Below, piece after piece: positions 1 to 64,000 of a stretch of DNA of 64,000 nt (positions are counted from its first letter, which is position 1; the number at the start of each line of letters is the position of its first letter). The stretch lies in the NCBI RefSeq assembly GCF_009914755.1, contig NC_060947.1; one strand, 5' to 3'. The notes under the pieces are model-generated. The model made no database searches. It was not told the origin of the DNA and saw only the letters and a list, made by a program, of their open reading frames with translations. The stretch is from the human T2T-CHM13v2.0 reference genome, Homo sapiens. A program made the position numbers and the translations under genes.

Positions 1-933
1 GAAAAGGTGCTCAACATCATTGATAGTCAGAGAAATGCAAATCAAACCTACAATATCATCTCACTCCAGTTAAAATGCCTTATATCTGAAAGACAGGCAA
101 TAACAAATGCTGATGAGAATATTCAGAAAGGATAACATTCATACAGTATTGGCAGCAATGTAAATTAGTACAGCTACTATGAAGAATGGTTTAGGGATTT
201 CTCAAAAAACTAAAAATAGGGCTACTATATGATACAGCAATCCCACTGCTGAGCATATAATCAGGAGAAAGGAAATTAGTATACCAAAGAGGTATCTACA
301 TTCCCATGTTTGTTGCAGCACTCTTCACAATAGCTAAGATTTGAAAATAACCTAAGTGTCCATCAATAGATGAATGGATAAGGAAAATGTGGCACTTATA
401 CACAATGGAGTACTATTCAACCATAAAAAAGAATGAGAACCTGTCATTTGCAAGAACATGGATGGAACTGGTGGTTATTGTTAAATGAAATAAAGCTGGC
501 ACAGAAAGACAAATGTCACATGTTCTCACTTATTTGTGGGATCTAAAAATCAAAACAATTAAACTCATGGAGATAGAGAGTAGAAGGATGGCTACCAGAG
601 ACTGAGAAGGGTAGTGGCAGGGAGAAGGTGGAAATGGTTAATGGGTACAGAAAAAAATAATTAGAAAGATTGAATAAGACCTAGTATTTACTAGCACAAC
701 AGTCACCTGACTTAAATTATTATAGTCAAAATAATTTAATTTCACATTTTTAAATAACTAAAAGTATAATTTGATTGTTTGTAACACAAAGGATAAGTGC
801 TTGAGGGGATGAATATCTCATTTTCCATGATGAGATTATTATGTATCACATACCTGTATCAAAATATCTCATGTACCTCATAAATATATACACCTATTAT
901 GTACCCACAAAAATTAAAAATAACAAAATAAAC
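1..933 (+). mobile_element. LINE-1 3' end (L1MA2-like), continues beyond window start
   Basis: Decayed ORF2 C-terminus followed by L1MA-type 3'UTR (gtaacacaaaggataagtgcttgaggggatg...gtacccacaaaaattaaaaa) and A-rich tail. Confidence 0.9.
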
Positions 934-939
934 TTAAAT

Positions 940-1160
940 CCTTTCTGAGACTTCTCCTGAACCCATCATGTACAAACAATTCTAACAAATTTCCTCTCTC
1001 CCACCACATATTTATTCTCTACCTCAGTATTTGCTTATGTTTATAGCACTTCAAATTTTGTACATATGTTTAATTTATTCATTTGTTTACTTGCATATTC
1101 TCTCTTTTCCCTACTAGACTATAAACTCAATAAGGACAGAGATATTTTCCCACTCACAAA
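940..1160 (+). mobile_element. L2 3' fragment
   Basis: ctactagactataaactcaataaggacagaga resembles the L2 3'-terminal consensus (ccactagactgtaagctccatgagggcaggga). Confidence 0.55.
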
Positions 1161-1879
1161 CATACACTCAACTTCTGACATATTTCTGTCATATTCTAGG
1201 CTGACAACTAATGCTTCTCAAGGGATTGAATCAGTTCAAATGTCATCATTGCTCATCTACCCAGGTGAGAGAAAGAACTTGTAGTCTAAGGATCCTTCCT
1301 ATTCTCACGTGCTATGACACTGTAATTTTGTTATTACATTCCATTAAATTTTCTAGGCTCTTTGGTGTGAATTTATTTAATTATGTTTATTCCAAAAGGA
1401 ATTGACCCAAGAACTGTGATTGCAGACATATACCACTGGGTAGGTAGCCAGAGCTTCCCTGCTGTTAGATATCAACTCTCAAGCTAGAACTTATATTCCT
1501 TACTCTCTATTATAAAACCAAGAAGAAAAACAGCAGAAAAGATCATTACCTACCATTTTTTCAGCCACATGCTGGCCATATTCACATCCAGAATTTCACT
1601 TGATCTCCCCAAATGTTTTTCATTCTTCACTGGAAGGGAGATTTTTCTCTAATATTCCCCAATTGGCTAATTATCCTCTGGATAGAGCCCCATTCAGAAA
1701 TGTATGAATCCAGTCTTTTCTCTTTCCAGGGAAAAGACATGGGGAAGAAAATTTTTTTCATATTTATTCTTCATGGAGATAGATGGCTGGATGTTGACTT
1801 ATTCCAGCAGTCTGCCCCGCTATAACTGGTCAAAGTAAAGCTGTGGCAGCACTTTGGAGTTTATGAAGTACTTTTACCT

Positions 1880-2220
1880 GTGGTTCTTGTCACAGCCCAG
1901 TGAGATAGATGAGCTGAGCCTTATCATCCCTGTTTCTTAAGTTGAAGGAACTGAGGACCAGGAACCATAAGGGATTCCAACAAGCAGCAATGATAACTAC
2001 CTTTTATTAGTTATGTATTTTTCTAGACACTTTGTGTACATTACCTCACTTGAGCCTCACAACAACCCTAGAAAGTGAGTATTACTAGACTCTTCATTGC
2101 ACAGATATTAAAACTGAGGCTCTGAGAAACTTGCCAAAGCTCACACAGCTACTAAGCTACTAAGCCAGGACACCATGTTGTGTCTAATTATAATCCCATG
2201 CTCTTAAAATCACTCTACAA
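1880..2220 (-). mobile_element. MIR fragments (two)
   Basis: MIR core in antisense: cctcacaacaaccctag...aaaactgaggctctgagaaacttgccaaagctcacacagcta. Confidence 0.7.
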
Positions 2221-3002
2221 TAAGAAAGGTTAAGATTGGAATTCAGACATCCATCCTGCCAAATCATTGTTCAGTCTTTCCTTTTATACTAGATGGCCAC
2301 TCTGCCCCAACTCTGGGAGGACAAGTAGGGCCAGGTCCTGCCATCATTGCTTTCCCAGTCAGTGTTGCCCTCCACTCTCTACTATGGGGAGTGAACTCCT
2401 CTTTACATTGTTGCCAATTGCTTGTTTCATTGCTGGGAGTGTAAAATGTTTTACAATTATGAGCCTTTGATGATAGACTTCTAAACGGCCTGTCTGAGGG
2501 AGAGGTGTGGGGAAGCTGGTAACCATAAGGGGGAAGTAAGATCATGCAGGAACATTCACTGGAATAGGCAGGTAGTGACCCTCATATGAGAGAGGCAAGA
2601 GCCTAACAACTCTGAAGCAGATACACAGAGTATAAGGAAGAGGCTGTAAATTCAGCCTAGATGCTGTGCTTTAAAATCAGGTCATCTGAGCCCAGGCTGA
2701 CTAGGGACCTCACAGGGATGTCGTGGCTGGGTAAAATAATAAAAGTAAAATAAGATCAGCTCATCTTACCAAGGAAAAGAAAAAAACAAGGCCAACCCAT
2801 CCATAAAACTATCAATAAAATGAAACTTGGACACTACTGTGATCCCATTCAAGGCCACTATTTTGCCCTCTTATTTTATTTTTGCCATCTTTGCTTGTGA
2901 CTCCCTTATAGAGCCTATCTGGCCTATAATTTTTTGTCTTTTCCTCTCATCACTGGCTTGTGCTCATTCATTGGATTTCATGATAGAATATGTCTTCCCA
3001 CA

Positions 3003-3130
3003 TGTATGCTTGAGGTAATGGATATCTCAATTATCCTGTAATGATTTGATCATTGCACATTGTATGCACATATCAAAGATATCACACGCACCCCATAAAT
3101 ATGTACAATTATTGTGTATCAATTAAAAAA
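3003..3130 (+). mobile_element. Short L1MA 3'-terminal fragment
   Basis: tgaggtaatggatat...gatttgatcattgcacattgtatg...ccccataaatatgtacaattattgtgtatcaattaaaaaa. Confidence 0.75.
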
Positions 3131-4294
3131 TCAAGAATATATCTTTCCAGGTTTGACTGCTGGCCTTTCTCAGGCGAATGTGGTGCTTGCTTTTCTGTGG
3201 CTTTTCTCCTTGAAGCTGTAGTAACATGCTAGGCAAACCAGCTCTTCTCTAGGGACTCCAGACCAATATTTGTAGCTTTCCATGGAGGATGTCTTGGTTA
3301 CAAAGTTAGAAAGGGCAAACCCATCAGCTGCAATCAGCAGGTGAAGGAGTCTAGTTTCACAAAGGGACAGCAGAGCCTTAATACAAAGGAGTTAATGTAT
3401 ATCAGGCAAATGGAGAGCCCCCTAAAGATCTGGCCCCAGACACAAAATCAGGTTTCTGGGAAATGAAGCCTTTTAGGCCCTCCAGAGGAAGAGCAGCAGG
3501 AGCTGGATGCCCAGTCAGTAATGGTCATCCACCAAGATCCCAAGTGAGAGAAATATCTCTCTTGAGGGTGAGGGTAGTCTTGGGTCATAGCAATTGCAGG
3601 ACAAGAGGGTAGCACAAGCCTCAAACAAAGGGGACTGACTAGTAATTGGGGCTAATTTCCAAAGACCTAGCACAACAGCCTGCATGAGTCTACCTTGGGC
3701 TAAATTCTGGACATCTTTGGCACCACTACTATCCAATATTTCCATCTTGAGGCAAAGAATGAGAATTGGGACCAGATGCCTTGTAAGCTGTGAGTCAGCC
3801 AGGCCATGCAGCAGATAGATTGAATTTAAAACTATGTTCTCTATTAACACCACTCTGCTTTTGTGATTGTTTCCTCTTCCTTTAATTTCCTCATAAATGT
3901 TTCTTTTGGAAAATTTCAACCCTGCCATAGCTGAGCTAAGGGGAAAGGGATTTGGACAGATTTCAACTGACCAAAGAGAGGGATGAGACCAGATGTTCAG
4001 CATCTTGGAAAGAACTAGTGAACTTGGGTACAGAAAGAAGTGTAAATCCAGGAGAGGTAAAACTGTGAACATCAATTCCATCCTGTCCAGGGTTTTCCCT
4101 CCCAACAGTCCTTAGTAGTTGGCTATATGACTCTCTTCCTGAGCCCGATGATCCACATACACCTTATGTGTCCTACTTGGAGGTGGGGCTGTCAGAACCA
4201 CTAAGAATAAAAGATGACCTGAATGTTAGTCTTTCAAAATGCATAGGGTCTCAAATATCAGAATTGGAAGGCTTCCATAGAGATCAATTAATTT

Positions 4295-4491
4295 AGTGGT
4301 TCTCAGCCCTGATTTAACAGCAGAATCTCCTGGGGGTTGGGAGGGAGGTAGTAAACCTTTACAAAAATACGAGTCCCCTTGGCCTTATCTGCAGAGATTC
4401 ATATTTAATTGCTTATGGGTAGGCCCAGGCATCAGTAGTTTTAAAATCTCCCCAGAAAATTCCAATATGCAGCCAGGGTTGAGAAGCATGG
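4295..4491. mobile_element. MER5A (hAT-Charlie) inserted into a MIR (about 4255-4640)
   Basis: Terminal inverted repeats agtggttctca...ttgagaagcatgg; internal ggcccaggcatcagtagttttaaaatctcccca; MIR sequence on both sides. Confidence 0.8.
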
Positions 4492-5347
4492 TTTTAATCC
4501 AAACTTTTCATTGTATAGATGGGGAAAATGAGGTTCACAGAGCAGAAAGAAGTGTTCCAGGTGTCATAACAGGTCAGTGAAATAATCTAGAATATGAGCC
4601 TTCTGATTTCTAATCTCATATTCTTTCTAGTGCTCCACACTCTTTCTCAAGGTAGAAAGCTAGGATGGTTCTGAGTTCCCTCTAAACATCAAACATATCT
4701 AGTTCTGTGTGGCATAAAGTCTACCATTACCATTTCACTTAACCATCTTCATACACATTCTATATAACCCTTGACTAGGAAAACTGTTAAAAAGATATTA
4801 AATGTAAGGGTTGCTTCTTATGTAAAGTGAAATACCATTGTGTCTCGCCACTCCAAAGCCAAAAAATCCTTAACATCAGCTCATGAAAAACATCTTTAAT
4901 GGGATAATTCTGGACATTTATATCTGCTTTTTATGAGTATTTTCCTCAGTAATTGAATATGGCTGCAGAGTATACTTATTAGTAAATCTGATTTAATTAA
5001 CAATCCCACACTATTATAAACACAGGTGGTTTCCAGTTGTTTTGCTATTACATACAGTACTTCAATGAACAACTAGCAGTTAAATGTTGGCTGACACATA
5101 TGATAATTCCTTCTGGAAGTATAAAAGCAAACTATAATAATACAAATGATAATATATTTTTAAGCTCCGACTGGTCCTTCAGAATGAATGTGCTGATTTA
5201 TACTATCATGGAGTGAATGTAGAAATGACCAATTCATATTCTGCCCAATACTGTACTATCAAAGAGAAAAATGGTACCTTTAAACTTAGTGGGTTTAAAA
5301 TATTTTTGTTGTTTTTATTTTTCCATACTTTATTGGGGTACATGTAG

Positions 5348-5677
<330 letters not shown>

Positions 5678-7534
5678 AGAGTAAGTTCTTTAGTGGTGAC
5701 TTGTGAGATTTTGGTCCACCCATCACCTGAGCAGTATACACTGCACCCTGTTTGTAGTCTTTTGTCCCTTGCCCCACTTCCAACCTTCCCCTCAAGTCCC
5801 CAAAGTCCATTTTGTCATTCTTATGCCTTGGCATCCTCATAGCTTACCTCCCACATATCAGTGTGAACATACGATGTTTGGTTTTCCATTCCAGAGTTAC
5901 TTCACTTAGAATAATAGTCTCCAATCTCATCCAGGATGTTGTGAATGCCGTTAATTCAATGCTATTTATGGCTGAGTAGTATTCCATCATATATATATAT
6001 ATATGCACACACACACAGTAGTATTCCATCATCTATACATACCACAGTTTCTTTATCCACTTGTTGAGTGATGGGCGTTTGGGTTGGTTCAATGATTTTG
6101 CAATTGCAAATTCTGCTGCTATAAACATGGATGTGCAAGTATCTTTTTTGTATAATGACTTCTTTTCCTCTGGGTAGATACCCAGTAGTGGGACTGATGG
6201 ATCAAATGGTAGTTTTACTTTTAGTTCTTTAAGGACTCTCCACACTGTCTTCCAAAGTGGCGGAATTAGTTTACATTCCCACCAGCAGTGTAGAAGTGTT
6301 CCTTGATCACTGCATCCACACCAACATCTACTGTTTTTTTAATTTTTTGATTACAGCCATTCTTGCAGGAGTAAGGTGGTATTGCATTGTGGTTTTGATT
6401 TGTATTTCCCTGATCGTTAGTGATGTTGAGCATTTTTTCATATGTTTGTTGGCCATTTGTATATTCTCTTTTGAGAATTGTCTATTCATGTCCTTAGCCC
6501 ACTTTTTGATGGGATTGTTCCCTTTTTTTCTTACTGATTTGTTTGAGTTCGTTGTAGATTCTGGATATTATTCCTTTGTCAGATGTATAAATTGTGAAGG
6601 TTTTCTCCCACTCTGTGAGCTCTCTGTTTGCTCTGCTGACTGTTCCTTTTGCCATGTAAAAGCTCTTTAGTTTAATTAATTCACAGCTATTTATCTTTGT
6701 TTTTATTGCATTTGCTTTTGGGTTCTTGGTCATGAAATCCTTGCCTGAGCCAATGTCCAGAAGGGTTTTTCAGTGTTATCTTCTAGAATTTTTATAGTTT
6801 CAGGTCTTAGATTTTAAGAACTTGACCCCTCTTGAGTTGACTTTTGTATAAGATGAGACACGAGGATCCAGTTTCATTCTCCTACATGTGGCTAGCCAAT
6901 TATCCCAGCACTATTTGTTGAAAAGGATGTCCTTTCCTCATTTTATATTTTTGTTTGCTTTGTCAAACATCAGCTGGCTGTAAGTATTTGGGTTTATTCC
7001 TGGGTTCTCTATTCTGTTCCATTGGTCTATGTGCCTATTTTTATACCTATACCATGCTGTTTTGGTGACTATGGCCTTATAGTATAGTTTCAAATCAGGT
7101 AGTGTGATGCCTCCAGATTTGTTCTTTTTGCTTAGTCTCATGTTGGTTCTGTGGGCTCTTTTTTGGTTCCATGTGAATTTTAGAATTGTTTTTCCTAATT
7201 CTGTGAAGAATGATGGTGGTATTTTGATAGGGATTGCATTGAATTTGTAGATTGCTTTTGGCAGTATGGTCATTTTCACAATATTGATTCTACCCATCCA
7301 TGAGCATGCGATATGTTTCCATTTGTTTGTGTCATCTATGATTCCTTTCAGCAGTGTTTTGTAGTTTTCCTTGTAGAGGTATTTTGCCTCCTTGGTTAGG
7401 TATATTCCTACATATTTTATTTTTCTTTTTTTGCAGCTATTTTAAAAGGAGTTGAGATGTTGACTTGATTCTCAGCTTGGTTGCTATTGGTGTATAGAAG
7501 AGCTACTGATTTGTGTACATTAATCTTGTATCTG

Positions 7535-7868
<334 letters not shown>

Positions 7869-10800
7869 TTATCAGTTCTAGGAGCTTTCTGGAGGAGTCT
7901 TTAGGGTTTTTGAGGTGAACAATCATATCATCAGCAAACAGTGACAGTTGACTTCCTCTTCACTGGTTTGGATGACCTTTATTTCTTTCTCTTGTCTGAT
8001 TGCTCTGTCTAGGACTTCCAGTACTATGTTGAAGGGGAGTGGTGAAAGTGGGCATCCTTGTCTTTTTCCAGTTCTCAGAGGGAATGCTTTTGACTTTTCC
8101 CCATTCAGCATTATGTTGGCTGTGGGTTTGTCATAGATGGCTTTTATTATATTGAAGTATGTCCCTTGTATGCCAATTTTGCTGAGAGTTTTAATCATAA
8201 AGAGATGCTGGATTTTGTTTAATGTTTTTTCTGCATCTATTGAAATCATCATGTGATTTTTGTTTTTAATTCTGTTTATGTGGTGTATCACATTTATTGA
8301 CTTGCATATGTTAAACCATCCCAGCATCCCTGGTATGAAACCCACTTGATCATGGTGGATTATCTTTTTGATATGTTGTTGGATTTGGTTAGCTAGTATT
8401 TTGTTAAGGATTTTAACATCTATGTTCATCAGAGATATCAGTCTGTAGTTTTCTTTTTTGGTTATGTCTTTTCCTGGTTTTGGTATTAAGGTGATGCCAA
8501 CTTTATAGAATAAATCAGGGAGGATTCCCTCTTTCTCTATCTTGTGGAATAGTGTCAAAAGGGTTGGTACCAATTCTTCTTTGAATGTCTGGTAGAATTC
8601 TGCTCTGAATCTGTCTAGTACTGGGCTTTTTTTTTTGTTGGTAATTTTTTAATTACCATTTCAATCTTACTGCTTGTTATTGGTCTGTTCAGGGTATCTA
8701 ATTCTTCCTGATTTAAGCTAAGAGGGTTGTATTTTTCCAGGAATTTATCCATCTCTTCTAGATTTTCTAGTTTATGCCCATAAAGATGTTCATGGTAGCA
8801 TTGAATAATCTTTTGTATTTCAGTGGTGTCAATTGTAATATCTCCCATTTCGTTTCTTAATGAGGTTATTTGGATTTTCTCTGCTCTTTTCTTGGTTAAT
8901 CTTGCTAATGGTCTACCAATTTTGTTTATCTTTTCAAAGAACTAGCTTTTTGTTTCATTTATCTTTTGTATTTTTTGTTTGTTTGTTTCAATTTCATTTA
9001 GTTCTGCTCTGATCTTGGTTATTTCCTTTCTTCTGCTGGGTTTGAGTTTGGTTTGTTCTTGTTTCTCTAGTTCCTTGAGGTGTGACCTTAGAATGTCAGT
9101 TTATGCTCTTTCAGTCTTTTTGATGTAGGCATTTAGGGGTATGAACTTTCCTCTTAGCACTGTCTTTGCTGTATCTCAGAGGTTTTGATAGGTTGTATTA
9201 TTATTTTCATTCAATTAGAAGAATGTTTTAATTTCCATCTTGATTTTGTTTTTGACCCAGTGATTATTCATGAGCAGGTTATTTAATTTCCGTGTACTTG
9301 CATGTTTCTGAAGGTTCCTTTTGGAGTTGATTTCCAGTTTTTTTCCACTGTGGTGTGAGAGAGTGCTTGATATAATTTCAATTTTCTTAAATTTATTGAG
9401 GCTCATTTTGTGACCTATCATATGGTCTGTCTTGGAGAAATCTCCATGTGCTGTTATATAGGTTACCTGGTGCTTTTGTCTCACAGCTTTTAAGATTTTT
9501 TCTTCATCTTAACTTTAGATAACCTGATGACAATGTGCCTAGGTGATGATCTTTTTGCAATAAATTTTCCAGGTGCTTCTTGTATTTGGATGTCTAGGTC
9601 TCTAGCAAGGTCAGGGAAGTTTTCCTTGAGTATTCCCCCAAATATGTTTTCCAAACTTTTAGATTTCTCTTCTTCCTCCGAACACTAATTATTCTTAGGT
9701 TTGGTCATTTAGCATAATCCCAGACTTCTTGGTGGCTTTGTTCATATTTTCTTTTTCTTTGTCTTTGTTGGATTGGATTAATTCAAAGACCTTTTCTTCA
9801 AGCTCTGAATTTCTTTCTTCTGCTTGTTCAATTCTATTGCTGAGACTTTCCAGAGCATTTTGCATTTCTGTAAGTGTATCCGATGTTTCCTGAAGATTTG
9901 AATGTTTTTTCTTTATGCTATCTATTTCCTTGAATATTTGTTCATTCACTTATTGTATCATTTTTTGGATTTCCTTGCATTGGGCTTCACCTTTCTCTGG
10001 TGCCTCTGGTTAGCTTAATAACTAACCTCCTGAATACTTTTTCAGGTAAATCAGGGACTTCTTCTTGATTTGGATTCATTGCTGGTGAGCTAGTGTGATA
10101 TTCTGTGGGTGATAAAGAGCCCTGTTATGTCATATTAGCAGAGTTGGTTTTCTGGTTCCTTCTCATTTCTGTAGGCTCTGTCAGAGGTAAGGTCTAGAGC
10201 TGAAGGCTGTTATTCAGATTCTTTTGTCCCACAGGGTTTCCCCTGATGTAGTATGCTTCCCCTTTTCCTATGTATGTGGCTTCCTGAAAGCCAAGCTGCA
10301 GTGATTGTTATCTCTCTTCTGGGTCTGGCCACCCAGCAAGTCTACCAGGCTCTGGCTGTTACTGGGAGTTGTCTGCACAGAGTCCTGTGATGTGAACTAA
10401 CTATGGGTCTCTCAGCTGTGGATACCAGCACCTGTTCCAGTGGAGGTGGCATGGGTGTGAAATGGACTCTGTGAGCGTTCTTAGCTTTGGTGGTTTAATG
10501 TTCTATTTTTGTTCTGGTTGGCCTCCTGCTGGGAGGTGGCACTTTCCAGAGAGCATCAGCTGTGGTAGTATGGAGAAGAGCTGGTGGTGGGCGAGGCCCT
10601 AGAACTCCCAAGAGTATATGCCCTTTGTCTTCAGTTACCAGGGTGGGTAGGGAAGGACCACTGGGTGGGGGCAGGGCTAGGTGTGTTTGAGCTCACTCTC
10701 CTTGGGTGGGTCTTGCTGTGGCTGCTGTGGGGGATGGGGTGAGGTTCCCAGATCAATCGAGATGTGTCCCTAGGAGGATTACGGCTGCCTCTGCTGAGTC

Positions 10801-11694
10801 ACGCAGGTTGTCAGGGAAATGGCAGAAAGCTGGCAGTCACAGGCCTCACCAAGCTCCCACGAAATCCAAAGGGCCAGTCTCACACTCACCATGCTCTCCC
10901 TAACAGCACCGAGTCCATTTCCAGGCAGTGAGTGAGCAGGGCTTGAGAACTTTCCCCAGGCTACCTGCCTCCCAGCTGTGAAAGAAAAGGGCTTTTGGTT
11001 CTTCCCCCACCTGTGGAGTCTGTACACTGGATTCATGCCCTCCCCAAGTTCTGGTCAGGAGGTTTCTTGCCCAGTTCAAATTGTTACAAAGTTCAGCTGG
11101 AGACTTTCTTCTCCCTGTGGCATTTTCCCTACCCCTCTGGCCACCCTCCTGAAGGATCCCTGTGATGCCAATCAAGAATGACCTGCTTGGGGACCCAACA
11201 AGCTCCCAGGGCCTTTCCTGTTGCTTCCCCTACCCCTGTATTTCTCTTGGCTCTCTAAATTGACTCAGCTCCAGGTAAGATCAGAAACTTCTCCCTCAAA
11301 CTAGACCTTCAGTTTCCCTAGTGGGGGTGTGTGTTCGGGAGTGGAAGATCTCCCTTTCCCACTTCCCCAGCTTGGGTACTCAAAGTATTTGGGGTGCCTC
11401 CCAGGTCCTGCAGGAACAGTCCACTTCCTCCGGATGGTCTGTGGGTCCTCTTGGGATTCCTAGTTTGAACTTGCAGTTGTTCTGGAGCTAAAATTCATGA
11501 TGCGAGCCTCCACACGCAGCTCTGTCTGTCCGAGTCAGGGCTACAATCTAGTCCTGCCTCCCATTCAGTATGATGATCAAGTCTCCTAAACTTAGCTGTA
11601 AATTGAGTTTAATTTTATTTTTTAATATCATTTTGCATGTATTTAGTGGCCATTTGTATTTCTTATGGTTTCCCTGTTCATGCCCTTTGCCCAC

Positions 11695-12862
<1,168 letters not shown>

Positions 12863-12869
12863 TATATTA

Positions 12870-13060
12870 ATATATTTAATCCTCTTGATAACAAAATGGA
12901 ATAGGTACTATTATTATCTCTATTTTACAAATAAGAAAAACAGAATGTTAAGTAATTTGTCTAAGAGCACACTGCTAATAAGTGATTGAGCCATAATTCA
13001 AACTCAGGTAGTTTGACTTCAGAGTTTATATTCCTGATTAATATGTCGTACTGCTGACTA
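12870..13060 (-). mobile_element. MIR
   Basis: ggtactattattatctctattttacaaataagaaaa...gttaagtaatttgtctaag...attcaaactcaggtagtttgacttcagag. Confidence 0.75.
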
Positions 13061-14070
13061 TGAATGCAAAAACTTTAAATAGAATATTGACAAATTAAAT
13101 CCAAAAGCATATTTAAAGAATAGTACAGCATAACGAGGTGGAGTTTATCTCAGCAATGAAAAATGGCACATTAGAAAGCCTTTCTTGAACAGATTAAGGA
13201 ACAAAATATCATATAACCATCTCACTAGATGTGGAAAAAGTGGTTGGTAAGAACCTCACATCCATTATTTCATGGAAAAAAAAATCTTAGCTAACTAGCA
13301 TTATCAAGGAACATCCTTAAGTTGAAAAATATTCTTCCAGAAACTTGCAGGACATAAAATACATAATTTTAAGATAACAAAATCATTTCCATTAAAGTCA
13401 GGAAAAAATATCTAAATAAACCTAAAGCACAAATCTTAATGGTGAAACAGTGGAAGCATAACCATCAATGTCAGAAAGAAGACCAAGATGCCCACTATCA
13501 CCACTACTACACAACATTATTCTGCCAATTTTAGGCAATAAAATAACCCAAGAAGACAAAATAAGAGACATAAAGATTGAAAAAGAAGAAAGATATGTCT
13601 TAAGAGGAAAACTATTATTAAATTAAGAAATGACAACCACAAAATACTACTTTAATAGCCTTCCTACAAATCATTTATCACCAAATTAAAAACATAACAG
13701 CAAGCCCAGAATGGTCTAAGTACCCACTATAGGCCCAGTTACCTGGGAGACTGAGGTGGAAGGATCTCTTGAGCCCTGGAGTTTGAGGCTATAGTGAGCT
13801 ATGATCACGTCATTGCCCTCCAGCCTGGCCCACAGAGTGAGACTCCATTTCTAAATAAACAAATAAATAAAGTACATAAAAATGTTAGAGGAACATAAAT
13901 TATGTCACAATAACAACGTAAAAATAAAACACTTAGAAATAAGGATAATAAAAAATATTCATGACCTTTGAGGAGAAAACTATAAAATTTTATTGATGGA
14001 TATAAAAGATGACCCAGATAAATGGAGGGATATACCATGCTCATGAATGAAAAACTAAATATTTTAAAGT
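13060..14070 (+). mobile_element. Old L1M/L1ME ORF2 fragments
   Basis: Degenerate RT-region sequence (tatgaatgcaaaaac...aaattaaatcc; caagatgcccactatcaccact). Confidence 0.7.
13704..13872 (+). mobile_element. Alu monomer (FRAM/FAM or AluJ right arm)
   Basis: gaggtggaaggatctcttgagccctggagtttgaggctatagtgagctatgatc...ccagcctgg; A-rich tail. Confidence 0.8.
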
Positions 14071-14274
14071 TATTCTATATACATATTAATTCAAATTCAT
14101 TAATTATTTCAAACCATTTTGTGACATATCTATTTGGACTACTTGCTATGAAAATTTTTAAACTTAATATTTGCACAATTCAGTGGGTCCTGGAAAACAA
14201 TATTTAGTCTCTGCTTATAGGGTAAAAAGCTCAATATATAATTTATTAAATTGTTCCTCATAATTATGTGGCTC

Positions 14275-14849
14275 ACAGAAATACTATTTGACCCAGCAAT
14301 CCCATTACTGGGTATATACCCAAAGGTATATAAATCATTCTACTATAAAGACACATGCACACATATGTTTACTGCAATACTACTTACTTTCTTCTCAACA
14401 GGAGAAGAAAGACATGGAACCAACCCAAATGTCCATCAGTGATAGACTGGATAAAGAAAATGTGGTACATATACACCATGGAAAACTATGCAGCCATAAA
14501 AAGAATGAGATCAGGCCCTTTGCAGGGACATGGATGAAGCTGGAAACCATAATTCTCAGCAAACTAACACAGGAACAGAAAACCAAACACTGCATGTTCT
14601 CATTCATATGTGGGAGTTGAACATTGAGAACACATGGACACAGAGAGGGGAAAAACACACACCAGGACCTGTTGGGGGCTGGGTGGTCAGGGTAGGGAAC
14701 TTAGAGGACAGGTCAATAGGTGCAGCAAACCACCACGGCACATGTATACCTATGTAACAAACCTGAATGTTCTGCACATGTATCCTGTTTCTTCTTTTTT
14801 TTTTTTTAGAAAAAATAAAGAAAAAAGGCTCACATAAAAATTAATAATA
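14275..14849 (+). mobile_element. 5'-truncated L1PA (L1PA12-like 3' end)
   Basis: ORF2 C-terminus (WMKLETIILSKLTQEQKTKHCMFS), L1PA 3'UTR; TSD ata(a/g)ttatgtgg(c/t)tc at about 14260 and 14850. Confidence 0.85.
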
Positions 14850-16415
14850 ATAGTTATGTGGTTCAAAGCCTCTGTATTCTTAATTACATTTGCCTACTTG
14901 ATCTGCCAAAAAATGAGTTATAGTAGAATTTCACAGTACAATTTTTTTGGGGAAGTTTACTTTTAAAGAAATTTTGCTTTATGTACTCGAATACATTAGG
15001 AATTAACATGTAAACATTACTGATAGTTATATCTTCATCTACTAGTAGAAGAATCCATTAAAAATGCCTTCACACAGTGAAGAGGGTAGGAAAGACAGTC
15101 TTGAGTTGCATACGCCATCTCTCCCCCATTCTCAGCAGTGGCTGCATGGTAAAGAGAGTATGTGTGCTTGAGGGAGAGAGAGTGTAGTGGTTGTGGGACT
15201 TTGCATTGGAACTCAGTACTGCTTTGTCACAGTGGAAAGCATGGGGCAGAATTCAGCTGGTGACCATGGAGAGAGCATTTAGACCAGTCCCAGGCAGAGG
15301 CAAATTGTACATCTCAGTAATTGGAAACCTGAGTTCTGGCAAGCTCTGCCACCATGAACTAAATTGTTCTGGGGTTCTAAATGAACTTGAAAGGCAGTTG
15401 AGGCCACAGGACTGCAATTCCTTGGCAAGTCCTGATGCTGTGCTGGGTTCAGAACCAGTGGATTTGGGGTACATGCAACCTAGTGAGACACCAGCTGGGG
15501 TAGCCAAGGTGCTTGCATCACACCTCCTACAACCCCAGGCAGAAGCGCTCATAGCTCTGGGAGACACTCCTTCTTTCTGCTTGGGGAGAGGAGAGTAGAG
15601 AGTAAAGAGAATTTAAGTCTTGCAACTTAATACCAGCTCAGCCACAGTAGAACAGGACATCAGACAGAGTCCTGAGGTCCTCCATGTCAGGCCCTAGTTC
15701 CCAGATGATATTTCTAGACATGCACTGAGCCAGAAGGGAAACAGCTGCCTTGAAGGAAATAACCCAGTCCTAGTAAGATTCATCATCTGCTGACTAGAGA
15801 GCTCTTGGGTCTTGGTTAATCAGCAGTAGTCGTTGGGCAATACTTGCCATGGGCTTTGGGTGAGACTCAGAGCCATGCTGGCTTTCGGTGTGACCCAGCA
15901 CATTCACAGCTATAGTGCTTATGGGTAGAGACTCCTTCTGCTTGAGCAAAAGAGAGGGAACAGTAAAGGGGACTTTGTCTTGCAGCTTGGAAACCTGCTT
16001 GGCCACAGTAAGGTAGAACACCAAGCAAGTTCCTGGGGTCCCAGATGCCTAGCCTTGGCTTCTGGGAGGCATTTCTGGACCTGTCTTAGGTGAGGGGAGA
16101 GCCCCCTCTGCCCTGAAGGGAGAGACTCAGGACTGGCAGAGATCACCACAAGCTCACTGAAAATTCCTTGGGCCTTCAGTGAACATCAGCAGTAGCCAGG
16201 CAGTACTCACCATGTGCCCAGTGTGGTAGTAGTCATGGAGAGAGATGCCTCTGCTTGATGAAAGGGGAGAGAAGAGTGGGAAAGGCTGTCTTGTGGCTTG
16301 TGTGTCAGCTCAGCCACAGTAGAATAGAACTCCAGGTAGATTCCTATGGTTCCCATCTCAAGGCCCTGGCTCTGAGACAGCATCTACAGACTCACCCAGA
16401 CCTGGAAGGAACTTG

Positions 16416-16600
16416 CAGGGAGGGGAACATCACACACTGGGGCCTGTCTAGGGGTGTGGGGCAAGGGGATAGATAGCTTTAGGAGAAATACCTAATGTAG
16501 ATGGCGGGTTGATGGGTGCAGCAAACCACCATGGCACATGTATACCTGCAGTTCTGCACATGTATCCCAGAACTTAAAGTATAATAATAATAATAAAAAG
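16416..16600 (+). mobile_element. L1PA7/8-like 3' end fragment
   Basis: cagggaggggaacatcacacactgggg...gtatcccagaacttaaagtataataataa. Confidence 0.9.
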
Positions 16601-19600
16601 TTTGGGGAAAAAAAGGATCCTCCAGAGAATTAAGCAATAATTAACCTGTTAATTTTCTGAATTTTAACTTTCATTTAAATGTGTAGAGATGGCCTGACTT
16701 TTTTTAGCCCAGTTAAGTTTTTCTATGCTAAGCTTCACATTTCCTGTTAGAAGATCATTTGGGTTCTGTTGAAAAAAAAAAACTGTTCAAAGGATGAGGA
16801 TTTGTACTGCCAATCACATATATTAAAAACAATAACTTTATAAATATTTAAAATCAAATAAATAAATAAATAAGAGCTCCAATATGTCTGGCAGCAGACT
16901 TTTTAGTGAAAACCTTATTGACCATGAGAAAGTGACTTGACATATCTAAAGTGCTAAAGGAAAAAAATCTTTTGTACTGGAATAGTATATCCATCAAAAT
17001 ATCCTTCAAATGTGATAGAGAAACAAAGACACTCTCAGACAAACAAATTCATCAACACCAGACCTGTCATACAAGAAATGCTAAAGAGAGTTCTTCAATC
17101 TTAAGGAAAAAGCTATTAACGAGTAATAAAAAATCATTTAAAGGTACAAAACCCACTGGTAATAGTAAGTACACAGAAAAACATATAATACCTATAACAC
17201 ATTAATTATCATGTGCAAACTGCTCATATCTTGAATAGACAGAACAAAAGATTAACTGCTCAAAAATAGCTACAGCAAATTTTCAAGACACAGACAATAT
17301 AATACAATATACATAGAAACAACAAAAAGCTAAGAGATAAATTATAGAGCTTATATTAGTTTTCTCTTGACTTGTTTGTTTGTTTATGCAGTGTTAAGTT
17401 GTCAACAGTCTAAAAAATGGGTTATGAGATATTATTTGCAAGCCTCAAGGTAACTTCAAATCAAAAAACATACAACAGAAACACAAAAAATAAAGAGCAA
17501 GAAATTTAACATAGCACCACAGAAAATCACCTTCACTAAAAGGGAGACAGCAAGGAAGGAAAGAAGAAACAGAGGACCACAAAACAACCAGAAATCAGCT
17601 AACAAAATAGCAGAAGTAAGTTTTTACTTATAAATAACAACATTGACTGTAATGGACCAAAGTCTCCAATAAAAAGACATATTTGGCTGAATGGATAAAA
17701 AACAAGACTCAACAATCTATTGTCTATCAAAAACATACTTCACCTTTAAAGACACACAAACTGAAAATAAAGTGGTAGAAAGATATTCCATGCAAATAGA
17801 AATTAAAAAGGAGCATTTCATTAAAAGTGAAAGCCCTATATGAAGACCCACAGCTAGTATCATACTAAATGGGGAAAAACTGAAAGCCTTTTCTCTAAGG
17901 TCTGTAATACAACAAGGATGCCCACTTTCACCATTATTATGAAATTATGATATTATTATGAAATTATATTATTATGATTTTAGCAATACTTATATCAAAC
18001 AAAATAGATTTCAAGCCAAAACTATAAAAACAGAGGAAGAAGATTGTTATACAATGGTAAATGGGGTCAACTTGGCAAGAGAATATAACAATTGGAAATA
18101 TATATACACCAAACACTGGAGGACACAGATATATAAAGCAAAGATTATTAAAGGTAAAAAGGGAGATAGACCTCAATACAGTAATAGCTGGAGACTTCAA
18201 CACTCTACTTTCAGTATTGGATAGATCACCCAGACAGATGATCAACAAAGAAACATTGAACTTAATCTGCACTATAGACCAAATAGACCAAATAGATATT
18301 TATGGAATATTTCATCAAACAACTGCAGAATACAATTTTGTCTCATCAACACATGGATCATTCTCGAGGATAGACCATATGTTAGGCCAAAAAACAAGTC
18401 TTTAAAAAGTCAAAAAAAAAATTGAAACAGTATTTTCTCTGATTAGAGTGGAATAAAACTACAAATCAATAGCAAGAAGAATTTTGCAAACTATGCAAAC
18501 ATATGGAAATTAAACAATATGCTCCTGAATGACCAGTAGATCAATAAATAAATTAAGAGGAAAATGTAAAAATTCCTTGAAACAACTGAAAATGGAAAGA
18601 CAAAATACCAAAACCTATGAGGTACAACAAAATCATTACTAAGGGGAAAGTGTAGAGCAATAACCATCTACATCAAAAAGGTAGAAGAACTTCACATAAA
18701 CAATTTAATGATGCATCTTTAAAAATTAGAAAAGCAATAACAAACCAAACCCAAAATTAGAAGAGGAAAAGAAAAATAAAGACCATAGAAGAAATGAATG
18801 ATATTAAAATTTAAAAATAAAAAACAACTAAATAAAAATTGGATGTTTAAAAAACATAAACAAAGTTGACAACCTTTAGCTTGATTAACAAAGAGAGAAG
18901 ATACAAATGAATAAAATGAGAGATGAAGAGAGACATTACAACTAATACTGCAGAAATTCAAAAGATCATTAGTAGTTACTATGAACAACTATATGCCAAT
19001 AAATTGGTAAACCTACAAGAAATTGATAAATTCCTAGACACATACAACAAGACTGAGCCATGAAGAAAATATGAACAGATCAATAATAATTTGATTAAAG
19101 CCATAACAACAAGTCTCCCAGAAAAAAAAAAAAAAAAGCCCAGTGGGGGTTTTACAGGTGAATTTTGCCTTACATTTCAAGAAGAACTAATCATAATCCT
19201 ACTCAAACTATTCTGAAAAATAGAGGAGGGGAGAATACTTTCAAACTCATTCTATAAGGCCAGTATAACCCTGATACCAAAACCATAAAAATATACATCA
19301 AGAAAAAAAAAAAGAAAAATGACCATTGAATATCCCTGATAAACAATGATGCAAAAATCCTCAACAAAATACTAGCCAACCAAATTCAACAACACTTTAG
19401 AGTGATTATTCATCATGAAAAAGTGAACTTTATCCCTGGGATGAAAAGATGGTTCAATATATGCAAATCAATCAATGTGCTACGTCATGTAAAAAGAATG
19501 AAGAACAAAAAAATATGATTCTTTCCATTGATGCTGAAAAAACATTTGATAAAATTCAACATCCCTTCATAATAAAAGTCCTCAAAAACTAGGAATAGAA

Positions 19601-21332
19601 GGAACATACCTCAACACAATGAAAGCCCTATATGAAGACCCACAGTTAGTATCATACTAAATGGGGGAAAAACTGAAAGCCTTTTCTCTAAGGTCTGTAA
19701 TACAACAAGGATGCTCACTTTCACCATTATTATTCAATATATTACTGGAAGTCCTACTTAAAGTAATAAGATAAGAGAAAAAATTAAAAGGAATCCAAAT
19801 TGGAAATAAAGAAGCCAAATTATCCTAGTTTGCAGATGGTATGATCTTATATTTGAAAAAACTTAAAGACTCCACCCAAAAACTATCAGAACTGATAAAC
19901 GAATTCAGTAAAGTTTCAAGAAGCAAAATCAACATACACAAGTTAATAACATTTCTATATGCAAGTAGTGAGCAATATAAAAATGAAGTCGTAAAAGTAA
20001 TTCCATTTACAATAGAAAACACAATGTCAAAAAATAAACTTAACCTAAGAAGTGAAAGATCTCTGCAATGAAAACCGTAAAACATTGATGCAAGTAATAG
20101 AAAAGGACATAAAAAAATGGAAAGATATTCCATGTTTGTGGACTGGAAGAATTAATATTGTTCAAATATCCCTACTACCCAAAGCAGTCTGCAGATTAGG
20201 TGATATTCTTATCAAAGTAACAATGACATTCTTCACAGAAATAGACAAAAAAAATCCTAAAATTTATATAGAATCACAAAAGACACAGAGTACCCAAACT
20301 GATCCTGAGCAAAAAGAACAAAAACACATTATCTTCAAATTATCCTGCAAAGCTGTAATAACTAAAACACCATGATACTGGCATAAAAGTAGACGCATAG
20401 ACCAATGAAATAGAGTAGAGAACCAAGAAATAAATCAATACATCTACAGTAAATTCATTTTTGACAATAGTGCCAGGAATATACATTGGGGAAAGGACAG
20501 TCTTTACAATAATTGATGCTAAGAAAACTAGATATCCATATGTAAAAAAGTGAAACTAGACCCCTAGCTCTCATTATATACAAAAAATCAAATCAAAATA
20601 GATTAAAGACTTAAATCTAAGACCTCAAACTGTGAAACTACTTAAAGAAAATACTGGGAAAATTCTCTAGGACATTGGACTGGGCAAAGATTTCTTGAGT
20701 AGTACCCCACAGCATAGGCAAACAAAGTAAAAATGGACAAATGGGATCATATCAGGTCAAAAAGCTTCTGCACAGCAAAGAAAACAATTAAAAAAAAAGA
20801 AGAGACAACCCACAGAATGGGAGAAAATATTTGCAAACTACCCATCTGACAAGGGAAAACTTAAAGACTCCACCAGAAAACAAAATATCGGGAGTGATAA
20901 ACAAATTCAGTAAAATTGCAGGATACAAAATCAACATACACAAATCAGTAACATTTCTATATGCAAACAGTGAGAAATATAAAAAGGAATATAGAATGAG
21001 CTCAAACAACTCTCAAAGAAAAAAATCTAATAATCTAATCAAAAGAATAGGCAAAAGATCTGAATAGACGTCTCTCAAAAGAAGATATACAAATGGCAAA
21101 TAGGCATATCAAAAGGTTCAACATCACTGATCATCAGAGAAATGCAATTCAAACCTACATAAGATGTCATCTCACCCCAGTTAAAATGGCTTATATTAAG
21201 AAAACAGGCAACAACAAATGCTGGTAAGGATGTGGAGAAAGGGGAACCCTCTTACATTGTTGGTGGGAATGTAAATTATTATTACAACTACTATGGAGAA
21301 CAATTTGTCTGTTCCTTAAAAAACTAAAAGCA

Positions 21333-21639
<307 letters not shown>

Positions 21640-22345
21640 CCTAAAAATAGAGCTACCATATGATCCAGCAATCCCACTGCTTGGTATATAACCAAAAGAA
21701 AAATAATCAGTGTATCAAAGGAATATCTGTACTCCTATGTTTGTTGCAGCATTCTTCTCAACAGCCATAATTTAGAAGCAACATAAGTGTCCATCAACAT
21801 ATTAATGGAAAAAGAAATTATAGTAGTTATACACAATAGAGCACTATTTAGCCACAAAAAGTAATGAGATACTATCATTTGCAACAACATGAATGAAACT
21901 GGAGGTCATTATGTTAAGTGAAATAAGGCTGGTACAAAAAGACAAACATCACATGTTTTCACTTATTTCTGGGATTGAAAAATCAAAATAATTAAACTCA
22001 TGGACATAGAGAGTAGAAGCATGGTTACCAGAGCCTAGGAAAGGTATTGGGGTTGAAGGAGAGGTGGGGATGGTTAATGGGTACAAAGAAAATAGAAAGA
22101 ATAAAGGCCTGGTATTTGCTAGCACAGCAGGATGACTATAGTCAATAATAATTTAATTGTACATCTAAAAATAACTAAAAGAGGATAATTGGATTGCTAG
22201 TAACACAAAGGATAAATGCTTGAAAAGGTGGATACCCTATTTTCCATAATGTGATTATTATGTATTCCATGCCTGTATCAAAACATCTCGTGTACTCCAT
22301 AAATAAATGCACCTACTGTGTATCCACAAAAAATTAAAATTAAAA

Positions 22346-23285
22346 ATAGAAGATATACAAATGGCAAGCAGGTGTATGAAAAGGTGCTCAATGTCATTGA
22401 TCATAAGAGAAATGCAAATGAAAACCACAGTATCATCTGACTCAAGTTAAGATGGCTTATATCCAAAAGACAGGCAATAACAAGTGCTGAAAAGAATCTG
22501 GAGAAAACGGAACCCTTGTACACAGTTGGTGGGAATGTAATTTAGTACAACTATGGAGGACACTTTGGAAGTTCCTCAAAAAAATAGAAAAAGGACTATC
22601 ATATGATTCAGCAATCACACTGCTAGATATATACCCCAAAAAGGAAATCAGTATATCTAAGGGGTATCTGCATTTCCATGTTTCTTGCAACATTATTCAC
22701 AATAGCCAAAATTTGGAGGCAACCAAAATGTCCATCAACTGAAGAATAGACTATATTTGGTACATATGCACAATAGAGTACTATGGAGCCATAAACAAGA
22801 GTGAGATCCTGCCATTTGCAACAACATGGATGGAACTGGAGATCAGTGTGTTAAGTAAAATAAGCCAGGCACAGAAAGACAAACATTGCATGTTCTCACT
22901 TATTTGTGGGATCTAAAAATTGAAAAAATTGAACCCATGAACATAGAAAGTAGAAGAATGGTTATCAGAAATTGGGAAGGGTAGTAGGTAGGTGAGGAGG
23001 AGGTGGGAAGGTTAATGAGCACACAAATAATAGAAAAAATCAGTATGAGCTATTTGATAGCACAACAGAGGGAGTACAGTCAAAATAATTTAATTGTACA
23101 TAATAAAATATTTAAAGGAGTATAAGTGGATTATTTGTAACATAAAGGTTAAATGCTTGAGGGGAAGAATACCCCATTTTTCATGATGTGATTATTACTT
23201 ATTTCATGCCTGTATCAAAGTATCTCATGTACCCCATAAATATACACATCAACTATGTATCCACAAAATAAAAAGTAAATTAAAA
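22346..23285 (+). mobile_element. 5'-truncated L1MA 3' end
   Basis: Restarts at aagatatacaaatggca (ORF2 C-terminal region) directly after the previous tail; full L1MA 3'UTR. Confidence 0.85.
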
Positions 23286-23772
23286 AACGAGATTCTGCCA
23301 TTTACAACAATAAGAATGGAACTGGAAGTCATTCTTTAAGTGAAATAAGCCAGGTACAGAAAGATGAACTTCACATGTTTTCAGTTATTCCTGGAGCTAA
23401 AAATTAAAACAATTGAACTTAGAGAGTAGAACAACGTTTACCAGAGGCTGGGAAGGGCAGTATGGGGTTGGCGGGGAAACGAGGAAGGTTAATGAGAACA
23501 AAAGATAGTTAGAAAGAATGGATAAGATCTAATATTTGATAGCACAGTAGGATGACTGCAGTCAATAATAATTTATTGTACATTTCAAAATAACTAAAAC
23601 AGTATAGTTGGATTTTTTTGTAACAAAACAAAAGGATAAATGTTTGAGGTGATGAATTCCCCTATTTACCCTGATGTGATTATTATGCATTGATTACCTG
23701 TATCAAAATATCTCATGTACCCAATGAATATATACACCTACTATGTTCCCACAAAAATCAAATATTTAAAAA
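23286..23772 (+). mobile_element. L1MA (L1MA3-like) 3'UTR fragment
   Basis: gagattctgccatttacaacaa...tttaccctgatgtgattattatgcatt...cccacaaaaatc. Confidence 0.85.
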
Positions 23773-23779
23773 TATCTTA

Positions 23780-26700
23780 CATCGCAAAACAAGTCTTAAA
23801 ACATTCAAAAACTAAAATAACATCCAGCAACTTCTCTGACCACAATGGGACAAAACTAGAAATCAATAACAAGAGGAATTTTGGAACTATACAAATACAT
23901 GGAAATTAAACAATATGCTCCTGAATGACAAGTGGGTCCATAAAGAAATTAAGAAGGAAATTGAAAAATTTCTTGAAACAAATAATAATGGAAACACAAC
24001 ATACCAGAATCGATGGGATAGAGCAAAAGCAGCACTAAGAGGGAAGTTTAAAACAATGAGTGCCTGTATAAAAAAAAAAAGAAGAAAAACTTCAAATAAA
24101 CAATTTAATAATGCATCTCAAAGAACTAGAAAAGCAAGAGCAAAGCAAACCCAAAATAAGGTGAAGAAAAGAAATAATAGAGATCGGAGCAGAAATAAAT
24201 GAAATTGAAACAAAAAAATCAATGTAACTAATGGTTGGTTTTTTTAAACGTTAAACGAAATTGACAAAACTTTAGCCATACTAAGAAAAACAGAGAGAAT
24301 ATCCCAATAAATATTATCACACATGAAAAAAGAGACATTACAAATGGTATTATAAAAATTCAAAGGATCATTAGTGTCTACTATGAGCAACTATATGCCA
24401 ATAAATTGGAAAATCTAAAAGAAACAGACAAATTCCTAGACACATATAACCTAACAAGATTGAACCAGGAAGAAATCCAAAACCTGAGGAGACCAATAAC
24501 AAGTAACAAGATCAAAACTGTAATAAAAAATATCCTGGGAAATAAAAGCCCAGGACCCAATGGCTTCACTGCTGAATTCTAACACATTTAAAGAACCAAT
24601 CCTACCCAAACTTTCCCAAAAAATAGAAGAGGAGGAAATACTTCTAAACTCATTCTACAAGGCCAGTATTACCCTGATACCAAAACCAGACAAAGACATG
24701 TCAAAAAACAATCAAAACAAAAGAACAGACAAACACACACACAAAACTACAAGCCAGTATCTCTGCTGAATATTGGTACAAAAATCCTCAACAAAATACT
24801 AGGAAACCAAACTCAACAATACATTAGAATGATCATTCATAATGCCTAAGTAGGATTTATCCCTGGCACACCAGTCAATGTGATACATCATATCAACAGA
24901 ATGAAGAACATAATCTATATAATAATTTCAATTGATGCTGAAAAGCATTTGATAAAATTTAACATTCCTTCATAATAAAAACCTCTAACAAACTGAGGAT
25001 GGGAGGAACATACCTCAACAAGATAAAAGCCATATATGACAGACCCACATCTAGTATCATTGAATGGGGAAAAACTGAAAGCCTTTCCTCTGAGATCTGG
25101 AACATGACAACGATGACCATTTTCACCACCATTATTCAACATAGCACTGGAAGTCCTAGCTGGAGCAATCAGACAAGAGAAAGAAAGAAAGAAAGGGCAT
25201 CAAAATAGGAAATGAAGAAGTCAAATTATTCTTAATTACAGATGATATGATCTTATATTTGGAACAACCTAATGACTCTACCAAAAAACAAAAAAAAAAA
25301 ACTAGAGTTAATAAAAAATCAGTCAAGTGACAGAATACAAAATCAATACATAAAATTAGTAGCATATCTATATGATAAGTAAACAATCTGAAAAAGAAAT
25401 AAAAAGTAATCCCATTTACAATAGCCACTAATAAAATTAAATACCCAGGAAATAACCAGAGAAGTGAAGGATCTCTATAATGAAAACTTTAAAAAGCTGA
25501 TGAAAGAAATTGAAAAGGACACCAAAATGTGGAAAGATATTCCATGTTCATGGATTACAAGAATCAATATGGTTAAAATGTCCATACTACACAAAGCAAT
25601 CTATAGATTCAATGTAATCCCTATCAAAATGCCAATGACATTATTCACAGAAATAGAAAAAAAAATGTAAAATTTATATGGAACCACAAAAGACACAGAA
25701 TACCCAAAGCTATCCTGAGCAAAATTTTTTAAAACTGGAGGAATCACATTACCTGACTTCAAACTCAGAGCTATAATAACCAAAACATCTAGTACAGTCA
25801 CAGAAACAGACACACAGACCAATAGAACAGAATAGAGAATCCAGAAACAAATCCACCCACCTACAGTGAACTCATTTTCAACAAAGATGCCAAGACCATA
25901 CACTAAGAAGAAGAGAGTCTTCAATAAATGGTGCTGGGAAAACTGGAAATTCATATGCAGAAGAATGACACTAGAGCTCTATTTCTCACAATATACAAAA
26001 ATCAAATTAAAATGGATTAAAGACTAAAATCTGAGACCTCAAACTATGAAACTACTAAAAGAAAACATTGGGGATACTCTCCAGGACATTGGTCTGGCTA
26101 AAATTCCTTGAGCAATACCCTGCAAACACAGGCAACCAAAGCAAAAATGAACAAATGGGATTACATCATGTTCAAAGGCTTCAGCACAGCAAAGGAAACA
26201 GTTTTAAAAGGGAAGAGACAACTCACAGAATGGAAGAAAATATTTGCAAACTACCCATCTGACGAGTGATTAATAACCAGAATATAGAAGGAGCTCAAAT
26301 AATTCTATAGGAAAGAATCTAATAATCCAATCAAAAATAAGCAAAAATTTGAATAGACATTTCTCAAAAGAAGACATATACATGGCAAACAGGCATATGA
26401 AAAGGTGCTCAACATCATTGATCATCAGAGAAATGCAAATCAAAACTACAGTGAGATATTTCATCCCTGTTAAAATGACTTATATCCAAAAGATAGGCAA
26501 TAACAAATGCTGGTAATGATGTGGAGAAAAGGGAACCTTCATACACTGTTGGTGGGAAAGTAAATGAGTACAACCACTATGGGAAACAGTTCAGGGGTTC
26601 CTCAAAATCTAAAAATAGAGCTACCATATGATCCAGCAATTCCACTGCTCAGTATATACCCAAAAGAAAGGAAATCAGTATATCAGAGAGATATCTGCAC

Positions 26701-27335
26701 TACCATGTTTGTTGCAGCTCTTTTCACAATAGCCAAGATTTGGAAACAACCTAAGCATCCATGAACAGATGACCAGATAAAGAATATGTGGTACATATAC
26801 ACATTGAAGTACTATTCAGCCAGTAAAAATGAATAAAAGTCTGTCATTTGCAACAACATGGATGGAACTGGAGATCATTGTGTTAAGTGAAACAAGCCAG
26901 GCAACAGAAAGACAAACATTGCATGTTCTCATTTATTTGTGGGATGTTAAAATCAAAACAATTGAACTCATGGACATGGATAGTAGAAGAATGGTTACCA
27001 GAGGTGGGGAAAGGTAGTGGGAGGTTGAGGGGAAGTGGGGATTGTTAACAGGTACCAAAAAAATAGTTAGAAGAATGAATAATAATAAGATCTTGTGTTT
27101 GGCAGCACAGCAGATTGACTATAGTCAATAATAATTTAATTGTCCATTTTAAAATAACTAAAAGACTATAATTGGGTTGTTCGTAACACAAAGGATAAAT
27201 GCTTGAGGGGATAAATACCTCATTTTCATTATGTGACTATTACAGTTTCCATACCTATATCAAAACAACTCTTGTACCTCATAAATATATACACCTACTA
27301 TGTACCCACAAAAATTTAAACAAATAATTTTAAAA
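23780..27335 (+). mobile_element. 5'-truncated L1MA2-like element (ORF2 from the end of EN to 3'UTR)
   Basis: [23 protein letters not shown] motifs; L1MA 3'UTR. Confidence 0.9.
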
Positions 27336-27349
27336 TTTATTTTTAAATT

Positions 27350-28490
27350 AACATGGGGAAATTCTCAACATCGTTAGTGGTCAGGAAAATAGAAACTAAA
27401 ACAATGTTTCCATTTCTTACCTGTCAGATAGACAAATACTACAAAAACTACCATTTCAAGTGTTGGCAAGAATGTGGGGAATTGGAAACCTTCATACACT
27501 GCTGGTGGAGATGTAAATTACTATAACCACTTTGGAAATCTATTTGACTGTAACTGGAAAAATTACAAATCAACATGTCTTAGGATCCAGAAATTGAATT
27601 TCTTTATTCCTTAGCAAAACTCTTGTGCTCTAAGACACACATAAAAATATGTTTATTCCAGTAATATTTGTAATGGAGAATACTTGGCAACAATATAAAT
27701 TTTTACCTATAGATGTGATATATTTATATAGCAGACTATGAAATCATGGTAGAAAAATAAATGTAGTATAGGTTTATAAACATAAAACCATTTCAACATA
27801 GAAATACATCATATCAATAGATCTCAATAATATAACATATAGTCATCCCTTGGTATCTGTGGGGGATTGGTTCCCCCACAGACACCAAATCTCAAGAATG
27901 CTCAAGTCCCTTATATAAAATGGTGTAGTATTTGCATATAACCTACACACATCCTTCCGTTTACTTTAAATCATCTCTAGATTACTTATAATACCTAATG
28001 CAATGTAAATGCTATATAAATCGTTGTTATGGTGCATTGTTCAGGAAATAATGACAAGAAGTCTAATCATGACCAGTACAGATGCAACCATTCTTTTTTT
28101 TCTAATATTTTCAGTCTGTGCTTGGATGAATCCAGGGGTATGGAATTCATAGATATAGAGGGCCAATTGTAAATCAAATGATATTATTTGTGTACATTTA
28201 TAAAGTACACACAAAACATTATTTATTTTCATAGATGCATAGCTATTAATATAAAAAGCAAAACCAGGAAAGCATACATATTAAATTGATTATTGTAGTT
28301 CCTTCTGGAAAGGGAAAAGTGAAACTGGAATGAGGATATAGAGAAAGAAAAATTTAACTTCACCTGCAATAATGTACTTTAAGTACTTCTTAATAAAAAA
28401 TTCTTGAAGCAAATATGATGAAATATTAATATGAAATATTCATTGCTACAGAGGTGTTTGTTCTATTGTTCATGTAGCTTTAATTTTTTC
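27350..28490 (+). mobile_element. Old L1ME 3' fragment split by MER2
   Basis: aagtgttggcaagaatgtgggga...catacactgctggtggagatgtaaatt; degenerate. Confidence 0.65.
27840..28169 (+). mobile_element. MER2 (TcMar-Tigger MITE)
   Basis: TIRs agtcatcccttggtatctg / agatatagagggccaattg, TA on both sides, internal gctcaagtcccttatataaaatggtgtagtatttgcatataaccta. Confidence 0.9.
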
Positions 28491-30149
28491 CATTAAGTAT
28501 TCCATAAAGTTAATTTTTCCTAAAAGTTATAACCAAAAAGCCTACAATATGTCGTTTTAATATAACACAACAAAGAATTAAAAGAAGATCAACCTAACTC
28601 AAAGTCCATTCTTTTTGCTTTTTCCTTCTCTGTGACAGGTTTAGTCCTTCAGTGAGTACATGATACCCAGAGGATATAGAGAATAGCAGAAGGTAGTAAC
28701 CCAAATAATCAATTGATTCCAAAACGTCCAGCAGTTTGTAATGGAAGGGCTACTGGGCAAATGCAATGCAGTGATGGAGAGACCTGGAATAGGACTTACC
28801 CAGAGATCCAGGCAACATCTTAGAGGTCTGTCCATAGGCAGCAGGGAATCACGGGTAAGAGTGATTGTGAGGATCAGTGAACCTATTGGGAAGTGGGCTG
28901 GGATCTGAACAGCTGAGTTCTCAATATCCGTGACCCTTTCCTATACTGTTCAACTATGGTGGACACATTTCTGAACTTCGAGATAATCACTAAAAATAAA
29001 GTGAATGTCTGCCCACATCTACCAACAATTAAATAGATATTGGCCCTGACTATAATTTTGCTTCTGATAAGAAAATATGTTGGCTGGAACCCCAAAACAC
29101 TGATTTCTTGGAATAGCTGCAGACCATGATGCTAAGTCCTCAAAGAACATACTTCTCAGAGGACAGACAGACACTCCAGGCTTTCATGTCATAGGTCTAG
29201 ACCCAAGCCCCTGTGTTGCTTCTTAATCCCAGGATGAAGCTGGGACTGTCAGGAACCAGAGACAGTGCTATGCAGCCTACCCTAAGGCCTGTTCCCACAT
29301 TGGTTCCTCAGAATCTTACAGAGATTGTGGTCCTCTCGATCTTATTTCTCCAATTGCCAGCTGGGCCCCTGAAAACTAAGCCTAAAGAAAGACCCTCCAA
29401 TTCATATATCCTTGATTTTCTGAATCCAGTAACTTCCTTTTTGTGTCTTAGATGGCTCCATTTTGCTCTTGTCTTTTTGATGAAAAAGGGAAGAGTAGTA
29501 GTCTTAGATTGTCCCTAATGGTTAGAGAGTGCCACTACTACTCTTAACATCATGTGGAGCTCCTACTGGACAGGGAATTTGGAGCTACTTCATTTGGGTA
29601 TTTGAGTGCTTTTTGGATTACACTTTATTTTAAAAATATGGCCATGTGAGATGTAAAAACAAGGGAACCAATATTTCTAGAGTATCTTCTTTGTTTTTAA
29701 AAGCCAGAAAAGCAACATTCTGAGAATGAGCTAGAGTATCCCAGAAAGGCATGAGACAAAAATATATAAAACACCAGCAGCAGTGGACATCTCCTTCCTC
29801 CATGAAAAAGGCCAATGAGCAAAATCAAGGCAATGAGCTTCAATGAAAACCCAACAGGTATCATGATCCAAAGGGGTTTAGTGTGGTAGAATGCCACATG
29901 AATGGGGAAAGGAGAAAGATGCTATCAGCCACTAGTCGTTCTAAGAATCAACTGAAGCCCAGGTTTCTTTCCAAAGGAGAGAGAAGAGGGCTAAAAAGAG
30001 CTGAGCCAAGATTTTGGCCCAGCAGCTAACTGAAAGAACTTCACTCATCTCAGACATTTGGCTAAGTATGTGAGGGCTTAAGAAACTGAGCATCATAGGC
30101 CTGGTCAGAGTTCAGATTCAACATCAACATACATCAGCAGTTATTAATT

Positions 30150-31790
30150 TTAAAATGTTACAGGAAAAAATATAATACTTGTTAACATGGAACAAAAGCT
30201 GAAAAAAATATTACTTATAAATATTTTTAAATCTGAATAAGTGGAGATATATGCCATTGACATGGATAGAATGATGCAGTATTAGACAGATGACCATTCT
30301 CTCCAACTTGCTCTATAAATTTGAAGGGACTGCAATAAAATCTAATATGTTTTATGTAAACAAAAATAAGAAGCTTATTTTAAAATTTATTTAGAAAAGA
30401 AAATGCACAAATACAGCCAAGGTATTTTTGGAAATAAAAACAACAAAGAAAGGTTTGTCCTACCAAATATCAAAACATGTTATGAAACTATAATTTTTGA
30501 AATTACATAATTGGTATAAGAATAAAAAAAGTAATGGACAAAATGGAGACCAGGAACATACTATAGATACACAGATGTATAGATATAGATGCAAATGGAT
30601 ATATGACAATAGTGATATTTCATATTCTTGTGGAAAGGATGGTTGAGTTTAATGCATAGATAGGAAACAATTGGCTATCCTTTTAGAAAGAGGATAAAGT
30701 TAGACCCCTATCTGACAGTATTTACAAAAGTAAATTTGACATTAATTAAAGAGTTAATTAAAGAGTTTAATTAATTAAAGAAATGAGGCTCAAATGTCAC
30801 TTATAATCTTGACAATTCTAATTGAATAAAAATGAGATTTTTTTCTATCAAAATGGCAAAATTTTTAATGCTGATAATACCAATGTTGAAGCCGTGAAGA
30901 AAAATTCTTTCATACATTGTTGATGAATATATAAATTGGTAAAGACTACTTTGGAATGCAATTTGCATTCAAAGAAATTCAAAATAGATGCATAACTTAA
31001 TGAAATAAGTAATTGTGCTAATTTACATTCCCACCAGCAGTATATAAGAGTTTCAATTATTCCACATCACAACCAACACTTAGTATATTCAGTCTTTTTT
31101 ATTTTAGTTATTCTAATGGTTAAGTGGCTTTTCATGGTGGTTTTAATTTGCATTATCTTGATGGGTGGTGATAATGAGTGTCTTTTCATGTGCTTATTGG
31201 CCTTTCATATAAAGTCATATGCTACATACACTGTTTCAGTCAACGATGGACCACATTCTTAAAGGTTATTTTCACTATAGATCTCTAAATTAACTACTTT
31301 TCCTTAGCACTTTAATGATGCTGTCCCACTCACTTCTGGCCTTCGTGAATTCTGATGAAAGTGTAGGATAATTTGAATTATTCTCCTTTATATAAGGTAT
31401 CATTTTGCATGGGCTGCTTTCCAGATTTTTTCAATCTTCTATTGCCAGCACTTTGATTTTGATGTAATCAGGCATGCTTTTGTTTATCCTCTTTAGAGAC
31501 TGATGTGGTAAATGAATCTGTAACTCGACGTGTTTTACCAAATTTTGAAAGTTTTCAGTCATTTTGTATTCTAGTAATTTTTTCTGTCCAGTTTTCTCTC
31601 TCCTCTTCTTCTAGAACTATCATTACCCATCTGTTAAAATTTTTGTATTGTTTTACGGTCCCAGAGGCTCTGTTCATTTTTAAATATCTGTTGTTTTTTT
31701 TCCTCCTGGTTTTCATATTAGATCATTACTATTGATCTTTCCTCAAATTTGGTCACTTTTTATTATATCATTTCCATTTTACTATTAAGT
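30150..31790. mobile_element. Old L1M fragments (plus strand to about 31000, minus strand after)
   Basis: Degenerate ORF2 3' sequence; antisense acattcccaccagcagtatataagagtt...; antisense ORF1-like region. Confidence 0.6.
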
Positions 31791-31794
31791 CACC

Positions 31795-32218
31795 TGTATA
31801 GTGTGTTTTATGCTGCTGTGTTTTGCTTTATGACAAAACACCTGAGACTGGGTAATTTATAAAGAACAGAAATTTATTTCTCACAGTTATGCTGCTGTGT
31901 TTTGCTTTATGACAAAACACCTGAGACTGAGTAAATTATAAAGAACAGAAATTTATTTCTCACAGTTTTGAAGGCTGAGAAGTCCACAATCAAGGCTCTG
32001 GAATCTTGTGAGGACCTTCTTCTTTGTCCTCACATGACAAGAAGCAGAAAGGGGCAAATCCATTCCAGCAAGCCTTGTTTATACTGGCATCAATTCATTC
32101 ATGAGGGCAGAGTCCTCATGACTGAAATCTCCCATTGGGCCCCACCTCCCAACACTGTTGCATTGAGAATTAACTTTCTAACATATGAATTCTGGGGGAC
32201 ATATTCAGACCACAGCAT
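31795..32218 (-). mobile_element. MST/MLT1A-type MaLR solo LTR with internal 79-bp tandem duplication
   Basis: gactgggtaatttataaagaacagaaatttatttctcacagtt...ggggacatattcagaccacagca. Confidence 0.85.
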
Positions 32219-32845
32219 CTCTCTAGTGATTTCTATTTAAGAAATTGGGTTCCCCAATAAATTTATTATTTAAGAGCTTCTTTACATTTTCTAATTCTCT
32301 GCTAATATTGCCTAGCTTACCATTTATTATAAGAATGCATACTTTTTAAAACTCACCAAGCATAGTTATAACAGCTGCTCCAAAGTCCTTGTCTAATAAT
32401 TCCAACATCTGAGTCATCTTGGAATTGCCATCTTTACTCTTGAGAGTGGCTCACATTTTCCTGGCCCTTTATATGTAGAATAATGTTAGGTTGTTTCTTG
32501 GACATGGCAAATGTTATGTTGTAGGGACTCTGACCTCCTTTATATTCCTCCTAAAAGTGTTGATGCTTTTTTTTTTAGCAGCCAATTAACTCAGTTAGAC
32601 TCAAATTTTAAGCTCTGTCATACCTGCGGTGGGAGGCAGCTCAATCTCAGTTCAGGTTGCTTTCAAACTGTTTCACACATGCATAGCTTAGCCAGTGACT
32701 TGGCATAGTTTTTACACAGAATGTAGGGTTTGCCTTTTCTGGATCTCTTCTTTTTGGATCCCCTCCTCTAAGTCTCTATAGCCCTCATTACCCTGAGCTC
32801 CTTTCTCTAGCCCTTCTATCCAGAAAGACAGCAGAATTTTGATGA

Positions 32846-33264
<419 letters not shown>

Positions 33265-34998
33265 AAAATAACACTTCTTTTCTTTGCTTCCCAGAGACTT
33301 TGGGAGTTGTTCTATTATATTTTGCTCAGACCTTATTGTTGTTACTTCAGGAAGATTGATTTGTTAGAAACGTATTCCTCCATAAATGTATTAGACCATT
33401 CTTGCACTGCTATGAAGAAATACTTGAGACTGAGTAATTTACAAAGAAAAGAGGTTTAATTGGCTCACAGTTCCACAGGGTGTACAGGAAGCATGGCTGA
33501 GGAGGCCTCAGGAAATTTACAATCACGGCAGAAGGTGAAGGGAAAGCAAGTACATTTTATACAGTCAGAGCAGGAGGAAGAGAGATGGGAGGAGGTGCTA
33601 CACACTTTTAAACAACTAGATGTCGTGAGTACTCACTCACTATCATGAGAGCAACATCAAGGGGGAAATGTGCCCCCATGATCCAATCACCTCCCACCAG
33701 GCTTCACCTCCAACATTGAGGATGATAATTTGACAGGAGATTTGGGTGGGGACAGAAATCCAAACCATATTATTCCACCCCAGCCCCTCCCAAATCTCAT
33801 GTCCTTCTCACAGTACAAAATACAATCATGCCTTCACAACAGTCCCTCAAAGTCTTAACTCATTCCAGCATTAACTCAAAAGTCTAAAGTCTCATCTGAG
33901 ACAAGGCTAATCCCTTCCACTTATGAGCCTGCAAAATTAAAAACAAGTTCATTACTTCCAAGATACAATGGAGGTATAGGCATTGGATAAATACACCCAC
34001 CCCAAATGGGAGACATTGGCCAACAGAAAGGAGGTACAGGCCCCATGCAAGTTCAAAACCCAGCAGGGCAGCCATTTAGTTTTAAAGCTCCCAAAATAAT
34101 CTCCTTTGACTCCATATCTCACATCTAGGGCATACTGGTGCAAGGGGTGGGCTCCCAAGGCCTTGAACAGCTCTGCTTCTCTGGCATTATAGGATACAGC
34201 CCCTGTGGCTGCTTTCATAGGCAGCTTTTCCAGGTGCACAGTGCAAGTTGTCAGTAGATCTACCATTCTGGGGTCTGAAGGATGGTGGCCCTCTTCTCAC
34301 AGCTTCACTACGTAGTGCTCCAATGGGGACTCTGTGTGGGGACTCCAACCTTACATTTCCCTTGACACTGCCCTAGTAGAGGTTCTTCATGAGGGACCCA
34401 CCCCTGTAGCAGGCTTTTGCCTGGACATCCAGGGATTTCCAAACATCTTCTGAAATCTAGGTGGGGGCTTCCAAGCCTCAACTTTTACACTGTGTGTGCT
34501 TGAAGGCTTAACACCACATGGAAGCCACCAAGGCTTATGGTTTGCACGCTCTGAAGAATCAGCCTGAACTGTACCTTGGCCCTTTTTAGCCACAACTTGA
34601 GCTGGAACAGGTGGGATGCAGGGCACTGTGTCTCAAGGCTGCACAGAGCAGCAGAGCCCTGGGCCTGGCCAAGGAAAACTTTCTTCCTTCACACGCTTCC
34701 AGGCCTGTGATTGGAGGGGCTGCTGTGCAGAGGTCTCTGAAATGCCTCTGAGGCTTTTTTCCTATTGTCTTGCACTGACTCCTGTCAATTAGCAATTGAC
34801 TCCTCTTAGGCAAATTTTTGCAGTCAGATTGAATTCATCCACTGAAAATGGGTCTTTCTTTTCTACCACATGGCTGAGCTGCAAATTTTCCAAACTTTTA
34901 TGTTTTGCTTCCCTTTGCTCACATATGTGAGAATATGCTGTTAGAAGCAACCAGGCCACATCTTGAATGCTTTGCTGCTTAGAAATTTCTTCCACCAG

Positions 34999-35152
34999 CT
35001 CTCTTGCTCTTCTGCCTAGTGCTATATAAGGATAGAGCTTTTCTCTCCTTCAGAGGATATAGCAAGATGCAATCTTAGAAACAGAAAATGCCCCTCACCA
35101 CATAACTGAGCCTACCAGCACCTTGATTTTGGATCTCCCAGCCTCCAAAACG
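34999..35152 (+). mobile_element. MSTD-like LTR fragment at the 5' end of the inserted unit
   Basis: ctcttgctcttctgcc...cagcaccttgattttggatctcccagcctccaaaac matches the MST LTR 3' half; orientation opposite to the host MSTA. Confidence 0.75.
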
Positions 35153-35168
35153 ATTCAGGGGAGAGGAG

Positions 35169-35179
35169 CCAAGATGGCC
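35169..35179 (-). promoter_or_regulatory. YY1 site of the L1 internal promoter
   Basis: ccaagatggcc at the canonical position of the L1PA 5'UTR. Confidence 0.8.
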
Positions 35180-35347
35180 GAATAGGAACAGCTCTGGACT
35201 ACAGCTCCCAGCATGAGCGATGCAGAAGAGGGGTGATTTCTGCATTTCCAACTGAGGTATCGGGTTCACCTCACTGGGAAGTGCAAGACAGTAGGCGCAG
35301 GACAGTGGGTGCAGCACACCAGGCATGAGCCAAAGCAGGGTGAGGCA

Positions 35348-35611
35348 TCACCTCACCCAGAAAGCACAAGGGGTCAGGGAATTCCCTTTCCTAGTCAAAG
35401 AAAGGGTTGACAGATGGCACCTGGAAAATTGGGTCACTCCCACCCTAATACTGTGCTTTTCCAACGGGCTTAAAAAATGGTGCACCAGGAGATCATATCC
35501 CACACCTGGCTCGGAGGGTCCTACACCCACGGAGTCTCGCTCGTTGCTGGCACAGGAGTCCGAGATCAAACTGCAAGGCAGCAGCGAGGCTAGGGGAGGG
35601 GTGCCTGCCAT
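35348..35611 (-). CDS. L1 antisense ORF0-like open frame (87 aa)
   Basis: MAGTPPLASLLPCSLISDSCASNERDSVGVGPSEPGVGY...IRVGVTQFSR matches primate L1 ORF0p; expression not shown. Confidence 0.55.
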   Translation of the reverse strand: MAGTPPLASLLPCSLISDSCASNERDSVGVGPSEPGVGYDLLVHHFLSPLEKHSIRVGVTQFSRCHLSTLSLTRKGNSLTPCAFWVR

Positions 35612-36192
35612 TGCCGAGTTAGTTGTTTGATTAGGTAAACAAAGCAGCTGGGAAGCTCGAACTAGGTGGAGCCCACCACAGCTCAAGGAGGCCTGCCTGC
35701 CTCTGTAGGCTCCACCTCTGGGGGTAGGGCACAGACAAAAAAAGGACAGCAGTAACCTCTACAGACTTAAATGTCCCTGTCTGACAGCTTTGAAGAGAGT
35801 AGTGGTTCTCCCAGCATGCAGCTTGAGATCTGAGAACGGGCAGACTACCTCCTCAATTGGGTCCCTGACCCCCGAGTAGCCTAACTGGGAGGCAGCCCGC
35901 AGTAGGGGTGGACTGACACCTCACACAGTTGGGTACTCCTCTGAGACAAAACTTCCAGAGGAATGATCAGGCAGCAGCATTTGCGGTTCACCAATACACA
36001 CTGTTCTACAGCCACAGCTGCTGATACCCAGACAAACAGGGTCTGGAGTGGACCTCTAGCAAACTCCAACAGACCTGCAGCTGAGGGTCCTGTCTGTTAG
36101 AAGGAAAACTAACCAACAGAAAGGACATCCACACCAAAAACCCATCTGTACATCACCATCATCAAAGACCAAAGATAGATAAAACCACAAAG

Positions 36193-37210
36193 ATGGGAAA
36201 AAAACAGAGCAGAAAAAACTGGAAACTCTAAAAACCAGAGTGCCTCTCCACCTCAAAAGGAATGCAGCTCCTCACCGGCAATGGAACAAAGCTGGATGGA
36301 GAATGACTTTGAGGAATTGAGAGAAGAAGGCTTCAGAAGATCAAACTACTCTGAGCTACAGGAGGAAATTCAAACCAATGGCAAAGAACTTAAAAGCTTT
36401 GAAAAAAAATTAGACGAATGGATAAGGAGAATAAACAATGCAGAGAAGTCCTTAAAGGACCTGATGGAGCTGAAAACCAAGGCATGAGAGCTACATGAAG
36501 AATGCAGAAGCCTCAGTAGCCGATGCGATCAACTGAAAGAAAGGGTATCAGTGATGGAAGACGAAATGAATGAAATGAAGTGAGAAGAGAAGTTTAGAGA
36601 AAAAAGAATAAAAAGAAACGAACAAAGCCTCCAAGAAATATGGGACTATGTGAAAAGACCAAATCTACATATGATTGGGGTACCTGAAAGTGATGCAGAG
36701 AATGGAACCAAATTGGAAAACACTCTGCAGGATATTATCCAGGAGAACTTCCCCAATCTAGCAAGGCAGGCCAACATTCAGATTCAGGAATTACAGAGAA
36801 CACCACAAAGATAGTCCTTGAGAAAAGCAACTCCAAGACACATAATTGTCAGATTCACCAAAGTTGAAATGAAGGAAAAAATGTTAAGGGCAGCCAGAGA
36901 GAAATGTCGGGTTACCCATAAAGGTAAGCACATCAGACTAACAGCGGATCTCTCAGCAGAAACTCTACAAGCCAGAAGAAAGTGGGGGCCAATATTCAAC
37001 ATTCTTAAGGAAAAGAATTTTCAACCCAGAATTTCATATCCAGCCAAACTAAGCTTCATAAGTGAAGGAGAAATAAAATTCTTTACAGACAAGCAAATGC
37101 TGAGAGTTTTTGTCACCACCAGGCCTCCCCTAAAAGAGCTCCTGAAGGAAGCACTAAACATGGAAAGGAACAACTGGTACCAGCCACTGCAAAAACATGC
37201 CAAATTGTAA
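36193..37210 (+). pseudogene. L1 ORF1p, disrupted
   Basis: ATG GGA AAA AAA CAG; fragments MEQSWMENDF and RHIIVRF...QKHAKL with in-frame stops. Confidence 0.95.
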
Positions 37211-37273
37211 AGACCATCAAGGCTAGGAAGAAACTGCATCAACTAACGAGCAAAATAACCAGCTAACATCATA

Positions 37274-41102
<3,829 letters not shown>

Positions 41103-41343
41103 ACAATGAGAACACATGGACACAGGAAGGGGAACATCACACACCAGGGACTGTTGTGGGGTGGGGGGAGGGGGGAGGGATAGCATTAGGAGATATACCT
41201 AATGCTAAATGACGAGTTAATGGGTGCAGCACACCAACATGGCACATGTATACATATGTAACAAACCTGCACGTTGTGCACATGTACCCTAAAACTTAAA
41301 GTATTATAATAATAAAATAACAAATATATAAAATGAAAAAAAG

Positions 41344-41870
41344 ATTCAGGGGGTACAAGTTCAGGGGGTATATTATGTAATGCTGGGTTTTGGGCTTCTA
41401 GTGAATCCATCATGCAAATATTGAACATAGTACCCACTACATAGTTTTTCAACCCTCATAACCCTTCCAACCTTTTTTTTTTTTTTTTTTTTTGGAATTC
41501 CCTGGGTCTTTTGTTTCCATCTTTCTGTTCATGTGTACCCATTGATTAGCTACCACTTATGAGTGAGAACATGTGGTATTTGATTTCTGTTTCTGAGTTA
41601 TTTCACTTAGGATAATGTTCTCCAGCTGCATCCTTGTTGGTGTGAAGAACAGGATTTCATTTTTTATGGCTCTGTGGTATTCCTAGATGTATATGTCCTA
41701 AATTTTCTTTATCTAATCCACCAGTGATGGACACTTGGGTTGACTCCATGACTTGGTATTGTGAATAGTGCCACGATAAACTTACCAGTGCAAGTGTCTT
41801 TTTGATAAAACAATTTATTTTTCTTTGGATATATACTCAGTAGTGGGATTTTTAGTTCTTTGAGAAATCT
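41344..41870 (-). mobile_element. Older L1PA (L1PA15/16-like) 3' fragment lacking its poly(T) end
   Basis: attcagggggtac...ccacttatgagtgagaacatgtggtatttg...; compare the intact end at 43585-43620. Confidence 0.8.
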
Positions 41871-41907
41871 GAGTACTAATACAGAGGAAATTAAAGTTTC
41901 ACCTAAA

Positions 41908-42208
41908 TTTTTATTTTCGTCTTTTATTTTTTATTTGAGACAGGATCTCTGTCATCCAGACTGGAGTGCAGTAGCATAACCACTTACTACACTCTAGACC
42001 TCCTGGGCTCAAGCAGTCCTCCTACAAGAGCCTTCTGAGTAGCTGAGACTGAAGGCTTGCATCACCACACCAGCTAATTTTTAATTTTTTGTAGAGACGG
42101 GGCCTCCTTATGCTGCCCAGGCTTGTCTGGAGCTCCTGGGCTCAAACAGTTCTCTCATGTTGACCTTCCAAAGTGCTGGAATTACAGGCATGAGCCACTG
42201 TGCCAACT
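41908..42208 (-). mobile_element. AluJ
   Basis: Antisense dimer; degenerate TSD accta(a)attttt. Confidence 0.9.
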
Positions 42209-43582
42209 CGTCGACCTAATTTTTTAAAGCACAGGAATATAATGCTACTTTCATCATTTTCATTCAGTTAGAACAATTATGGTAAACAAGGTCTGAAACT
42301 TAGACATTTCTCAAAAACCTAAACCATTTAAAATGACATTTACATTTCATACTTTTTTCTTTTTCCTAATAGTTTCCTTTCCTTTGTAATATTATAGCTG
42401 AAAAGAATTTAATTGAATAAAATCAGATTCTTCTATAGTCATAAAAGGCATAGTTATGATTTTCCGATTTAAAATTAACAATTTACTTTTGGCAGCAATT
42501 AAATATTGAAGCTTTATTATGTACCAACTAAAAAAAAAAAAAAGAAATTTCTTCCACCAGAAACTCTAAATCTTCACTCTCAAATTCAAAGTTCCACATA
42601 TCCCTAGAGCAGGAACACAATCCAACTAGGCTCTTTCCCAAAGCATAGCAAGAGTGACTGTTACTTCATTTCCCATAAGCTCCCATTTCCATCTGAGATC
42701 TCTTCAGCCTGGACTTAACTGTCAATATCACTGTCAGAATTTTTGTCACAATGATTCAACAAGTCTCTAGAAAGTTCTAAACTTTCTCTCACCTTCATGT
42801 CTTTTTCTGAGCCCTCCAAACTGTTCCAACCTCTGCCCATTACCCAGTTCCAAAGCTGCTTCCACATTTTCAGGTATCTTTATAGCAATGTCCCACTCCT
42901 TGATACCAATTTTCTGTATTAGTTTATTCTTGTACTTCTATAAAGAAATACCTGAGACTGGGTAATTTATAAAGAAAGGAGGTTTAATTGGATCACAGTT
43001 CCACAGGCTGTATGGGAAGTATGGCTGGGGAGGCCTCAGGAAATTTAAAATTATGGTGGAAGGCAAAGGGAAAGCAGGCGCATCTCACATGGCTGGAGCA
43101 GGAGGAAGGAGAGAGGAGGTGCTACACCCTTTTAAACAACTAGTTCCCATGAGTCCTCAATCATTATTATGAGAGCAGCACCGAGAAGGAAATCTGCTCC
43201 TATGATCCAATCACCTCCCACTAGGCCTATCCTCCAACACTGGGGATGATATTTGACATGAGATTTGGTTGGAGACACAGACACAAAACATATCAATACG
43301 GAAAGCAGTACTGAATAATTAGAAATGAATTTTTATAAATGAAGGCTACACTTAAGGTCATGTATTTATTACATGGCACTGCCCTCAAAAACCATTCTTT
43401 TTTCCATGACACAATATTTATTTTTTTCTTTTTTGGGTTCATGATTTTTTCTTATATTATTTTTAGTTTTATTTTATTTTTGATTGACACATAATAATAC
43501 TACCTGCTAATTACACTGATTTGATAATTACACAATGTATACACATACTGAAGCATCAAATTTTACCCCATATTCTTTCTTT

Positions 43583-43793
43583 AATTTTTTTAACTTTCAT
43601 TTTAGGTTCAGGAGTACATGTGCAGGTTTGCTATATAGGTAAGTTGCATGTCACAGGAGTTTGGTATACAGATTATTTTGTCACCCAGGTAATAAGCATA
43701 GTACCTGATAGGTAGTTTTCTTTATCCCCTCCCTTCTCCCATCCTCCACCCTCAAGTAGACCCCAGTGTCTTTGTTCTATTCTTTATGTCCAT
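43583..43793 (-). mobile_element. L1PA 3' end fragment
   Basis: tttttaactttcattttaggttcaggagtacatgtgcaggtttg... Confidence 0.85.
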
Positions 43794-44705
43794 GACTTCA
43801 CAATAATTTTCAAACAATACTCACAAAGAGGAATATACACTATTGCTATTAAAATGAAATTTGAAGTAAATTTTCATATTTCTATCTTGAATGAATTTCT
43901 CAAATGTCTTCTTGAGACCTTCTGGGACAATGCCTGCCACTGAGTACAGTAAGGTGGTCAAGCCATGGCTGAACTGCCACTAAATTACTTTCCCTTTGGA
44001 TAACACATCCATCCTGAGAGCTTGCCTTTAAGCTCTATAGATTCATAAACATCATGGCCTCAGCTTCCCTGGGGGTGAATTGCTCGGAATAATTGATTTA
44101 TATTCACTGAGGCACCAGAGACTAATTTATAAACTGTCATTTATTAATTTTCTGTAAGCAATACCACTCCTGAGCAGACTGAGGACTCATGTCAGCTTAT
44201 TGTCTTCTCAGTAGGAAAACACACTTGGGAAAGCAAATCAAGATCAGAAGTCCCTGAGTGAACAGTCAGGGCAAAGAGAGCACATGCTTTGAAGGAGAAT
44301 ATTCATCAAATCCTAATAGCTGTTATCTTCTGTCCTTTCTAGCCACTTCTAGCTGAAATCATAAATGCCTTCTGCCTACCTTGCCCAGTCCTGAACTGGG
44401 GATAAAAATTTCAATTCGGCAGTAGGTTGGAGTGTGAGATTAGTCTTCCTTCTTGCATTGGTTTTGATAGTTTTTAGTCCAGTTTCTTGTTGAATCTGAG
44501 ACTCTGCTCAGACTGACTCCTGATCTGTCTTGCCATGCCCCTGCTCCAGAGCTTTCCCTACTGTTCTTTTCCCCACCCCAGCCATATAGAGCCTTGATGA
44601 TATGACCTGTCTGAAACCTAGGTTCTCACTACTGGCAACTATCCACTCATCAACTGAGACTACACAAATTATGTTAAAGGTCTATTAAAACATCTTTCTC
44701 CACTG

Positions 44706-44733
44706 TCATCATCATCATCATCATCATCATCAT
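44706..44733. repeat. (TCA)n microsatellite next to a MIR fragment
   Basis: About 9 tca units read directly. Confidence 0.9.
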
Positions 44734-45136
44734 TCCATGCTAGGAGTTTCAGTAAAAAGGCTTTTACTTCCTGCGAGGTAGAAAAGGCAGGTATAATTAT
44801 TTTCACTTTATAGTTGAGAAACTTGGAGCTCAGAGAAGTTATTTTGAAAACAGAACTGGGATTCACATTTACATTCCATCCTCAAACTCTTTTTCCTACA
44901 ATAGTGTTTCACCCAAGATACTCATTATAATGCAGATTCTTAAGCCCCAACACAGACTTCTTTTATCAGGTTCCCCAAGGATGAATTTTTGTAAATAATT
45001 TTTAAAGGTCCTCCCAGGTGTTTCTTATGGATTGACAAAATGGCAAATACCACACAATACCCTGGCTACCTATAAGAGTTGGCCAGTTAGTATTTGATCT
45101 CCTCTGTATAGTGCTGGAAATATCCTGGAAAAATGT

Positions 45137-45520
45137 TGTCTTCATCTATTTTGTGCTGCTATGACAGAATACCATAGACTGGGTAATTTATAATGAACAG
45201 AAATTTATTGATTCACATTTCTGAAGACTGGGAAGTACAAGATTGAGGGGCCAGCATCTGGCAAGGACCCTCTTGCTGCATCATCTCATGGTTGAAGAGC
45301 AAAGACAGGGGAAGAGAGAGAAAAGGTGAGCATACCTGTTCTTGTATAATGGACTCACTTGTGATAATAAATGCACTCCTGTGATAACATTAATTCATTC
45401 ATAAGGACAGAGCCCTTGCAGCCTAATTACCTCCCATTAGGTCCCACCTCCCAATATTGTTGCACTGTGAGTTAAGTTTCCAATACAGGCTTTTGCAGGG
45501 AAACATTCAAACTATAGTGC
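45137..45520 (-). mobile_element. MST (MSTC-like) solo LTR
   Basis: tgtcttcatctattttgtgctgctatgacagaataccatagactgggtaattt...acattcaaactatag. Confidence 0.85.
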
Positions 45521-45709
45521 ATGTTCATGTGGTCCTAGGTCTTTGCATCATGTCATTTTAGGAGCTTCTATTTCTTGAGATGGGCCACTTCAGATAGGGA
45601 ATCATACCAGGTTGAATGTTAATTCCAGAGGTATTTGCCTACAATTTTTATACACTTTACTTCCTGCAACTTTACTTCTAGGAAACTCTAACCCTTGTGA
45701 TTCCTTTAA

Positions 45710-46006
<297 letters not shown>

Positions 46007-46609
46007 CCCTTCAACTTTTTGTTTTACATGAGTCCCAAATAATTCATAGTGTTGTGTCTTTTTTTCCACCAATACAACGCTAATTTTCACTCCAAATGTA
46101 ATAGGTATTGCAGCTAACTGTTGTTTTGTCATGCAAGGATTTGGTTTCTCTGTAAAACTAGGGACTTTCCATTGCTTCCATGGGTTAAAAAAAATGCAGA
46201 AAAGTTAGAATAGCTGCCATCACTTTAGGGAGAATCTGCATATCAGCAATTGCAAAACATTGCTTGAAGTCTCCTTCAAGTCTGGATGTTCTAGCTTTAC
46301 AGCTTCTTCTTTAAGGAAACATATACTCTTCTACTTTGGAAACCAGTTGCTTATTCCGACTCTTTTAGAAAGCCAAGTTGGGAACTAGCAACAGGACTAT
46401 GGGAAAGGAGGCTACTTAGATCTGCCTAGTCTAGGGAAAATACAGAGTCCTCTTGGCTCTGTCAGGTTTAGCCTAGCTCACTAGGACTAGAGTTCAACAG
46501 TAAGATTTCGTCATCAGGCCTTTCATTTCCTCACACTACTCCCTCTGCATGTATTTCCCTCTTGGACTTCACAGGCTGAGAATAGGATTTTAGGATCTTG
46601 TGTGTAGGC

Positions 46610-46775
46610 TCTCCTCTGTTCTCTTCTCTTTTATCCTTTTCTCTTCCTTATTCCATTTCTTTCCCTTCCCTGACATCTCCTCACCTCCCCTCCCTTCCAC
46701 ACTTCTCCTTTCCTCATTTTTCTTCTCTTTCCTTTTGCTCTTTCACCTTTTTCTCTCTGCTCCTTTCTCTTCCAT
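46610..46775. repeat. CT-rich low-complexity tract
   Basis: About 165 nt, mostly pyrimidine on the + strand. Confidence 0.85.
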
Positions 46776-47129
46776 TTGTTCTGATTACAGCAGTGGCATG
46801 TTAACACATCCTTGTCTTGAATAGAGATCCTTGACTTCTTGAGACTATTCTCCAAAAATAGAACAGATTCCAAGATCCTATCACTCCCTTTCTACTCAGT
46901 ACCATGGCCACATCTTTCCAACTCCTAAAAATAAATTCCCCAGTGGTAGATCCCTGCACTCTGTGGCTCAAGGAGGCAGCTGGCTAAACTGAGGTCTAAG
47001 CTAAACTTTACATTAATGAAGAATGGTCAACTGGTGAAGGAGAAAATGGATAAAATTGACTATGCCATTTTCTAAATCTGTGACCTTAGCTGTGTCACTT
47101 AACCTTTCTGGATCTTACTTTCCTCATAT

Positions 47130-47136
47130 GATAGAT

Positions 47137-47179
<43 letters not shown>
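47130..47179. repeat. (GATA)n tetranucleotide STR
   Basis: GATA GAT (GATA)10 GAT. Confidence 0.95.
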
Positions 47180-48009
47180 TCCCTATACTTCCTGAATCTA
47201 TGACCTTAGCTATGCCACTTAACTTTTCTGGATCTTACTTTCCTCATATGACAGATAGGGAAGGGGGATTTGGCAACAACAACAAAAACCTCTAAGTGGT
47301 TTTCTAACTGTAGTCTACAGATCTCTGAAGCCAGCACACTTCACTTCAATTTGTTTTTTGTTTATCTGTTGTATAAAGAGGTTCTAAGTAAAACTACATT
47401 GGAACCAAACGTATAACCACTAAAAACATTTTTAACTACTTACCCAGATAGTTTTTGAGGGCCAATCCAATCCTAACATGTTTTCATCAGGGAATAGAAG
47501 CTGATTTCAGAAGAATGAGCACATTTTTGGTTGACTTACCCAAAGGATAAATTTAATAAGTGGGAATTTCCGTCTGAGTAGCCCAGTCAAGCCATGACTG
47601 GAACGACTGGTGAGAAATATATTTGAGGGTCACTCTGTGGTCATTAACAAATCATCCTAAGCCTATGACCTCTCTTGCCCTTGTGTCATGCATTTCATAG
47701 ATATTGAGCTGATCATAAGTTGTCTCCCTCACATTGGATAGTCATTTGTGAGGGCCTCATATGTGATAGGCTCATGGGTCAGGGGTAGAGGTGATATTAC
47801 AAAAAGTTCATAGATTGACTCAGTTATTAGAAGAACACTTTGAGGTATCACATTCTTACTTTACAGTAAGAAAAGTAAAGCTCAGAGGGATGAAGAGATT
47901 TGCCTAAATCACATTTATTCCTTTGTAATTTATTCAACACAAAAATTCATACAACTGGTAAGTGGTGGATCTGAGATGCAAATCTATTTCTGCCTTGCCT
48001 AACAATATC

Positions 48010-48950
48010 ATTTGTTACCTGATAAGTTCTCTGATTTTCACTTGCCTAGATCTCTTATCTATCCCTTTCTCCCTGTTCCTACAGCTACTGTCTTAATTCA
48101 GACTCTCATAATTTATCTTCTGGACCCTTCCAATTGCCCATTCCAAATGCCAAACAAGAGTTCTTGGCATCTTGTCTCTCACTTCTCCAATCTATTCTTC
48201 ACCTAGTTCAGTAATCTTTATATAACAAAAAATCTAACCATGTCACTTCCCTACCTAAACATTCCCAAAATCTCCCATTGTCTTTAGAGAGAAGTCCAAA
48301 CTCAACGTGAAACATAATACCACCCAGTTGTTTTAATGCCCAAAGCCTTAGAGTCATTCTTGATTTCTCTTCTTCCTTTACCACCATATCCATCAGTAAG
48401 TTCTGTCAACTGGATATTTAAAACATATTCTGAATCTGTGCACATCACACCACATTCACGGCTATGACCTCTGGCTGAGCTGCTACAATATCTGCCGCCT
48501 AGACTGTTGCAATAGCCTCCAGACTGGTCACCCTGCTTCACTCTGCCTCCTTACCATCTACTCTGCACACAATAGCCAGAGTAGTCTTTTTATTATTTTT
48601 AAATGTTTTACAGAGTATTCTTTTTAAAATGCAAGCCAGATCATGATATTCACTGGCTGAATACCTCTAATGGCTTCCTTTTAAATTCAGAGAAAATAAA
48701 CTACAAGATCTTAAATAATATGCCCCCTCTTCCTGCTCTCTCTTTGCTGTTCCTCAAACACACTAAGTTTACTCCCATCTTAGGGCTTTCCCTAAGCAGT
48801 TACCTCTGCCAATAAATGGTATTATAATCTAGTGTCCTATGACTGGTTTCTTTTCATCATTTAGGTCTCAGCTTAAATGTCACTTCCTCAGAGTCCTTCC
48901 TGGACTATCCAAGTTAAGGTTCGCCCAGTCAGTCCACCATGTCACATGAT
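48010..48950 (+). mobile_element. L2 fragments
   Basis: tctaaccatgtcacttccctacctaaa; ctagactgttgcaatagcctcc; ttaggtctcagcttaaatgtcacttcctcagag. Confidence 0.8.
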
Positions 48951-49511
48951 TTCATTCTTTGAACGTTTTCCACTACAGAATTTGCCAGGAGTAGTTAACT
49001 ATTCTTCTCTACCAGAATTTCTTCTTCCAAGCAACTGGAGACTCACTATTTATGGTTGTGTAAAGTTAGCAGATGTATTCAAGCCTGTAGTATATCAGAT
49101 CCAAATATCTAACGGATGACATAGATCCAGCCATCTTCCATCACTTCCTTCTTTGCCTGGCCCACCAGGACCTTGTTATTCACTCCATAGCACCATGCCC
49201 AACCCCATAAATATAATAAGGAATACTGGACCACATTGTGGAAGAACTTCTCTACTTCTATAAGCATCCATGGGCAACACCAATATCCAGTTCAATTGAT
49301 ATATGTAGAAGAATGATCATGGAAAGCTGTCCCCTCCCAACTCAACAACACCCAGAAAAATGTTAAGACTTTCCAATAGGTAAATTCAGGGACACCCCTA
49401 TCTTGATCCTCCAGAGGAATAGAGTAATTGTGGTGCAGTAGTAGAGAGATGTGTTTATTCTACCTCAAGTTCTTTAAGCTGGGTCATCCTATCCATCCAT
49501 CATATACCCCT

Positions 49512-49778
49512 ACATATTCTGAATCTGTGCACATCACACCACATTCACAGTTATGACCTCTGGCTGAGCTGCTACAATATCTGCCGCCTAGACTGTTGCA
49601 ATAGCCTCCAGACTGGTCACCCTGCTTCACTCTGCCTCCTTACCATCTACTCTGCACACAATAGCCAGAGTAGTCTTTTTATTATTTTTAAATGTTTTAC
49701 AAAGTATTCTTTTTAAAATGCAAGCCAGATCATGATATTCACTGGCTGAATACCTCTAATGACTTCCTTTTAAATTCA
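49512..49778 (+). repeat. 267-bp direct copy of 48423-48689
   Basis: Direct comparison gives 4 mismatches by my count. Confidence 0.95.
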
Positions 49779-50099
49779 TAAAGCAAACTTCCAGCCCAAT
49801 TTGGTTCTAAGAAATCACTCAGCACTTAATACTGTCTCCTCTCCACTGTTTCTGAATTGGTCTCATGTTCTGATAACTTCAGTACCTGCTCTGGCCCTCT
49901 TCACCCGTGGTAATAAATTTCTATAACCAAAGAAACCACATCTTCTGCCAGGCTAGCCCCTTTTCATTTTCAGATAAATTGGGCTGCAAGGTTTAATTTA
50001 TAAATTATGCCTGGGGCTTGGCCACATATAAAGTGATCAGCAATCTGCATAATTAACTTGACTTCCAAATCATGCTAACCTCGCATTCCCTAGAATACT

Positions 50100-50230
50100 A
50101 TATAGCCTTATGGTCAGACTGAGCTGAGTTCAAATTCTTGCTCTGCCACTAACTAGCCATGTGCCTGTGGACAAGTGACTTAACCTCTCTGAGCCTCAAT
50201 TTATTCATCTATAAGATGTGAATTCAATAG
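50100..50230 (+). mobile_element. MIR
   Basis: gagttcaaattcttgctctgccactaactagccatgtg...gacttaacctctctgagcctcaattt. Confidence 0.75.
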
Positions 50231-51679
50231 AAAAACAAAGTTGAACTGTGTTGTTATGCACTATAAGCCTTCCTTCCCCTCATGCTAACCATTGACTTGA
50301 CAGCAACTCTATTTAATATACACAACTGGGTCCAGTAATGGCAACTCTCATCCAGCCCCAGGAGGCTGGTATCAAACAGACCCTGGCTCATTATTCTCCT
50401 CCATCTCTTCCCGCAATCAGTTTGTGAATTCTGAGCTCTGAAGACAATAACCCTGAATTACATCTAGGAACCAGAATTCACTCCTAACTTTCCAAATAAG
50501 ACCAGCCAAAGATGCTCCTATCTCACACACAATATAAGGAAATTATCCAGGGTGACCATATCTACCATCTATTTGACAATTGTTCTTCTGGCCTGTATGT
50601 ATTTTTAGGTCTAGATGCTGGGACTTCAGCATGTGAGAGGCCCTGTGGCACACTGAGAAGATCATAGAAACTTTAGAGTAAGAGAGCCCTGATTAAAATC
50701 CTGTCCTAATAGCTATAGGTCAAGAAGCAAGGGTAATTTCTTACCCTCTTTAAAACTTAGTTTCCTCTAAGATTCCAGTGATTTAGCCCATAATGTGTTC
50801 TTAATAAATACAAGGTTTCTCCTCATCCCTCCTCTCAAGGAGGAAATGGTTGGCATTAATCTAAATTTTGGAAGATGGGGTGATGGGAGGTGGTTGGTGA
50901 ATTTGCCCTTAGAAATATAAGGAGAACTTCTGGAATTCAAAGAGGCTGCCAGAAGTATTACAATAGGAGTCAGAGTGTGAAACAAGGACCCAGGTATACA
51001 CAAGACAATTAGATTCCTTTGGCCCTCTTTGCATAATTCCTTTCTGGTTTCCTTGCAGTGTCCCTTCTTTCTTTTTCCTACAGTGTTCTCTCATTTTGAC
51101 TCCCTGTTTCCAAACAACACCCCGCCCTCCCCCACCCACACACACATACAATGAATAACAGTAAAACCCTACAAGCACAAAAAGTTTCTCTTGAAGAAAG
51201 CAACAAAGAGAAGGATCATCTCACTCCCAACTCTGGGAGAGTGGTGTCTTGAGAGACAGAGTGGTAGGGGAAGTTTGAAAAAGAGAAAAGCAAGCGAAGT
51301 CCTTAGGGCCTGTGACAAGGAAGAGAAGGGGAATTTGACCAAGGAAGTGGTGGCTGAGGGCAGTCAATCTGATTTAAAATATGTTGTGTCCTCCCTGCCT
51401 ACCTGTGGACCACAGAGCAACAGACCAAAAGATACTCATATCTTTGGCCAGAAACCACAGTTTAACATATTTATGCATATTCATGAGGCAAAACCACTCC
51501 TCAACACACTGTATTCTTATTCCTATTGGAGTAGTAAGTACGTGTTCCTTTCCCATTTCTCCTGCTGATACCTCAGCCAATTCCTGAGCCTTTTTCCATG
51601 CTACAATTCAACCCAGAAAGACAATTTTAATTGCCAATTTATCTCAGACAACATCTCTCTACTCAGCTATAGAAGGCAA

Positions 51680-52325
51680 CAACATTTAGTGAAAATATTT
51701 GAATAATGGGACTTTGCCTCAAATCTAAGTTTTGCTACTTAATAGGTATATAAACTTGGGCCAGATCCTTCACCTCTCTAAACCTTCATTTCTGGGTTTA
51801 TAAAATTGGAATTTTGGTATATTCTTTACAGAGTTCTTGTAAGGACCGAATAAAATGGGGCTTATAAATGATTTGGCAAATGATGAATGACTGAATGAAT
51901 ACATGTTAATTTACCTCTCCATCACACAAAGGAGTTGTGAAACTTCAGAACACAGGCTACCATAGTTTGTGACTCAATCAGTCAAGCCCTATGGTTAAAG
52001 CATAGCATTTGTACCCAGTATACCTGGGTTTGAATCCTAACCCTATTGCTTATTAGTTTTTTCAACTCTTAAACAGGGATGATGATTATGATGATAATAC
52101 TAGTAGCTATCCCATGTGAGATTTAAATGAATTAATATGTGTTAATGCTTAGAATGGTATAAAGCACATAGTATGTAATCAATAATTGTTACTGTTCTCA
52201 TTCTCCTACTAGAATGTAAACTCCATAAGAGTAGGAATTTTGGTCTGCTTTATTCACCACTGTTTCCCAGCAAATGAAACATCGTGGGTACTTGGTATAT
52301 ATTTATTGAATGAATGAGTGAGTCA
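51680..52325 (+). mobile_element. MIR fragments and an L2 3' end
   Basis: MIR cores at about 51720 and 52020; ctactagaatgtaaactccataagag...tatttattgaatgaatga. Confidence 0.7.
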
Positions 52326-52939
52326 AACTCACTTAATCTCCTCCACCCCCTCCCAAGTTTGTTGACTAGATTTCAGTATTTGATACAGACTAGTAATATG
52401 AAAGTTCAGAGCAACAGAAGGCATCCCAGTCCCTAGCCCTTTTCTCACTTCCAGCTTAGCCAACATGCACCTGTCCACATCCCTCACTGGGTCCTCTTTT
52501 TGACAAGGTAGATTGCTTCTAGTTTGAGTATCAGGATATTTCAAAAGCTATTGTGTTTCCCTTTCTCTGGGTATTAACTGGGAGTTAGTAGGCTAAGACT
52601 CTGTCCTGGACATATCAATTTTAATGTCTCTCACACATGTAGCCTTTCTTAAGAAAACTGCCTTGCTGAAAGCCTTAATGAGGGGCATCGTTAGGCAGCC
52701 ATGCTTTGAACTACACGATGTGCCCCCTCCCACTTCAGCCACAAATAATAGGACAAAAATAAACACTTAGCTAAGGGAAGACAATCCATACATAGTCTGA
52801 CTGGTGACAAGTCATTAATGATGTAATCTAGAATTATGAGATAATCTAACACAATCACGTTCTCTCATAGGAATTTGAGTTGAGAAGTTCCTGCTGATAC
52901 CTGCCATTTTGCTCTGCCTCTCCATCACTCACAGTTTCC

Positions 52940-53238
52940 AGAATCTGCTTCTGGCGAGGGCTTCATGAAGCTTATAATCATGATAGAAGATGAAGGGGAA
53001 ACTGGTATATCACATGACAAGAGAAGGAGCAAGCAAGACAGGAGAGAGGTGCCATAATCTTTTAAACAACCAGATCTTGTGTGAACTCATTACCACTCAT
53101 TACTCCAAGGAGGGCACCAAGCCATTTATGAGGAATCCACCCCATGACTAAAAGACCTCCCACCAGACCACACTTTCAACATTGGGAGTCACATTTCAAC
53201 ATGAGATTTGGAGGGGACAAATACCCAAACCTTATTAA
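52940..53238 (-). mobile_element. MSTB-like LTR fragment within older MLT1-like sequence
   Basis: tctgcttctggcgagggcttcatgaagctt...gagatttggaggggacaaatacccaaacctta. Confidence 0.75.
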
Positions 53239-53730
53239 GAGAAGAAAGCAGTCAGCAGCAGGAACTAAGGATGAAAGGTCATTGTGTAGACAGATTCAAA
53301 GGGCTATGGCAGGCCAAGTAATCTAGTTAGGAGAGAGTACAAAATATGAGAAAGTAAAAGCTAGTAGTAAAGCAAATGTGTAGATAAAAGGAAAATGGAG
53401 CAGATACTAGGTCATATTCATAGCAGCACACAGCAGATCATATTATCTAGTGCTTCTATAAAGAATGACTAGAGAAGGTAGTTAGAACAAAATCATCTGT
53501 TTGAAAACAACAGAGAACTGCTGAGGCAACAAAAACTAGAGGTGCTAATACTACAGAGGAAAAAGTACTTTGAAGAGGTAAGCAGAATTTGTTATCTGCT
53601 TTTATCTCGAGATAAATTTGTTTTATCCCAAATTTGTTATCCACTTTTATCTTGGGATACATGCCTATTCTGGACATGCACAGAAGAATGGGAATCCAGG
53701 ATTTTCATAGTAGGGAGTTTCTTCTAGACG

Positions 53731-53992
53731 TGATATGGTTTGGATATTTGTCCCCTTCAGATCATGTTGAAATGTGACTCACAGTGTTGGAGGTGAGGTC
53801 TGGTGGAAGGTGTTTGGGTTATGGGGGTGGATCGCTCATAAATGGCTTCATGCCCTACCCAGAGTAACGAGTGCTAATGAGTTCGTGCAAGAGCTGTTGT
53901 TTTAAAATTATGGCACCTCCCTCCTCTCTCTCTTGTTCCCACTCTCACCATGTGACACGCCAGCTTCCTGTACAGCTTTCAAAACTGTGAGT
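53731..53992 (+). mobile_element. MST LTR, interrupted at its 3' end by L1
   Basis: tgatatggtttggatatttgtcccc...gcttcctgtacagctttcaaaactgtgagt. Confidence 0.85.
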
Positions 53993-56900
53993 GATGCAGA
54001 GGCAGAGCAAGATGGCATAATATAAGGCTTCACCTCTTGTCACCCCCCACCCTGTAAGGACACCAGTTTAACAATGATCTACACACACACACACACAAAA
54101 ACACCTTCATCAGAACCAAAAGTCAGGAGGGCACTCACAGTACCTGGATTTAACTTCACATCACTGAAAGAGGCACTGAAGAGGTAGAAAAAAGAGTTTT
54201 AAATTCCTAGTTCTATGCCTCCCCCACCCCCTAGTAGTGACGGCATGGTGCAGAGTATCTCACTGTGCTGAGGGAGGGACAGTGCAGTAATTGTGAGCAT
54301 TGAATTCAGTGCTGTCTTGTTAGAACAGAAAGGAAAACCAGACCAAACTCAGCTGATGCCTGCCCACAAAAGAAGCATTTAAGTCAGCCCTAGCCAGAGA
54401 AAAATTGCCGATTCCGACAGTCCAATATTGACTTTCACAAGCATCACACTGTGGGCTAATGAGCTCTGGGGCTCCAAATAAACACAAAAGGCAGTCTAGG
54501 CCATAAGGACTACAACCCCTTGGTAAGTCCTAGTGCCAAACTGGGCCCAGAGACAGTGGAATGAGGGGCACAGAGCCTATTGAGAGACAAGTTGGGGCTG
54601 CTAAGACAGTGATGGCATCACCCTTCCCTAACTCCAGGCTGCATAGCTTGCAGCTCTAAAGGAGACCCTTCCTTCTGCCTGAGGAAAGGAGAGGGTAGAG
54701 TGGGGAGGACTTTGTCTTACCTCTTGGATGCCAGCTCAGCCACAGCAGGATGGGACACCAGTTAAATCCTTGAGCCCCTGTTCCAAGCCCTAGTTCCTGG
54801 ACAATAATACTAGACACACACTGGGACAGAAGGGAAACCACTGCCTTAAAGGGAAAGAATCTGTCCTGGCAGCATTCATCACTGCAAACTGAAGAGCTCT
54901 TGGGCCCTGAATAATGAGCAGCCATATCCAGGTATTACATCAAGGGCTTTGGGTGAGAGCCTGAGGCTTCTGGCTTAAGGCGAGACTCAGCACATTCATG
55001 TAAGTGCTGGCTATGGGATGAGACTCCTTCTGCTTGCAAAAAGCAGAGGAAAAAGTAAAAGAGACTTTCTATTGCACCTCAGGTAACAGCTCAGCCATAG
55101 GGTGGTAGAGCACCAAGAGGGCTCTTGGGATCCCTGATTCCACGATTTGGTTCTTGGATGGTATTCTGGACCTACTCTGGGCCAGAGGGGAATCTATCAT
55201 CCTGAAATGGGAGTCCCAGGCAAGGCATCATTCACCACAAGCTGATGGAAGAGCCCTTGGAAGTATTCCTTATTGGCCTGTGGTGGTGGTTCTGCCTTCA
55301 GAAAGGGGAGAAAAGAGTAGGAAGGACCGCATCTAGTGCTTTAGTGTCAGCTCAGCCATAGTACACCAGGTATACTTCTATAATTTTTGAATCTAGTCCC
55401 TGGCTTGCAGACGTCACCAATGGACCCACCTAAGGACTTGGGGAACTCACCAGTCTAAAGGGAAGGACACAGGCCTGGCCAGCCTTGGAGCCTTGGAACC
55501 TGCTGGTTGTAGAGCCCCAGGACCTTGAGAAAACATAGGTGGTAACCAGGGAGTATTTACAGCAGACCTTTGGCAAGACTTGGTGCTGTGCTGGCTTCAG
55601 GTCTGAACCAGTGCAGTCTTAGTGGTGATGGCCACAGGTGTGCTTGTTTCACTCCACCCACAGGTTTAGGTGGCTCAGAACAAGGAGAGAGATGACAACT
55701 GGAAGAAAGCAAGGGAAGAGAATAAGAGTCTCGGCCTGGTAATCCAGAGACTTCTCCTGAATCCTGTCCAAGACAATCAAGAGAGTACCGCTAAGGGTCT
55801 GCAAGAACCACTGTGTTACTGGGCTGAGGGTGCCTTCTAAAGCAGATACCGTTTAGATTACAGCACCCAAGTCCTTTTGAATATCTGGAAAGCTTTCGCA
55901 AGTAGGATGAGTATAAACAAGCCAAGACAGTGAAAACAACAGTAAATACCTAACTCTTCAATTCCCAGACACTGAAGAACATCTACTAGTAGCAACACCA
56001 TCCAGGAAAACATGGCTTCACCAAATGAACTGAATAAGGTGCCACAAATGAATCCTGGGAAATAGAGATAACTGACCTTTCAGATAGAATTCATAATAGC
56101 TGTTTTGAGGAAATTCCAAGAAATTAAACATAACACAGAGAAGAAATTTAGAATTCTGTGTGATAAATTTAACAAAGAGACTGAAATAATTAAAAAGAAC
56201 CAAGCAGAAACTCTGGAGCTGAAAAACTGAATAGGCTTACTGAAAAATGCGTCACAGTCTCTTAATGGCAGGATGGATTAAGCAGAAGAAAAAATTAGTG
56301 AGCTTGAAGACAGGGCTATTTGAAAATGCACAGTCAGAGGAGACAAGAGGAAAAAAAGAATACCAAACAATGAGGCACACTAACAGGATCTAGAAAATAG
56401 CCTCAAAAGGGCAAATCTAAGAGTTATTGGCCTTATAAAGGAGGCAGAGAAAGAGATAGGGTTAGAAAGTTTATTCAAAGGGATAATAACAGAGAACTTC
56501 TCAAACCTAGGAAAAAATATATCAATATGCAATTACAAGACAGATATAGAACACCAAGCAGATTTAACCCAAAGAAGACTACCTCAAGGCCTTTAATAAT
56601 AAAACTTCCAAAGATCAAGGATAAAGAAAGGATACTAAAAGTAGCAGGACAAAAGAAACAAATAACATACAATAGAGCTCCAATATTTCTGGCAGAAGAC
56701 TTTTCAGTGGAAACCTAACAGGCCAGAATAGAGTGGCATGACATATTTAAAGTACTGAAGGAAGAAAACTTTCTCCCTAGAATAGAATATCTGGCAAAAA
56801 TATCCTTCAAACATGAAGGAGAAATAAAGACTTTTCCAGCCAAACAAAAGCTAAGGGATTTCACCAATATCAGACTGTCCTACAAGAAATGCTAAAGGGA

Positions 56901-57272
56901 GTACTTCAACCACAAAGAAAAGGACATTAATGAGCAGTAAGAAATCACCTGAAGGTAGAAAACTCACTGGTAAGTAACAGTAAGTACAGAAAAACACAGA
57001 ATACTATAACACTGTAAATGTGGTGTGTAAACTATCTTATTGTAAGCAGAAAGACTAAACACTAAACCAATAAAAAATAACAACCACAACTTTTCAAGAA
57101 ATAGTACATTAAGATATAAATAGAATCAACAAGAAGTAAAAAGCAAGATGATGGTGCTAAGTAGTAGATTTTTTACTAGTTTTTCTTTTGCTTCTTTATT
57201 TGTTTGTTTGTTTAGGCAAAAGGTGTTAAGTTGTTATCAGTTAAAAATAATAGGTTATAAAATAGTATTTCC

Positions 57273-59928
<2,656 letters not shown>

Positions 59929-61068
59929 TAAAATAGTATTTCCAAGCCTCATGGTAACCTCAAGCAAAAAAAAATAAAAAACATACAATGGTGCCAAAAA
60001 AACTGAAAAGTAAGAAGCTAACTTCTATCACCAGAGAAAATTATCTTCACTAAAGAAAGACAGGAAGCAAATAAAGAAAGAAACGAAAAACACAAAACAA
60101 CCAGAAAACAAATAACAAAATGGCAGGAGTAACTCCTTACTTACCAACAATAGCACTGAATGTAAATGAACTAAACTCCACGTAGACAGGCTGAATAGAT
60201 GAAAAAAAAAAAAGATGCATTGATTTGTTGCTTTCAAGAAACACACTTTACCTATAAAGACACCCATAGACCAAAAATAAATGGATGGAAAAAGATAGTC
60301 CATGTTAATGGAAACCCAAAAAAGTAGGAGACATTATACATATATCAGACAAAATGGATTTTAAAACAAAAACTCTAAGAAGAGATAAACAAGGTCACTA
60401 TACAATGATAAAGGGGTCAATTCAGCAAGAAAGTATAACAATTTTAAATATATATGCATCCAACACTGGAGCACCCAGATATAATAAGGAATTATTATTA
60501 GAGCTAAAGAGAAAGATAGGCTCCAATGCAACAGTAGCTGGAGACTTCAACACTGCACTCTCAGCATTGGACAGATATCCAGACAGGAAATCAACAAAGA
60601 AAGATGAGATTTAATCTGCACTATAGACCAAATGGATCTAACACATATTCACAGAATATTTCATACAATGGCTACAGAATACACATTCTTTGCCTCGGCA
60701 TATGGATCATTCTAAAGGATAGACCATATGTTAGGTCACAAAACAAGGTATAAAACATTCAAAAAATGTAAATAATATCAAGCATCCTCTCTGTCTATAA
60801 TGGAATAAAACTAGAAATCAATAATGAGAGGAGTTTGAAAACTATAATAAATACATAAAAATCAGACAATATGTTCCTGAATGTCCAGGGAGTCAATGAA
60901 CAAATTAAGAAAGAAATTTAAAAAATTATTGAAACAAATGATAATGGAAACATAACATACCAAAACCTATGATATACAGCAAAAACAATACTGAGGTAAC
61001 CTTATAGCTATGAGTATTTACATCAAAAAACAAGAAAAACTGCAAATAAAGAATCTAATGATGCGTCT

Positions 61069-63672
61069 CAAAGCATTTGACAAAGTTCAACATTACTTTA
61101 TGATTAAAACTCTCAGCAAAATTGATATACAAGAGACATATCTTCAATGTAATAAAAGCCATCTAAGGAAAACACACAGCCAAGATAATACTGAATGGGG
61201 GAAAGCTGAAAGCATTCCCTCTGAGAACTGAAACAAGACAAGGATGCCCACTCTCAACACTTCCCTGCAACATAGTACTGGAAGTCCTCCCCAGAGCAAT
61301 GAGACAATAGAAAAAAAGTGAAGGGCATCCAAATCGGTAAAGAGGAAGTGAAACTGTTACTGTTTGCTGATGATATGATTGTTTACCTAGAAAACACTAA
61401 ATACTCCTCCAGAAAGCTCCTAGAACCGATAAAAGAATTCAGCAAAGTTTCCAGATACAAAGTTAATGTACACAAATCAGTAGCTCTTCCATACACCAAC
61501 AGCACCAAGCTGAGAATGAAATAAAAAACTCAACTCCTTTTAAAATAGCTGCAAAAAAAAAAAAAAATACTTAGGAATATACCCAACCAAGGAGGTGAAA
61601 GACCTCTAAAAGGAAAACTATAAAACACTGCTGAAAGAAATCATAGATGACACAAACAAATGGAAACACAGGCCATGCTCATGGATGGGTAAAATCAATA
61701 TTGTGAGAATAATCATACTGCCAAAAGCAATCTACAAATTCAATGCAATCCCCATTAAAATACCACCATCATTCTTCACAGAGTTAGGAAAAACAATTCT
61801 AATATTCACATGGAACCAAGAAGAGCCCACAGAGCCAAAGAAAGACTAAGCAAAAAGAACAAATCTGGAGGCATCACACCAATTGATTTCAAACTATTTA
61901 TAAGGCCTTACTCACCAAAACAGCATGGTACTGGTATAAAAATAGGCACATAGACCAACGGAACAGAATAGAGAACCCAGGACTAAACCCAAATACTTAC
62001 AGCCAACTGATCTTTGACAAAGCAAACAAAAACATAAAATGGGGAAAGGACACCTTTTTAAACACAAGATGGATCAATGTCTTAAAATCTAAGACCTGAA
62101 ACTATAAAAATTCTAGAAGACAACATTGAAAAACCCTTCTAGATATTGGCTTAGGCAAGAATTTCATGACCAAGAACCCAAATGCAAATGCAATAAAAAC
62201 AAAGATAAATAGCTGGGACTTAATTAAACTAAAGAGCTTTTGCACAGCAAAAAGAACAGTCAGCAGAGCAAACAGACAACCCACAGAGTGGGAGAAAATC
62301 TTCACAATTTATACATCTGACAAAGGAATAATATCCAGAATCTACAACGAACTTAAACAAATCAGTAAGAAAAAAATGAACAATCCCATCAAAAAGTGGG
62401 CTAAGGACATGAATAGAAAATTCTCAAAAGAGAATACACAAATGGCCAACAAACATATGAAAAAATGTTCAGCATCACTAATGATCAGTGAAATACAAAT
62501 CGAAACCTTACAATGCAATACAATGCAATACAATGCAATACAACCTTACCCCTGCAAGAATGGCCATAATCAAGAAATCAAAAAACAGTAGATGTTGGCA
62601 TGGATGTGGTGATCAGGGAACACTTCTACACTGCTGGTGGGGATGTAAACTAGTACAGCCACTGTGGAAAACAGTGTGGAGATTCCTTAAAAACTAAAAG
62701 TAGAACTACCATTTGATTCAGCAATCCCACTACTGGGTATCTACCCAGAAGAAAAGAAGTCATCATGCAAAAAACATACTTGCACATACATGTTTATAGC
62801 AGCACAATTCACAATTGCAAAAATGTGGAACCAACTCAAACGCCCATCGATCAATGAGTGGATAAAGAAACTGTAATTATATACATATGAAACTGTAATA
62901 TATATATGAAACTGTAATATATACGCATATGTATACACATATATATGGAATATATATATGTGTATATACACGCACACAATGGAATACTAATACTACTCAG
63001 CCATAAACAAAAATGAGTTAATGGCATTGACAGTGATCTGGATGAGATTGGAGACTATTATTTTGAGTAAACTAACTCAGGAATGGAAAATCAAACATCA
63101 AATGTTCTCACTCATAAGTGGGTGCTAAGCTATGAGGATGAAAAGGTTTAAGAATGACACAGTGAGGCCTGGGACAGTGGCTTAGGCCTGTAATCCTAGC
63201 ACTTTGGGAGGCCGAAGCAGGTGGATCACAAGGTCAGGAGTTGGAGAGCAGCCTGGCCAATATAGTGAAACTCCATCTCTACTAAAAATACAAACATTAG
63301 CCAGGCATGGTGGCATATGCCTGTGGTCCCAGCTACTCAGGAGACTGAGGAAGAAGAATCAGTTGAACCTGGGAGGCGGAGCTTGCAGCGAGCCGAGATT
63401 GCACCACTGCATTCCAGCCTGGGCAAAAGAGAAACACCCTGTCTCAAAAAAAAAAAAAAAAAAAAAAAATAGACACAATGAACTTTGGGGACTCAAGGGA
63501 AAAGGGTGGGAAAGGGGTGACAGATAAAAGACTACACATTGTGTGCAGTGTATATTGTATATTGCTCAGGTAATGGGTACACCAAAATCTCACAAATCAC
63601 CACTAAAGAACTTACTTATGTCACCAAACACTGCCTGTTCCCCAATAGCCTATGAAAATTAAAAAGTTTTTA
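61069..63672 (+). mobile_element. 5'-truncated L1PB
   Basis: Begins in RT ([18 protein letters not shown]), L1PB 3'UTR (caaaatctcacaaatcaccactaaagaactta); host resumes at aaagaactagaaaagc. Confidence 0.9.
63166..63468 (+). mobile_element. AluS in the L1PB 3'UTR
   Basis: Full dimer with poly(A); degenerate TSD aat(a)gacaca(g/a)tga. Confidence 0.95.
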
Positions 63673-64000
63673 AAAAGAACTAGAAAAGCAAGAGCAATCC
63701 AGATTCAAAATTAGTAAAAGAAAAAGAAATAATAAAGATCACAGCAGAAATAAATGAAATTGAAATAAAAAATACAAAAGATCAATGAAACAAAAACTTT
63801 TTTGAAAAGTTAAATAAAATTGACAAAACTTTAGCCTGACTAAAATATCAGAAAGAAAATTGGAATAAATAGGATCAGATATGAAAAAGGAGATATTACA
63901 ATTGAGGCTGCAGAAATTCAAAGGAATATTAGTGGCTAGTGGCTACTGTGAACAACTATATGTCAATAAATTGGAAAATGTAGAAAAAATGAACAAATTC

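What the first reader, a model, noticed from the sequence alone, without database searches (positions are those of the whole stretch)
34999..35165. 5' end of the unit looks like a spliced exon-exon junction from an LTR promoter
Seen: the LTR piece ends at cccagcctccaaaac(g), where MST LTRs normally continue with a splice donor; the MST LTR at 53981-53992 reads aaaact|GTGAGT. The next bases, attcaggg..., are where an antisense L1PA 3' end follows its T-tract and AG; 43594-43615 reads tttcattttAG|gttcaggagtac. Both the GTGAG donor and the T-tract are missing here. Known: MaLR LTRs act as germline/early-embryo promoters and use this donor. Inference: the RNA started in an MST LTR and was spliced to an acceptor donated by an old L1 tail, so the L1 may have been expressed from a borrowed LTR promoter.
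Basis: partly seen in the sequence, partly recalled or inferred. Interest (0 to 1): 0.75.

Follow-up and report, generated by a model that had tools for sequence, protein, structure and literature searches.

The report
L1 jumped using borrowed LTR promoter
A 7.5-kb insertion on the human X chromosome joins two pieces that lie 11.6 kb apart on chromosome 13 exactly at splice signals, with a jumping gene (L1) at the joint; the L1 likely once sat at that spot on chromosome 13, was likely copied from an RNA started by a retrovirus-derived promoter, and is absent there today, which would be a rare but already known route.

Summary
The splice junction is real. Window 34999-35152 and 41341-42530 each map to one locus on contig C13 (read as chr13), same strand, separated by an 11,615-nt GT..AG intron. 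The 5' end lies 26 nt after a TATA-like box in a MaLR LTR, the 3' end 33 nt after ATTAAA; an A-tail and an 18-bp target-site duplication close the unit. It shows an empty site, T-tract/AAGATTCAGG, which is at once the splice acceptor and a normal L1 cutting site. On X the L1's right duplication copy is whole and its left copy is cut at the AG. Best reading (0.85): an L1PA4-like element inserted into this acceptor on a since-lost allele and moved as one LTR-started, spliced RNA with 5' and 3' transductions. Rival (0.10): a lncRNA retrocopy hit later by an L1 at the junction. The mechanism is published (LTR7Y, RAP1GDS1, 8q21.11); this locus was not found in print. Its value: it likely maps a vanished source L1 to the base, favouring lost alleles over trans-splicing for such orphans.

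The parts
34981..34998 (+). Outer target-site duplication, left copy (18 bp); cut site TT/AGAA
   Evidence: exact copy at 42543-42560
34999..35152 (+). Exon 1: 154 nt of a MaLR (MST-type, label recalled) LTR, from the predicted transcription start to the splice donor; 5' transduction
   Evidence: C13:69617275-69617428, TATA-like box 26 nt upstream, GTGAGA follows at the source
35153..35161 (+). First 9 nt of exon 2 = left copy of the inner duplication, cut at the acceptor AG
   Evidence: GATTCAGGGG at 35152-35161 and 41343-41352; source reads T-tract AAG|ATTCAGG
35162..41340 (+). Full-length L1PA (L1PA4-like by eye), sense to the exons; both ORFs now broken; AATAAA 41311-41316 and a decayed A-rich tail
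41341..41352 (+). Right copy of the inner duplication, AAGATTCAGGGG if the source site TT/AAGA was the target (AA cannot be told from the tail)
41344..42530 (+). Exon 2 of the source unit = 3' transduction (1.19 kb): antisense old L1 3' end (about 41344-41870), antisense Alu piece (about 41905-42210), unique tail with ATTAAA at 42498-42503
42531..42542 (+). Poly(A) tail of the whole unit, absent at the source
42543..42560 (+). Outer target-site duplication, right copy
33387..43254 (-). Recipient: older two-LTR MaLR element whose internal stretch was interrupted by the unit (context, not part of the unit)
   Evidence: LTR pieces 33387-33730 and 42915-43254, 82-83% alike

Best explanation
The unit is an L1-made copy of a spliced RNA from a two-exon LTR-started locus on chromosome 13, and the full-length L1 at its junction likely travelled with that RNA from a chr13 allele that no longer exists. 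Steps: (1) shown: LTR exon, GT donor, 11.6-kb intron, AG acceptor, exon 2 and poly(A) signal on C13; (2) inferred: an L1PA4-like element inserted in sense at TT/AAGA, the acceptor itself, duplicating AAGATTCAGGGG; (3) inferred: RNA began at the LTR, spliced to the AG inside the left duplication copy, read through the L1's own poly(A) signal and ended at exon 2's signal; (4) shown: the product was inserted by target-primed reverse transcription on X (18-bp duplication, tail, TT/AGAA); inferred: in the germ line or early embryo, probably by the L1's own proteins; (5) inferred: the L1-bearing chr13 allele was lost, most simply by drift while still polymorphic.
For: Splice geometry exact at both ends. 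The duplicated stretch begins at the splice junction; the left copy lacks just what splicing removes and the right copy matches the unspliced source from AAG on, with no extra mutation needed. TT/AAGA exists only in the unspliced source and scores with the best sites: 7 of 1346 positions in the unit score as well, against 24 for CC/AAAA and 692-967 for a cut just before GATT (crude mismatch score). In 12 of 16 sibling L1s with a readable duplication all begin with an A/G-rich run, 3 with exactly AAGA, none with GATT and none after CC; none of 17 cleavage sites in Table S5 of PMC13174262 has CC. Ages agree: transduced pieces differ from C13 at 47 of 1308 non-CpG sites (3.6%), sibling L1s from each other by 3.5%. 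The L1 is not younger than the flank's time on X: composition-adjusted branch 2.6% (2.0-3.4) against 1.4% (0.8-2.3), P(younger) 0.016. Precedents: acceptor 15 bp upstream of a source L1PA2 in RAP1GDS1; LTR7Y-started spliced 5' plus 3' transduction.
Against: The source L1 is absent from this genome, so step 2 is not seen. No sister insertion with either flank was found (only 40 of 1890 and 40 of 8915 candidates scored in 13 and 35). A 15-nt duplication starting at CC/AAAA with one change fits a later nested insertion, and 4 of the 12 sibling duplications differ next to the tail, so that change is not rare. The age test rests on 28 polarised of 53 substitutions, and the L1's private count may include source-lineage changes. 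The L1's excess divergence (59 of 2126 against a sibling mean of 1.7%) is more than a short-lived allele needs and is unexplained apart from selection of siblings by similarity. No other primate genome and no RNA data were available.
Confidence: 0.85

Rival explanations
1. Two events: the spliced 1.35-kb LTR-lncRNA was retrocopied in trans to X; later an unrelated full-length L1 inserted at CC/AAAA five bases before the exon junction, and one base of the right duplication copy changed. The L1 then never used the LTR promoter.
For: Source has no L1. A 15-nt duplication is the usual length among siblings, and tail-adjacent changes occur in 4 of 12. X is rich in L1 (general knowledge).
Against: Needs the L1 to hit the junction (24 of 1346 positions score as well), at a CC site seen in 0 of 12 siblings and 0 of 17 published rows, plus the one change that recreates the source's AAG. 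The L1 looks no younger than the retrocopy.
Confidence: 0.1
2. One event with two template switches: reverse transcriptase began on the lncRNA tail, jumped near the junction to an L1 RNA, then back to the lncRNA through the shared G-run, re-copying about 10 nt.
For: The G-run at exon 2 +6 to +9 resembles the L1's first bases (alignment); explains equal ages and the absent source; template switching is a recognised route to L1 chimeras (PMC13174262).
Against: Needs two switches, the first exactly at the exon junction; a 10-nt duplication at a normal cutting site of the unspliced source is more simply a target-site duplication. Trans-splicing alone cannot put exon 2 behind the L1 tail.
Confidence: 0.04

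Closest known systems
Ref_Chr1_p31.1a, L1 transduction family (Salvador-Palomeque 2019, PMC6425141; passages read)
   Same: [quoted passage not shown]
   Different: There a HERV-H LTR7Y about 126 kb upstream, two exons, a living human-specific donor; here a MaLR LTR 11.6 kb upstream, one exon, an ape-age element and no donor left
RAP1GDS1/L1PA2 and the 17 mRNA/lncRNA-L1 5' transductions (Law and Burns 2026, PMC13174262; parts 1, 3, 4, 5 of 11, passages and Table S5 read)
   Same: First exon ending at a donor, joined to a near full-length L1 via an acceptor a few bases upstream; source L1 missing at 15 of the gene loci
   Different: Their partners are annotated genes; this locus is not among the 17 rows. 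Here the 3' flank and inner duplication point to the exact empty site, and the L1 promoter is complete
8q21.11 source L1 (Schloissnig 2025, PMC12350158; passages)
   Same: First exon of a lncRNA spliced to a full-length L1, giving 5' transductions
   Different: Polymorphic modern progeny, 22 events, source present; here one fixed-age progeny found
MaLR LTR-initiated transcripts (Franke 2017, PMC5538554; passages)
   Same: LTR supplies promoter, start site and splice donor as a whole first exon
   Different: Expression of this locus is untested; the fossil copy is the only evidence of the RNA

Membership tests
Spliced L1 5' transduction (external promoter) | One target-site duplication, L1 cutting motif and poly(A) tail around the whole chimera | tested here: met
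   18 bp exact, TT/AGAA, 12-A tail
Spliced L1 5' transduction (external promoter) | 5' piece maps in sense to a first exon and ends at a splice donor | tested here: met
   C13 exon from TATA+26 to G|GTGAGA
Spliced L1 5' transduction (external promoter) | Acceptor next to a near full-length L1 | tested here: met
   9 nt of exon 2 precede a full-length L1 on X
Spliced L1 5' transduction (external promoter) | Source L1 present at the parent locus (absent in 15 published loci too) | tested here: not met
   No such L1 in C13:69607001-69643000; lowers 'proven member', not 'works like'
Spliced L1 5' transduction (external promoter) | L1 and 5' piece arrive at the same time across species | not testable with these tools
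   No primate genomes; within-genome divergence agrees
L1 3' transduction | Flank behind the L1 tail maps to one parent locus and ends at a second poly(A) signal and tail | tested here: met
L1 3' transduction | Flank begins at the L1's own target-site copy at the parent | tested here: inconclusive
   Match begins at AAG of a TT/AAGA site but AA is also tail and the parent site is empty
Processed lncRNA retrocopy with later nested L1 | Intron lost, tail, duplication | tested here: met
Processed lncRNA retrocopy with later nested L1 | Inner L1 younger than the copy, with its own intact duplication at a normal site | tested here: not met
   L1 not younger; 10 exact bp at an abnormal site or 15 bp with a change at CC/AAAA
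MaLR LTR-initiated transcript | Start after TATA box and donor at the family's conserved position | tested here: met
   TATA at -26; GT at the homologous place in 3 of 6 paralogs
MaLR LTR-initiated transcript | Subfamily (MST-type) by repeat library; expression in oocyte or embryo | not testable with these tools
   Label recalled; no Dfam/RepeatMasker, no RNA data
L1PA4 subfamily | Diagnostic bases against subfamily models | tested here: inconclusive
   By-eye likeness to the FHIT row, called L1PA4 in PMC13174262; sits in a 100/99 clade of 17 of 30 rows; no library run

The most novel reading that the evidence does not exclude
The X insertion is a fossil of a MaLR LTR driving an L1 in the ape germ line from an allele that stayed on chr13 for millions of years (the L1 carries about twice the changes that its flank gained on X) and was then removed cleanly, leaving a still-intact LTR-lncRNA unit; such doubly flanked orphans would show that 'sourceless' exon-L1 chimeras come from lost cis alleles, not trans-splicing, and that MaLR promoters were a route by which L1 escaped its own silencing.
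Probability: 0.12. Interest if true: 0.7.

Novelty: new member of a known kind. Interest (0 to 1): 0.45.

Why it matters
Law and Burns (PMC13174262) found no intronic L1 at 15 gene loci behind exon-L1 chimeras and leaned to trans-splicing, naming a lost allele as the alternative. Here both flanks come from one locus and an inner duplication marks an empty L1 cutting site at the acceptor, which is what the lost-allele model predicts and trans-splicing does not. It gives one base-exact place to look in ape and monkey genomes, suggests a search rule (5' exon plus 3' flank from the same L1-less locus, including repeat-derived first exons), and is fossil evidence that this unannotated-in-my-tools LTR unit was transcribed and spliced in the germ line or early embryo. 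No present function is implied: the L1's ORFs are broken.

Tried and rejected
Segmental duplication: rejected, identity to C13 stops at the unit's ends and tail and duplication are added. Source L1 hidden in the intron: only an inverted, truncated 3' piece at 89-92%. Sister copies with or without the L1: none (scored candidates are a subset). Trans-splicing alone: cannot give exon 2 behind the tail. APOBEC editing as cause of the L1's excess: G>A 15 against C>T 4 (siblings 105/103, Fisher 0.028) but no GA or GG context bias, left unexplained. Purifying selection on the excess: 11 synonymous of 27 against 78 of 268, p 0.27 (one search covered only 48 codons), uninformative. Full-length sibling comparison was not done; dating uses the first 2.4 kb. 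Two of 30 tree rows plus one (L045, L048, L050) have long branches and the 13 rows outside the 17-row clade were left out of the branch counts. Literature: nine searches showed no paper on this locus; the transduction tables of the CHM13 repeat preprint (10.1101/2021.07.12.451456, passages only, 183 high-confidence L1 3' events) and of PMC9311842 (passages only) could not be seen and might list its 3' flank.

Full report
Observation. An exact 18-bp direct repeat at 34981-34998 and 42543-42560, the second behind an A-run, bounds a 7.5-kb unit inside an older two-LTR MaLR element on the minus strand. Inside lie 154 nt of LTR-like DNA, a full-length L1 with broken ORFs and 1.19 kb of other DNA. 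A second repeat, GATTCAGGGG, flanks the L1 at 35152-35161 and 41343-41352.

Source. Both non-L1 pieces map to contig C13 of the window's genome (read as chr13, since the window's chrX is C23): 98% for the first, 94.5-97% for the second; the next matches of the first are paralogs at 76%. There exon 1 ends in G followed by GTGAGA, and exon 2 follows a T-tract and AAG; the gap is 11,615 nt, GT to AG, same strand. The unit's 5' end is 26 nt after a TATA-like box in the LTR and its 3' end 33 nt after ATTAAA, so the copy looks like a complete LTR-started, spliced, polyadenylated RNA. Three of 6 LTR paralogs have GT at the same place; MaLR LTRs are known to carry promoter, start and donor (PMC5538554, passages). 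The junction is unique in the genome.

The complication. In 36 kb around the source there is no full-length L1; the acceptor is an empty site. So whether the L1 used the LTR depends on where it first landed.

Test 1, the target site. The unspliced source reads TT/AAGA at the acceptor, a normal L1 cutting site for a sense insertion. If the L1 landed there, its duplication was about AAGATTCAGGGG, splicing at the AG would leave ATTCAGGGG in front of the L1, and the right copy would stay whole. That is the window, with no extra change. If instead the L1 landed later in the spliced copy on X, it cut either before GATT (692-967 of 1346 positions score as well) or at CC/AAAA (24 of 1346) with one later change; 7 positions score as well as TT/AAGA (crude score). 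Of 16 sibling L1s, 12 gave a readable duplication (8-18 bp); all begin A/G-rich, none with GATT or after CC; but 4 of the 12 differ between copies next to the tail, which keeps the rival alive. None of 17 published cleavage sites has CC.

Test 2, age. Transduced DNA differs from C13 at 47 of 1308 non-CpG sites, 3.6%; 16 siblings in the L1's clade (17 of 30 rows, support 100/99) differ from each other by 3.5%. Using paralogous repeats as outgroup, 11 substitutions arose on X, 17 on C13, 25 of 53 could not be placed. The flank's X branch is then 1.4% (0.8-2.3), the L1's own branch 2.6% (2.0-3.4) after adjusting for base content; the chance that the L1 is the younger is 0.016. Caveats: siblings were the best matches among 40 scored of 7914 candidates, only 2.4 kb of L1 was used, and source-lineage changes inflate the L1's branch. 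The excess (also lowest CpG retention, 20 of 68; G>A bias) is unexplained. An age near 15-20 million years is my estimate from recalled rates, not a tool result.

Mechanism. Most likely (0.85) one RNA: LTR start, splice into the L1's own left duplication copy, full L1, read-through to the host poly(A) signal, then insertion on X; the L1-bearing chr13 allele was later lost. Rivals: retrocopy with a later nested L1 (0.10), double template switch (0.04). No sister copies were found.

Known kinds. An LTR-started, spliced 5' plus 3' transduction is published (PMC6425141, passages); so are an acceptor 15 bp upstream of a source L1PA2 and chimeras whose source is missing (PMC13174262) and the 8q21.11 source (PMC12350158, passages). 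This locus is not among the 17 rows of Table S5 (cells cut at 400 characters). Nine searches found no paper on it; tables of the CHM13 repeat preprint (passages) and PMC9311842 (passages) were not seen and could list the 3' flank. It works like a spliced 5' transduction; full membership is unproven because the source L1 is absent and cross-species timing could not be tested.

Verdict. Real, new member of a known kind, interest 0.45. What lifts it is that it likely pins a vanished source L1 to one base and so speaks to lost allele versus trans-splicing; primate orthologs would settle it.

Noticed in passing
window 53730-54200: A MaLR LTR stops a few bases after its GTGAGT donor and is followed directly by what looks like the 5' end of an old L1 (recalled likeness): an L1 start right behind an LTR promoter, without a splice.
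   Followed up: no
window 35170-37600: The L1 has more private changes than all 16 siblings (59 of 2126), the lowest CpG retention (20 of 68) and a G>A over C>T excess (15 to 4) without APOBEC-type context.
   Followed up: partly
L012 6934-7916 (C13:69621934-69622916): An inverted, 5'-truncated L1PA 3' piece (twin-priming shape) inside the source intron, 89-92% like the window L1; not the source.
   Followed up: partly
L012 2421-2436: The source donor has G at -1 where 6 of 6 paralogs have T, a closer fit to the splice consensus that may be why this LTR copy was spliced.
   Followed up: partly
window about 31809-31967: A tandem duplication of about 79 nt inside a minus-strand MaLR LTR.
   Followed up: no
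window 33387-43254: The recipient MaLR element keeps both LTRs, 82-83% alike, so it is far older than the insertion.
   Followed up: partly
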